This document shows, one piece after another, positions 1 through 56,784 of a DNA stretch of 56,784 bases. This stretch comes from Candidatus Zapsychrus exili. Lineage in GTDB: Bacteria; Omnitrophota; Gorgyraeia; Zapsychrales; Zapsychraceae. How positions within the stretch are numbered: position 1 is the first letter of the stretch; each line of letters starts with the position of its first letter. The stretch is taken from positions 1-56,784 of the forward strand of contig JAVCCJ010000020.1 in assembly GCA_030765585.1 (NCBI GenBank). The letters run 5' to 3'. Under the pieces are notes generated by a model. That model did no database searches and was not told where the DNA came from. It worked only from the letters and a program-made list of their open reading frames with translations. Both the position numbers and the translations under genes were made by a program.

Positions 1-1577
<1,577 letters not shown>

Positions 1578-1638
1578 ATAAGAAGTGTTCTGGCTAGAAG
1601 ATTTATATTTTTTTATTTTGTACCAAAAAAATCAAACA

Positions 1639-2727
1639 CTATATTCTCATTGGTAACACTAAATACAGATAGTTTTCTAGGCGCATAACTGCGGGTTTAT
1701 CTGCCCCACCAAACTCTATTCCAATCTGCTGCTCTCCAACAACTTTTAAAAAATCAATTAAAAATTGAGGATTAAATCCCATCACAGCTTCTGGACCATC
1801 ATACTCTATCAAAATTTCTTCCCTTGATTCTCCAACATCAGGTGTTGTTTTAGAAACCACCAACTTATCATTAAAGATCTCAAACTTTATAGCTTGAAAA
1901 TCTGGTGTAGATAATAAATTAGCTCTTCTTATAGAAGAAAGAAGTTCTTTTGTGTTTACTTTAACTATGTTTTTAAATGGTTTTGGTATAACTTGATTAT
2001 AGTTGGGAAATTCTCCTTCAATTATACGTGTTGCAATAAGAACCCCATCAATATCAAATAAAATTTGATTAGCGCTAACAACAAAAGATACACTTCCTTC
2101 TGTTTTTAGGTTTTTTAGTATCTCATGAACTGCTTTTGTTGGAATAATAACAGCTATTTCTTTACCTATAGAGTTGACTATTTTGTTTTCACTTTTAGCT
2201 AATCTTCTGCCATCTGTTGCTACAAGCCGTATCATATCTCCGTTTATTTCAAAAAGAATGCCGTTTAAAACATATCTTGACTCTTCATGCGAAACAGAGA
2301 AACATGTCAAAGACAACATTTCTCTCAACATATCTTGCTCTATCTGAAAAACTTCTTTATCTTTAAACTCTGGAAATTTAGGAAACTCTTCTTTTGGTAA
2401 ACCTATTAGCTTGAATCTACAATTTCTACCTTCTATATCTATGTGGTTGTTTTTCTTGGCATTGATCAATATTTCATCAGGTGGCAATTCTTTAACTATG
2501 TCGTTAAACCTTTTTGCTGGAATAGTTATTGCCCCTTCTTCAAGGGTTTCCACAGGAATTTCACAAGATATACCAATGTCTAGGTCGGTTGCATTTAATT
2601 TTAATATATCCCCCTTCACCTCAAGTAATATATTAGAAAGTATTGGTAATGTTGTTTTTGATGACGCAACGTTTTGAACTGTCTGTATGCCTGCTACGAG
2701 AATATCTTTTTGTATTTTAAATTTCAT
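1639..2727 (-). CDS. dnaN: DNA polymerase III beta sliding clamp
   Basis: 362 aa, LPILSNILL, ATDGRRLA, C-terminal LVLPMRI. Confidence 0.98.
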   Translation of the reverse strand: MKFKIQKDILVAGIQTVQNVASSKTTLPILSNILLEVKGDILKLNATDLDIGISCEIPVETLEEGAITIPAKRFNDIVKELPPDEILINAKKNNHIDIEGRNCRFKLIGLPKEEFPKFPEFKDKEVFQIEQDMLREMLSLTCFSVSHEESRYVLNGILFEINGDMIRLVATDGRRLAKSENKIVNSIGKEIAVIIPTKAVHEILKNLKTEGSVSFVVSANQILFDIDGVLIATRIIEGEFPNYNQVIPKPFKNIVKVNTKELLSSIRRANLLSTPDFQAIKFEIFNDKLVVSKTTPDVGESREEILIEYDGPEAVMGFNPQFLIDFLKVVGEQQIGIEFGGADKPAVMRLENYLYLVLPMRI

Positions 2728-2879
2728 TTTATTAACAACCTTCCTTATCTATATAGTTAATTAAACTAGTAATCGTTGTAATAGGAGACCTTAAAACCTT
2801 TGAATAAAGATATAAGTTGTTGATATACAATGCTTTATTCAAAACAAAACCTGTTAATATGTGGTTAATCTAACATGCA
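2728..2879. other. Probable oriC unwinding region (degenerate DnaA boxes plus DnaA-trio-like run)
   Basis: dnaA-dnaN spacer. Minus strand carries TTAACCACA, ATATTAACA, ATATCAACA, TTATTCAAA, then GTCTCC, then TAT TAC AAC GAT TAC TAG (plus-strand 2766-2785), then AT-rich DNA; gene strand switches nearby. Confidence 0.7.
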
Positions 2880-4220
2880 TTACTGTTGTAATGTTGTGTT
2901 TAACTGGCTTATTGTGTTCTTTAGCCCAACGTCGCTTTCTAAAGCCTGTTCTATTTTTTTACAAGAATGTAAAACTGTTGTATGATCTTTGCCGCCAAAC
3001 GCATTGCCGATTTCAGGTAAAGAAAGGTTGGTCAGCTGTCTTGCAAGATGCATAGCAATCTGCCTTGCTAAAACAATGTTTTTATTTCTTCTTTTTGCTC
3101 TTATGTCAGCCAAAGACATATTAAAATGTTTTACAACTTCTTTTTGTACCATTTCAATTGTGATAATTTTTGCGGTTTCCTTAACCATATCTTTAAGGGT
3201 TGCTTTTGCCACATCAAGTGTTAGCGGCTTTTCTTCTAATAAAGCATATGCTGCAACGCGAATCAATGCTCCCTCTAACTCCCTTATGTTTGTTTTTATT
3301 TGTTCGGCTATAAAATAAATTATATCTTCTGGCATTTTAGTGGGTTCGTTCTCCATCTTTTTCTTTAAAATAGCTACTCTTGTCTCGAAGTCTGGCGGCT
3401 GAACATCTGCAATTAATCCCCATGCAAAGCGCGAACTTAAACGCTCTTCCAAATTAGCTATTTCTTTCGGAGGTCTATCTGATGTTAATATAATTTGTTT
3501 TCTATTGTCGTGCAGATTATTAAATGTATGAAAAAACTCCTCCTGTGTTGATTCTTTTCCGGCAATGAATTGTATATCGTCGATTAATAATACATCAATA
3601 TCTCTATATTTTTTTCTAAACTGTTGTGTTGATCGATGGCGAATAGCGTCGATTAACTCGTTTGTGAATTTTTCTGATGACATGTAGCAATGTTTGAGTT
3701 CCGGATGAAGCTCTCTAATTTTATGAGTTATTGCTTGAATTAAATGGGTTTTGCCTAAACCAACATTGCCATATAAAAGCAAAGGATTATATGCTTTTGC
3801 TGGAGATTCTGCAACAGCTAGGCTTGCAGCACAAGCAAATCTGTTAGACGAGCCTATGACAAAGTTTCCAAAAGTAAAGCGAGAATTTAAGCTGTTTGGG
3901 GATTTGCCAGTACCACTTTTTGTAAAGTCTTGTTCAAATTTTAATAGACGAGTTTTTGTTTCTTTTGGGAGGATGTTTGTGTTTACTAAAAATTCAACTT
4001 GGACGGGAAATTCTGCAAGTTTGCTCATTATCTCCACGATGAGGTCTTGATAATGCTCTATTATCCAGTTTTTAAAAAAATCATCTGGAGCATAAATAGC
4101 GAGCATATTATCTCTTGATTCTTTAACTTGTACGGTGGCAAACCAAGTTTCATAAGACGTTTGTCCAACCTTTTGTTGTATTTCTGTTTGGGCTTTTTGC
4201 CAGATGTCTGTAAGATTCAT
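2880..4220 (-). CDS. dnaA: Chromosomal replication initiator DnaA
   Basis: YNPLLLYGNVGLGKTHL, DVLLIDDIQF, GGKDHTTVLHS. Confidence 0.99.
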   Translation of the reverse strand: MNLTDIWQKAQTEIQQKVGQTSYETWFATVQVKESRDNMLAIYAPDDFFKNWIIEHYQDLIVEIMSKLAEFPVQVEFLVNTNILPKETKTRLLKFEQDFTKSGTGKSPNSLNSRFTFGNFVIGSSNRFACAASLAVAESPAKAYNPLLLYGNVGLGKTHLIQAITHKIRELHPELKHCYMSSEKFTNELIDAIRHRSTQQFRKKYRDIDVLLIDDIQFIAGKESTQEEFFHTFNNLHDNRKQIILTSDRPPKEIANLEERLSSRFAWGLIADVQPPDFETRVAILKKKMENEPTKMPEDIIYFIAEQIKTNIRELEGALIRVAAYALLEEKPLTLDVAKATLKDMVKETAKIITIEMVQKEVVKHFNMSLADIRAKRRNKNIVLARQIAMHLARQLTNLSLPEIGNAFGGKDHTTVLHSCKKIEQALESDVGLKNTISQLNTTLQQ

Positions 4221-4780
4221 ATTGATTAAGCTGTATTTCCTTATAGTATTGCCAATTGACTAGGATAACTCTAAGCTTGTAAATAGTTGAAAATAAAACA
4301 GTTAGAACATTTAAAATAACATATTAACAAGTTTTCCACAATGGCCATATGTTTTGTTGATCGATCTTGTTTATATAATGTACTTCTTGTAGGTTATTAT
4401 TTACAAACAATAAAATATTAATAAAAACAAAGAACAAAAAGATTTATTTTTATAATAGACATTCTTGCCGAGAAGACATTGTTTTAAAATTTAAATATTT
4501 TATTATAATAATATGCAATAAGATTTTTGCGCTACAAAAGTCTGTTGTGTAAAAAGTTTGATTATTATAACAAAGAATCTTTTTAATTCAAATCAAATTT
4601 TAAAAGAGCTGTAAACCCAACGGATTGTTTAGCTTTTGTTTATAAAATATTTGTTTGATATTAATTCAATATTGTTTGTTGCGTAGGCCTTCCCCTATTT
4701 TTATTATTCTTTCGACGATAAATTAAGAATACGCATAGTTTTTAAAAGGATGTAAGATTTAATTTCTAAACAGCCAAAAT
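4221..4780. promoter_or_regulatory. AT-rich dnaA-rpmH divergent intergenic region, likely upstream half of a bipartite oriC
   Basis: No credible ORF; DnaA-box-like ATATTAACA (4321) and TTTTCCACA (4332). Confidence 0.5.
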
Positions 4781-4783
4781 AAC

Positions 4784-4811
4784 TTGACTAACAAAAGTCG
4801 TATGCTATAAT
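4784..4811 (+). promoter_or_regulatory. Sigma70-type promoter for rpmH
   Basis: TTGACT-16 nt-TATAAT with TG extended -10; ATG 10 nt downstream. Confidence 0.6.
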
Positions 4812-4820
4812 TGACAAATT

Positions 4821-4958
4821 ATGAAAAAGAATTTAAAGACACCAACTAACATTAAAGGCAAAAGAGTTCATGGTTTTCGTAAAAGAATGGAAACTTCAAG
4901 TGGACAAGATGTCTTAAAAAGAAGGCGTGCCAAAGGCCGCGCAAAGCTTACTAAATAA
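4821..4958 (+). CDS. rpmH: 50S ribosomal protein L34 (not in ORF track)
   Basis: [45 protein letters not shown]. Confidence 0.97.
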
Positions 4959-5085
4959 TATTAGTATCTATATGACCCGGATTTTGTGCTATTAAAGTTC
5001 GGGTTCAATTAATTTAAGGCCTAAACACCTTTTTGTTTTAAGATATTAAGTATTTGTTGACAAGCGAAGCGTTGACTATATTGTT

Positions 5086-6699
5086 ATGGAAAAGAGATTA
5101 TTTTTAGCAATTATTTTGTCTGTTGCAATTTTGTATGTTTGGTCTGCAATGAACCCCAGACAGCAAGTAATTCAACCTCAAACCAATGTATCACAAGTTG
5201 TTGGTGTGCAAGAGGATATAGCTCTTGCTCCCTCCCCTTTTGTTAATTCACAAGAACCAGTTAAAGTACAGTCTAGTATTGCTCCTGTCGTTGAGAAAAT
5301 ATATATACTTGAAGCTAGTAAGCTTTTGGTAGAATTTTCTAATATTGGAGGCAAGCCTACAAAAGTGTTGATAAAAGATTATGACACAACTTTACCTATT
5401 AAGGATATCAATGGTTTGTCTGGGTATGAAAATGTTGAGTTTGCCGTAAGAGCCTCATCTGGCAATAAGATAGAATATGAATATAAGGACGATTTGATAG
5501 AGGTAATTAAATCGTATGAAATATTTGAAGATGAATATACTGTTAGGGCTAATGTTACTATAGAAAAACTTTCGGATATGTCCAATCTGAACGATATTGC
5601 AATCAATGCCTTTTCTTTGGATATGTCCAATCTGACCAGCAAGAAGCAAGACATCTCATCGTCTAGAGATAAATCTTTGTTTGAGTACATTGTTACTACT
5701 GACCAAGGTATATTTAGGAAGGCAAAAGCTTTTAAGTTCTCTGAAAAAGACAACAAGCAAGAGCAAGTGCAGGTTAATTGGTTTGGCTTTAGAAATAGAT
5801 ATTTTTGCGCGCTATTTCATCCTGAATATGTATCTTCTGGATATACTATAGAGAGCAAAGGTGACAAGACGTTACAATTGAGCCTATCATCTACTGGCGA
5901 TAACAGACAAAGAGTAGAGTTGGCTTCAACAATATATATTGGCCCTGAGAAATTGGATATATTAAAAGAATATGGCTTGGGCTTTGAGAAGATTAGAAGA
6001 TATTATAAGTTAGGACTTTTTGACTCTATTGCAAAGGTTATTAATACTGTTATAGCATTGTTGCATAAAATTGTTCCAAATTGGGGAATTTGTATCATAT
6101 TAGTTAGTTTTATTATATATTTTTCAATGTATCCGCTTACTATTAGAAGTTTGTCTTCTATGAAGAAAATGCAAGCTCTACAGCCAAAAATAAATGCTTT
6201 AAAGGAAAAACATAAGAATAGTCCTCAAAAAATGAATAAAGAAACAATGGAATTATATAAAGAGTATAAAATAAATCCATTGGGAGGATGCTTGCCAATG
6301 TTATTGCAAATGCCAGTTTTCATTGGTCTATATCAAGTTTTATGGAGATCAGTGTCTTTTAAGGGGGCGCATTTTCTATGGATTAAAGATTTATCACAAC
6401 CGGACAGATTGTTTATTTTGCCGTATAGTTTGCCTATTATTGGTAACGAAATCAATATCTTACCTTTATTAATGATGGTTGTTATGTTTTTTCAGCAGAA
6501 ATTTTCAACAAAGAATATGGCAACTACAGATCCAAGCCAGGCAGCACAGCAAAAAATGATGGCAACAATATTTCCTATATTTTTAGGTTTTATATTTTAT
6601 AAGTTTGCAAGTGGATTGGCGCTTTATTTTACCATGTTTTATTTGCTTTCTACATATACCCAGTGGAAGATGTCCAAAGATACAAAGGTTATTGCTTAA
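5086..6699 (+). CDS. yidC: Membrane protein insertase YidC
   Basis: N-terminal TM, periplasmic domain, NPLGGCLPMLLQMPVF, FLWIKDLS. Confidence 0.97.
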   Translation: MEKRLFLAIILSVAILYVWSAMNPRQQVIQPQTNVSQVVGVQEDIALAPSPFVNSQEPVKVQSSIAPVVEKIYILEASKLLVEFSNIGGKPTKVLIKDYDTTLPIKDINGLSGYENVEFAVRASSGNKIEYEYKDDLIEVIKSYEIFEDEYTVRANVTIEKLSDMSNLNDIAINAFSLDMSNLTSKKQDISSSRDKSLFEYIVTTDQGIFRKAKAFKFSEKDNKQEQVQVNWFGFRNRYFCALFHPEYVSSGYTIESKGDKTLQLSLSSTGDNRQRVELASTIYIGPEKLDILKEYGLGFEKIRRYYKLGLFDSIAKVINTVIALLHKIVPNWGICIILVSFIIYFSMYPLTIRSLSSMKKMQALQPKINALKEKHKNSPQKMNKETMELYKEYKINPLGGCLPMLLQMPVFIGLYQVLWRSVSFKGAHFLWIKDLSQPDRLFILPYSLPIIGNEINILPLLMMVVMFFQQKFSTKNMATTDPSQAAQQKMMATIFPIFLGFIFYKFASGLALYFTMFYLLSTYTQWKMSKDTKVIA

Positions 6700-6700
6700 T

Positions 6701-6907
6701 ATGGCAGATCAAATGAAAAAAAGTATAGAAGTTGAAGGTAGTACTGTAGAAGAGGCTATTGGAAAGGCTCTTGGCATTCTTAATGTTTCTCGTGAAGATA
6801 TTGTTGTGAAGATAGTATGCGAAGAACAAAAGGGTTTATTTGGCATGGAAGGCGCAAAGCTAGCGAAGATTAAAGTTGCTTTAAAAGAAAATGACAAGAA
6901 TACTTGA
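6701..6907 (+). CDS. Jag N-terminal-domain-only protein (68 aa)
   Basis: KSIEVEGSTVEEAIGKAL...EEQKGLFGMEGAKLAKIKV = Jag_N; ATG 2 nt after yidC stop; no KH/R3H domains. Confidence 0.8.
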   Translation: MADQMKKSIEVEGSTVEEAIGKALGILNVSREDIVVKIVCEEQKGLFGMEGAKLAKIKVALKENDKNT

Positions 6908-6953
6908 TTTTTGTCTATATTGCTAGTATAAAGATAGTAGGTTAAATATTGCA

Positions 6954-6969
6954 TGTTTCACGTGAAACA
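6954..6969. promoter_or_regulatory. parS centromere site
   Basis: Perfect consensus TGTTTCACGTGAAACA upstream of parA. Confidence 0.95.
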
Positions 6970-6988
6970 TGTTTGATAAGTCTATTAG

Positions 6989-7004
6989 CGTTTCACGTGA
7001 AACG
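6989..7004. promoter_or_regulatory. parS centromere site (second copy)
   Basis: Palindrome CGTTTCACGTGAAACG. Confidence 0.9.
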
Positions 7005-7030
7005 CATCCCTCAACTCATATTTATATAAT

Positions 7031-7846
7031 ATGTCTAAAATCATTTCAATTTGTAATCAAAAAGGTGGAACAGGCAAAACCACAACAACGGTTAACTTAG
7101 CTGCTGCTTTAGCAGAGCTAGGCAAGAAAGTACTGATTGTTGATACAGACCCTCAGGGCAACGCTACAAGTGGAGTGGGGGTTAACAAGAGCGAGCTAGA
7201 CAAGACAATATATGATGTCTTGCTCAATAAGACAAGCGCCGAAGAAGCTTTGATTCGCAATGTTTGTCCCAACTTAGATATTATCCCATGTAACATTAAT
7301 TTAACAGGAGCAGAGATTGAGCTTGTTGGAGCTATTTCTAGAGAGACGCGCCTTAAGAAAGCCTTAGAAGTTATTCAGGCTAATTATGATTATATCTTCA
7401 TAGATTCTCCGCCATCCTTAGGACTGCTAACATTAAATGCTCTTGTAGCAAGTCGTTCGATTATAGTTCCTATACAATGTGAGTTTTATGCTTTAGAGGG
7501 AGTATCACAGCTTTTAAATACTTTTCATTTGGTTAGGGAGGGACTTAATCAAGAGTTACAGATAGAGGGCATTTTGATGACGATGGCTGATTTTAGAACA
7601 AATCTCACCACAGAAGTTATTAATGAGATTAAGAATTATTTTAAAGATAAAGTTTATAATGCGATCATTCCTAGAAATATTCGTTTAAGTGAAGCGCCTA
7701 GTCATGGTAAGCCAATTATGGATTATGATAGTAACTCTATTGGTGCTCAGAAATATAGAGAGCTTGCCCGAGAGGTTGCTGGGATAGCAAATGATGATGC
7801 TAAGCCGTTGCAGTCCAACGATTTAGAGAAATCAGCCCAAGAATAA
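7031..7846 (+). CDS. parA: Chromosome partitioning ATPase ParA/Soj
   Basis: NQKGGTGKTTT deviant Walker A, DPQGNA, IDSPPSLG. Confidence 0.97.
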   Translation: MSKIISICNQKGGTGKTTTTVNLAAALAELGKKVLIVDTDPQGNATSGVGVNKSELDKTIYDVLLNKTSAEEALIRNVCPNLDIIPCNINLTGAEIELVGAISRETRLKKALEVIQANYDYIFIDSPPSLGLLTLNALVASRSIIVPIQCEFYALEGVSQLLNTFHLVREGLNQELQIEGILMTMADFRTNLTTEVINEIKNYFKDKVYNAIIPRNIRLSEAPSHGKPIMDYDSNSIGAQKYRELAREVAGIANDDAKPLQSNDLEKSAQE

Positions 7847-7910
7847 TAAGTCAATGATTAATAAAATATTATTAATGTTCAATTAATGAACATTAATGGA
7901 GAAATATAAA

Positions 7911-8756
7911 ATGGACAAAAAAGCATTAGGCAAAGGACTTTCAGCTTTAATTCCTCAAAAAAAAGAAGTTGAGCATGATGGAGATATTTTATATATCGCA
8001 ACACGTCGCATAGAAGATAGTAATTTTCAGCCGAGAACAGATTACAATGATGACAAGTTAAATTCTCTTAAAGAGTCAATAAAAGAAAAAGGGATTTTAC
8101 AGCCTATACTTGTTCGTAGGCAAAATGATGGCTTTGAGGTTATTGCAGGAGAAAGACGTTTAAAAGCTGCTAGAGCGTTAAGCCTAGAGGAAATACCGGC
8201 AATTGTTCGCGATGTGACAGACAAAGAAGCTTTAGTTATTGCATTAATTGAAAACATTCAAAGAGAAGAGTTAAACCCAATTGAAGAAGCTGAGAGTTAT
8301 AAAAGATTAATTGATGAATTTCAGTATACACAAGAACAAATAGCAGTGTCTGTCGGAAAAGATAGATCAACTGTAAGCAATCTTCTTAGGCTTTTAAATC
8401 TTTCTGAAGAAATAAAAAAGGCAGTCGTACAAGGCTTGTTATCTGCTGGTCATGCTCGAACATTGTTAAGCATAGAATCGGATGAAGAAAGAGTTCTTAT
8501 TTATAATATAGCGGTAAAGAAAGAAATGTCTGTTCGAGAACTCGAGAACTTAATTAAGTCCAAAGCGCAAAGTGGGGCAAGGCGTGAAAGACAAGAAAAA
8601 ACAAAAGCGCAAGATATTCTTGCCGTAGAAGAAAGCCTTCAAAAATTACTTGGTACAAAAGTGCGTATTACGCCAAGTAAAAAAAGAGGTAAAATAGTTA
8701 TTGATTATTATTCTACAGAAGATTTAGATCGCATTGTCCGATCAATGATACAATGA
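7911..8756 (+). CDS. parB: Chromosome partitioning protein ParB/Spo0J
   Basis: KKALGKGLSALI, IAGERRLKA, ENIQREELNPIEEA; start at 7911 (GGAG upstream), 7896 also possible. Confidence 0.96.
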   Translation: MDKKALGKGLSALIPQKKEVEHDGDILYIATRRIEDSNFQPRTDYNDDKLNSLKESIKEKGILQPILVRRQNDGFEVIAGERRLKAARALSLEEIPAIVRDVTDKEALVIALIENIQREELNPIEEAESYKRLIDEFQYTQEQIAVSVGKDRSTVSNLLRLLNLSEEIKKAVVQGLLSAGHARTLLSIESDEERVLIYNIAVKKEMSVRELENLIKSKAQSGARRERQEKTKAQDILAVEESLQKLLGTKVRITPSKKRGKIVIDYYSTEDLDRIVRSMIQ

Positions 8757-9235
8757 AGCAACCAACCCTCGTTATTATTAAGCCCGACGCCATAAGAAAA
8801 CAATTAGCAGGAAAAGTTTTTTCTAAATTCTCTGTTGATTCTTTGGAAATTCTTGCCATTCGCATAGTCAAAACAACACAAAAATTAGTAGAAGAACATT
8901 ATAGGCATTTGAAGGATGCTCCATATTTTAAAAAATCTGTTTCGTCTTTACTAGGTACAACAAGGAAAGAGCGTAGTTTAATCGCAATGATTTTGTATGG
9001 AGAAGACTCTATAAAAAAATGTAGAGAAATTGCAGGAGCAACCAATCCTGAGGAGGCTAAACCCACTACGATAAGAGGTGCATACGGAAGAATAACTACG
9101 AATAATGTTTATGAAAATGTTGTGCATGTATCGTCGTCGGTAAAAGAATCTGAGAGAGAAATAAAATTGTGGTTTGGTGACGATAAAATAGTTTCTCAAT
9201 TGTATTCAAACAAACAAAAGATAAACAAAACATAA
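8753..9235 (+). CDS. ndk: Nucleoside diphosphate kinase
   Basis: TLVIIKPDA, GATNP, TIRG, NVVHVS (catalytic His), EREIKLWF. Confidence 0.92.
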   Translation: MKQPTLVIIKPDAIRKQLAGKVFSKFSVDSLEILAIRIVKTTQKLVEEHYRHLKDAPYFKKSVSSLLGTTRKERSLIAMILYGEDSIKKCREIAGATNPEEAKPTTIRGAYGRITTNNVYENVVHVSSSVKESEREIKLWFGDDKIVSQLYSNKQKINKT

Positions 9236-9252
9236 TAATGGGGACACACAAT

Positions 9253-10074
9253 ATGATAAAAGGAATGACAGGCTACGGAAGTAGTGAAGCATCGGCAGGT
9301 AAAACAAAAGTAACAGTTGAAATAAAAAGTGTTAATCATCGTTATCTCGACATAAGTTATTATTTGCCCATAGGGTGGAGTTCTGCTGAAAGCAAAATAA
9401 AACAACTTTTGCAAAAAGACATTAAAAGAGGTCGAATAACAGTTTCTATAAGGATTATGCAAAAGCTCGCACACACTATTACGCTCAATAAAGAGGTAGT
9501 AAAACAACATTTAAAACATGCAAATTCGTTAAGTAGAGAATTTAAACTAAAGAACGATTTGTCTTTAACAGATATTATTAAGTTGCCCGGAGTGCTGGAA
9601 TCAAAGGAAGTTTTAATTTCCGAAGCTTCTCTATGGCCCGCTATATCTCAAAGCCTTAAAAAGTCTCTGTCTAGCTTAGTTACAATGAGAAAAAGAGAAG
9701 GAATAAGTTTGTCTGTTGACGTAGCGGATAAGTTAAAAAGAATGACAGCACAAGCAAAAAAGATAAAAGATAGAGCTACATCTGTTTTAAAAAGTCAAAA
9801 GAAGAAATTGACAATAGACGAGTTTAAGTCTTTTCAAAAAAGTTCTGACATAAATGAAGAGTTGTCACGCCTTGGTCATTATATAAGTGAGATGAAACTT
9901 TTGATTAAAAGTAAGATTGCCGTCGGAAAGAAGATAGATTTTGTTGCTCAAGAAATGCAAAGGGAAACAAATACAATAGGTTCAAAATTGCAGGATAAGG
10001 TTGTATCAAGCGCAGTTATTGCCTTAAAAAGCAAAATTGAAAAGATTAGAGAACAAGCTCAAAACATTGAATAA
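9253..10074 (+). CDS. yicC: YicC/YloC-family endoribonuclease
   Basis: MIKGMTGYG, KSVNHRYLD, QEMQRETNTIGSK, EKIREQAQNIE; precedes gmk. Confidence 0.93.
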   Translation: MIKGMTGYGSSEASAGKTKVTVEIKSVNHRYLDISYYLPIGWSSAESKIKQLLQKDIKRGRITVSIRIMQKLAHTITLNKEVVKQHLKHANSLSREFKLKNDLSLTDIIKLPGVLESKEVLISEASLWPAISQSLKKSLSSLVTMRKREGISLSVDVADKLKRMTAQAKKIKDRATSVLKSQKKKLTIDEFKSFQKSSDINEELSRLGHYISEMKLLIKSKIAVGKKIDFVAQEMQRETNTIGSKLQDKVVSSAVIALKSKIEKIREQAQNIE

Positions 10075-10077
10075 CTT

Positions 10078-10656
10078 ATGAAAAATAATACTCACGTTTT
10101 TGTTCTTTCTGGTCCTTCTGGGTCAGGAAAAACCACTCTTTATCAGAAGCTTTTTAAAAGTGGAAAATTAAGAAATAAGTTGGCCAAGTCTATCTCTGTT
10201 ACCACTAGAGCTAAGCGCAAGGGAGAGGTTGATGGTCGTGATTATATTTTTGTAAGCAAAAAAATGTTTGAATATAAAAAGCGCACAGAACATTTTGTTG
10301 AGTGGCAAAAAGTGTTTGATTATTACTATGGCACGCCAAAGAAAAATGTTAGAGATATTTTAAAGACAGGTAAAAGCGTATTATTGTGTATTGATGTAAA
10401 AGGAGCAAAGGTTGTATTTAAGAAACTTAAGTCTGCAGTTAGCATTTTTGTTAGGCCACCATCAGCTAAAGAATTGCAGAAAAGATTGCAAAAAAGGGCA
10501 ACAGATAAAAAGAAGGTTATTGATTTGCGCTTAAAAATTGCAAAACAAGAGATGAAAGAAGCGAGCAATTATCAGCATATTATTGTAAATGATAATTTTG
10601 CAAAGTGTTACAGTAAGCTTGAGGGTATCATTTTAGATAGTCTTAATAATAAATAG
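10078..10656 (+). CDS. gmk: Guanylate kinase
   Basis: LSGPSGSGKTT, SVTTR, GEVDGRDYIF, YYGTP. Confidence 0.96.
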   Translation: MKNNTHVFVLSGPSGSGKTTLYQKLFKSGKLRNKLAKSISVTTRAKRKGEVDGRDYIFVSKKMFEYKKRTEHFVEWQKVFDYYYGTPKKNVRDILKTGKSVLLCIDVKGAKVVFKKLKSAVSIFVRPPSAKELQKRLQKRATDKKKVIDLRLKIAKQEMKEASNYQHIIVNDNFAKCYSKLEGIILDSLNNK

Positions 10657-10692
10657 TATTATAACTTTAATATTAGGCTATAAATAAGTCTT

Positions 10693-10721
10693 TTGACAAA
10701 CTCGGCTACTTGTGATATATA
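10693..10721 (+). promoter_or_regulatory. Sigma70-type promoter upstream of rpoZ
   Basis: TTGACA-17 nt-TATATA with TG extension. Confidence 0.55.
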
Positions 10722-10766
10722 TTATCCCTATTATATTTAGAATAAGTATTAAAGGAGCTAGATTTT

Positions 10767-11012
10767 ATGGAATATCAATCGTTAGAGAATATATTACCTA
10801 AGGCAGGCGGAAGTACCTACAGGCTTGTTCGTTTGGCATCAGCAAGGGCTTTAGAATTATCAGAAGGTAGAAAAAGCCTTGTTGAAACAACACCAACAGA
10901 AGCATTAACTACCATTGCTTTAAGAGAGATTTGTGAGGGTAAGGTCGTCGAAAAAAGCTCACTTGATGCTTTGGCAACACAAGAACCAGAAGAAAGTAAA
11001 CCAGAAGAATAA
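10767..11012 (+). CDS. rpoZ: RNA polymerase omega subunit
   Basis: YRLVRLASARALEL, TIALREICEG; between gmk and coa gene; AAGGAG RBS. Confidence 0.9.
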   Translation: MEYQSLENILPKAGGSTYRLVRLASARALELSEGRKSLVETTPTEALTTIALREICEGKVVEKSSLDALATQEPEESKPEE

Positions 11013-11016
11013 TATC

Positions 11017-11562
11017 GTGGAAAAACCAAAACGAATTGTTTTAGGAGTGACCGGCAGCATTGCTGCATATAAGTCAGCAGAGATTATTAGAAGGTTAACG
11101 AAAAAGGGGTTTAAGGTTTCGGCTGTCATGACAAAGGAGGCCGAACATTTTATAACCCCTTTGACTTTATCTCGGTTATCTGGTGATAAGGTTTATCGTG
11201 ACATGTTTGATGGTCAAGGGGATTCGTGGGATATAGGACATATAAGCCTGGCAGACGCAGCGGATGTTCTTTTGATTGCTCCTGCAACAGCTAATATTAT
11301 CTCGAAAATAGCATGTGGTATAGCAGACGATTTATTAACATGTATTGCAATGGCTACGAAAGCAAAAATTTTGATTGCTCCTGCTATGAACGAGAATATG
11401 TATAAAAATAAGATTGTTGTAGAAAATTGTGAGAAATTAAAGAAACATGGAGTTATATTTATTGGACCAATTGAAGGTAAATTGGCGTGCGGAAAGACAG
11501 CGATTGGGCATATTGCGGATGAAGACGAAATAGTAGAAGAAGTTATTCGCTCTTTAAAATAA
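11017..11562 (+). CDS. coaC: Phosphopantothenoylcysteine decarboxylase (CoaC flavoprotein domain only)
   Basis: IVLGVTGSIAAYKS, HISLA, APATAN, APAMNENM, LACG; GTG start at 11017; ends before any CoaB domain. Confidence 0.88.
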   Translation: MEKPKRIVLGVTGSIAAYKSAEIIRRLTKKGFKVSAVMTKEAEHFITPLTLSRLSGDKVYRDMFDGQGDSWDIGHISLADAADVLLIAPATANIISKIACGIADDLLTCIAMATKAKILIAPAMNENMYKNKIVVENCEKLKKHGVIFIGPIEGKLACGKTAIGHIADEDEIVEEVIRSLK

Positions 11563-11565
11563 GAA

Positions 11566-11610
11566 TTTTGTGGCGTGGTAGTCCCGACAAGTCGGGACTA
11601 GCAAGAGGTC
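11566..11610 (+). pseudogene. Duplicated 5' fragment of tRNA-Cys interrupted by a perfect palindrome
   Basis: TTTTGTGGCGTGGTAG at 11566-11581 equals 11621-11636; followed by palindrome TAGTCCCGACAAGTCGGGACTA (11579-11600) and CAAGAGGTC. Confidence 0.65.
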
Positions 11611-11626
11611 ATAGAAAAATTTTTGT

Positions 11627-11700
11627 GGCGTGGTAGCCAAGTGGTTAGGCAGAGGTCTGCAAAACCTTGTACACCGGTTCGAGTCCGGTCCGCGCCTCCA
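11627..11700 (+). tRNA. tRNA-Cys(GCA)
   Basis: Acceptor GGCGTGG/CCGCGCC, anticodon loop CTGCAAA, GGTTCGAGTCC, encoded CCA. Confidence 0.96.
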
Positions 11701-11710
11701 ACAGTAATTT

Positions 11711-11793
11711 GGGCAAGTGGTGGAATGGCATACACGTTGGACTTAAAATCCAATGGCCGTAAGGTCGTGTGGGTTCGACTCCCACCTTGCCCA
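11711..11793 (+). tRNA. tRNA-Leu(TAA)
   Basis: Acceptor GGGCAAG/CTTGCCC, TTGGA-CTTAAAA-TCCAA, long variable arm; CCA not encoded. Confidence 0.95.
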
Positions 11794-11799
11794 TTTTTT

Positions 11800-11873
11800 G
11801 GGCTCATAGCTCAGTTGGTTAGAGTACTTGCATGACATGCAAGGTGTCCGAGGTTCGAGTCCTCGTGGGCCCA
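11800..11873 (+). tRNA. tRNA-Val(GAC)
   Basis: Acceptor GGGCTCA/TGGGCCC, CTTGC-ATGACAT-GCAAG, GGTTCGAGTCC; CCA not encoded. Confidence 0.94.
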
Positions 11874-11891
11874 TTTAACGAAAGGTTAATA

Positions 11892-12395
11892 ATGAAAACT
11901 TTTATTGTAGTTTTAACTATTGTTGTAAGTAGTATGTTTACTAGCGTAGCTTTTTCACAAGACGGACAAAAAGGATTAGCTGAACAATTGTTGGTTTTAA
12001 TGAAAGTAGATCAACAAACAACTGATATGATGGAACAGATGAAAGGCATACAACAAAAGCAATTGCAAGCTCAAAAAGAACAGTATATGAAGACGCTGAC
12101 TCAAGAACAGTTTCAACAAATGAGCGATTCTGTAGATGCTGTAATGGATATGGTGGCTCAAGACCTTTCGTGGGAAACTACAAAAGATCAATACATTGAT
12201 GTTTACGCAAAACACTATACAGTTGACGATTTAAAGGCGTTGATAGATTTTTATGGTTCTGATATTGGCGCAAAGCATTTAAAAGCAACACAAGCTATGT
12301 TACCAGAATTAATACAAATAGGGTATGGCGTAGCTCAAAAGAATCAAGCTAAATATCAAAAAGCAATGGCAGGCGCTATGCAAGGTATTCAGTAG
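11892..12395 (+). CDS. Exported DUF2059-family protein
   Basis: Signal peptide MKTFIVVL...AFS; YAKHYTVDDLKALIDFYGSDIGAK motif. Confidence 0.8.
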   Translation: MKTFIVVLTIVVSSMFTSVAFSQDGQKGLAEQLLVLMKVDQQTTDMMEQMKGIQQKQLQAQKEQYMKTLTQEQFQQMSDSVDAVMDMVAQDLSWETTKDQYIDVYAKHYTVDDLKALIDFYGSDIGAKHLKATQAMLPELIQIGYGVAQKNQAKYQKAMAGAMQGIQ

Positions 12396-12396
12396 A

Positions 12397-14121
12397 ATGA
12401 ATAAAGAATTAGAAACGTTAAGACACAGTTGTTCTCATGTGATGGCGCAGGCCGTAGCAGAGCTTTGGCCTGAAGTTAAGATTGCAATAGGTCCTGCGAT
12501 TGAAAACGGTTTTTATTATGATTTTTATAAAGACGAGTCTTTTGCAGACGAAGATTTAAAGAAAATTGAGAAGGGCATGTGGAAGATAATAAACAAAAAT
12601 CTTCCTATTGTTCAAAGTTTTATGTCGAAAAAAGAGGCTATTAAGCTTTTTTCTAGTCAAGGTCAGAAGTATAAAGTTGAATTGATAGAAGCTCTAGAAG
12701 ACGATAAGATTTCTATTTATAAAACAGGTGATAGTTTTCTTGATTTATGTAAGGGCCCACACATAGAAAGCACTAAAGAGATAAAGGCATTTAAACTTTT
12801 ATCTGTTGCTGGTTCTTATTGGAGAGGCGATGAAACAAAGGATGCTCTTCAGAGAATTTATGGCACATGTTTCTTTGACAAGAAGGAATTAGAAGCGTAT
12901 TTGACTTTATTAGAAGAGGCAAAAAAAAGAGATCATCGAAAGCTAGGAACACAGCTTGATCTTTTTAGTTTTTATCATGAGACAGCTGGCGCAGGATTAG
13001 TTTTTTATCATCCGAATGGTGCTATTTTAAGAAAACTCATAGAAGATTATATTTACGCGCAGAATATTCAAAAAGGATATGAGCCTGTTGTAACTCCACA
13101 TATTTTAAAAGGCAAGTTGTGGGAACAGAGCGGACATACGGATTATTATAAAGATAATATGTATTTCTTTGATGTTGACGACGATAAATATGCCGTTAAG
13201 CCTATGAATTGTCCGGGACACATGCTTATTTATAAGGCGAAGTTACGTTCATACAGAGAGCTTCCTATTAGAATGTTTGAGTTAGGTACAGTTTACAGAA
13301 AAGAAAAAGCAGGTGTTTTACATGGTCTTTTAAGAGTTCGTGGTTTTACACAAGATGATGCGCATATTTTCTGTAGTGAAGAGCAAGTAAAAACAGAGGT
13401 TATTTCTGTTATTAATTTTATGTTTGATGTAATGAAAGATTTTGGATTTAAGGATTTAGAGATTGAATTAAGCACAAGGCCAGAAAAGTTCATAGGTAAA
13501 ATTGAAGATTGGGATCTTGCAACAGAAGCGTTAAAAGGAGCATTAAAAGATAAAGACCTTGCTTACGAAATTAATGAAGGTGATGGAGCGTTTTATGGTC
13601 CTAAGATAGATATTAAATTAAAAGATGCATTAGGACGATCTTGGCAATGTGCGACGGTGCAATGTGATTTTTCTTTGCCAGAGCGTTTTGACTTATCTTA
13701 TATAGATGCCGAAGGAAAAGAAAAAAAGCCGATTATGATACATCGTGCTATTTTAGGTAGTATAGAAAGATTTTTTGGAACACTGGTTGAACATTATGCA
13801 GGGGCGTTTCCATTATGGCTTGCTCCAACACAAGTTGATATTGTTCCAATTAAAGATGTCCATTGTGATTATGCTTTTAAATTAAAAGAGGATTTACAAA
13901 AACAGGGCTTAAGAGTTATAATTGATGAAAGAAATGAAAGTTTAAATAAAAGAATTAGAGAAGGAACAGTACAAAAAATACCTTATCTGCTTATAATAGG
14001 AGATAAAGAAGTTGATACAACGACAGTTGCCGCTAGACGTTATGGTACGGGCGAGCAAAGTGTTCTTTCTTTTGATGAGTTTATAGCAAAGATTAAGAAA
14101 GAAATAAATAGTAAACAATAA
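12397..14121 (+). CDS. thrS: Threonine-tRNA ligase (short form without TGS domain)
   Basis: RHSCSHVMAQAV, DLCKGPH, KPMNCPGH, RVRGFTQDDAH, IHRAILGSIERF. Confidence 0.98.
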   Translation: MNKELETLRHSCSHVMAQAVAELWPEVKIAIGPAIENGFYYDFYKDESFADEDLKKIEKGMWKIINKNLPIVQSFMSKKEAIKLFSSQGQKYKVELIEALEDDKISIYKTGDSFLDLCKGPHIESTKEIKAFKLLSVAGSYWRGDETKDALQRIYGTCFFDKKELEAYLTLLEEAKKRDHRKLGTQLDLFSFYHETAGAGLVFYHPNGAILRKLIEDYIYAQNIQKGYEPVVTPHILKGKLWEQSGHTDYYKDNMYFFDVDDDKYAVKPMNCPGHMLIYKAKLRSYRELPIRMFELGTVYRKEKAGVLHGLLRVRGFTQDDAHIFCSEEQVKTEVISVINFMFDVMKDFGFKDLEIELSTRPEKFIGKIEDWDLATEALKGALKDKDLAYEINEGDGAFYGPKIDIKLKDALGRSWQCATVQCDFSLPERFDLSYIDAEGKEKKPIMIHRAILGSIERFFGTLVEHYAGAFPLWLAPTQVDIVPIKDVHCDYAFKLKEDLQKQGLRVIIDERNESLNKRIREGTVQKIPYLLIIGDKEVDTTTVAARRYGTGEQSVLSFDEFIAKIKKEINSKQ

Positions 14122-14136
14122 TTAGGAGGTGTCATT

Positions 14137-14667
14137 ATTCAAAAATTTGTTAGAGTCAATGATAGAATCAGAGTTCCAGAAGTTAGAGTTATCGGTGCAG
14201 AGGGAGAACAGTTAGGCGTTGTAATGATAAGAAGGGCTTTAGATTTAGCAGAAGAAACGGATCTAGATCTTGTAGAGATTGCGCCAACAGCAAAACCACC
14301 AGTTTGTCGCATAATGGATTTTAGTAAATATAAATATGATCAAGAGAAAAAAGAGCGTCGTATAAAAAAGAACCAACACGTTACTCATTTAAAACAGATA
14401 AGGTTAAAGCCACATATTGGAGATGGTGATTATAATATAAAATTAAAGCAAGCTATAGGATTTCTGGAGAAGAAAGACAAAGTAAAAGTTAATATGTTCT
14501 TTCGTGGACGCGAAATGATGCATAGGGAAATAGGATTAGAGATTTTAAAAAGGGCTATAGTTGATCTTGCTCCGTATGGTCAACCAGAAAAACCACCTTC
14601 AATGGAAGGTAGAGTAATGTATGTGTTTTTCAGTCCAGTATCAAGTAAAGAAAATGAGAAGAAGTAA
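14137..14667 (+). CDS. infC: Translation initiation factor IF-3 with ATT start
   Basis: AGGAGGT (14124-14130) then in-frame ATT CAA AAA TTT GTT AGA GTC AAT (..RVNDRIRVPEVRVIG); PPVCRIMDF, FRGRE. Confidence 0.95.
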   Translation: MQKFVRVNDRIRVPEVRVIGAEGEQLGVVMIRRALDLAEETDLDLVEIAPTAKPPVCRIMDFSKYKYDQEKKERRIKKNQHVTHLKQIRLKPHIGDGDYNIKLKQAIGFLEKKDKVKVNMFFRGREMMHREIGLEILKRAIVDLAPYGQPEKPPSMEGRVMYVFFSPVSSKENEKK

Positions 14668-14691
14668 TATTAATTATAGAAAGGGAGTAAA

Positions 14692-14889
14692 ATGCCGAAA
14701 TTAAAAACGAATCGGTCAGCTGCGAAACGTTTTAAGATAACAAAGTCAGGAAAACTTAAAAAACGTAGTGCTGGTCGACAACACATTTTAGGTAAGAAGA
14801 GCAGTAAAACAAAAAGAAAATTGCGTCAAAGCAGTTATGTTTCAGATGCTGATGCAAAGAAAATAAGGAGGCTGTTGCCGTATGGTTAG
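14692..14889 (+). CDS. rpmI: 50S ribosomal protein L35
   Basis: [21 protein letters not shown]. Confidence 0.97.
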
Positions 14890-15280
14890 AATTAAGACAA
14901 ACGTTGCATCAAAGCGACGCAAAAAAAGAGTGCTAAAAGCTACTAAAGGTCAATTTGGCCAAAGAAGTAGAGATATTACTCAAGCGAAGCGTTCTCTTAT
15001 TAAAGGTCTTGTTTATCAATTTAGAGATCGTAGAGTAAAGAAACGTGAATTTAAAAGTCTTTGGATTATTAGAATTAATGCGGCCTGTCAAGAAGAAGGC
15101 ATTATGTATAGTCGTTTTGTTAAAGGCTTAAAAGATGCTAATATTATTATTGATCGTAAGGTCCTATCTGAGTTAGCTATAAGTGATCCAGCTGTGTTTA
15201 AAAAGCTTGTAGAAATTGCACAAGAGAAACTTGCAAATACTGCAGCGACAACTAAGAAGACTATTAAAAAGAGTGAATAA
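14882..15280 (+). CDS. rplT: 50S ribosomal protein L20
   Basis: [30 protein letters not shown]. Confidence 0.97.
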
Positions 15281-15308
15281 TAAAATTAACAAATTTGTAT
15301 AAAAAGTA

Positions 15309-15339
15309 TTTGGGCCCTCGATGATGGGCCCAAAGTTTT
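15309..15339 (+). terminator. Probable intrinsic terminator after rplT
   Basis: TTTGGGCCC-TCGATGAT-GGGCCCAAA followed by GTTTT. Confidence 0.6.
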
Positions 15340-15351
15340 ATAGGGGTTGTT

Positions 15352-16713
15352 ATGAAAATTATTATTGTTGGAGCCGGTAGAATAGGTATCAATTTAGCGC
15401 GTTCTTTATCAGAAGAAAATCATGAAATTTATTTGATAGAAAAGGATCAAGAAGTTGCATTAAAGGCGACAGAGAAGCTTGATATTAAAGTCATTTGCGG
15501 TAACGGATCTGATCCAGAATCACTAAAACAAGCAGGTGTTGATCAAGCAGATTTGGTTATTGCTGTAACTATTTCAGATGAAGTCAATATGATCGTTTGT
15601 TCTTTGGCTTCATTCTTTGGATCTAAAAGACAAATAGCGCGAGTAAGAGACGGAGCTTTAAGCGGTACAATAAAATCATCAGAGTATCAACATTTTCATA
15701 TAGATGAGATTATTAATCCTGAACAATTAGCGGCTTTATCAATAGTAAGGGCTGTTGATGCACCAGGCTCTTGCGAAGTAGGCGATTTTGCAGACGGAAA
15801 AATCTTATTAAGAGCGTTTGAGGTGCCAGAAGGCTCTCATTTATGTGATGCAAAAATAGGAGAATTTAGTGATGAAGATTTTCCTTGGCCATTTTTAGTT
15901 GTAACGATTGTACGTGACGGAACAGTTCTTATTCCAAAAGGAGACACTCTTATAGCAGCATTAGATCGTATTTACGTTCTTCTTCCCGCCCAGTCTTTAG
16001 GAGAATTTTTAACTTTTGTAGACCCATCAATAAAAAAACCAAATAAAATTGTTATATATGGAGCAACTAATGCTGGAGAGTATGTTGCTGAAAGCTTATC
16101 TGATCATGTTCGCGATCTTATTCTTGTAGAAGAAAACAAAGCAAAAGCAGAAATTATTGCTCAGCATTTGCCGTCAGTGCGTGTTATCAACGGTTCTGCT
16201 TCAGAAAAAGATATTTTACAAGAATGTGGTATAGAAGCAGTAGATATATTTATTGGAACAGCTAATAGCGATCATTCAAATCTCATAAGCGCTGTATTGG
16301 CAAAAAAGATGGGTGCAAAGAATACAATTATTGTGACACAAAGACCAGATTATACGTCAATCGTTGATGCGCTTGATATCGATGCGGTTATTAATCCTCA
16401 TTTATTAGCTGTTGAGCAGATTCTAAGGCTTGTTAGAGGAAAAGGAGTGAGCGCAGTTACTAAGCTCTTAGAGTGCAAGGCAGAAGTTCTTGAGTTTATT
16501 CCAGAAGAAGGCTCACCTGTCACTAAAGCGCTAATCAAGGATATTAATTTTCCTAAAAGCGCAATTGTTGGAGCCATTTCTAGAGAGGATGATGTCATTC
16601 TTGCAAAAGGAGATACTCAAATCAACGCTGGTGAGAAGGTTATTGTGTTCTGCGAAGAAGGCTCAGTTAAAAAGCTCCAATCTTTGTTTACTCTCAAAGG
16701 TATATTAAAATAA
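15352..16713 (+). CDS. trkA: Trk potassium uptake NAD-binding subunit
   Basis: MKIIIVGAGRIG, tandem RCK domains, 453 aa. Confidence 0.95.
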   Translation: MKIIIVGAGRIGINLARSLSEENHEIYLIEKDQEVALKATEKLDIKVICGNGSDPESLKQAGVDQADLVIAVTISDEVNMIVCSLASFFGSKRQIARVRDGALSGTIKSSEYQHFHIDEIINPEQLAALSIVRAVDAPGSCEVGDFADGKILLRAFEVPEGSHLCDAKIGEFSDEDFPWPFLVVTIVRDGTVLIPKGDTLIAALDRIYVLLPAQSLGEFLTFVDPSIKKPNKIVIYGATNAGEYVAESLSDHVRDLILVEENKAKAEIIAQHLPSVRVINGSASEKDILQECGIEAVDIFIGTANSDHSNLISAVLAKKMGAKNTIIVTQRPDYTSIVDALDIDAVINPHLLAVEQILRLVRGKGVSAVTKLLECKAEVLEFIPEEGSPVTKALIKDINFPKSAIVGAISREDDVILAKGDTQINAGEKVIVFCEEGSVKKLQSLFTLKGILK

Positions 16714-16729
16714 TAAGGAAAATAAGTTT

Positions 16730-18184
16730 ATGCATAAGAGATTTGTTATTAATATTGTCTCGCGTATTTTGCTAATTATATGTTTTTTTATGATTGCGCC
16801 ATTATCATGGGCGCTTCATGATAATATTCATAGTCAAGAAGTCAAAGTTTTTGCATGGACTATTCTTTTTGGAGTTATTTTGTCAGGTTTATTTTTGTGG
16901 GTTTTTAGGATTCAAAAAGATCAGTATGAAAAAATAAATGCAAAAGATGGTCTTGCAATAGTTGGTTTATCTTGGATTCTTTTATCTGCGTTTGGAGCAT
17001 TGCCTTTTTTCTTAAGCGGATCTGTAGCAAGCTATTCGGATGCATTTTTTGAAACAGTAAGTGGCTTTACTACGACAGGGGCAACGGTTATATCAAATGT
17101 TGAAATATTGCCTCGAGGAATTTTATTTTGGCGCAGCTTAACTCATTGGTTAGGTGGCATGGGAATTATTGTTTTGTTTTTAGCGCTTCTTCCTGCTTTG
17201 GGTATAAGCGGATTTCAGCTTTTTAGAGCAGAGTCTCCCGGCATTGCTGTTGAAAGAATAGACCCTAGAATTAAAGAGACAGCCAAGAGCCTTTGGATTG
17301 TTTATGTTTTATTGTCTGTGCTCGAAACAATTCTTCTGATGTTTGGGGGTATGCCACTTTTTGATTCTTTATGTCATACTTTTGGAACTATGGCAACAGG
17401 CGGTTTCTCGACTAAGAATGCTAGTATAGGAGCATACGGAGCTTATACGCAATGGATTGTTATTATTTTTATGTTCTTGGCCGGAACAAATTTTATATTA
17501 CATTACCAAGCTCTAAGAGGTAAGTTTAAGGCGTTTGTAAAGAACGAGGAATTTCGTTATTATTTATTTTTAATCATTATTTCTGTGTCTATTTTTACTA
17601 TTGTTTTGGCAAAAGGAAACATTTCTGCAAATCCATTACGTGATGCAGCTTTTCAGGTAACAGCAATCCTTACCACCACAGGATATGCAACAGCCGATTT
17701 TGATCTTTGGCCACATTTCTTAAGATTTGCTTTAATTGTTTTGATGTTTATAGGAGGTTGTGGAGGATCAACTGGTGGTGGAATGAAAATAGTTAGATTC
17801 TTTTTGTCCATTAAGATAGCCGTAAGATCTATAATACAGACAATTTTCCCTAATGCAGTTTTGCCGCTTAAGTTTAATTCTTCTGCATGTTCAGAAAAAC
17901 TAGCCGTAACTGTTGCGTCATATTTTATTATTTTTATTTCCTTGTTTTTTGCAGGAACAATATTTTTAACAATTTCAGAAAACTGTGATATTGTTAGTGC
18001 CTTTTCGGCATCTATTGCAGCGTTGAGCAATATTGGTCCTGGTTTAGCTAAGGTAGGGGCAACGCAGAATTATGCGTGGATTTCTGTTCCAGGGAAATGG
18101 ATGTTGGCGTTTTTAATGTTAGCAGGAAGACTCGAACTTTATTCAATGCTCATTCTTTTCTTGCCATCAACTTGGAAAAAATAA
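16730..18184 (+). CDS. trkH: Trk potassium uptake membrane subunit
   Basis: FETVSGFTTTGAT, WLGGMGII, TGGFS, GGCGGSTGGGMK, NIGPG, GRLE. Confidence 0.96.
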   Translation: MHKRFVINIVSRILLIICFFMIAPLSWALHDNIHSQEVKVFAWTILFGVILSGLFLWVFRIQKDQYEKINAKDGLAIVGLSWILLSAFGALPFFLSGSVASYSDAFFETVSGFTTTGATVISNVEILPRGILFWRSLTHWLGGMGIIVLFLALLPALGISGFQLFRAESPGIAVERIDPRIKETAKSLWIVYVLLSVLETILLMFGGMPLFDSLCHTFGTMATGGFSTKNASIGAYGAYTQWIVIIFMFLAGTNFILHYQALRGKFKAFVKNEEFRYYLFLIIISVSIFTIVLAKGNISANPLRDAAFQVTAILTTTGYATADFDLWPHFLRFALIVLMFIGGCGGSTGGGMKIVRFFLSIKIAVRSIIQTIFPNAVLPLKFNSSACSEKLAVTVASYFIIFISLFFAGTIFLTISENCDIVSAFSASIAALSNIGPGLAKVGATQNYAWISVPGKWMLAFLMLAGRLELYSMLILFLPSTWKK

Positions 18185-18229
18185 GTGGTGCCAGGTACCC
18201 GTAGGTTTCTTTTAGGTCCCTGGCACCAC
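18185..18229. repeat. Inverted pair of REP-like palindromes (REPIN-like)
   Basis: GTGGTGCCAGG...CCTGGCACCAC 11-bp perfect inverted repeat; each arm is itself an imperfect palindrome (GGTGCCAGGTACC / GGTCCCTGGCACC). Confidence 0.6.
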
Positions 18230-18300
18230 AATTTGACTTTTAACATCGTAATTTTGGTGGTATAATGCGACCAAATAATTAAAATCTTGATATATTTATT

Positions 18301-19311
18301 ATGAATTGGAATTTTGACGAAATAATACAACAAATTGGCCAAGAGCAGCAATTAATTGCTAGCTTGTCTGAGCTTGAATCCTTTAGGATTAAATATCTTG
18401 GGAAGAAGGGTTTAATTGTAGATATTTATGCGTCTTTGTCTAGTGCATCTAATGAAGACAAGCCTGTTATTGGAAAAAATGTTAATATTTTAAAAAATAA
18501 ACTTGCTGGTTTTATAGATGGCAAGAAAAAAGAATTAGTTGATCAGAAGAAGAAAGATAGTGTAAGCGAGATAGATATAACAATTCCAGGGGTTGCTCCT
18601 TCTGTAGGGCACAAACATCTTTTGACCCAGACAATCGATGAGATTTGCGAGCTTTTTAAGAATTTAGGCTTTGTTATACAAGAAGGCCCAGAGATAGAAA
18701 CAGAATTTAACAACTTTGATGCTTTAAATATTCCAAGTAATCATCCTTCCAGAGACGGCTTTGATACATTTTACGTCGACAAGAAAGACCCAGATAATAA
18801 AAAAGGCAATCTTCTTTTAAGAAGCCAAACATCTCCTGTGCAAATTCGTGTTATGCAAAAATATAAACCGCCACTTGCAGTTATTGTGCCAGGTAAGGTT
18901 TATAGGCCAGATGCTTTAGATGCAAGCCATTCATTTATGTTTCATCAAATAGAAGGATTGTTGGTAGATAAGAACGTTAAGTTTTCAGACTTAAAAGGTT
19001 TGCTTGAGGCTTTTTGCAAAAGATTATTTGGCAAGAATATAAAAATGAGATTTAGGCCTCATTTCTTTCCGTTTACCGAACCATCAGCTGAAGTGGATAT
19101 TTCATGGGAGTCAGGAAAAAAAGACTGGCTTGAAATTATGGGATGTGGAATGGTACATCCAAATGTTTTTAAAGCAGTAGGGTATAAAGAAGGTCAATAT
19201 ACTGGGCTTGCATTTGGTCTAGGTGTCGAGAGAATAGCTATGCTTAAATATGGCATAAAAGATATTCGCACCTTTGTGGAAAATGATAATAGATTTTTAA
19301 AACAATTTTAA
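18301..19311 (+). CDS. pheS: Phenylalanine-tRNA ligase alpha subunit
   Basis: NFDALNIP..HPSR..DTFY, LLRSQTSPVQ, FHQIEG, FPFTEPS, AFGLGVER. Confidence 0.98.
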   Translation: MNWNFDEIIQQIGQEQQLIASLSELESFRIKYLGKKGLIVDIYASLSSASNEDKPVIGKNVNILKNKLAGFIDGKKKELVDQKKKDSVSEIDITIPGVAPSVGHKHLLTQTIDEICELFKNLGFVIQEGPEIETEFNNFDALNIPSNHPSRDGFDTFYVDKKDPDNKKGNLLLRSQTSPVQIRVMQKYKPPLAVIVPGKVYRPDALDASHSFMFHQIEGLLVDKNVKFSDLKGLLEAFCKRLFGKNIKMRFRPHFFPFTEPSAEVDISWESGKKDWLEIMGCGMVHPNVFKAVGYKEGQYTGLAFGLGVERIAMLKYGIKDIRTFVENDNRFLKQF

Positions 19312-19319
19312 ATTAGGAC

Positions 19320-19494
19320 ATAGTTTATGGAATGCATCGTAAGATGCATAAACATAAGCTATAAGTCCGAATTTATTCCGATTTTGCAAAACAAATGTCG
19401 GAATAAGTAAATAGGAGTATTCCGACAAAACGTTTAGGCGTTTGTCGGGATAAATTCACTCTAACACTTACTCGCACTGCATGCTCGTAAGTGT
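19320..19494. repeat. Cluster of stem-loops between pheS and pheT
   Basis: ATAGTTTATG..CATAAGCTAT enclosing ATGCATC-GTAA-GATGCAT; TTATTCCGA..TCGGAATAA; TATTCCGACAAA..TTTGTCGGGATA; ACACTTAC..GTAAGTGT. Confidence 0.6.
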
Positions 19495-19506
19495 AAGGAT
19501 TCATTT

Positions 19507-21534
19507 ATGAAAATAAGTTTAAACTGGTTAAAAGATTATATTAAGCTCGACATAAAGAAAGATGAGCTTAGTTGCAAGCTTACTATGGCAGGGCTTGAAG
19601 TAGAAGCTGTTACTTCCGTTGGCGCCGATACTGTTTTTGAGCTTGAAATAACTCCTAATCGTCCCGATTGTTTAAATATGCTAGGAATGTCGCGCGAAGT
19701 TTCTGCAATATTAAACAAACCAAGAAAGACGCCAACAATATCTTCTCGCAAAAAGATTAAAGATAAATGTGATATTACAATTGATAAGGACTGCGGTTGT
19801 GCTCGTTATATTGGAACGTTAATTGAAAATGTTAAAGTTGGCAAAACGCCTGATTGGATTAAAAAAAGAATAGAAGCTTTAGGTTTGCGCTCTATTAATA
19901 ATGTTGTTGATATTACTAATTTCACTTTAATGGAAATGGGCCAACCTCTGCATGCATTTGATTATGATAAATTAATTGGTGGAAAAATTATTGTTCGTCG
20001 CGCGAAAAAAGGAGAAAAGATTGTAACGATTGATGAAGAAGAGCGAGAGTTAGATCCTTCAATTTTGGTTATTGCTGATGACAAACGTCCTGTTGCAATA
20101 GCAGGGGTTATGGGAGGCAAGGAAACCGAGGTAACAAGCAGAACTAAAAATATACTTCTTGAAAGCGCGTATTTTGATCCTATTCTTATCCGTCGAGCAT
20201 CACGTAAGTTAGGACTAACGAGTGATTCATCATATAGATTTGAAAGAGGTGTTTTTTTTGATGCCGTAGAAACAGGATCAACGAGAGCAATAGATTTAAT
20301 ACTTGAATCTTTAGGTGGCGTGATCACAAAAACAACAGATTTAATTGCTTATAAATTATCAAAGAAGCCTAATAATGTCACGTTATCTCTAGAAGCAATT
20401 AATTCTTTTTTAGGATCTGCACTTACATTGAAAAATTGTACAAGCGTTCTTAATAATTTAGGTTTTATTGTAAGTACATCGGGTCGTGATAAGATAAAAA
20501 CAACAGCGCCGTTATTTAGAGAAGATATAAAGCAAGTTGTAGATGTGATTGAGGAAATAGCGCGTATTGTTGGATTTGGTAATATTCCATCAAGCCTACC
20601 ATTTATAAAAGCATCAAACATTCTACCTGATGAAAGTAGAATAAAAAGAGAACGTTTAAGAGATGTTCTTATATCTTCAGGATTAAATGAAATTGTTACA
20701 TATTCTTTAATAAGTAAAAAGAATTTAGAACAGTTTAATCAAAGCGTTGATTTTCTTAGTATAATTAATCCTTTAACGCAAGATCAAGAGGTGATGCGCC
20801 CAACAATGTTGCCAAGTATGTTGTCAGTTGCATCCGGCAACATTAACAAAAAACAAAAAGATATTAAGCTTTTTGAAATAGGCAAAACTTATGGTAAAGA
20901 TAAAGAGAAAGAAGTTCTAAGTATTATTATGTCAGGTCAGGTTTTAGAGGACTGGAGACAACTTTCTAAAAAAGATTGTGATTATTATGATATCAAAGGA
21001 TGTTTAGAACAGGCAATTAAAAGAGTGGGGGTAAGAGAGCTTAAGTTTTGTAACTCTCAACACCAGTTTTTAGAAGCAGGAGTGCAAGCATCTGTTATGT
21101 TTAAAGACAAAGCAATAGGATGCGTAGGGCAAGTATCCGACGAGGTATTAAAGCGATGGGGTATTAAGCAGGGCAATGTATTTTTTGCCGAAGTAATATT
21201 AGATAAAATTCTTGAAATACAAAATAAAAAGAAATCATATAAAACAATTACCGAATATCCAAGCATTGTTTATGATATTAGTTTAGCTGTTGATAAAAAA
21301 ATAAGATTTTCTCAAATAAAGGAAATAGCTTTTGAGCTAGGAACAGACATTTTATTTGATGTTCAGTTTAAGGAAGAATATTTAGGCGATAAAATTGCAA
21401 ACAATATGCGTGGAGTTATTTTTTCACTAACATATCAGTCCCCCACCAAAACCTTAACAGAACAAGAAGTAAGCCTCGTGCACAATAAAATCAATCAAGA
21501 GTTAATTAATAGATTGTCTGCCATAAAAAGATAA
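19507..21534 (+). CDS. pheT: Phenylalanine-tRNA ligase beta subunit (short form without B2/OB domain)
   Basis: MKISLNWLKDY, GLEVE directly followed by ELEITPNRPDCL, SINNVVDITN, RFERG, C-terminal anticodon-binding domain. Confidence 0.96.
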   Translation: MKISLNWLKDYIKLDIKKDELSCKLTMAGLEVEAVTSVGADTVFELEITPNRPDCLNMLGMSREVSAILNKPRKTPTISSRKKIKDKCDITIDKDCGCARYIGTLIENVKVGKTPDWIKKRIEALGLRSINNVVDITNFTLMEMGQPLHAFDYDKLIGGKIIVRRAKKGEKIVTIDEEERELDPSILVIADDKRPVAIAGVMGGKETEVTSRTKNILLESAYFDPILIRRASRKLGLTSDSSYRFERGVFFDAVETGSTRAIDLILESLGGVITKTTDLIAYKLSKKPNNVTLSLEAINSFLGSALTLKNCTSVLNNLGFIVSTSGRDKIKTTAPLFREDIKQVVDVIEEIARIVGFGNIPSSLPFIKASNILPDESRIKRERLRDVLISSGLNEIVTYSLISKKNLEQFNQSVDFLSIINPLTQDQEVMRPTMLPSMLSVASGNINKKQKDIKLFEIGKTYGKDKEKEVLSIIMSGQVLEDWRQLSKKDCDYYDIKGCLEQAIKRVGVRELKFCNSQHQFLEAGVQASVMFKDKAIGCVGQVSDEVLKRWGIKQGNVFFAEVILDKILEIQNKKKSYKTITEYPSIVYDISLAVDKKIRFSQIKEIAFELGTDILFDVQFKEEYLGDKIANNMRGVIFSLTYQSPTKTLTEQEVSLVHNKINQELINRLSAIKR

Positions 21535-21552
21535 TTGTGATATAATGCAAAT

Positions 21553-21701
21553 ATCCCTGCGGTGTGCGTCAGAGAGACAATAAAAAGAACTATAACTTTA
21601 AAAGGGAAGCTAAACTTCTTCTATATCTGTGGATATAGAAGAGAGGTACCCACTTGGTATCAGGTTCACCTTTTATTTATCTCAACGGCATTTGCGGGGA
21701 T
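21553..21701 (+). ncRNA. ssrS: 6S RNA
   Basis: 5' ATCCCTGCGGTGTGCGT pairs with 3' ACGGCATTTGCGGGGAT; A-rich central bubble; apical CTTCTATATC/GATATAGAAG; TGnTATAAT 7 nt upstream; context pheT / rarA / 5-formyl-THF cyclo-ligase is typical. Confidence 0.85.
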
Positions 21702-21722
21702 TATTTTAACCCTTCCAATCAT

Positions 21723-23060
21723 ATGAAAAGTAAAAATATAGTCAATATTCTTTCAGATAATCTTTTTGATAAGCTCGATCAAGAGTCTTTACAAAAAGAC
21801 TCTCCTTTAAGTGCGCGTATGCGTCCTCAGAATTTATCAGAGTATGTAGGTCAACAGCATATTTTAGCTGAAGGTAAATTATTGCCTAGAGCAATTAAAG
21901 CAGATTGTTTAAGTTCAATTATTCTTTACGGTCCTCCTGGAACAGGTAAGACTTCGCTAGCACATTGCATTAAGCAGGAAACGGAATCTTATTTTGAAAG
22001 AATAAATGCTGTGTCTGCAAATGTAGATGATTTAAGAAAGATTATTGCAGGGGCTCAAAATAGAAGACTTACAGCTAAACGCAAAACAGTTCTTTTTATC
22101 GACGAGATTCATAGGTTTAATAAGGCCCAACAAGATGTTTTAATGCCAGATTTAGAGGACGGCAATCTTATACTAATAGGAGCTACTGTTTTTAATCCAT
22201 TCTTCTCTTTGATAAGTCCATTAATATCAAGATCAATGGTTTTTGAATTAAAGCCTTTAGATAAAAAAGATATCGTAGAGATTCTTACAAAAGCATTAGG
22301 TTCAAAAAAAAGAGGCTTAGGTGAATTTAATATAAAAGCAGATAAAAATGCTATTGAGTTTTTGGCAGAGGTATCTAACGGTGATGCTAGAAAGGTATTG
22401 AACGCCCTTGAAATAGGATGTTTGACAGCGCCGAAAGATAAAAATGGACATCTACATTTTACATTAGAGGTAGCAGAAGAATCTATTCAAAAGAAACAAG
22501 TAGTTTATGATAAAGATGGCGATGAGCACTATGATACTGCGTCAGCTTTTATAAAATCTATGAGAGGTTCTGACCCAGATGCTGCTATTTATTGGATGGC
22601 AAAAATGATATACGCGGGCGAAGACCCAAGATTTATAGCAAGACGTATATGTATTTGTGCTGCAGAAGATGTTGGCAATGCTGATCCACAAGCCTTGATA
22701 CTTGCAAATGCTGCTTTGCAGGTTTCAGAATTCATAGGTTTGCCTGAGGCAAGAATACCTCTTGCGCAAGCTGCTATTTATGTTGCAACAGCTCCGAAGT
22801 CCAATGCATCTTATATGGCAATAGATAATGCTTTAAGTGATGTTAAGAATAAAAAGACACAGGCAGTACCAAATCATTTAAAAGATGCTCATTATAAGGG
22901 GGCTAAAAAACTAGATCATGGTAAAGATTATAAATATGCTCATGATTATGAGAACCATTATGTAAAACAAGAGTATATGCCAGAGCAAACGCAATATTAT
23001 AAACCAACAGATATGGGACAAGAGAAGGAAATAAAGCAAAGATTGTCAAAGAATCAATAA
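21723..23060 (+). CDS. rarA: Replication-associated recombination protein A (MgsA/RarA AAA+ ATPase)
   Basis: PLSARMRP, GPPGTGKTS, FIDEIHRFNKAQQD, SAFIKSMRGSDPDAA; start moved to ATG 21723. Confidence 0.96.
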   Translation: MKSKNIVNILSDNLFDKLDQESLQKDSPLSARMRPQNLSEYVGQQHILAEGKLLPRAIKADCLSSIILYGPPGTGKTSLAHCIKQETESYFERINAVSANVDDLRKIIAGAQNRRLTAKRKTVLFIDEIHRFNKAQQDVLMPDLEDGNLILIGATVFNPFFSLISPLISRSMVFELKPLDKKDIVEILTKALGSKKRGLGEFNIKADKNAIEFLAEVSNGDARKVLNALEIGCLTAPKDKNGHLHFTLEVAEESIQKKQVVYDKDGDEHYDTASAFIKSMRGSDPDAAIYWMAKMIYAGEDPRFIARRICICAAEDVGNADPQALILANAALQVSEFIGLPEARIPLAQAAIYVATAPKSNASYMAIDNALSDVKNKKTQAVPNHLKDAHYKGAKKLDHGKDYKYAHDYENHYVKQEYMPEQTQYYKPTDMGQEKEIKQRLSKNQ

Positions 23061-23193
23061 ACATATTAGTATTTATCTTGTTAGTATTAAACAACTTATG
23101 AACAGAAGGTGTCCTGCAATTTAAAGTTGTACATATTTCTGAATCGTGGTAAAATATATGCTCTCTTAAAGGAGAGAATAATTTAGGTTTAAA

Positions 23194-23757
23194 GTGGAAA
23201 AACAAACAAAAGAAGTTTTAAGAAATAAGATATTAACGCTTTTAAGAAATCAGAAGGAGGAAGATCGATCAGTCAAAAGCTTATGCATTTTAAATAAGCT
23301 TTTTAAGATACCGGAATTTAAGAATGCAAACACAGTTTTGTTTTATGCATCTTTTGATGGGGAAGTCGATACTTTTGAAATGATTAAACAAGCTAAACAA
23401 TTAGGTAAAAAAATAGGATTACCGAGAATTAATAAAAACGATAAGGAAATAACTCCTATATTGGTAGAATATTTGGAAAAAGACCTTGAAGCTGGTCCAT
23501 ACGGAATTAAACAACCTATAGATAATGGAACAAATAGATTAGATTTAAATGATATTGATCTTGTTTGCGTTCCAGGGGTTGCTTTTGATAAAAAGAATAA
23601 TCGTTTAGGAAGAGGTGGCGGATATTATGATCGCTTTCTTTCTAGACTATCTTCACGTATTCCTACCATCGGTTTAGCGTTTGATCTTCAAATTGTAGAC
23701 GAAATCCCTCTCCAAAAGAGTCACGATATTCCAGTGTCTCAAGTAATTTTAAACTAG
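23194..23757 (+). CDS. ygfA: 5-formyltetrahydrofolate cyclo-ligase
   Basis: VPGVAFD, RLGRGGGYYDRFL, HDIPV. Confidence 0.95.
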   Translation: MEKQTKEVLRNKILTLLRNQKEEDRSVKSLCILNKLFKIPEFKNANTVLFYASFDGEVDTFEMIKQAKQLGKKIGLPRINKNDKEITPILVEYLEKDLEAGPYGIKQPIDNGTNRLDLNDIDLVCVPGVAFDKKNNRLGRGGGYYDRFLSRLSSRIPTIGLAFDLQIVDEIPLQKSHDIPVSQVILN

Positions 23758-23836
23758 TATTTAGTACAAATACAACCCTAGTCATAAACAGCAAGAGTTT
23801 TGTTTCTGTTTATGTATATATAGAGAGGAGTTCACT

Positions 23837-25414
23837 ATGTTAGATGCGCACAACGTATATATGCAGAGCTTAATTTTATCTACTTCTGCAATTTTTCTTT
23901 TTTTAGCAGGTTATTTGGTCAGATGGTTTTTTGCAGACAAAAAGTCAAAAGATGCTGATGTTAAAGCTAAAAAATTAATTGAATTAGCACAAAAAGAAGC
24001 AGGTACGTTACGTAAAGAAGTAGAGCTACAAGGCAAAGATTATGCAATTAAAGTACGCGAAGATTTTGAGAGAGAAACAAAGGAACGACAAGAGAAAATC
24101 GCGGCAATTGAAAAAAGAGCAATACAAAAAGAAGAGAACATAGATAAAAGAGTAGATCTTTTAGAGAAAAAAGAAAGAGACATTAGTAATAGATTGGGTT
24201 CTTTACAACAAAACGAAGCAAAGGTACAACAGGAATCGCAAGAGTTACAACGTTTGATTTCAGAAGAAAAACATCAATTGCAAAAGATCTCATCTATGAC
24301 AGAAGAAGATGCAAAGAGATTGCTTTTATCAAAAATAGATGAAGATTTGATTCATGAGAAAGCAACTGAGATTAGAAAAAATGAAGAAGAGATAAAAGAA
24401 ACATCAGAAAAACGTGCTCAGCAAATAGTATCTTCAGCAATACAAAGATGTGCTTCAGAACATACTTCAAGTTCAACAGTTACCGTTGTTGTTCTTCCAA
24501 ATGATGAAATGAAGGGACGCATTATTGGTCGTGAAGGGCGAAACATTAGAGCCTTAGAAGCAGCAGCTGGAGTTGATATTATTATTGATGATACCCCAGA
24601 AGCGGTTACTATCTCAGGTTTTGATATATATAGAAGAGAAATAGCAAAGTTGGCATTAGAGAACCTTATATCTGATGGCAGAATACATCCAGGACGTATT
24701 GAAGAAGTTGTTGAAAAAGCTAAAAGAGAGTTGGATGGAGTGATAAGAGAAGAAGGTGAGAAGACTGCTTATAATTTGGGTATTCACAGTATGCACCCAG
24801 AGCTTTTAAAACTTATCGGTAAATTAAAATATAGAACAAGTTATGGTCAGAATGGATTGCAGCATTCAAAAGAGGTTGCAATGTTAGCTAGCTCTATGGC
24901 AGCACAATTAGGCTTAGATACTAAGCTAGCTGTACGCGCTGGATTGTTACATGATATTGGAAAAGTTGTTAGTCAAGATGTTGAAGAAGGAACGCATGCT
25001 GTTGTAGGTGGTAATTTGGCTCAGAAATATGGCGAAAAAGAAGTTGTTGTAAATGCAATAGCATCACATCACGAAGAAGTTGAAACAACATCTGCATATG
25101 GAGTTTTAGTTTGTGCTGCCGATGCTATTAGTGCTGCACGTCCAGGAGCTCGAGCAGAGACATTAGAAACATATATTAAGCGTCTTGAGAATTTAGAAAA
25201 AATAGCTAATTCATTTAAAGGCATTAATAAATCATATGCTTTGCAAGCAGGTCGTGAGATACGAATACTTGTTGATCCTGATAAAATAAATGATGATGAG
25301 GCCATTGTTATGGCAAGGGATATTAGACAGAAGATTGAAGAGGAGATGGAATATCCGGGACAGATAAAGGTTATTGTCTTAAGAGAAAAAAGAGCAGTTG
25401 AAATAGCAAAATAA
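23837..25414 (+). CDS. rny: Ribonuclease Y
   Basis: N-terminal TM, coiled coil, KH ([13 protein letters not shown]), HD (LLHDIGK), SAARPGAR. Confidence 0.98.
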
Positions 25415-25425
25415 AAAATCCTTTA

Positions 25426-25531
25426 ATGGCACATCTGCTCGGCTGCTGGGCCGCAGTCTTTCAGATGTAAATTCGCACAGGCTAACTTGACGTTCGCCTC
25501 GCAAACTCGGCTCCGTAAGTTAGGTGCTCAT
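25426..25531 (+). other. GC-rich structured intergenic element between rny and ymdB (candidate cis-regulatory RNA)
   Basis: Stems ACATCTG/CAGATGT with GGCTGC/GCAGTC, and GCAC-CTAACTT-ACG / CGT-AAGTTAG-GTGC. Confidence 0.5.
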
Positions 25532-25533
25532 TT

Positions 25534-26352
25534 ATGAATATATTGTGTATTGGAGATATTGTAGGTAAGCCAGGTAGATTGGCTGTAGAAAAACTGCTAG
25601 ACGGCATAAAGCAAGAGTTTAACATTGATTTTGTTATAGCTAATGCTGAAAATGTTGCTGGCGGCGCTGGCTTAACACCACGCATCGCAAGACATCTTTT
25701 GAGTCTTGGATGTGATTGTCTAACCTTAGGCGATCATGTTTGGGATCAAAAAGAAGTGGAAGACCATTTAGATGAAACAGATACTGTTATTAGACCTGCA
25801 AACTTTCCAGAGGGAGTGCCTGGAAAAGGCTTCTGTATTAAAGAAACATCAAAGGGAATTAAAGTTGGCATAATAAATCTTCTAGGCAGGGTGTTTATTC
25901 GTTATAATTCTGAGTGTCCTTTTAAAGCTCTAGAAAGAATTGTTTCTGAAATAAAGAAAGAAACATCGAATATCATAGTTGATTTTCATGCAGAAGCTAC
26001 AAGCGAAAAAGTTGCTATGGGACATTTTAGCGATGGACGCATTTCTGCTATTTTTGGAACGCACACTCACGTACAGACAGCTGATGAGACAGTTTTGTCT
26101 GGTGGTACAGCATATATAACAGATGTAGGTATGACAGGTCCGCACGATTCAGTTATTGGCCAACAAAAAGAAAATATTATTAAAAGATTTTTGACTAGCA
26201 TGCCTGTTAGGTTTTCTGTTGCTAGAGACGACATAAGATTAAATGGAGTTGTCGTTGATATAGACGAGACTACAGGTTTTGCTCGAAGCATTGTGCGTAT
26301 TCAAAGAAAAACAGGCAATATGACCAACGAAGAGTCTGTAGAAGAAAAATAA
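25534..26352 (+). CDS. ymdB: YmdB/TIGR00282 metallophosphoesterase
   Basis: GDIVGKPG, NAEN, DFHAEATSEK, GTHTHVQTAD, TDVGMTG; follows rny. Confidence 0.95.
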   Translation: MNILCIGDIVGKPGRLAVEKLLDGIKQEFNIDFVIANAENVAGGAGLTPRIARHLLSLGCDCLTLGDHVWDQKEVEDHLDETDTVIRPANFPEGVPGKGFCIKETSKGIKVGIINLLGRVFIRYNSECPFKALERIVSEIKKETSNIIVDFHAEATSEKVAMGHFSDGRISAIFGTHTHVQTADETVLSGGTAYITDVGMTGPHDSVIGQQKENIIKRFLTSMPVRFSVARDDIRLNGVVVDIDETTGFARSIVRIQRKTGNMTNEESVEEK

Positions 26353-26434
26353 TTCTCAATTTATTTTGTTCATACATCTGTGGTATAATCCTATTAAAGT
26401 TTATAGATAAATACAAATATTTAAGGAGATTAAA

Positions 26435-26830
26435 ATGGTTAATTGGGATGGTTTAAACAGAAGAAGATTCCCCAGGGTTCGCTACCCTTGTTTAATTGTT
26501 ATTCGCTCAGAAGAACAAGACAATAATGTAATACTTACACATACAGAAAATATAGGTGTTGGCGGAGTATGCATCGTTTTGAAAGAGCCTCTTAAAATGT
26601 TTTCAAATATTACTATTGAATTGGATTTGTTGGATATGGAAAGCCACATTAAATGCGAAGGCAAGATTATGTGGTGTGTTCAAAGAAGCGGTTCGGCAGA
26701 TAAAAAACCTCTATTTTATGATATGGGAATTGAATATGTTGGGTTAGATGAAAAAGAATTGAAAAGATTAGATAGTATTGTTGTAAGGCTTGTTAAGCAA
26801 AACAGAGAAGTGCCATATAACGAAAAATAA
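26435..26830 (+). CDS. PilZ-domain protein (c-di-GMP receptor)
   Basis: RRRFPR (RxxxR) and NIGVGG (D/NxSxxG-like) motifs. Confidence 0.85.
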   Translation: MVNWDGLNRRRFPRVRYPCLIVIRSEEQDNNVILTHTENIGVGGVCIVLKEPLKMFSNITIELDLLDMESHIKCEGKIMWCVQRSGSADKKPLFYDMGIEYVGLDEKELKRLDSIVVRLVKQNREVPYNEK

Positions 26831-26871
26831 AATGTAGTTTAATGTAACAATTAGATAGGTTTTATAAAAGT

Positions 26872-28203
26872 ATGATTAAGGCAAGATTTGCTCCCTCTCC
26901 GACAGGGTATCTACATATCGGCGGTGCTCGCACCGCCCTTTTTAATTTCATGTATGTAAAGGCTCAAAAAGGAACGTTTGTCTTGCGTATTGAAGATACC
27001 GATCAGGTGCGTTCAAAAAAAGAATACGAAGAAGAGATTTTAGCTAGTATGAAATGGTTAGGAATGGACTTTGATGAAATTTTTTATCAAAGCAAACGTT
27101 TTGACCTTTATCAGGGATATGCACAGAAGCTAGTTGATCAAGGTAAAGCTTATAAACAAGACAATGCGATTCTTTTTAAGATGGAGTCTTGCGAACTTAA
27201 GCTTTATGATTTAATTCGTGGAGAAATTAATTTTGATACATCGAATTTTACAGCACGCAACGAAGACGGATCTACCGTTGTTGATGCAGCAGGCAGTCCT
27301 GTACTAAAAGACGAAGTTTTGATAAAGAATGATGGTTCACCTGCCTATAGCTTTGCTTGTGTTATTGACGATGCTACTATGGAAATTACGCATGTTATTC
27401 GAGGAGAAGACCATATATCAAATACTCCTAAACAGATGATGATGTATGAAGCACTAGGTTTTAAGCCGCCTAAATTTGCACATCTTCCTCTTATTATGGG
27501 AGAAGATGGTGGAAGGCTTTCAAAGCGAACAGGCGCAGTTGCTGTAAGTGATTATAAAGCCCAAGGGTTTTTGCCAGAAGCCTTGGTTAATTATTTGTTG
27601 CTTTTAGGTTGGTCGCCAGGAAACAATCAAGAGATAATAAGTTTAGATTCTGCTATATCCAAATTTTCGATAAAAAAGATAAACAAGGCTGCAGCTGTTT
27701 TTTCAATGGATAAACTTAGATGGGTCAATGCTCAATATACAAAGACAATGGATGCCCAGAAGCTGGTTGATTTTCTTGTTCCTTTTTTAAAAGAAAAAGA
27801 ATATATAAATGATACGTTTGATCAAAGCAAATTAGTTAAGGTAGTTAATTTATATAAGGGAAGATTTGCAGATATTAATGAATTTTTAGAAAGAACAGAT
27901 TTTATTTTTATTGAGGATATTGTTATTGATGAAGAAATGCGCGCAAAACACTTATTGGATAATCAAAAGAGCGCATTTAAGCTTTTAAGTGACAGATTAA
28001 GTATACTTGATAATTTTGATACTTTATCGGCAGAGAAGACTTTTAGGGAGGTTGTTAGCGAACTAAGTTTAGAGGCGTCAGGCCTTGTACATCCCGTACG
28101 AGTTGCTTTAACAGGCAAAGATATTGGTCCAGGACTTTTTGAAACCATGGATATTTTAGGTAAAGACAAAACAGTAAAAAGACTATTGAAAGTATTTAAA
28201 TAA
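26872..28203 (+). CDS. gltX: Glutamate-tRNA ligase
   Basis: RFAPSPTGYLHIGG, RIEDTD, HVIRGEDH, RLSKR. Confidence 0.96.
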   Translation: MIKARFAPSPTGYLHIGGARTALFNFMYVKAQKGTFVLRIEDTDQVRSKKEYEEEILASMKWLGMDFDEIFYQSKRFDLYQGYAQKLVDQGKAYKQDNAILFKMESCELKLYDLIRGEINFDTSNFTARNEDGSTVVDAAGSPVLKDEVLIKNDGSPAYSFACVIDDATMEITHVIRGEDHISNTPKQMMMYEALGFKPPKFAHLPLIMGEDGGRLSKRTGAVAVSDYKAQGFLPEALVNYLLLLGWSPGNNQEIISLDSAISKFSIKKINKAAAVFSMDKLRWVNAQYTKTMDAQKLVDFLVPFLKEKEYINDTFDQSKLVKVVNLYKGRFADINEFLERTDFIFIEDIVIDEEMRAKHLLDNQKSAFKLLSDRLSILDNFDTLSAEKTFREVVSELSLEASGLVHPVRVALTGKDIGPGLFETMDILGKDKTVKRLLKVFK

Positions 28204-28226
28204 CTTATCTTCGGAGGGAATGCATT

Positions 28227-28367
28227 ATGGATTTAAAATCTTTTTTTATTTTAGCTGCATGTATTTTTATTCTATCAGGATGTGCAACAAGTAAAAATCC
28301 TGGGAGGAAAACCGCCTTACAACATGTAGAAGCTTTTGATACTTGGACAAAAGAAGTTTTGTGGTAA
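28227..28367 (+). CDS. Small lipoprotein (46 aa, not in ORF track)
   Basis: GGAGGG RBS; MDLKSFFILAACIFILSG-CATSKNPGRKTALQHVEAFDTWTKEVLW; lipobox LSGC. Confidence 0.75.
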   Translation: MDLKSFFILAACIFILSGCATSKNPGRKTALQHVEAFDTWTKEVLW

Positions 28368-28390
28368 TCTTAAGTTTTCAATATTAAATT

Positions 28391-30085
28391 ATGGATAATA
28401 AAGACACAAATAATAAAAATTCTTTAGATTTTATTCGCGCTAGAGTTAAGGAAGATGTGAGCGCAAGTAAGAATGATAAAAGAGTTATAACTCGTTTTCC
28501 ACCGGAACCCAATGGATATCTGCATATAGGTCATGCCAAGGCTATTTGTCTAAATTTTGGAATAGCAAAGGAAAATGACGCTGTATGTCATCTACGCTTT
28601 GATGACACAAACCCAACAAAAGAAGAACAAGAGTATGTAGATTCGATAATAGAAGATGTTAAGTGGTTAGGGTTTGATTGGGGTAACCATTTATATTATG
28701 CGTCAGATTATTTTGATAGATTCTATGAATTTGCTTTGCAACTTATAGAGCAGGGTAAAGCTTATATTGATGATTTAAATGCAGAGCAAATACGTGAACA
28801 TAGAGGTACCTTAACAGATCCAGGTAAGGACAGTCCTTGTCGAAATCGTCCTGTACACGAAAATTTAGATTTATTTCATCAAATGAGAGCGGGTGAGTTT
28901 AACGAAGGTGATTGTGTGCTCCGCGCGAAGATTAATATGAGTTCTCCTAATTTAAATATGAGAGATCCTATTATTTATCGCATATTAAAAGCAGATCATC
29001 ATAGGACAAAGGACAATTGGTGTATTTATCCTATGTATGATTTTGCACATAGTATTTCTGATTCGATAGAGGGGATAACTCATTCAATTTGTACTTTAGA
29101 ATTTGAAAACCATAGACCATTGTATGAATGGTTTTTAGAAGAGTTGAATATTTTTCGTTCTAAACAAATTGAGTTTGCTCGTCTTAATTTAAGCTATACG
29201 ATCTTAAGTAAGCGTAAGTTATTACAATTAGTTGAAGAAAAGCATGTTTCTGGTTGGGATGATCCAAGGATGCCAACGATATCTGGTTTAAGGCGTAGAG
29301 GATATTCTTCGGCAAGTATTAGAGAGTTTTGTTCTCGCATTGGAGTTGCTAAGTTTGATAGCCTAGTTGATAAGGCACTTTTAGAGTATTGCCTAAGAGA
29401 AGATTTAAATAAAAAAGCAGAAAGAAGAATGGCAGTTCTTAAGCCTTTGAAAGTTGTTATTACTAATTATCCTCAAGATAAAAGTGAGGAACTTGATGCA
29501 ATCAATAATCCTGAAGACGAAACGGCAGGATCGCGTACAGTCTTATTTTCAAAAGAGATTTATATAGAGCAAGATGATTTTTTAGAGGATGCTCCAAAGA
29601 AATTCTTTAGACTATCTGTTGGTAGAGAAGTGAGACTACGTTATGCATATTTTGTTACATGTCAGGAAGTTATTAAAGACCCTACAACAGGTGAAATAAT
29701 AGAAATTCGTTGTACTTATGATCCTGAAACTAAGGGAGGAAATTCTCCCGACGGCAGAAAAGTAAAAGGAACAATTCATTGGGTATCGGCAGAGTATGCA
29801 ATAGGGGCAAAGGTAAGATTGTATGATAATCTATTTTTAAAAGAGGATCCAAATAAAATAGATGAGGGTAAGGATTTTAAAGAAAATTTAAATCTGAATT
29901 CTATAGAGGTGTTAGAGAAATGTTTTCTAGAGCCGAGCTTAAAAGATGCTAAGGCCGGAGAGCATTATCAATTTGAACGTTTGGGTTATTTTTGTGTTGA
30001 TTCTAAAGACTCAACACAAGATGCGCCTGTTTTTAATAGAACATCTACCTTAAGAGATGCTTGGGTAAAAATCCAAAAGAAATAA
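28391..30085 (+). CDS. glnS: Glutamine-tRNA ligase
   Basis: [52 protein letters not shown]. Confidence 0.97.
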
Positions 30086-30103
30086 ATACAAGGAGATAGT
30101 ATT

Positions 30104-30253
30104 ATGTGCGAAGAAAACAAAGAAGGTAAAAAGAAAAGCAGTTTGATTGCAAAATTTTTTAAGAAGATTGCTGATAAGATAGACAACAAGCTAAAAGAAC
30201 CGCCAAAATCAGGTGGTTGTTGTTGTGGTGATGGAGAAGATAAAATATGCTAA
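30104..30253 (+). CDS. Small Cys-rich putative metal-binding protein (49 aa, not in ORF track)
   Basis: AAGGAG RBS; MCEENKEGKKKSSLIAKFFKKIADKIDNKLKEPPKSGGCCCGDGEDKIC; overlaps permease start. Confidence 0.7.
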   Translation: MCEENKEGKKKSSLIAKFFKKIADKIDNKLKEPPKSGGCCCGDGEDKIC

Positions 30254-31203
30254 CAGGTTTTGTTGATTGGTTTATTTATGGCATTCTAGGCTTTGATATT
30301 GAATCACAATTAGGAGGGACTATACATTTTTTTATTTATGACTCTCTTAAGATAGGCTTATTGCTTTTCTTTATGATAGCGGTAATAGGCTTTTTGAGAA
30401 GTTATTTGTCAGAAGCTAGAATTAAGAGGTGGATGACAAACGCTGGAATAGTTAAATATTTTTATGCAGCTTTATTTGGAGCTTTTACTCCTTTTTGTTC
30501 ATGTTCGTCGATTCCTATTTTCTTAAGTTTTTTAAAAACAGGTATTCCTATGGGGGTAATGTTTTCTTTTCTTATAACATCTCCTTTGCTTAATGAATAT
30601 TTGGCTGTTTTGATGTTTGGATTTTTTGGTTGGAAAATAGCAGTTGCTTATATTTTTAGCGGAATGTTTATCGGAATTATATCTGGAGTTGTGTTGGGTA
30701 AGATGGGTTTAGAAAAACATTTAATTCAAGACATTGTTGGCGTACAAACAGATATAAATACAAGAGAATATAAAAATTTGCAATCGCGCGTTAAATTTGG
30801 CATTGATGAAGCTTTTTCTATAATTAAGAAAATATGGGCTTGGATTCTTATAAGCATTGCAATAGGGGCGATTATACACAATTATGTTCCGCAAGAAATA
30901 ATTCATGGAATTATTGCAAAGACAGGATGGTTTGCTGTTCCTGTAGCTGTTATTTTAGGAGTTCCGATGTATGGAAGTTGTGCTGCTATTGTTCCGATTG
31001 CGTTTGTACTGTTTCAAAAGGGAGTTCCGATTGGAACAGCGCTAGCTTTTATGATGGCCGTTGCTGCTTTAAGTTTGCCTGAGGCAATTATTTTAAGACG
31101 AGCGATGAAGCTAAAGCTTATTGGTTTGTTTTTTGGCATCACAACTCTTTCAATTATTTTCATAGGATATGTTTTTAATTTTTTACAAACATTGTTAATG
31201 TAA
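30247..31203 (+). CDS. ArsP/DUF318-family permease
   Basis: TPFCSCSSIP, FLITSP, GVPMY, ALSLPE; multi-TM. Confidence 0.9.
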   Translation: MLTGFVDWFIYGILGFDIESQLGGTIHFFIYDSLKIGLLLFFMIAVIGFLRSYLSEARIKRWMTNAGIVKYFYAALFGAFTPFCSCSSIPIFLSFLKTGIPMGVMFSFLITSPLLNEYLAVLMFGFFGWKIAVAYIFSGMFIGIISGVVLGKMGLEKHLIQDIVGVQTDINTREYKNLQSRVKFGIDEAFSIIKKIWAWILISIAIGAIIHNYVPQEIIHGIIAKTGWFAVPVAVILGVPMYGSCAAIVPIAFVLFQKGVPIGTALAFMMAVAALSLPEAIILRRAMKLKLIGLFFGITTLSIIFIGYVFNFLQTLLM

Positions 31204-31213
31204 AGATAACATT

Positions 31214-31573
31214 ATGAACGTTGCTGTAATAGGAGCATCAAACAAACCTGAGAGATATTCCTATAAAGCTTTAATGCTCTTGCAAGAAAATAATCACACC
31301 GTTTTTCCTATTCATAAAAAGTTAGAACTGATAGAAGGGATCAAAGTATTCTCTAGCATTACTGATGTTAACTCTGCGATAGATACTATAACGATGTATG
31401 TTGGACCTGCTATTTCTAGCGAAATTCAAGATGATATTTTATCTTGTAACCCCAGTAGAATTATCTTTAACCCTGGATCAGAAAACCCACAATTAGAGCA
31501 AGCAGCAAGAGATCATGGCGTTGAAGTTGTTTGTGCTTGCACACTTGTTATGCTTAAAATAGGACAATTTTAG
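31214..31573 (+). CDS. CoA-binding domain protein
   Basis: VIGASNKPERYSYKA, IFNPGSEN, ACTLVML. Confidence 0.9.
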   Translation: MNVAVIGASNKPERYSYKALMLLQENNHTVFPIHKKLELIEGIKVFSSITDVNSAIDTITMYVGPAISSEIQDDILSCNPSRIIFNPGSENPQLEQAARDHGVEVVCACTLVMLKIGQF

Positions 31574-32389
31574 ATGTATAAAACTTTATTTATTGTATTA
31601 GCTATTGTTTTTGTTGTGTTTATTTTTAATTTTCCATCTTTAGATAGATCTCGTCTGATGCGCGTTCATTTTATTAATGTAGGATATGGAAGTTCTGTTT
31701 TTATTGAGCTTCCCAATGGTCAAAATTTGCTTGTAGATGCAGGTCCTAAAGGTCAAGCGCAACATTTAATAGAATATATAAAATCCTTAAATATAGGAAA
31801 AATAAATAAAGCAGTGTTAACGCATCCTCATAAAGATCATTTTGGAGGATTCGATGAGATATTTAAACATTTTATAGTAGAAGAGTTTTATTTTAATGGA
31901 GATGAACGCAATCCTCACGAAGGCTATTTTGATGTTATGGCTCAGATCAAAGAAGATGTTGAGCCTAAGGTTTTAAGCAGAGGAGATAGATTAGAGCTTT
32001 TTAGCGGCATAATAATAGAGGTGTTACATCCTAAAAGTTTAACGGGTACGGCTAATGAGGAAGTTATTGTTCTATGGATTGAATATGGGACACAAAGTTT
32101 TCTTTTAACGTCTGATTTACCAGAACAAGAGCAGGGAGAGCTAGTTGATTTATTTCTTAAGTTAGAGAGGGCAAATTTTGTTCAAGTACCACATCATGGC
32201 GGCGCAATTAATGATAAGTTCGCAAGTAGACTTTCTGGTAAAACTTTTATTTTATCTGTTGGAGAAAATGAATATCAAAATCCATCTGTTGAACAGCTTA
32301 ACAAATTAAAAGGTAAGATTGTAAGAACAGACAAAGAAGGTGATGTTGTCATAGAATCCGACGGACGAAAGGCGAAAATTATAAAATGA
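31574..32389 (+). CDS. ComEC/Rec2-like metallo-beta-lactamase-fold hydrolase
   Basis: FINVGYG, LVDAG, THPHKDHFGG, VPHHG, RTD..GDV. Confidence 0.88.
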   Translation: MYKTLFIVLAIVFVVFIFNFPSLDRSRLMRVHFINVGYGSSVFIELPNGQNLLVDAGPKGQAQHLIEYIKSLNIGKINKAVLTHPHKDHFGGFDEIFKHFIVEEFYFNGDERNPHEGYFDVMAQIKEDVEPKVLSRGDRLELFSGIIIEVLHPKSLTGTANEEVIVLWIEYGTQSFLLTSDLPEQEQGELVDLFLKLERANFVQVPHHGGAINDKFASRLSGKTFILSVGENEYQNPSVEQLNKLKGKIVRTDKEGDVVIESDGRKAKIIK

Positions 32390-32922
32390 AGGAGAGACTA
32401 AAACGGTGGGGATCTGTATTTGCGTGGACCACGCTTATTTATTCTACTCTTTATATAGTTAGGCCAATTTGTTCTTTTTTAAAGGAAAATATTCCTTTTA
32501 GTATAGTTGCCAATTTTTTGCTTGTAGCCTTATTCTCTGCAATTATTTTTTTGTTTTTAAGAAAAGTAAAAGTAAGAATGATATCAACCTATGTCTTGCT
32601 TTTATTGATTCTTTCTATGTATTTGTTTGGTTTTATGAGTATTAAAATAACAGAAGAAAAAATACATTTTATTGAGTACGGTATTTTAGTTTTTTTGGTT
32701 TATTGGGCAAGCATAGTTGATTTTAAGGATCCACATTCTTATATAATTGCTTTTTTTGTGGCGTTTTTTGTTGGGTGGGCAGATGAAGGTATACAATATT
32801 TATTACCTAATAGATATTACGACATAAGAGATGTTGTCTTTAATGGCGTGGGAAGCGCGTTGGGACTTTGTCTAATTTTTATAATGAGACGCGAAATTAT
32901 ACAAAAAACCCCCTCTATCTAA
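32386..32922 (+). CDS. VanZ-family membrane protein
   Basis: EKIHFIEYGIL, DEGIQYLLPNR, DVVFN. Confidence 0.85.
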   Translation: MKERLKRWGSVFAWTTLIYSTLYIVRPICSFLKENIPFSIVANFLLVALFSAIIFLFLRKVKVRMISTYVLLLLILSMYLFGFMSIKITEEKIHFIEYGILVFLVYWASIVDFKDPHSYIIAFFVAFFVGWADEGIQYLLPNRYYDIRDVVFNGVGSALGLCLIFIMRREIIQKTPSI

Positions 32923-32940
32923 TTAAAGATAGAGGGGAAA
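32903..32940 (-). terminator. Intrinsic terminator of ferredoxin gene (possibly bidirectional)
   Basis: CCCCTCTATCT-AATTAA-AGATAGAGGGG with T-run on minus strand between convergent genes. Confidence 0.75.
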
Positions 32941-32957
32941 ATTGTTTTAAGGCTTAT

Positions 32958-33125
32958 TTAAGCTTTGATTGCATCAGATGGACAGACTGAAACGCAAGCG
33001 CCACAATCAGTACATTTTTCAGCATCAATAGTATAAATAGGATCGCCTTCACTTATTGCTTCAACAGGGCATTCTGGAATACATGAACCACATGCGATGC
33101 AATCTTCGTTAATTGTATGAGCCAT
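32958..33125 (-). CDS. 2[4Fe-4S] ferredoxin (55 aa, not in ORF track)
   Basis: MAHTINEDCIACGSCIPECPVEAISEGDPIYTIDAEKCTDCGACVSVCPSDAIKA; AAGGAGGT RBS. Confidence 0.96.
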   Translation of the reverse strand: MAHTINEDCIACGSCIPECPVEAISEGDPIYTIDAEKCTDCGACVSVCPSDAIKA

Positions 33126-33253
33126 TAATTACCTCCTTGCTCTATGTTAGGTGTAACATCAACTTGTATTCTTTATTTTTTAGCATAATTATATTTTAAT
33201 TGCAAATAATAACATGTATTTTCTATTTTTTATGTATAATATAAAAATCTAAG

Positions 33254-34081
33254 ATGAAGACAAAACAATACTTTTACTTATATTTATTAATAGCTGCATC
33301 TTTTGTTATGGTATCTTGTGTCAGATTTGAAACAAGGCCGCATGGCTATGTACTGCCTAAAGAAGAAGCGTATTATGAGGAACAAGAGCTAATAATAGAG
33401 TCTGAAGTAGTCCGGTTAGCTGCATCAGAAACAGTTTCTTTTAAAACAGGAAGCAATCTTTCGCATCAAGTAGCGCCAGGAGAGACTGTTTGGCGTTTGG
33501 CAAAAATATATAATGTCAAAGCACAAGATATTATAAGTGCAAATTCACTTAAAAGTGCAACTGATATAAAAATGGGACAACGTCTTATAATTCCAAATGC
33601 ATCATCTCCGAAGGAAATTATACCTCTTTTTCCATCAAAGAAGTGGCAATATATTATCATTCATCATAGCGCAACAGATGAAGGTAATTCTTTGCATTTT
33701 AATAAAGCTCATACTTTAAGGGGTTGGGATAGGGGAGTTGGTTATGATTTTGTTATTGATAATGGTACAAGCGGGAAAAGAGAAGGTCAAATAGAAACAA
33801 CTCCCCGTTGGATTAAGCAGCAAGATGGAGCGCATTGTAAAGCATCAGATATGAATAAAAAGGCAATTGGGATATGTTTAGTAGGTAATTTTAGTGAAGA
33901 TAGAGTGTCAATGAGGCAAATGGAGTCTTTGGTTTTGTTGGTTCGTGTCTTGCAGGATTATTATAAAATTCCAATATCTAAAATATTGGGTCATGGAAAA
34001 GTTCCTGATGCTATAACAGAATGCCCTGGAACAAAGTTTCCTTGGAATGCTTTTATACAAAAACTTAAATCTGCGCAGTAA
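33254..34081 (+). CDS. LysM-domain N-acetylmuramoyl-L-alanine amidase (Amidase_2), probable lipoprotein
   Basis: Lipobox-like MVSC, LysM HQVAPGETVWRLA, IIIHHSAT, GAHC, IGICLVGNF, GH...TECPG. Confidence 0.9.
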   Translation: MKTKQYFYLYLLIAASFVMVSCVRFETRPHGYVLPKEEAYYEEQELIIESEVVRLAASETVSFKTGSNLSHQVAPGETVWRLAKIYNVKAQDIISANSLKSATDIKMGQRLIIPNASSPKEIIPLFPSKKWQYIIIHHSATDEGNSLHFNKAHTLRGWDRGVGYDFVIDNGTSGKREGQIETTPRWIKQQDGAHCKASDMNKKAIGICLVGNFSEDRVSMRQMESLVLLVRVLQDYYKIPISKILGHGKVPDAITECPGTKFPWNAFIQKLKSAQ

Positions 34082-34324
34082 CATTTTCCTATAAATGTTT
34101 TATTGACATAAAGCATAAATTCTTTTAATCTATTACCGTATTTTGGGCCTCAAAATATCTTACCAAACCCGTTGTATCTTATATTATGAGTAATTTCTTT
34201 TCGCATAAAAAAACGCGCAATATGTCTTTGCTACAAGGAATCTTGTTCTTTTTAAGGTTGCTGTGTGGCAGTAAAGCTTATCATTTAATAAAAATTAAAT
34301 TTATTAATATTAAAAGGGAGAGTT

Positions 34325-35842
34325 ATGTCAAAAAAGCAAGGCTTTGATAACGAAAAGTATTTAAAAGAACAAACCGAAGCGATTTTAAAACGGGTTGAGA
34401 GATTTGATAATAAGCTCTATTTAGAGTTTGGCGGGAAATTACTTTTTGATTATCATGCTGCTCGCGTCCTTCCTGGATTTGATCCAAATGTTAAAATGAG
34501 ACTTTTAAAACAGTTAAGCAGTAGTGCTGATATTATTTTGTGTATCTATGCAGGAGACATTGAAAGAAAAAAAGTAAGAGCTGATTTTGGTATAACTTAT
34601 GATGTTGATGCATTGAAACTAATTGATGACCTTAAAGGGTGGGATATTGATGTTTGCGCTGTTGTTATAACGCGCTTTGAAGGTCAACCCGCAGCCACTA
34701 TCTTTAAAAATAAATTAGAACGTCGCAAAATAAAAGTATATACCCATCCGTTTACAGAAGGGTATCCAACGGATGTGGATCTGATTGTTAGTGATAAAGG
34801 GTACGGAGCAAACGCTTATATTGAAACAAAAAATCGTTTGGTTATTGTAACTGGTCCTGGACCAGGAAGTGGAAAACTTGCGACGTGCATGTCACAGCTC
34901 TATCATGAACATAAACATGGAGTAAACGCAGGTTATGCAAAGTTTGAAACATTTCCAATATGGAATTTACCTTTGAAACATCCTGTTAACATTGCATATG
35001 AATGTGCAACAGCTGATATCAAAGATTTTAATTTAATTGACTCGTTTCATTTAGAGGCATATGGCAAGACAACAGTTAATTACAATAGAGACGTTGAAAT
35101 ATTTCCAGTTTTAAAAAGAATATTAGGAAAGATTATGGGAGAAGATATATACAACTCTCCTACTGATATGGGAGTTAATTGCGCTGGGTCTGGAATTGTC
35201 GACGATGAAGTTTGTCGTGAAGCATCGCAACAAGAGGCGATAAGGAGATATTTTAGATATAAATATGAATATATAATGGGCCTAGTTGATCAAGAATCAG
35301 TGCAAAGAGCTGATTTGTTGATGGAAGAAATGGGGGTTCGTGTCGAAGACAGAAAAGTTGTTGAAGCTGCAAGGGCTGCAGCCGCAGATGCAGAGAAAAA
35401 AGGCGGAGGTAATGAGGGAGTTTATTGCGGAGCGGCGATTGAGCTGCATAGCGGAGAAATTGTAACAGGTAAAAATTCGCCTTTGATGCATGCCGCATCA
35501 AGTCTGATTATAAATGTTTTAAAGAAAATGGCAGAGATACCAGATAGAATACCATTATTATCAGAAAATATTATAAAATCTATATCAAATCTTAAGAATA
35601 ATATTTTAGATGCTAAGACAATAAGTTTAGATTTAGATGAGACTTTGATAAGCTTAAGCATTAGTGCTGCTACAAATCCTGCAGCACAGCTAGCTATAGA
35701 AAAGTTAAGTGAATTGCAAGGTTGTGAAGTGCATATAACGCATATTCCAACAGCTGGAGATGAAGCGGGATTAAGAAGATTAGGCGTGAATTTGACTAGT
35801 GATCCTAATTTCTCATCAAAAAGTTTTTGTAAGGCTACATAA
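34325..35842 (+). CDS. DUF1846 (UPF0371) family protein
   Basis: KLYLEFGGKLLFDYHAARVLPGF, GPGPGSGKLATC, YAKFETFPIWNLPLKHPVN. Confidence 0.9.
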   Translation: MSKKQGFDNEKYLKEQTEAILKRVERFDNKLYLEFGGKLLFDYHAARVLPGFDPNVKMRLLKQLSSSADIILCIYAGDIERKKVRADFGITYDVDALKLIDDLKGWDIDVCAVVITRFEGQPAATIFKNKLERRKIKVYTHPFTEGYPTDVDLIVSDKGYGANAYIETKNRLVIVTGPGPGSGKLATCMSQLYHEHKHGVNAGYAKFETFPIWNLPLKHPVNIAYECATADIKDFNLIDSFHLEAYGKTTVNYNRDVEIFPVLKRILGKIMGEDIYNSPTDMGVNCAGSGIVDDEVCREASQQEAIRRYFRYKYEYIMGLVDQESVQRADLLMEEMGVRVEDRKVVEAARAAAADAEKKGGGNEGVYCGAAIELHSGEIVTGKNSPLMHAASSLIINVLKKMAEIPDRIPLLSENIIKSISNLKNNILDAKTISLDLDETLISLSISAATNPAAQLAIEKLSELQGCEVHITHIPTAGDEAGLRRLGVNLTSDPNFSSKSFCKAT

Positions 35843-35893
35843 AGTTTAGGGTAGATAATTTTACGTTTAATTAATTAACAAGAAGAGGTAAAG

Positions 35894-38800
35894 ATGGTAC
35901 GAAGAAAAGACATTAAGAAAGTTCTTATTATTGGTTCTGGTCCTATTATTATAGGGCAAGCTTGTGAATTTGATTATTCAGGAACGCAAGCATGTAAGGC
36001 ATTAAAAGAAGAGGGCTTTGAGGTTGTGTTGGTTAATTCGAATCCAGCTACTATTATGACTGATCCAACGACGGCTGATAAAACATATATTGAACCGCTT
36101 ACTGCAGAAAGTATTGAAGCGATTATTGAAAAAGAACGTCCAGATGGTTTGTTACCTAATTTAGGTGGGCAAACAGGACTTAATTTATCAGCTACTTTAC
36201 ATAAAACTGGAGTGTTGAAAAAATACGGAATTGAAATGATTGGTGTTAAGGCCGATGTTATTGAGCGTGGTGAAGATAGAATTTCATTTAAAGAGACTAT
36301 GGATAAAATTGGGATTGAGATGGCAAAATCTGAGCCGTCTCATTCTGTAGAAGAGGCCGAAGGTATTGCAGAGAAGCTAGGTTATCCGGTCGTGTTGCGT
36401 CCAGCATATACGATGGGAGGAACAGGCGGAGGAATAGCTTATAATGTTGAAGAATTACGTACGATAGTTACTAGAGGATTAGCTGTTAGTCTTGTTGGTC
36501 AGGTTTTGGTTGAAGAATCTGTTTATGGATGGGAAGAACTTGAGCTTGAAGTTGTAAGAGATGATAAAAATAATAAAATCACGGTTTGTTTTATTGAAAA
36601 TATTGATGCAATGGGTGTTCACACTGGAGATAGCTTCTGCTCAGCTCCAATGTTGACCGTACCACAAGAATTGCAAGATCGTATGCAAGACGCCTCGTAT
36701 AAAATAGTTGATGCTATAGGAGTGATCGGTGGTACCAACGTTCAGTTTGCGCATGATCCAGAATCTGATCGCTTGATTGTTATAGAAATTAATCCAAGAA
36801 CCTCGCGTTCGTCTGCGCTTGCATCAAAGGCAACAGGATTTCCTATTGCTCGTATTTCTACAAAACTAGCAGCAGGATTAAATATGGACGAAATTCCATA
36901 TTGGAGAGATGGGACGCTTGATAAATATGTTCCAAGCGGAGAATATGTTGTTATTAAATTTGCTCGTTGGGCATTTGAAAAATTTGCTCAAGCAAAAGAT
37001 ATACTTGGAACTCAGATGAAGGCAGTTGGAGAAGTTATGAGCATTGCAAAAACTTTTCAAGAGTCTTTTCAAAAAGCAATTCGTTCGCTTGAAATTAAAC
37101 AGTATGGATTGGGTTATGCAAAGAATTACAATGAACTTTCATTAGATGAAATAAAGAAGAAGTTGGCATATCCGTCGAGCCAGAGAGTATTTTTAATGTA
37201 TGAAGCTTTAAGAAAAGGAATGGACGTGCAAGAACTCCATAAGCTTACATACATAGGAGTTTATTTTATTAATGCAATGAAAGAATTGGTTGATTATGAG
37301 GAAGAAATAACAAAGGTAAAATTTAAAGACTTGTCAGTTGATAAATTAAAGAAAGCAAAGCAGCTAGGGTTTGCAGATAAATATCTGGCTAAAGTGTTTG
37401 GTGTGGATGAAAAGCAGGTAAGAGACACAAGAATAAAGGCTGGCATTATTGCAAAATATGAGCCTGTTCCTGTTAGTGGCGTCAATGATGCAGCATACTA
37501 TTACTCAACATATGCTGATGTTGAAGACCAAGTTACTGTTTCAAAAAATAAAAAGATTATGATTTTAGGTGGCGGGCCAAATAGAATAGGTCAAGGTATT
37601 GAGTTTGATTATACTTGCGTGCATGCCGCATTCACTTTAAGAGATGCAGGGTATGAATCTATTATGGTTAATTGTAATCCTGAGACTGTTTCAACAGATT
37701 ATGATACATCTAATAAACTTTATTTTGAACCTTTAACTGTTGAGGATGTATTAAGCATTTATGAAAAAGAAAAACCAGAAGGCGTTATTGTTCAGTTTGG
37801 CGGACAGACTCCTTTAAATATTGCACAAGAATTAAAAGATAACGGAGTTCCTATTTTAGGAACAACACCAGAAAGTATTGATTTCGCAGAGGATCGCGAA
37901 CGTTTTAGAGAAAAAATGATAACACTTGGAATTCCTCAGCCAGAAAGTGATACAGCAAGGTCTTTAGATCAAGCTTTAAAGATTGCTGATAAAATTGGAT
38001 ATCCTTTGATGGTTCGTCCTTCTTATGTGTTAGGTGGACGAGGAATGGAAGTTATTTATGAAGAAGAATCTTTAAGAAAATATGCAACAGAGGCAATTAA
38101 TGTAAGCCCTGAGCACCCTATGCTTATTGATAGATTCTTAGAGCAGGCAACAGAAGCAGAAGTTGATGCTATTTCTGATGGAGAAGATTCTTTTGTAGCA
38201 TCTATTATGGAACATATTGAGCTTGCTGGTGTTCATAGTGGAGATTCAGCATGCTCTATTCCAAGTAGAACCATTAAAAAAGAACATATAGAAACAATAA
38301 AAGATTATACAAAGAAAATAGCAAAAGAATTAAAAGTAATTGGTTTGATTAATATTCAATTTGCTATTTGCGATGATAAAGTTTATATCTTGGAAGCCAA
38401 TCCTCGTGCGTCAAGAACGGTTCCTATTGTTTCAAAGATAGCAGGCATATCTTTGGCAAGAATGGCAACAGAAATTATGTTAGGAAAGAAAGTAAAGGAT
38501 CTTCCAAAGTTTGATGTTGATAATATTCCTTACGTAGGGGTTAAAGAGTCAGTGTTTCCATTTAATATGTTTCCTGAGGTTGATCCAATATTAGGACCTG
38601 AGATGAGAGCAACAGGTGAGGTTATGGGAATAGCAGATACTTTTGGTATGGCATTTTATAAAGCCCAAGAATCAGCAGGATATAAATTGCCTTCTGAAGG
38701 CAATGTTTTAATTACAATAGCAAAGCGAGATAGAAAAGTTCTTCTTCCTATTGCAAAAAAGATAGAAGCCTTAGGTTTTACTATTCTTGCAACAGAAGGA

Positions 38801-39103
38801 ACAAGTAAGTTTTTAGATGAAAATGGTGTCAAGAGTACCGTTGCTAAGAAATTGCATGAAGGTCGTCCTAACATAGCAGATGCAATCAAAAATAATGAGC
38901 TAGCTCTTATACTCAACACACCAATTGGAAAAGACAGTCAACATGATGATAGCTACATAAGAATGATGGCAATACAAAAGAAGATTCCTTATGTTACATC
39001 TATTGCCGCAGCAGAAGCAACAGTTGCTGGAATAGAGGCAATGAAGACTGGAGATAAATCTCCTAAATCATTGCAAGAGTATCATGCATTATTGAATAAA
39101 TAA
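35894..39103 (+). CDS. carB: Carbamoyl-phosphate synthase large subunit
   Basis: IGSGPIIIGQACEFDYSG, two ATP-grasp halves, GGGPNRIGQGIEFDY, MGS domain; 1069 aa. Confidence 0.98.
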   Translation: MVRRKDIKKVLIIGSGPIIIGQACEFDYSGTQACKALKEEGFEVVLVNSNPATIMTDPTTADKTYIEPLTAESIEAIIEKERPDGLLPNLGGQTGLNLSATLHKTGVLKKYGIEMIGVKADVIERGEDRISFKETMDKIGIEMAKSEPSHSVEEAEGIAEKLGYPVVLRPAYTMGGTGGGIAYNVEELRTIVTRGLAVSLVGQVLVEESVYGWEELELEVVRDDKNNKITVCFIENIDAMGVHTGDSFCSAPMLTVPQELQDRMQDASYKIVDAIGVIGGTNVQFAHDPESDRLIVIEINPRTSRSSALASKATGFPIARISTKLAAGLNMDEIPYWRDGTLDKYVPSGEYVVIKFARWAFEKFAQAKDILGTQMKAVGEVMSIAKTFQESFQKAIRSLEIKQYGLGYAKNYNELSLDEIKKKLAYPSSQRVFLMYEALRKGMDVQELHKLTYIGVYFINAMKELVDYEEEITKVKFKDLSVDKLKKAKQLGFADKYLAKVFGVDEKQVRDTRIKAGIIAKYEPVPVSGVNDAAYYYSTYADVEDQVTVSKNKKIMILGGGPNRIGQGIEFDYTCVHAAFTLRDAGYESIMVNCNPETVSTDYDTSNKLYFEPLTVEDVLSIYEKEKPEGVIVQFGGQTPLNIAQELKDNGVPILGTTPESIDFAEDRERFREKMITLGIPQPESDTARSLDQALKIADKIGYPLMVRPSYVLGGRGMEVIYEEESLRKYATEAINVSPEHPMLIDRFLEQATEAEVDAISDGEDSFVASIMEHIELAGVHSGDSACSIPSRTIKKEHIETIKDYTKKIAKELKVIGLINIQFAICDDKVYILEANPRASRTVPIVSKIAGISLARMATEIMLGKKVKDLPKFDVDNIPYVGVKESVFPFNMFPEVDPILGPEMRATGEVMGIADTFGMAFYKAQESAGYKLPSEGNVLITIAKRDRKVLLPIAKKIEALGFTILATEGTSKFLDENGVKSTVAKKLHEGRPNIADAIKNNELALILNTPIGKDSQHDDSYIRMMAIQKKIPYVTSIAAAEATVAGIEAMKTGDKSPKSLQEYHALLNK

Positions 39104-39129
39104 ATTAAATATAGAAGGAGAAAAAGATA

Positions 39130-40581
39130 ATGAGTGGAATTTTCGGAGCAATATCTAAAGACGATTGTGCAAAGACTTTATTTTATGGAATAGATTATCA
39201 TTCACATCTTGGAACAGAATATGGTGGAATAGCTGTTTTAGATAAAGAATTTAAACGTCAAATTCATAGTATAAGCCAAAGCCAATTTAAATCTAAGTTC
39301 TATGAAGATCATAAGCGTATGGTAGGTCCTAAAGGAATTGGTGCTATTAGCGATTTTGATGAACAGCCAATATACCTGAATTCTAAGTTTGGACCATTTT
39401 GTATAGTAACAGCTGGTCTTATTGAGAATAAAGCAGATCTTGAAGCCTTGCTTTTCAGCAAAGGTATTTCTTTTAGTGAAGTAAGTCAGAATGGTGAGCT
39501 TAACACAACTGAGCTTGTTGCAAAGCTAATAAGCTTAGGTGATAATCTTATACACGGAATTGAGCTTATGTTCGACGCTATTGAAGGGTCATGTTCGCTT
39601 CTTCTTCTTAATAAAGATGGTATTTATGCTGCTCGCGATAGACTTGGATATACTCCTTTGACCATAGGAAAAAAAGAGAATGATTGGATAGTTGCATCAG
39701 AAACAAATTCTTTTGCTAATCTTGGTTTTTCAATAGAACAATATTTAAAACCAGGAGAGGTAGTACTTTTAAATGAAAAGGGATTGTTATCTCAGAGAAA
39801 AGGCACAGAAGAGAGCCAGATTTGTTCCTTCCTCTGGATATATACTGGTTTTCCTGCATCAAATTATGAAGGTATCAATACTGAAACTGTTCGCGAACGT
39901 TGCGGACGTGCATTAGCAAAACAAGACAAAGATATTGAGGCAGATGTTGTTGCTGGCGTGCCAGATTCTGGAACAGCACATGCAATAGGTTATGCTATGG
40001 AATCAGGTAAGCCATATAGAAGGCCTTTAGTTAAATATACTCCAGGATATGGAAGAAGTTATACTCCTCCATCTCAAGAGACGAGAGATCTTATTGCTAC
40101 GATGAAACTTATTGCTATCGACGAGATCATAAAAGATAATAAGGTTATTATTTGTGAGGATTCAATTGTAAGAGGAACACAATTGAAGAATTTTACAGTT
40201 AATAAGCTTTGGAACGCAGGGGCAAAAGAAATTCATGTTAGACCTGCTTGTCCACCTTTAATGTTTCCTTGTAAGTTCTGTTTGTCTACTAGAAGTATTG
40301 ATGAATTAGCGGCCCGAAAAGCCATTCGCGATATTGAGGGCAAGGACATAGAAGATGTTTCAGAATATCTTGATACTACTTCAGAAAAATATAAAAAGAT
40401 GGTCGATTGGATTAGAAAAGATATTGAGGTGACTACCTTAAGATATTTAAGAATAGAAGACATGATTGAAGCAATTGGTCTTCCTAAGGAAAAGATTTGT
40501 CTATATTGTTGGAACGGAAAATGTCCAGGCTCTGAATGTTCGTCTAAAAAAGACCTTGCAAAAGAAGGTGCTGTTAAATAA
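39130..40581 (+). CDS. Amidophosphoribosyltransferase-like protein with degenerate glutaminase domain
   Basis: PRT motifs VPDSG and EDSIVRGT and Fe-S Cys retained; starts MSG rather than MCG. Confidence 0.85.
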   Translation: MSGIFGAISKDDCAKTLFYGIDYHSHLGTEYGGIAVLDKEFKRQIHSISQSQFKSKFYEDHKRMVGPKGIGAISDFDEQPIYLNSKFGPFCIVTAGLIENKADLEALLFSKGISFSEVSQNGELNTTELVAKLISLGDNLIHGIELMFDAIEGSCSLLLLNKDGIYAARDRLGYTPLTIGKKENDWIVASETNSFANLGFSIEQYLKPGEVVLLNEKGLLSQRKGTEESQICSFLWIYTGFPASNYEGINTETVRERCGRALAKQDKDIEADVVAGVPDSGTAHAIGYAMESGKPYRRPLVKYTPGYGRSYTPPSQETRDLIATMKLIAIDEIIKDNKVIICEDSIVRGTQLKNFTVNKLWNAGAKEIHVRPACPPLMFPCKFCLSTRSIDELAARKAIRDIEGKDIEDVSEYLDTTSEKYKKMVDWIRKDIEVTTLRYLRIEDMIEAIGLPKEKICLYCWNGKCPGSECSSKKDLAKEGAVK

Positions 40582-40615
40582 AATAGGATATTATTTTTAC
40601 AGAAAGGGGAAGTAA

Positions 40616-41329
40616 GTGTCACAGGAATTAATAGTTTTATTAATTACAGCTGCATCAATAGGGTTTTTTCATACATTATTTGGTCCAGATCACTATGTCC
40701 CTTTTATTGTTATGTCAAAGGCTAAAAAATGGTCTTATTGGAAGACCTTTGGCATAACATTTTTATGTGGGCTAGGGCATGTTGGAAGCTCTATTGTTTT
40801 AGGAATTATAGGTGTATTGTTTGGAGTAGCTCTTCAACGTTTAGAATTTTTTGAGTCAGTAAGAGGAGGCTGGGCAGCTTGGGCTTTAATAGCTTTTGGT
40901 CTTGTTTATACAATTTATGGCATAAAGCAAGCTATTAAAAATAAACCGCACACACATCTGCATTTTCATCAAGATGGTGAGCCTCATGAGCATCAACATA
41001 CTCATAATGGCGGACATGTTCATGTTCATGAAGCTAATGAAAAGTTTAATTATGTTCCATGGGCGTTATTTGTTGTTTTTGTTTTGGGTCCATGCGAACC
41101 GCTTATACCAATTCTAATGTATCCAGCTCTAAAGAGTAGCTTTTCCGCAATGATTCTCGTCGCTGGAGTTTTTAGTTTAGCTACAATATCTACCATGTTA
41201 GGCATGGTATTGTTATGCTCATTTGGCATAAGTTTCTTGCCTATTAAGAGAATTGAAAAATATTCCCATGCCTTAGCTGGTCTTTCAATACTTGCTTGCG
41301 GCTGTGCTATACAATTCTTGGGATTATAG
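40616..41329 (+). CDS. His-rich nickel/cobalt transporter (NicO/RcnA/UreH-like)
   Basis: FFHTLFGPDH, GLGHV, HTHLHFH..HEHQHTH loop, GPCEP; precedes hypAB. Confidence 0.8.
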   Translation: MSQELIVLLITAASIGFFHTLFGPDHYVPFIVMSKAKKWSYWKTFGITFLCGLGHVGSSIVLGIIGVLFGVALQRLEFFESVRGGWAAWALIAFGLVYTIYGIKQAIKNKPHTHLHFHQDGEPHEHQHTHNGGHVHVHEANEKFNYVPWALFVVFVLGPCEPLIPILMYPALKSSFSAMILVAGVFSLATISTMLGMVLLCSFGISFLPIKRIEKYSHALAGLSILACGCAIQFLGL

Positions 41330-41337
41330 AGGTATTT

Positions 41338-41688
41338 ATGCATGAAATGTCAATAGCAGCTGAGATTTTAGATCAGGTTATAGAACAAGCTAAAGTGAAT
41401 AATTTGGTACGAGTGTCTGAAGTAACGCTTGAGGTAGGATTCTTAAAACAAGTTGTGCCAGAGTTGATGATAATAGCTTTTGAGTCTATAACTACGGATA
41501 CAATAGTGGAGAGGGCAAGGCTCAAGATAGTTGAGGTACCATCAATCGCAAAATGTAATGAGTGTTCTTACAGCTTTGAACCTAAAATAAATAATTTTTT
41601 ATGTCCTAAATGTGAACGTGCAGATGTCAATGTAATTTCCGGCAATGATATAATTTTAAAAGCTATATTTGGAGAGGTTAAAGAATAA
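41338..41688 (+). CDS. hypA: Hydrogenase nickel metallochaperone HypA
   Basis: MHEMSIA, CNEC..CPKC. Confidence 0.95.
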   Translation: MHEMSIAAEILDQVIEQAKVNNLVRVSEVTLEVGFLKQVVPELMIIAFESITTDTIVERARLKIVEVPSIAKCNECSYSFEPKINNFLCPKCERADVNVISGNDIILKAIFGEVKE

Positions 41689-41690
41689 TA

Positions 41691-42380
41691 ATGGCAAATA
41701 TCAGCGTAGTAACAAAAAAACGAATACTTGATACTAATGATCAAGAAGCGGCAAAGACAAGAGAGGCTTTTAAGGAAGCTGGGCTTTTTGCTGTTAATCT
41801 TATAAGTTCGCCTGGATCTGGAAAAACAACTCTTTTAGAGAAAACTATAGAAAAGTTAAATCCAGAGCAAAATTCTGCTGTTATAGTAGGGGATCTTGAA
41901 ACTAGTAGAGATGCCGAAAGGGTTGCTCCTTTTGCGAAAGAAGTTGTTCAGATAAATACTGGTTTAAGTTGCCATCTTTATGCAAATCAAATACAGGAAA
42001 GCCTAAAAGGCCTTAATTTAAGCGAAATTGACTTCTGTTTTATTGAAAATGTAGGAAACATGGTTTGTCCTGGCGAGTTTGATCTTGGCGAGAATGCAAA
42101 AATAATACTTTTAAGCACTCCAGAAGGCGATGATAAGGTCGCGAAATATCCTACTATTTTTAGAGCAGCCGATTTGGTGCTTTTGACCAAATGTGACCTT
42201 TTAAAAGTCCTTGATTTTAATATGGATAGAGTAAAAGAAGATATTTATAAACTTAATTCGAATGTTAAGATAATAGAGCTTTCTTCATTATCTGGCCAAG
42301 GCATGGAGGAGTGGTTAAGCTGGCTAAAAGACAATCGTACCTCTTTTATTGGCGCAAAAGCCAAATTTGTCACAGAATAG
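41691..42380 (+). CDS. hypB: Hydrogenase nickel incorporation GTPase HypB
   Basis: SSPGSGKTT, CHL, ENVGNMVCP, EGDDK..KYP, TKCD. Confidence 0.96.
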   Translation: MANISVVTKKRILDTNDQEAAKTREAFKEAGLFAVNLISSPGSGKTTLLEKTIEKLNPEQNSAVIVGDLETSRDAERVAPFAKEVVQINTGLSCHLYANQIQESLKGLNLSEIDFCFIENVGNMVCPGEFDLGENAKIILLSTPEGDDKVAKYPTIFRAADLVLLTKCDLLKVLDFNMDRVKEDIYKLNSNVKIIELSSLSGQGMEEWLSWLKDNRTSFIGAKAKFVTE

Positions 42381-42393
42381 TTGTATTTATATA

Positions 42394-42422
42394 TTGACAT
42401 CATTTGGCGTTGGTTCTATAAT
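42394..42422 (+). promoter_or_regulatory. Consensus sigma70 promoter for the CBS-hox operon
   Basis: TTGACA-17 nt-TATAAT exact consensus. Confidence 0.8.
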
Positions 42423-42475
42423 CCATTCTTTAACAAATATAATATTATATCATCTTTCAAGAGGAGAAAAATGCT

Positions 42476-42922
42476 ATGACAACAGTTAAGCGGCTTTTAG
42501 AGAAAAAAGGAAATAATATTTATAAGGTATCTCCCGATACTACTGTTTTTGATGCGTTAAGTCTTATGGCAGAAGAAGATGTTGGAGTTTTGTTGGTTAC
42601 TGAAAACGAAGCACTTGTTGGTATCTTTTCAGAAAGAGACTACGCTCGCAAACTCGCCCTAGAAGGTAAAGATTCCAAAGAAACCAAAATTTCAGAGCTT
42701 ATGAGTACAGATGTTTTGTGTATTAGTTTAGACAAAACAATGCAGGAATGTATGGCTCTTATGTCAAACAAACATATTCGTCATTTGCCTGTTATAGATG
42801 AAGAGAAGGTAATTGGTTTAATTTCTATGCGTGACGTTGTTACAGAGGTTATTTCTGAACAAGAATTTGAAATAAACGAATTAGGTAAGTATATATCAGG
42901 TAGAATTTATAGCGCACAATAA
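42476..42922 (+). CDS. Tandem CBS-domain protein
   Basis: LVGIFSERDYARK, IRHLPV, GLISMRDVV. Confidence 0.92.
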   Translation: MTTVKRLLEKKGNNIYKVSPDTTVFDALSLMAEEDVGVLLVTENEALVGIFSERDYARKLALEGKDSKETKISELMSTDVLCISLDKTMQECMALMSNKHIRHLPVIDEEKVIGLISMRDVVTEVISEQEFEINELGKYISGRIYSAQ

Positions 42923-42943
42923 TTAAAAGAAAAAAGGTAATAT

Positions 42944-44755
42944 ATGAACGATAAAATTATTAGTCAAGTTTGCAGTACTTACAATAATAATAAAACCAGA
43001 ATGATGGACATCGTAACCACGCTAAACAAACAATTAGGTGGCATTGATGATGAATCAATAGATTTAATAGCAAAAGCAACAGGATCCCCAAGAGTTTTGG
43101 TTGAAAGTACAATTTCATTTTACTCATTTTTATCAAAAGACAAAAAAGGTGATGTAGTTGTCCGACTTTGTAATGATGTTGTTGATAATATGCAAGGGGC
43201 TAAAGAGATCAAAGAAGTATTTGAGCAAGAGTTAGGTATCAAATGCGGAGAAACAACAGAAGACGGAAAAGTTACTTTAGAAGAGACTCCTTGTATTGGA
43301 ATGTGTGATCAAGCACCTGCAGCCTTGATAAACGAAACAGTAGTAACTAGCCTAACTAAAGATAAAGCAAAACAAGTTGCACAAGACTTAAAAGGTGGAG
43401 CTGCTGCAGAGACTTTAGTAAAAGATCTCGGCGACGGTAACAATGCGAATGACTTAGTTAAGTCAATGGTAAATAATAACGTTAAGAAAAAAGGTGAGGT
43501 TATTTTTGCTGATAGAGAAGATAATGTTGGTTTAAAAGCTGCGATTGAGAAGACTCCAGAAAGTATTATTGAAGACTTAAAGATATCAAAACTTCGTGGT
43601 CGTGGAGGAGCAGGTTTTCCAACAGGACTTAAATGGGCGTTTACAAGATCGGCAGATGGAGACAATAAAACAGTTATTTGTAATGCTGATGAGGGGGAAC
43701 CGGGAACATTTAAAGATAGAGTTATTTTAACTGAAGAATGTAATCTTCTTTTTGAAGGAATGACAATCGGCGGATATGTTATTGGTGCAGAAACTGGAAT
43801 TATTTATCTTAGAGGTGAATACGCATATTTGAAAGTATTCTTAGAAGATGCTTTAGACAAAAGAAGAGAAGCAAATCTTTTAGGTAAAAATATATTAGGA
43901 AAAGACGGTTTTAATTTTGATATTCGTATCCAGCTTGGCGCAGGAGCTTATATTTGTGGAGAAGAGTCTTCTCTTATAAGTTCATGTGAAGGGTTAAGAG
44001 GCGATCCAAAAACAAGACCACCTTTCCCAGCACAAAAAGGATATTTGCAAACACCAACAGCTGTTAACAATGTTGAGACATTTTGTTCTGTAGCTCGCAT
44101 TTTAGAAAAAGGCGGAGTTTGGTTTGCTGAAATTGGAACAGAAGCAAGTCCAGGAACAAAGCTTTTGAGTATCTCAGGTGATTGTGATAATCCTGGTGTT
44201 TATGAGTTTGAGTTTGGTGTAACAATAAATGATATGTTGTCCGAATCAGGCGCAAAAGATACAAAGGCAGTTTTGGTTGGTGGACCTTCTGGTCAAATAA
44301 TAGGCAAAGACGATTTTGATAAAGCAATTTGTTACGACGATTTAGCTACAGGTGGTGCAATTGTTGTGTTTAATTCAACAAGAGATATTTTAAAAATCGC
44401 TTTAGAATATATGGAATTCTTTGTTGAAGAAAGTTGTGGTTATTGTACCCCTTGTCGTGCAGGTAATGTTCTACTTCGCAATTGTTTAGAGAATATTGTA
44501 GAAGGTAAAGGGCAAACTACTGATCTTAAATATTTAGAAGAATTAGGAGAAAGTGTTCAATTTTCTAGTCGTTGTGGTTTAGGTCAAACGTCACCAAATC
44601 CAATCCTCTCTACTTTAAAAAACTTTAAAGCAGATTATGAAGCTCTTGTTAAAGAAGATGACGGGTTTAATCCCGCATTTGATATAAATAAAGCACTAAG
44701 CGTCGCTGAAGATATTCAAGGAAGAAAATCAGTGATCTTTAACGAAAACCACTAA
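42944..44755 (+). CDS. hoxF: NAD-coupled [NiFe]-hydrogenase diaphorase large subunit (NuoE/F-like fusion)
   Basis: GRGGAGFPTGLKW, NADEGEPGTFKDR, GAGAYICGEE, SCGYCTPCR, CGLG. Confidence 0.93.
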   Translation: MNDKIISQVCSTYNNNKTRMMDIVTTLNKQLGGIDDESIDLIAKATGSPRVLVESTISFYSFLSKDKKGDVVVRLCNDVVDNMQGAKEIKEVFEQELGIKCGETTEDGKVTLEETPCIGMCDQAPAALINETVVTSLTKDKAKQVAQDLKGGAAAETLVKDLGDGNNANDLVKSMVNNNVKKKGEVIFADREDNVGLKAAIEKTPESIIEDLKISKLRGRGGAGFPTGLKWAFTRSADGDNKTVICNADEGEPGTFKDRVILTEECNLLFEGMTIGGYVIGAETGIIYLRGEYAYLKVFLEDALDKRREANLLGKNILGKDGFNFDIRIQLGAGAYICGEESSLISSCEGLRGDPKTRPPFPAQKGYLQTPTAVNNVETFCSVARILEKGGVWFAEIGTEASPGTKLLSISGDCDNPGVYEFEFGVTINDMLSESGAKDTKAVLVGGPSGQIIGKDDFDKAICYDDLATGGAIVVFNSTRDILKIALEYMEFFVEESCGYCTPCRAGNVLLRNCLENIVEGKGQTTDLKYLEELGESVQFSSRCGLGQTSPNPILSTLKNFKADYEALVKEDDGFNPAFDINKALSVAEDIQGRKSVIFNENH

Positions 44756-44773
44756 TAAAAGAAGAACAATATC

Positions 44774-45478
44774 ATGTCAGAAAAAACAATAAAGTTTAAA
44801 ATTGACGGAAAAGAAATCCAAGGCAAAGTAGGCCAGACTATTTTAGAGGCCGCAGAAGAAGCTGGAATTTATATTCCTAGGCTTTGTCATTTAAAAGGAA
44901 TTACTCCTCACGGCAGTTGTCGCGTTTGTACGGTCAAAGTCAACGGTCGTCCACAGACAGCTTGCACTCAACCTGTTGTAGAAGGAATTGAAGTAGAGAA
45001 TGACACAGAAGAGATTACTGAACACAGAAAGAACATTATTGACATGTTGTTTGTTGAGGGAAATCATTTCTGTATGTTTTGCCAGAAGAGTGGTAATTGC
45101 GAACTTCAAGCACTTGCTTACAGATTTGGAATTCTAGCTCCTAAATATCCTTACCAATTTCCAAAACGAGAACTAGACGCAACTCACCCAGATATTTTTA
45201 TTGATAAAAATTGTTGTATTTTGTGTGGCAGATGCGTTCAAACATCTAAAGATATTGACGGTAAGAATGTATTTGAGTTTGTTGGTAGAGGGCCAGAGAA
45301 ACAATTAGCGGTTAATTCAAAAGCAAACTTGGCTGGCACTGACATTTCTGTGACCGATAAGGCAGCAGAGGCTTGTCCGGTTGGCGCAATTATAAAGAAA
45401 CAGGAAGGCTACGCTGTTCCTGTAGGCAAACGCCTTTACGACATAAAGCCAATTGGCTCTGAAATAGAAAATAAATAA
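44774..45478 (+). CDS. hoxU: Diaphorase Fe-S subunit
   Basis: IPRLC..GSCRVC, HFCMFC..GNCELQ, CILCGRCV, CPVGAI. Confidence 0.93.
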   Translation: MSEKTIKFKIDGKEIQGKVGQTILEAAEEAGIYIPRLCHLKGITPHGSCRVCTVKVNGRPQTACTQPVVEGIEVENDTEEITEHRKNIIDMLFVEGNHFCMFCQKSGNCELQALAYRFGILAPKYPYQFPKRELDATHPDIFIDKNCCILCGRCVQTSKDIDGKNVFEFVGRGPEKQLAVNSKANLAGTDISVTDKAAEACPVGAIIKKQEGYAVPVGKRLYDIKPIGSEIENK

Positions 45479-45510
45479 AATAGAAAACAGTAAAGAGAAT
45501 AGAGATAACC

Positions 45511-46056
45511 ATGACTAAACCAAAAATAGCAACAACATCACTCGCAGGTTGTTTTGGATGCCACATGTCAATTTTAGATATTGACGAGCGTATTTTACAG
45601 CTTGTTGAATTAGTAGATTTTGACAAATCTCCGGTCGATGATATTAAAAAGTTTACAGGTAGATGTTTAGTAGGGATTATTGAAGGCGGCTGTTGTAATG
45701 AAGATAATGTGCACGTTTTAAAATATTTCAGAGAAAATTGTGACGTGCTTATTGCTCTTGGCGATTGCGCTATAAACGGATGTATTCCTTCAATGAGAAA
45801 TGAAATTCCTTTAAAAGAGTGTTTTGATGAAGCTTATAAAGACGGTCCTACGGTTTATAATCCAGAAGGAATTATTCCTAATGATCCTGAAATCCCACTT
45901 GTATTAGATAGAGTTTATCCTTGTAGCGAAGTGGTTAAAATTGATTATCATCTTCCTGGTTGTCCGCCAAACGCAGACATAATCTGGGAAGCTTTAGTTG
46001 CATTATTAAATAATAAACCATTAGACTTGCCGTATGAATTAGTGAAATACGATTAG
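45511..46056 (+). CDS. hoxY: [NiFe]-hydrogenase small subunit
   Basis: GCFGCHMS, GDCA, PGCPP. Confidence 0.93.
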   Translation: MTKPKIATTSLAGCFGCHMSILDIDERILQLVELVDFDKSPVDDIKKFTGRCLVGIIEGGCCNEDNVHVLKYFRENCDVLIALGDCAINGCIPSMRNEIPLKECFDEAYKDGPTVYNPEGIIPNDPEIPLVLDRVYPCSEVVKIDYHLPGCPPNADIIWEALVALLNNKPLDLPYELVKYD

Positions 46057-46072
46057 TACTTAAGGAGATATC

Positions 46073-47512
46073 GTGAGTAATGAGAATTTAAAAAGAGTAG
46101 TTATAGAGCCAGTAACGAGAGTTGAAGGCCACGGAAAAGTATCTTTGTTGCTTGATAAAGATAATCAAGTAAAACAAGCGAGACTTCACATTGTTGAGTT
46201 CCGTGGATTTGAAAGATTTATTCAAGGTCGCCCTTATTGGGAAGCACCTGTTATAGTTCAAAGACTTTGCGGAATTTGTCCTGTTAGCCATCACTTGGCG
46301 GCTGCAAAGGCAATGGATGTTATCGTCGGAGCTGACAAACTTACTCCAACAGCTGAAAAAATGCGTCGCTTAATGCATTACGGACAAACATTTCAGTCTC
46401 ATGTACTTCATTTTTTTCATTTATGCTCACCAGATTTGCTTTTCGGTTTTGATGCAGACCCTGCGATAAGAAATGTTATTGGAATTATTAAAAAATATCC
46501 TGAACTTGCTAAGCAAGGCGTTTTGATGCGTAAATATGGTCAAGAGATTATCAAAGCAACAGCAGGTAAAAAGATACATGGTACGGGCGCTATTCCAGGC
46601 GGCGTAAATAAAAATCTTTCAATTGAAGAAAGAGATGTATTTTTAAAAGACATTGAGCAAATGGTAGAGTGGGCTAAGGGCGCACTTAAAATTGCAAAAG
46701 ATTACACAGTTGAAAATCTTGATAGCATTGCAAGTTTTGGATCTTTTGACTCAAGCCATTTAAGTATTGTAAGAGAAGACGGAGCATTAGATCTTTATAA
46801 TGGCGGTCTTCGCGCAATAACTAAAGACGGAGAAAAGATTTTTGATCATTTTAATAATCAAAAATATCACGAGCAAATAGCAGAAGAAGTTAAATCTTGG
46901 TCATATATGAAGTTCCCATTTATTAAATCTATTGGACCAGAAAACGGTTGGTACAGAGTAGGTCCTCTTGCAAGAATTAATGCCTGCGACTTTATTGATA
47001 CTCCATTAGCTGAAGCAGAACGTGCTGAATTTATGGCAATAACGGAGGGCAAGCCAAACAATATCACAATGGCATATCATTGGACAAGAATGATAGAAAC
47101 ATTGCATTCAATAGAGAAAATAAGAGATCTTCTTAATGATGAAGATCTTCAAGGAACTGATTTAGTAGTGAAAGGTAAAAGACGCGAAGAAGGCGTTGGT
47201 ATCATAGAAGCTCCTCGTGGAACACTTTTCCATCATTACAAAGTTGACGAAAAAGATCAGATTACAATGTGTAATTTAATTGTTTCAACGACCAGCAATA
47301 ACATTCCAATGAATACAGCGGTCGAGCGTGTTGCTCAAGAATATATAAGCGGTAAGCCAGAGATTACAGAAGGCTTGCTTAATCGCATTGAAGTTGCTAT
47401 TCGTGCATATGATCCATGTTTATCGTGTGCTACACATGCTATGGGACAAATGCCTTTGATCGTAAGCATGTTTGATTATGAAGGTAAATTGATCGATAAA
47501 AAAGCTAAATGA
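46073..47512 (+). CDS. hoxH: [NiFe]-hydrogenase large subunit (group 3d)
   Basis: TRVEGHG, RLCGICPVSH (L1), EAPRGTL, RAYDPCLSCATH (L2) with C-terminal extension. Confidence 0.95.
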   Translation: MSNENLKRVVIEPVTRVEGHGKVSLLLDKDNQVKQARLHIVEFRGFERFIQGRPYWEAPVIVQRLCGICPVSHHLAAAKAMDVIVGADKLTPTAEKMRRLMHYGQTFQSHVLHFFHLCSPDLLFGFDADPAIRNVIGIIKKYPELAKQGVLMRKYGQEIIKATAGKKIHGTGAIPGGVNKNLSIEERDVFLKDIEQMVEWAKGALKIAKDYTVENLDSIASFGSFDSSHLSIVREDGALDLYNGGLRAITKDGEKIFDHFNNQKYHEQIAEEVKSWSYMKFPFIKSIGPENGWYRVGPLARINACDFIDTPLAEAERAEFMAITEGKPNNITMAYHWTRMIETLHSIEKIRDLLNDEDLQGTDLVVKGKRREEGVGIIEAPRGTLFHHYKVDEKDQITMCNLIVSTTSNNIPMNTAVERVAQEYISGKPEITEGLLNRIEVAIRAYDPCLSCATHAMGQMPLIVSMFDYEGKLIDKKAK

Positions 47513-47982
47513 CCTCCTCACCGAAAAAAGTTCTTCTTATAGGATTTGGTAATCCTGGAAGATTAGATGATGGTTTAGGACCTGCGCTAGCAGAAGCTAT
47601 AGAAAATTTAAATCTTCTAGGAGTTACCGTAGATTCAGATTACCAACTTACTGTAGAAGACGCATCCCAAATTTCAGAACATAATGTAGTGATTTTCGCT
47701 GATGCCTCGACGAATTGCGATGAGCCTTATATCTTTAGAGAAATCAAGCCAAAGACAGATATCAGCTTTAGTTCACACAGTATAAGCCCTGAGAATGTTT
47801 TAGGTTTATCAGAAGAGCTTTTTGCAGCTAAGACACAAGGTTTTGTGCTCGAGATAAGAGGTTATGATTTTAACGAATTCGGTCAAAAATTATCAAGCAA
47901 GGCGCAAGACAATCTAATTGACGCAGTCGAGTTTGTTAAGGCGAAGCTTGTCGAACTAACAAAAGAAAATGATAAATCTTAA
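47509..47982 (+). CDS. hoxW: Hydrogenase maturation protease
   Basis: IGFGNPGRLDDGLG, QLTVE, VIFADA, FSSH. Confidence 0.9.
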   Translation: MTSSPKKVLLIGFGNPGRLDDGLGPALAEAIENLNLLGVTVDSDYQLTVEDASQISEHNVVIFADASTNCDEPYIFREIKPKTDISFSSHSISPENVLGLSEELFAAKTQGFVLEIRGYDFNEFGQKLSSKAQDNLIDAVEFVKAKLVELTKENDKS

Positions 47983-48081
47983 ATGACAAAATCCAAATAA
48001 AATCTAAATGACAAAATCTAAATAGTTTTTGCATTGGGCATTTGACATTAATTTGTTATTTGCCATTTTTAATTTGATATT
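47967..48081. repeat. Degenerate heptamer-repeat element with inverted arms
   Basis: TAAATGACAAAATCYAAATA twice (47980, 48005), then complementary-type units TTTGACA/TTTGTTA/TTTGCCA/TTTGATA. Confidence 0.6.
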
Positions 48082-48117
48082 CTGCTTTAATTCAATTAAT
48101 TAAGCAGTTTCCTTTCC

Positions 48118-50454
48118 ATGATAGATATACATCCAAACAACTTTAAACGTATTAGCCTCCAAATTGAGGGACAAGTACAGGGCGTGGGCTTTCGTCCATT
48201 TATTTATAACTTAGCGAAAGAGCTTAAGCTGCACGGTTGGGTTTTAAATTCGTCAGCAGGTATTGTAATAGAAGCCGAAGGGATGTTGCATAAAATAGAA
48301 GAGTTTTTGATTAGAATAAAACAAGACAAGCCAGTTAATTCAAAAATACATAGTTTTAAATATGTTTATCTTGATGTTGCCGGATACAAAGATTTTAAAA
48401 TAGATACATCTAATAGCTCAGAGGCAAAAACAACAATAATTTTACCAGACATCGCAACTTGCCCTGAATGCCAAGAAGAGTTTTTTAATCCAGACAATCG
48501 TCGCTATCTTTATCCGTTCACTAATTGTACACACTGCGGTCCACGTTATTCTATAATTGAGGTGCTTCCCTATGATAGGTCAAACACGTCGATGAAAATT
48601 TTTAAGATGTGTCAGGAGTGCGAGCAAGAATATGACGATCCTACAAACCGACGCTTCCATGCTCAGCCAAATGCTTGTAATAAATGTGGACCACAAATAG
48701 TACTCTGGAATAAAAAAGGAGAAGTCTTAAGTTCTAAAGCCCAAGCAATTAATGATACCGTTTCAGCTATTAATGAAGGCAAGATTGTCGCTGTTAAAGG
48801 TTTAGGTGGATTTCATTTGGTTGTTGGTGCAGAAAATATAGACGCAATCTTTCTTTTAAGAGAACGAAAGAACAGAGAAGAGAAACCATTTGCATTGATG
48901 TATCCAAACATAGATTTGATAAAACAAGATTGTTTTGTTTCTAGAAAAGAAGAAGAACTTTTGCTTTCTGTCGAGGCAACAATAGTTATTTTAAAGAAAA
49001 AAGATAATGCCGCATCTAAAGAAGTAGTTGCTCCAAACAATCCTTATTTAGGCATAATGTTGCCGTATACTCCGCTACATCATATTTTACTTAAAAGTTT
49101 AAACAAACCGATTGTTGCGACAAGCGCTAATCTTGCAGATGAGCCAATTTGTATTGATGAACATGAAGCTTTAGCTCGATTAGAAAATATAGCTGATTTA
49201 TTTTTAGTTCATAACAGAACAATCGTTCATCACGCAGATGATTCGATTGTGCGTGTTGTCGCCGCTCGCCCACTTGTTTTAAGACGTGCTCGCGGGTACG
49301 CTCCTTTAGGAATTCACTTAAAGACTAAAGTAGATACAGTGCTCGCCGTAGGTCCACATTTAAAAAATACAGTAGCATTAGCAGTTTCAGATAACGTTTT
49401 TATAAGCCAGCATTTAGGCGATCTTGAAACAAAGCAGTCGCTTGATGTTTTTAAGAAAACGATAAATGATTTAACAACACTTTATGAAGCGACCCCAACA
49501 AAGATAGCGCATGACGCACACCCTGAGTATTTATCAACTAAGGAGGCGCTAAAGGATGATTGGTCTGATAAGATTCTTGCCTTCGCAGGAATGACAGTAA
49601 AAAAAGTAGCTGTTCAGCATCATCATGCGCACATTGTCTCTTGTATGTCAGAAAATCACGTCGACGATACTGTGCTTGGTATTTCTTTTGACGGCACAGG
49701 TTTTGGCCCAGATGAAACTATTTGGGGAGGAGAGTTTTTGATATCGACTTTAAGCGACTTTAAGCGCGTAGGTCATATTAAAACTTTTGTTTTACCTGGT
49801 GGCGAGACTGCAATTAAAGAACCAAGGCGTTCTGCCTTAGGATTGCTTTATTCTATTTTTGAAAAAGACGCTTTTGATTTGACCAATACTAAAACTTTAC
49901 AGGCTTTTAGCAAAGAAGAGTTAGATAATATTAAAATAGCTTTCGAAAAAAAAATAAATTCGCCTGTTACATCAAGTGCGGGACGTTTGTTTGATGCGGT
50001 TGCATCAATAGTTGGTTTAAGGCAAGTTATTCGTTATGAAGGTCAGGCTGCAATGGAGTTGGAATACGTTTTAAATGAAACTGAAATAGGGCAATATGAC
50101 TTTTCAATTATAAAAGAAAACGATACTTTTGTTATAGATTTTGATCAAATGATTAAAGGAATTATAGAGGACGTAGACGCAAAAGTAGGCGTTGACATTA
50201 TCTCTATCAAGTTTCATAATACGCTAATTAATTCTGCTGTCGAGGTAGCGAAGTCCGTCCCTGACTGGGGGCTGTCTCAAAAGACAAAGAAGGTTGTTTT
50301 AAGCGGCGGCTGTTTTCAGAATAAATATTTAACAGAGAATTTAATTGATAAGTTGCAATCAGAAGGTTTCCAAGTTTATTGGCATCAAAGTGTTCCACCA
50401 AATGATGGCGGAATTTCACTTGGTCAAGCCATCGTTGCTGCGCAACGTAAGTAA
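48118..50454 (+). CDS. hypF: Carbamoyltransferase HypF
   Basis: GQVQGVGFRPF, two zinc fingers, RRFHAQP, KGLGGFHL, QHHHAH, LSGGCFQN, NDGGISLGQ. Confidence 0.97.
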   Translation: MIDIHPNNFKRISLQIEGQVQGVGFRPFIYNLAKELKLHGWVLNSSAGIVIEAEGMLHKIEEFLIRIKQDKPVNSKIHSFKYVYLDVAGYKDFKIDTSNSSEAKTTIILPDIATCPECQEEFFNPDNRRYLYPFTNCTHCGPRYSIIEVLPYDRSNTSMKIFKMCQECEQEYDDPTNRRFHAQPNACNKCGPQIVLWNKKGEVLSSKAQAINDTVSAINEGKIVAVKGLGGFHLVVGAENIDAIFLLRERKNREEKPFALMYPNIDLIKQDCFVSRKEEELLLSVEATIVILKKKDNAASKEVVAPNNPYLGIMLPYTPLHHILLKSLNKPIVATSANLADEPICIDEHEALARLENIADLFLVHNRTIVHHADDSIVRVVAARPLVLRRARGYAPLGIHLKTKVDTVLAVGPHLKNTVALAVSDNVFISQHLGDLETKQSLDVFKKTINDLTTLYEATPTKIAHDAHPEYLSTKEALKDDWSDKILAFAGMTVKKVAVQHHHAHIVSCMSENHVDDTVLGISFDGTGFGPDETIWGGEFLISTLSDFKRVGHIKTFVLPGGETAIKEPRRSALGLLYSIFEKDAFDLTNTKTLQAFSKEELDNIKIAFEKKINSPVTSSAGRLFDAVASIVGLRQVIRYEGQAAMELEYVLNETEIGQYDFSIIKENDTFVIDFDQMIKGIIEDVDAKVGVDIISIKFHNTLINSAVEVAKSVPDWGLSQKTKKVVLSGGCFQNKYLTENLIDKLQSEGFQVYWHQSVPPNDGGISLGQAIVAAQRK
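49572..49596 (-). repeat. REP-like palindrome arm embedded in frame within hypF
   Basis: GATTCTTGCCTTCGCAGGAATGACA; reverse complement matches intergenic 56020-56044 at 23/25. Confidence 0.7.
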
Positions 50455-50474
50455 AAAGGCAAAAGGTAAACTTT

Positions 50475-50546
50475 TGTCATTGCGAGCATAAGCGAAGCAA
50501 TCTCTTAAATAGATTGCCGCGTCGCCTACGGCTCCTCGCAATGACA
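50475..50546. repeat. Complete GTCATTGCGAG...CTCGCAATGAC palindromic element (RPE/REP-like)
   Basis: 12-bp terminal inverted repeat TGTCATTGCGAG/CTCGCAATGACA with inner GCAATCT/AGATTGC; its right half recurs at 51941, 53416 and inverted at 56513-56548. Confidence 0.85.
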
Positions 50547-50581
50547 GCTTAATTTTTACCTTTAAAACGGAGTTTTAAATT

Positions 50582-50839
50582 ATGTGTTTAGCAGTTCCAG
50601 GAAAAACAATTAGTATAGATAAAACATCTACAGATGAGCATATGGGCTCTATTGAATTTGGAGTCGCTGTTAAAGAGATATCATTGTCTTTAGTTCCAGA
50701 GGCAAAAATAGGCGATTATGTGCTTGTTCACGCTGGCTTTGCTATCAGCATTGTCGACGAGGATGAGGCTTTACAAATATTTGAAGATATAAAAAAGATA
50801 GATGAGCTAGAGGACGATAAACAAATAGAGCTTCCATGA
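50582..50839 (+). CDS. hypC: Hydrogenase chaperone HypC
   Basis: [18 protein letters not shown]. Confidence 0.97.
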
Positions 50840-51918
50840 AATATTTAGATGAATATAGAGATCCTGTATTGGCTCGTAAAATAGCTGATCAGATAAAGAA
50901 GATTACAACTAAACCTCACGTGATAATGGAAGTTTGTGGTGGACAAACTCATTCAATTGTTCGCTATGGCATTGATCAAATTTTACCAAAAGAAATAGAA
51001 CTTGTTCATGGCCCAGGTTGTCCGGTTTGTGTCACATCTTTAGAGCTAATAGATAAAGCGATAGATATATCACTAAGAGATAATGTAATATTTACTTCCT
51101 TTGGAGATATGTTGCGTGTGCCAGGATCTAAAAAAGACCTGTTTTCTGCCAAGGCAGAGGGAGCTGATGTAAGAATTGTTTATTCTCCGCTTGATGCTTT
51201 AAAAATAGCTAAAGAAAATCCTCAAAGCCAAGTGGTATTTTTTGCTGTTGGTTTTGAAACAACCGCTCCTGCAAATGCAATGGCAGTATTTTTAGCTAAG
51301 AAACAAAATGTAAGCAATTTTTCTATTCTTGCCTCGCATGTTCTGGTTCCGCCTGCAATGGAAGCAATTTTATCGTCTGAAAACAATAGAGTAGAAGGTT
51401 TTTTAGCCGCAGGTCATGTTTGTACGATAATGGGATATCGGCAGTATCACAAAATTGCAGAAAAATATAAAGTGCCGATTGTTGTAACAGGTTTTGAACC
51501 ACTTGATTTATTAGAAGGTATTTATTTGTGTATCAAGCAAATGGAGGAAGGAATCTATAAGGTAGAAAACGAATATGTTCGTTCGGTTAAAGCAGATGGT
51601 AATGTAAAAGCGCAGGAAATTATAAATGATGTATTTGAGGTTTTCACAAGAAAGTGGCGAGGCATAGGTGCGATTGATGATAGCGGGCTTAAGATAAAAA
51701 AAAAATACGAGGCGTTTGATGCTGATATAAAGTTTGGTTTAACTGAATATACTGTCGATGAAAATCTTGAATGTATTAGCGGGCTTATTTTACAAGGGAT
51801 TAAAAAGCCAGCCGAATGTTCGGCATACGGCACAAAATGTACGCCAGAGCATCCGTTAGGTGCGACGATGGTATCATCCGAAGGTGCTTGCGCAGCATAT
51901 TATAGGTATAGAAAGTAG
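50836..51918 (+). CDS. hypD: Hydrogenase formation protein HypD
   Basis: [39 protein letters not shown]. Confidence 0.97.
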
Positions 51919-51932
51919 AGAGCAGAAAGTAG

Positions 51933-52314
51933 AAAGTGATGAGATTGCCGCGTCGCTTCTCGCAATGACGATGTGTTGTTTTGGATGTTAAACGCTGTTG
52001 TAAGGTTTTTGTATTATTTAATAGTTTGGCAAGCAAGTTAGATGTTCCATACGCACCGTTGTTTGAAGTCTCGCTTTAATGCGAGACGAGTTCAGTGCGG
52101 TGTTAAGCCAAAATATTAAATAATTCTTTAAAACCTGAATAGGCAAAGTTTTTTGCCTACTTTTTTTAAAAAAGTAGGTGGTGTGTCCCTGCCCGCAAAG
52201 GGACGTGGTCCCAACGGGACTTTACGTGCCACACAGGGACAATGTGAAGCGTTAATGCTTCAAAGCACAAAGGTAAAGCGCTTGGCGCTTTGAGGTGAAG
52301 CGGTCGCCGTTTCA
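51933..52314 (-). repeat. Modular non-coding repeat, copy A
   Basis: 51986-52150 matches 53474-53638 at 159/165 with no gaps; same module order as copies B and C. Confidence 0.9.
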
Positions 52315-52323
52315 AATATTATT

Positions 52324-53373
52324 ATGAATAAAAACTTTAACATAACTTGTCCTATCCCAATTAGCGATTATCCTCGTGTGCTTTTAGCTCATGGTTCAGG
52401 AGGTAAATTGATGCAAAGGCTGATTGATGAGATGTTTATAAAGACATTTGGTTCAAATGACGTGCAGCACGATGCGACAACTTTGTCTGTGGGGTCTGAC
52501 TTCACTAAGATAGCTTTTACTACAGATTCTTATGTGGTTAATCCTTTATTTTTTCCTGGCGGCGACATTGGTTCTTTGGCGGTATATGGTACGGTAAATG
52601 ATTTGGCAGTAAGCGGTGCGCGTGCAAAATATTTGAGCGTTGGGTTTATTTTAGAAGAAGGTTTAGAGATGGAAACCCTTTGGCGCATTGTTCAATCAAT
52701 GAAGGCAGCAGCAGATAAGTGTGATGTCAAAATTGTTACAGGAGATACAAAGGTAGTTGATCGTGGCAAGGGTGATGGAATTTTTATAAACACATCAGGT
52801 ATTGGATTTATAGGACAAGAGACTCAATTAAACGCAAAACAAATTAAGTCAGGCGATGTTGTCATTGTTAATGGTGATATAGGTCGTCATGGAGTTGCTA
52901 TTATGGCGCAAAGAGAAGGTCTGAAATTAGAGAGCGAAATAGAATCTGATGCAGCGCCTGTAGGGAATTTAGTTTTTAAGCTTTTAGACGCTGGTATTAA
53001 AGTGAATTGTATGCGTGATTTAACTCGTGGTGGACTTGCCAGTGCACTAAACGAGCTTGCCGAAAGTGCACAATTAGCAATAGCAATTGACGAAAATAAA
53101 CTTGTTGTACGTGATGATGTTCGCGGTATTTGTGAAATATTAGGGCTTGATCCTACATATGTTGCCTGTGAAGGCAGATTTGTGTGTTTTGTTGATCCTA
53201 AAGATGCTGACATCGCACTTAAAATAATGCAAGCTGACTTTAATGGCAAAAATGCAAGCATTATAGGTGAGGTAAAAACTGATAAAGAGGCTATTGTTAC
53301 GATAAAAAGCTTAATCGGCACCGAACGTATATTAGATATGATAGTAGGGCAACAACTTCCAAGGATTTGTTAG
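52324..53373 (+). CDS. hypE: Carbamoyl dehydratase HypE
   Basis: AHGSGG, TTDSYVV, GTVNDLA, TGDTKVV, RDLTRGG, C-terminal PRIC. Confidence 0.97.
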   Translation: MNKNFNITCPIPISDYPRVLLAHGSGGKLMQRLIDEMFIKTFGSNDVQHDATTLSVGSDFTKIAFTTDSYVVNPLFFPGGDIGSLAVYGTVNDLAVSGARAKYLSVGFILEEGLEMETLWRIVQSMKAAADKCDVKIVTGDTKVVDRGKGDGIFINTSGIGFIGQETQLNAKQIKSGDVVIVNGDIGRHGVAIMAQREGLKLESEIESDAAPVGNLVFKLLDAGIKVNCMRDLTRGGLASALNELAESAQLAIAIDENKLVVRDDVRGICEILGLDPTYVACEGRFVCFVDPKDADIALKIMQADFNGKNASIIGEVKTDKEAIVTIKSLIGTERILDMIVGQQLPRIC

Positions 53374-53380
53374 TCTGCGG

Positions 53381-53720
53381 AAGGTAAAAGGCAAAAAGTA
53401 AAAGGTAAAAGTGATGAGATTGCCGCGTCGCTTCGCTCCTCGCAATGACAGTGCAGTGTTTTTGTTTTGTTGCTGTTAAACGCCGTTGTAAGGTTTTTGT
53501 ATTATTTAATAGTTTGGCAAGCAAGTTAGATGTTCCATACGCACTGCTGTTTAAAGTCTCGCTTTAATGCGAGACGAGTTCAGTGCGGTGTTAAGCCAAA
53601 GTATTAAATAATTCTTTAAAACCTGAGTAGGCAAAGTTCTTTGGTCACTTTCTTTCAAGAAAGCGACAAGAAGTTGAAGCGTTAACGCTTCAAAGTACAA
53701 TATGAAACGCTAGGCGTTTC
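53381..53720 (-). repeat. Modular non-coding repeat, copy B
   Basis: Direct repeat of copy A; 53628-53701 is the exact reverse complement of 56281-56354. Confidence 0.9.
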
Positions 53721-53848
53721 CCCTCTCAATCTTTCTACTGATAGACATTGAAATCATTTTCATTTTTTGCTATAACAAGATAGCACTTCCACCCAAGTTA
53801 ATACTACTAATCTTAATTTTAATTTAATCTTATAAGAAAGCAGATACT

Positions 53849-55930
53849 ATGTCAGAGAATGTCCCCAATACACAAAGAACATTAGAAGGTTTTTTTAATC
53901 CAAACGGAATCGCTGTAATAGGCGCATCATCTAAAAAAGAAAAAATTGGTTATCAAATTTTAAGCAATTTGATCGTCGGTGGATTTGAAGGAGATTTATA
54001 TCCTATCAATCCAAAAGATGATGAAATTATGGGTAAAAAGGCTTATAAATCTGTGCTAGATGTCGAAGGCCCAATAGATCTTGCAGTAATTACAATTCCT
54101 GCGCCATTAGTTTTACCTGCAATGGAAGAATGCGGTAAAAAAGGAGTTAAGAATTTAGCCATAATTACATCTGGTTTTGGGGAAGTCGGAAATAAAGAAG
54201 ATGAGCAAAAGTTAGTAGATATGGCAAAGAAATATAATATGGCATTTTTAGGGCCAAATATTTTAGGTCTTTTATATATGCCTTCAAAAATAAACGCAAG
54301 TTTTGGCCCAGAAGAAAACAAGACAGGCAAGATTGCATTTATCTCACAAAGTGGTGCGTTGGCTATCGCTCTTATGGGTTGGACTAAAATGGAAAAAATT
54401 GGTCTGGCATCCCTTTGCAGTTTAGGTAATAAAGCTGATGTTGACGAAAAAGAGCTTATTGAGTATTTCAATGAAGATGATAATGTAGATGTTATTTTGA
54501 TTTATATGGAAGGACTGACAGACGGTCGTAAATTCCTTCAAACCAAAGTAAAGAAACCCGTAATTGTGCTTAAAGTTGGTCGCTCTTCTCGAGGAGCAAA
54601 GGCAGCTGCATCGCATACAGGCTCATTGTCAGGCTCTGATGGTATTTTTAATGCGGTATTTAAACAATTAGGTATGCTTCGCGCTGATTCATTTACAGAC
54701 GCATTTAGCTGGGCACGCGCTTTTGGACTACCGCTTCCAAAGGGGGACGATGCTATTATTATTACAAATGGTGGTGGTATTGGAGTATCAGCTACCGACG
54801 AATGTGAATTTAAAGATATAAAGCTTCTAGAAGATCCAGAATATTTAGAAGAAAAGTTTAGAAGCACAATGCCTTCTTTTGGTAGTACTAAAAATCCAAT
54901 TGATATTACAGGTGGTGCAGGTGTCGAAGGATATCGTGCCGCTGTAAAAGTTGCGCTTGCTGAAGAAAGAATGCATGCATTGTTTGTTCTCTATTGTGAG
55001 ACAGCGGTAACAGACCCATTGGACATTGCAAAAGCAATTACAGAAGAATATGAGGCAGCAGGTTGTAATAAACCAGTTTTTGCTGCAATGGTTGGTGGAG
55101 AACGCTCAAGGACGGCACTTCATTATTTAAGTGAAAAAAATATACCAGCTTTTGATTCGGTAAATCAGGCAGTTTCTGCACTTAAAATTTTATATAAATG
55201 GAAAAAGATTAAAGCCCAAGAGCGTGAAGTAGCAGAACAAGTTGATGCCCCACAAGAGGCAAAAGATATTATTGAAAAAATAAGAGCAGAGGGTAGAAGC
55301 TTTTTGCTTGAGCATGAAGCACGCAAGGTGTTAGAGATTTGTGGTGTTCCAATGCCAAGTGGTGGTTTTGCAGCAAGCGCTGATGAAGCCGTTGCTCTTG
55401 CAAATGCACAAGATATGTATCCAATTGCAATGAAGGTTGCATCAGTTGACATCATCCATAAGACAGATGTTGGCGGAGTTGTATTAAATATTAAAACAGA
55501 GAAAGAATTACGCGAAAAATATAATGTAATGATTGAACATATTGCAGAAGTTGTACCTGAAGCGAAAGTACTTGGCGTTAATCTAGTTAAGATGACCAAG
55601 GGAATTGAGTGTATTGTTGGTTTAAGTCAAGATCCGCAGTTTGGACCTGTCGTTATGTTTGGTCTTGGCGGTGTTTTGGTTGAAGCATTAAAAGATGTGT
55701 CTTTTCGTGTTGTGCCTTTTGGTCCAATTGAAGCAAAACGTTTGATAGAAGATATAAAAACAAAGAAAATCTTAGATGACTTTAGAGGAATGAAGGCGCA
55801 TAAAGAATCTATCATTCAGACCCTTTGCGCTGTTCAGAAATTAGCCCTGTATGTTAAAGAAATAGATGTTAATCCGTTGATTACAAATGAAGAAGGAAGT
55901 TTTGCGGTTGATGCGCGCATCATTATATGA
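53849..55930 (+). CDS. ADP-forming acetate/acyl-CoA ligase (alpha-beta fusion)
   Basis: IAVIGAS CoA-binding domain, SQSGA, GNKADV, AASHTGSL (phospho-His), ITNGGG, HKTDVGGV, DPQFGPVVMFGLGG, EIDVNPL..VDARI. Confidence 0.92.
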   Translation: MSENVPNTQRTLEGFFNPNGIAVIGASSKKEKIGYQILSNLIVGGFEGDLYPINPKDDEIMGKKAYKSVLDVEGPIDLAVITIPAPLVLPAMEECGKKGVKNLAIITSGFGEVGNKEDEQKLVDMAKKYNMAFLGPNILGLLYMPSKINASFGPEENKTGKIAFISQSGALAIALMGWTKMEKIGLASLCSLGNKADVDEKELIEYFNEDDNVDVILIYMEGLTDGRKFLQTKVKKPVIVLKVGRSSRGAKAAASHTGSLSGSDGIFNAVFKQLGMLRADSFTDAFSWARAFGLPLPKGDDAIIITNGGGIGVSATDECEFKDIKLLEDPEYLEEKFRSTMPSFGSTKNPIDITGGAGVEGYRAAVKVALAEERMHALFVLYCETAVTDPLDIAKAITEEYEAAGCNKPVFAAMVGGERSRTALHYLSEKNIPAFDSVNQAVSALKILYKWKKIKAQEREVAEQVDAPQEAKDIIEKIRAEGRSFLLEHEARKVLEICGVPMPSGGFAASADEAVALANAQDMYPIAMKVASVDIIHKTDVGGVVLNIKTEKELREKYNVMIEHIAEVVPEAKVLGVNLVKMTKGIECIVGLSQDPQFGPVVMFGLGGVLVEALKDVSFRVVPFGPIEAKRLIEDIKTKKILDDFRGMKAHKESIIQTLCAVQKLALYVKEIDVNPLITNEEGSFAVDARIII

Positions 55931-55932
55931 TG

Positions 55933-55968
55933 TAAGGTAAAAGGTAAAAGGTAAAAGGCAAAGGGTAG
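55933..55968 (+). repeat. AAAGGYA heptamer tandem tract
   Basis: TAAGGTAAAAGGTAAAAGGTAAAAGGCAAAGGGTAG; similar tracts at 50452-50470, 53381-53411 and inverted at 56554-56583. Confidence 0.75.
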
Positions 55969-56019
55969 TGAAAGAATAAGTTTTGTCGACGACAAGATAG
56001 TGGTTATTATAAAGAATTT

Positions 56020-56045
56020 TGTCATTCCTGCGCAGGCAGGAATCC
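56020..56045 (+). repeat. REP-like palindrome arm GTCATTCCTGCGCAGGCAGGAATCC
   Basis: Hairpin ATTCCTGC-GCAG-GCAGGAAT with GTC lead. Confidence 0.75.
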
Positions 56046-56091
56046 CTTATAAGGCTTATATAAGATGATAATTTGGCATTAAAAAATAAAC

Positions 56092-56120
56092 TTGTAATAT
56101 TTTAGTTTCTTTGGTATTAT
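56092..56120 (+). promoter_or_regulatory. Sigma70-type promoter of candidate sRNA
   Basis: TTGTAA-17 nt-TATTAT with TG extension. Confidence 0.55.
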
Positions 56121-56126
56121 TTGTAT

Positions 56127-56223
56127 GGTTGTTTTGACAAGCAGTTTACGTCCTTCCTCCGTTCCGCTGATCAACAGTGGGATGTTATTATAGAAAGGCC
56201 TCGCTTACGGCGGGGTCTTTTTT
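56127..56223 (+). ncRNA. Candidate small RNA with anti-Shine-Dalgarno motif
   Basis: Promoter, hairpin, unpaired TCCTTCCTCC (56151-56160), hairpin, intrinsic terminator; no credible ORF. Confidence 0.55.
56194..56223 (+). terminator. Intrinsic terminator
   Basis: AAAGGCCTCGC-TTACG-GCGGGGTCTTT followed by T-run. Confidence 0.8.
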
Positions 56224-56280
56224 ATTTATCTTTTTTATTTTTCTAGGAATGAAATTGTTTGCTAGAGAATGACTTAGGGG

Positions 56281-56583
56281 ATTGTACTTTGAAGCGTTAA
56301 CGCTTCAACTTCTTGTCGCTTTCTTGAAAGAAAGTGACCAAAGAACTTTGCCTAAGAAAATTCTAAAGTAAGATTCATACATCTCGCTTAACGCTGCATT
56401 AAACTCGTCTCGTATTAAAGCGAGACTTCAAACAGTAATGCTGATATGGTATCTGCTTGCTTGATGTACAAATCATACTAAAATTTTCTAACGGCCTTAA
56501 AAACAACATATTGTCATTGCGAACGAGTTAAGCGAGTGTGGCAATCTCATTACTTTTTCCTTTTGCCGTTTACCTTTCGCCTT
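56281..56583 (+). repeat. Modular non-coding repeat, copy C (inverted relative to A and B)
   Basis: Same modules in reverse order: GAAGCGTTAACGCTTC, GTCGCTTTC..GAAAGTGAC, AAACTCG-hairpin-TTCAAACAG, GTCATTGCGA..GCAATCTC, heptamer tract. Confidence 0.88.
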
Positions 56584-56727
56584 ATTTTTTTGGCTGCTTC
56601 AATAAATTTCATTTGCCATTACTAGTATTTGTATTAAAATATAATCTTAATAAGTCTTACCGCAATTCTGCAGTAAATTATGCGCAGCAACAACGCGCTT
56701 CTTATATGGTAATTACTAAAGGAACAT

Positions 56728-56784
56728 ATGAAAAAGCTTCTCTTAATAATTTTCATTTTATTTCTATCTACAACATCTTATGCA
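56728..56784 (+). CDS. N-terminus of a secreted protein (runs off the window)
   Basis: AAGGA RBS; MKKLLLIIFILFLSTTSYA signal peptide. Confidence 0.7.
   Translation, partial: MKKLLLIIFILFLSTTSYA

Follow-up and report, generated by a model that had tools for sequence, protein, structure and literature searches.

A lineage-specific hairpin core within mosaics of intergenic repeats in Candidatus Zapsychrus exili, most likely selfish repeat DNA

Three intergenic stretches (copies A, B, and C) in the window, the whole 56,784-nt stretch of DNA analyzed here, share a series of hairpins and palindromes and raise the question of whether they represent a new structured RNA or repeat DNA. An earlier note described them as three copies of one ~300-nt element with a defined functional strand, either a non-autonomous mobile element or a multicopy noncoding RNA (ncRNA) family. 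The kinship of the three is borne out by pairwise BLAST, which is significant throughout, with identities of 88.2% for A and B (254 nt, E 8e-89), 75.8% for B and C (326 nt, E 9e-56), and 69.7% for A and C (257 nt, E 5e-21). The motifs also lie where they had been placed: the GAAGCGTTAACGCTTC palindrome, a hairpin followed by CAAAGAACTTTGCCTA, the GTCATTGCGA..GCAATCTC arm, the heptamer tract, and an apex composed of AACTCG, a hairpin, and TTCAAACA within GCAYTR/YARTGC. Each stretch is a mosaic of several independent hairpin-forming intergenic repeat families surrounding a lineage-specific core of 165 to 170 nt, and these stretches are most likely selfish repeat DNA rather than a new RNA gene. 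The modules in the window are as follows.

50446-50471, plus strand: heptamer tract of AAAGGYA-like units directly past the stop codon of ORF 48118-50454; direct repeat D3
50476-50504 (plus strand) and 50512-50545 (minus strand): inverted pair of M7a hairpins, GTCATTGCGAG..GCAATC; inverted repeat I7
51919-51940, plus strand: copy A, weak heptamer-like tract directly past the hypD stop codon; direct repeat D4
51941-51969, minus strand: copy A, M7a hairpin GTCATTGCGAGAAGCGACGCGGCAATCTC, among the 59 matches in the genome
51986-52155, minus strand: copy A, core of subtype 2, a long imperfect palindrome whose apex P2/P3 lies at 52053-52098
52156-52178, unstranded: copy A, M3 T-run/A-run hairpin, CCTAC variant (variants compared between copies)
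52178-52240, minus strand: copy A, M2 hairpin GTCCC..GGGAC-CCAC with a nested 37-nt unit at 52192-52228
52246-52261, 52275-52291, and 52297-52313, unstranded: copy A, three short M1 palindromes, the last ending 10 nt upstream of the hypE start codon
53380-53414, plus strand: copy B, heptamer tract (AAAGGTA)n past the hypE stop codon
53416-53449, minus strand: copy B, M7a hairpin, its first 24 bases present at at least 120 loci in many phyla
53474-53643, minus strand: copy B, core of subtype 2, apex at 53541-53586
53644-53667 (within 53644-53720), unstranded: copy B, M3 hairpin, GTCGC variant
53676-53691 and 53704-53720 (within 53644-53720), unstranded: copy B, M1 palindromes
55933-55967, plus strand: heptamer tract past the stop codon of an acyl-CoA synthetase-like gene, 83% complementary to 56555-56584 of copy C; I4
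56021-56044, plus strand: M7b hairpin GTCATTCCTGCGCAGGCAGGAATC, near the Neisseria NTS consensus
56291-56306 (within 56291-56338), plus strand: copy C, M1 palindrome
56315-56338 (within 56291-56338), plus strand: copy C, M3 hairpin, GTCGC variant
56339-56503, plus strand: copy C, core of subtype 1, apex at 56396-56441
56513-56548, plus strand: copy C, M7a hairpin
56555-56584, minus strand: copy C, heptamer tract as its complement; inverted repeats I3, I4, and I8

The notion of a single ~300-nt element gives way to one of mosaics, the modules of which are also found apart and in other combinations. Each module type (the GTCATTGCGA..GCAATC hairpin, palindromes, GTCCC hairpins, and heptamer tracts) is scattered through the genome independently of the others, and modules occur in varied orders and combinations, alone or as partial sets, as in BIME- and BOX-like mosaics. 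The proximal hairpin, said to have been rewritten between A and B, is an exchangeable module (M3) whose variants re-assort with the core subtypes. On the left side, B (53628-53701) and C (56281-56354) are identical at 74 of 74 bases, beside cores that are only 70.7% identical.

The repeat background is active, in that the 37-nt unit from the copy A M2 loop is also found in loops belonging to hairpins of other types on seven other contigs, entering at the same ..GG^CAGG.. point. The M7a (GTCATTGCG) hairpins have 59 matches genome-wide compared with none in a shuffled genome, the part of the GTCATTGCGA hairpin formed by its first 24 bases is that shared by many phyla, and other metagenome runs show sharp-edged excess coverage at 53414-53451, the copy B M7a. 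A strand asymmetry of the GTCATTGCG hairpin was set aside: of 52 distinct copies, 43 show better folding on the GTCATT strand, a count uncontrolled for composition, and G-U counts are equal between strands (20 versus 19).

The core is present in the whole assembly not three times, as first thought, but seven, on four contigs and in two subtypes, together with fragments. From the ORF lists, four copies are co-oriented and three anti-oriented with respect to flanking ORFs. Copy A has its closest match on contig C125 (4018-4205, 95.4% over 219 nt) and copy C on contig C22 (92.4% over 185 nt); local duplication does not account for the copies, as their closest relatives sit on other contigs and not in the window. 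Decay is seen in one truncated copy, in two pieces consisting of the right end only, and in a copy on contig C53 from which the center is deleted between CAAAAAC direct repeats.

The core is restricted to this genome and lineage specific. It is absent from 40 relatives by DNA search and from 44 other genomes of the family by covariance model, and among 150 genomes of the order the model gave one poor match, in genome G029 (E 0.005), which was judged to be due to chance, with P2 unpaired and P3 truncated. The core is likewise absent from plasmid and phage collections and its pattern from genome_contigs and viral_contigs; three metagenome contigs match it, all at least 99.8% identical to contigs of the present genome itself. 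The earlier note could name no family, and cmscan of 50000-56784 against Rfam 15 (E up to 1) agrees, with no match in A, B, or C; the sole match is FtrB at 55994-56101, outside the copies, at 28.8 bits compared with a gathering score of 66. No description of the core was found among the listed titles of the literature on Omnitrophota hairpin repeats or on GTCATTGCGAG. A AAACTCGTC motif seemingly common to hairpins of relatives L037 and L042 was dropped as chance level, its 15 occurrences in the genome being about the chance expectation as estimated without shuffling.

The core is one long imperfect palindrome, in which the sequences on either side of the apex pair to form a hairpin of ~150 nt, a feature missed earlier. 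Outer stems S1 to S4 lead to a three-way junction and on to the conserved apex hairpin (P2 plus P3) with its invariant internal loops, GCAYTR-AACTC-GTCTCGC-ATTAAA-GCGAGAC-TTYAAACAR-YARTGC, an arrangement that sets the apex on the junction, at the end of a rod that covaries. A first closing helix, TTAACGCCG/CGGCGTTTAA, was abandoned, being mismatched in several copies; RNAalifold places the S1-S4 stems instead. Intrastrand pairing is maintained as had been proposed: over the 35 core pairs, 96.7% of cells are paired, compared with 34 to 41% with slid partners, and nine pairs carry compensatory double changes, compared with 0 to 2. The enclosing helix covaries, with two compensatory pairs. All nine compensatory pairs separate the same two subtypes and therefore count as one evolutionary split and not as many independent events, and a sample of seven copies in two subtypes has low statistical power.

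A single functional strand does not emerge from these data. G-U cells number 4 on the C-plus strand and 7 on the opposite strand over all 35 pairs (about 4 versus 5 when we count departures as events), and both strands fold equally well, with z-scores of -4.7 to -6.1. The three G-U cells described in the apex are present in P2/P3, but the bias is not kept over the whole core; on inspection of the sequence, the GTCGC..GTGAC hairpin has one further G-T pair. All 11 departures from pairing are of the transition type. Judging from the sequences, small frames of 8 to 25 codons within the core are not kept between subtypes. Promoter-like sites (19 versus 19.4 expected from shuffles) and terminator-like sites (10 versus 4.5) have no consistent placement relative to the core.

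No target-site duplication or clean ends are definable for the core, the two arms of which are inverted repeats over their whole length, and CAAAAAC, the sole direct repeat observed in a flank, borders the internal deletion on C53 and not an insertion. The composite ends have no significant inverted repeat in a test on four copies, shuffles reaching the score in 201 to 870 of 1000 trials; two copies lack the left anchor. The window contains no cognate enzyme, as previously stated, and BLAST searches of the entire assembly (96% complete) with the three copies reveal none of the envisaged longer copies enclosing an ORF. Transposase-type genes in the assembly comprise three Y1 (RAYT-like) genes and one IS110, none of which carries core sequence; palindromes of other kinds border the three Y1_Tnp loci, and BLAST detects no similarity to the core there. 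The assembly also has no RT, DDE_Tnp_1, or TnpB zinc-ribbon match, and about nine small GIY-YIG loci are present in the genome. Two further ideas were discarded, namely, a bridge RNA (the single IS110 locus lacks the seven core motifs, save two single matches) and IS200/IS605 ends with a TnpB guide RNA (PF07282 is unmatched in the assembly).

The hypD-hypE gap is enlarged in a lineage-specific manner, at 405 nt here versus ~12 to 250 nt in 11 relatives. Neither the A nor the B site is spanned in an empty state by any metagenome contig, and no filled-versus-empty polymorphism is seen apart from a weak joint at copy C. That joint passes from 56240 to 56618, leaving out 377 nt at copy C; a single contig shows it, with 25 nt on one side and unknown bases in the middle, and it is too weak to serve as empty-site evidence. 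Copy C also exists as a strain variant with the changes 56413 T>C and 56425 A>G.

We favor, with modest confidence, the view that the core is a lineage-specific, non-autonomous MITE/REPIN-like hairpin repeat within a BIME/BOX-like mosaic. Between the two readings offered earlier, the mobile element is the better option in light of dispersal, both orientations, and fragments, and the ncRNA family is less favored. Such a selfish repeat would have spread to at least five loci and recombined with adjoining hairpin modules. Its hairpin would form in single-stranded DNA or read-through RNA and may be what a trans-acting enzyme or the replication machinery handles, which would be why the pairing is kept; mobility, a single-stranded intermediate, and any effect on the hyp transcript are inferred. 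Invariant apex loops and covarying stems are also expected of a functional RNA and weigh against this view. Compensatory changes are described as common in mobile REPIN hairpins (PMC3116915), so such changes alone do not indicate an RNA gene.

It is unlikely, in our estimation, that the core is instead a host-selected mRNA cis element, co-transcribed and folding into a long hairpin in either orientation, that would provide a site for processing or a barrier for stability, or would decouple genes such as hypD and hypE. Copies A and B do lie inside or just past an apparent same-strand hyp gene run, the read-through strand of copy A folds at -50.9 kcal/mol (z -5.66), a palindrome functional both ways fits the 4:3 split in orientation, and for the pneumococcal BOX, RUP, and SPRITE repeats an influence of structure on co-transcribed genes has been proposed (PMC3049150). 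However, the 11 relatives have hypD and hypE adjacent without the element, showing that the operon can do without it, and truncated and center-deleted core copies persist. We consider it similarly improbable that the apex serves a trans-acting protein as a recognition head specific to one strand, which would make the core either a new type of asymmetric REPIN-like element, perhaps served by one of the RAYT-like or GIY-YIG enzymes of the genome, or a lineage-specific multicopy ncRNA.

Somewhat less likely still is a multicopy structured ncRNA family or single-stranded DNA signal from the C-plus strand, with the apex as its protein-binding head. P3 and the two internal loops hardly vary between subtypes, the stems of which have diverged with compensation, the apex by itself has three G-U and no A-C cells on C-plus, and the two changes of the strain variant, on the P3 reading, mend one G-U and create another on the same strand. 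Three or four G-U events are nevertheless too few for significance; the bias is reversed in the outer stems, with seven A-C cells on C-plus; folding energy is lower on the opposite strand; promoter-like sites are at the level of shuffles and inconsistently placed; and neither Rfam nor the other genomes searched gave a credible match. The least probable is a neutral palindrome that recombination or gene conversion, rather than transposition, has carried among hairpin-rich intergenic regions, in which case arm-to-arm template switching during replication would yield apparently compensatory changes without selection. The exchanged 74-nt segment, the slippage-like deletion between the 7-nt direct repeats on either side of the hairpin, and the exclusively transition-type departures are all consistent with this, but both subtypes retain the bulges and the asymmetric apex, which have not been homogenized into a perfect palindrome, and the copies are at unrelated loci on four contigs.

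A few repeat copies with compensatory stems and some G-U pairs can thus mimic a structured-RNA gene where, as most likely here, the object is a palindromic selfish repeat. The core adds a lineage-specific long-hairpin family in Omnitrophota, adjoining NTS-like hairpins whose partner nucleases were described only in 2025 (PMC11893778). If the apex is a protein-binding head, the family would offer a small, tractable substrate for the study of hairpin-repeat recognition and movement.

Among known systems, the NTS likeness concerns the GTCATT..AATC modules only. The 56021-56044 hairpin is nearly identical to the Neisseria NTS consensus CGTCATTCCCGCGMAVGCGGGAATCYRG, and the published Ssn GIY-YIG single-strand nuclease acts on one strand of single-stranded DNA only (Chenal et al. 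2025, PMC11893778). One of the nine small GIY-YIG loci (C22, 13355-13681) is bracketed by inverted GTCATTCC hairpins, and in other genomes a GIY-YIG frame lies within 400 nt of the 24-mer at 3 of 80 loci. The published degenerate SRM motif has five matches in the genome versus 0 to 2 in shuffles and fits none of 59 GTCATTGCG hairpins and 3 of 39 GTCATTC[CT] hairpins; the GTCATTGCGAG form of A, B, and C falls outside it, and the core itself bears no resemblance to the NTS/SRM motifs.

REPINs, which are REP doublets forming hairpins, are mobilized by RAYT transposases (Bertels and Rainey 2011, PMC3116915). They resemble the core in being multicopy long intergenic hairpins of ~100 to 150 nt with defunct remnants and higher-order clusters, in which some blocks are conserved and paired parts change by compensation. 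The core is likewise a long hairpin from inverted units with compensation. It differs in that its arms are not REP-type mini-palindromes, its head is an asymmetric three-way junction, there are only seven copies, and a RAYT gene flanked by the core is found at none of the three Y1 loci.

ERIC/IRU elements, Correia elements, and Escherichia coli BIMEs occupy transcribed intergenic regions in either orientation and are imperfect palindromes of ~100 to 170 bp or mosaics of palindromic units. The core is also an imperfect palindrome of similar length, a likeness of form; Correia elements have target duplications and inverted ends, which are not demonstrable here. BOX repeats are modular (boxA-boxB-boxC). 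Along with RUP and SPRITE, they are structured intergenic repeats of one pneumococcal species group, judged to be parasitic, slow moving, and probably of effect on co-transcribed genes (Croucher et al. 2011, PMC3049150). Those of Zapsychrus differ in being unrelated in sequence, in belonging to another phylum, and in having as modules separate families of very unequal copy number, one of them spread across many phyla; like BOX, RUP, and SPRITE, they are structured and modular, with a core of restricted range.

The three look-alike stretches described in the earlier note (copies A and B, and C in inverted orientation) are present in the window, with pairwise BLAST matches of 88.2% over 254 nt (A versus B, E 8e-89), 75.8% over 326 nt (B versus C, E 9e-56) and 69.7% over 257 nt (A versus C, E 5e-21), and all of the motifs named in them are where they were reported. 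They share a core of 165 to 170 nt, a long imperfect palindrome running from CAAARAACTTTGCCTA to AACGGCGTTTAACA, which is present in seven copies in the assembly (2.04 Mb, 129 contigs, 34% G+C, 96% complete), three of them in the window. These fall into two subtypes, with identities of 87.8 to 96.4% within a subtype and 68.3 to 72.6% across subtypes. The nearest relative of copy A is C125:4018-4205 (95.4% over 219 nt) and that of copy C is the C22 copy (92.4% over 185 nt), and local duplication as the origin of the window copies is therefore rejected.

Core copies, core fragments and neighboring features (C-numbers, other contigs of this genome; otherwise window positions; genes from ORF and Pfam)
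50446-50471, heptamer tract (AAAGGTA)n
50836-51918, HypD
51933-52314, copy A, minus strand
52324-53373, HypE-type AIRS protein
53380-53414, heptamer tract
53381-53720, copy B, minus strand
53849-55930, ADP-forming acyl-CoA synthetase-like protein
55933-55967, heptamer tract
56281-56583, copy C, plus strand
56555-56584, heptamer tract
C22:4828-5012, core copy
C125:1231-1425, core copy
C125:4018-4205, core copy
C19:27409-27495, core copy, 5'-truncated
C53:29590-29730, core fragment, left modules fused straight to the right end, center absent between CAAAAAC direct repeats
C22:12003-12050, core fragment, right end only
C19:36436-36493, core fragment, right end only

The 405 nt between hypD and hypE are taken up by copy A; copy B comes after hypE, and copy C lies ~350 nt beyond the acyl-CoA synthetase-like gene in the orientation opposite to A and B. 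The genes that adjoin core copies are ordinary or lack an assignment. The hypD-hypE adjacency is conserved in 11 relatives with gaps of about 12 to 250 nt, and the larger gap here is thus a lineage-specific enlargement. A single contig of metagenome run X1 joins 56240 to 56618, omitting 377 nt with all of copy C, and may represent an empty allele, although one side is 25 nt and the intervening letters are unknown.

No match to the core was found in a DNA search of 40 relatives, in a pattern search of genome_contigs and viral_contigs, or in plasmid and phage collections; a covariance model of its apex (the P2 and P3 hairpin at the tip) found none in 44 further genomes of the family and only one poor match in 150 genomes of the order. 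Three metagenome contigs matched the core, each at least 99.8% identical to contigs of this genome. In line with the earlier note, which could assign the element to no named family, Rfam yields no match inside the copies.

The ~300-nt modular element proposed previously does not hold as one unit, although the shared motifs are present: it is a mosaic in which each of the other modules belongs to a separate family. Pattern matching found 59 GTCATTGCG..GCAATC hairpins in the genome (0 in one shuffled genome), 39 GTCATTC[CT]..GGAATC hairpins (0), 44 GTCCC..GGGAC hairpins (2) and, counting both strands, 38 short RAARCG..CGYTTY palindromes (8). The T-run/A-run hairpin preceding the core occurs as a CCTAC, GTCGC or GTCC variant, and these variants combine across core subtypes; the left sides of B and C are identical at 74 of 74 bases, yet their cores are only 70.7% identical; modules re-assort between copies. 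The GTCCC hairpin of copy A carries a nested 37-nt unit, CACGTAAAGTCCCGTTGGGACCACGTCCCTTTACGGG (52192-52228), which recurs, inserted at an identical ..GG^CAGG.. position, in loops of differing hairpin families on seven further contigs (C16:2745, C19:37669, C22:8917, C24:21042, C51:162, C85:43049, and C108:2496-2606 as three tandem copies), including GTCATTCC hairpins resembling NTS, the hairpins of Ssn GIY-YIG single-strand nucleases (PMC11893778). The unit resembles a tiny insertion that targets loops.

The GTCATTGCG hairpin is widespread, and the first 24 bases (GTCATTGCGAGGAGCGAAGCGACG) of the one in copy B, which spans 53416-53449, are unchanged in at least 120 loci from many phyla. By record title, the matches listed include Bradyrhizobium, sphingomonads, Oscillospiraceae, Bacteroidales, Planctomycetota, Nitrospiraceae and others, as well as one Daviesbacteria and one Omnitrophica record. 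In other salt-lake runs, precisely the interval 53414-53451 has coverage well in excess of the adjoining sequence, and its flanks there are many and varied. The GTCATT..AATC modules are similar to NTS hairpins; of the 59 GTCATTGCG copies, none conforms to the published motif. A GIY-YIG frame lies within 400 nt of the 24-mer in just 3 of 80 loci.

About nine small GIY-YIG loci are present in the assembly; one gene (C22:13355-13681) is bracketed by inverted GTCATTCC hairpins, the left of which reads into its N-terminus, and is preceded by a heptamer tract. Each of three Y1 (RAYT-like) genes is flanked by palindromes other than the core. That on C33 has AAAGGTACCTGCTTCTTTTTT..AAAAGAAGCAGGTACCTTT on both sides (4859-4901 and 5645-5687), the usual REP-RAYT arrangement, yet this palindrome has only three copies in the assembly. 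The single IS110 gene lacks core motifs, and searches for RT, DDE_Tnp_1 and the TnpB zinc ribbon matched nothing in the assembly.

Strict (AAAGGTA)n tracts number 17 in the genome, several immediately 3' of stop codons and some in inverted pairs; because most units include TAA and repeat every 7 nt, every reading frame meets a stop within three units. At the corresponding junctions of relatives, downstream of hypD and hypE, lie different heptamer-repeat hairpins, GCGAGTT/AACTCGN in L037 and YAAGAAN in L038. The gap after ORF 48118-50454 (50446-50575) appears to be a single large hairpin, made up of a heptamer tract, an inverted pair of GTCATTGCG hairpins and then a short complementary TTTACCTTT. 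Just upstream of copy C, 56073-56222 may encode a small transcript, with promoter-like TTGGCA-16-TAATAT, TCCTTCCTCC, and, about 90 nt beyond the promoter-like site, a strong terminator-like hairpin (56192-56222). The copy B palindrome module (53674-53701) has TTGAAG-16-TACAAT on the plus strand ~150 nt before the acyl-CoA synthetase-like start. Across the region, promoter-like sites show no excess over shuffles.

RNAalifold of six full copies shows that the apex flanks pair with each other, which the earlier note overlooked, making the core one long imperfect hairpin: its outer part comprises stems S1 (3 bp), S2 (7 bp) and S3/S4 (12 bp), followed by a three-way junction and the apex, P2 (6 bp) and P3 (7 bp). 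Paired cells are 96.7% of 210, versus 34 to 41% with partners slid. The covariation noted earlier is borne out by double changes in nine pairs (0 to 2 with partners slid), but every one of the nine distinguishes the two subtypes, and so they record one split. The internal loops of the apex are invariant, and the apex may be a candidate protein-binding head.

The three G-U cells noted in P2/P3 are real, but the defined functional strand is not upheld, as the whole structure has 4 G-U versus 7 A-C cells on the strand that is plus for copy C, and those 7 become G-U when the opposite strand is read. With shared states counted a single time, about 4 versus 5 events remain by our count. The consensus energy is lower on the opposite strand (-36.2 versus -26.6 kcal/mol), and single-copy z-scores are -4.73 and -6.12 on the C-plus strand and -5.77 and -5.66 on the other. 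Such a pattern is what a duplex palindrome undergoing neutral transitions would produce. The apex alone, with 3 G-U and 0 A-C cells on C-plus, is suggestive, with significance impossible. A true non-coding RNA on that strand is improbable, and a hairpin selected by the host in mRNA is a little less so, though still unlikely. Recombinational spread of a neutral palindrome is the least probable of these explanations.

The best-fitting reading, which we hold to be somewhat probable, is that the core is a selfish, non-autonomous repeat: its copies are scattered and point either way, some have decayed, segments have been exchanged among them, the family is confined to one genome, and one copy is inserted between two genes whose adjacency is conserved. 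The defining features of MITEs (clean ends, target duplication, a parent element) are not demonstrable for the core, and we therefore describe it as working like a REPIN or MITE and not as a member of either class. For REPINs, compensatory change within a long hairpin is reported to be common (PMC3116915), and a pneumococcal study describes modular, structured, species-restricted repeats (PMC3049150). The core is a new, lineage-specific intergenic hairpin repeat of a known kind, within a mosaic of other repeats.
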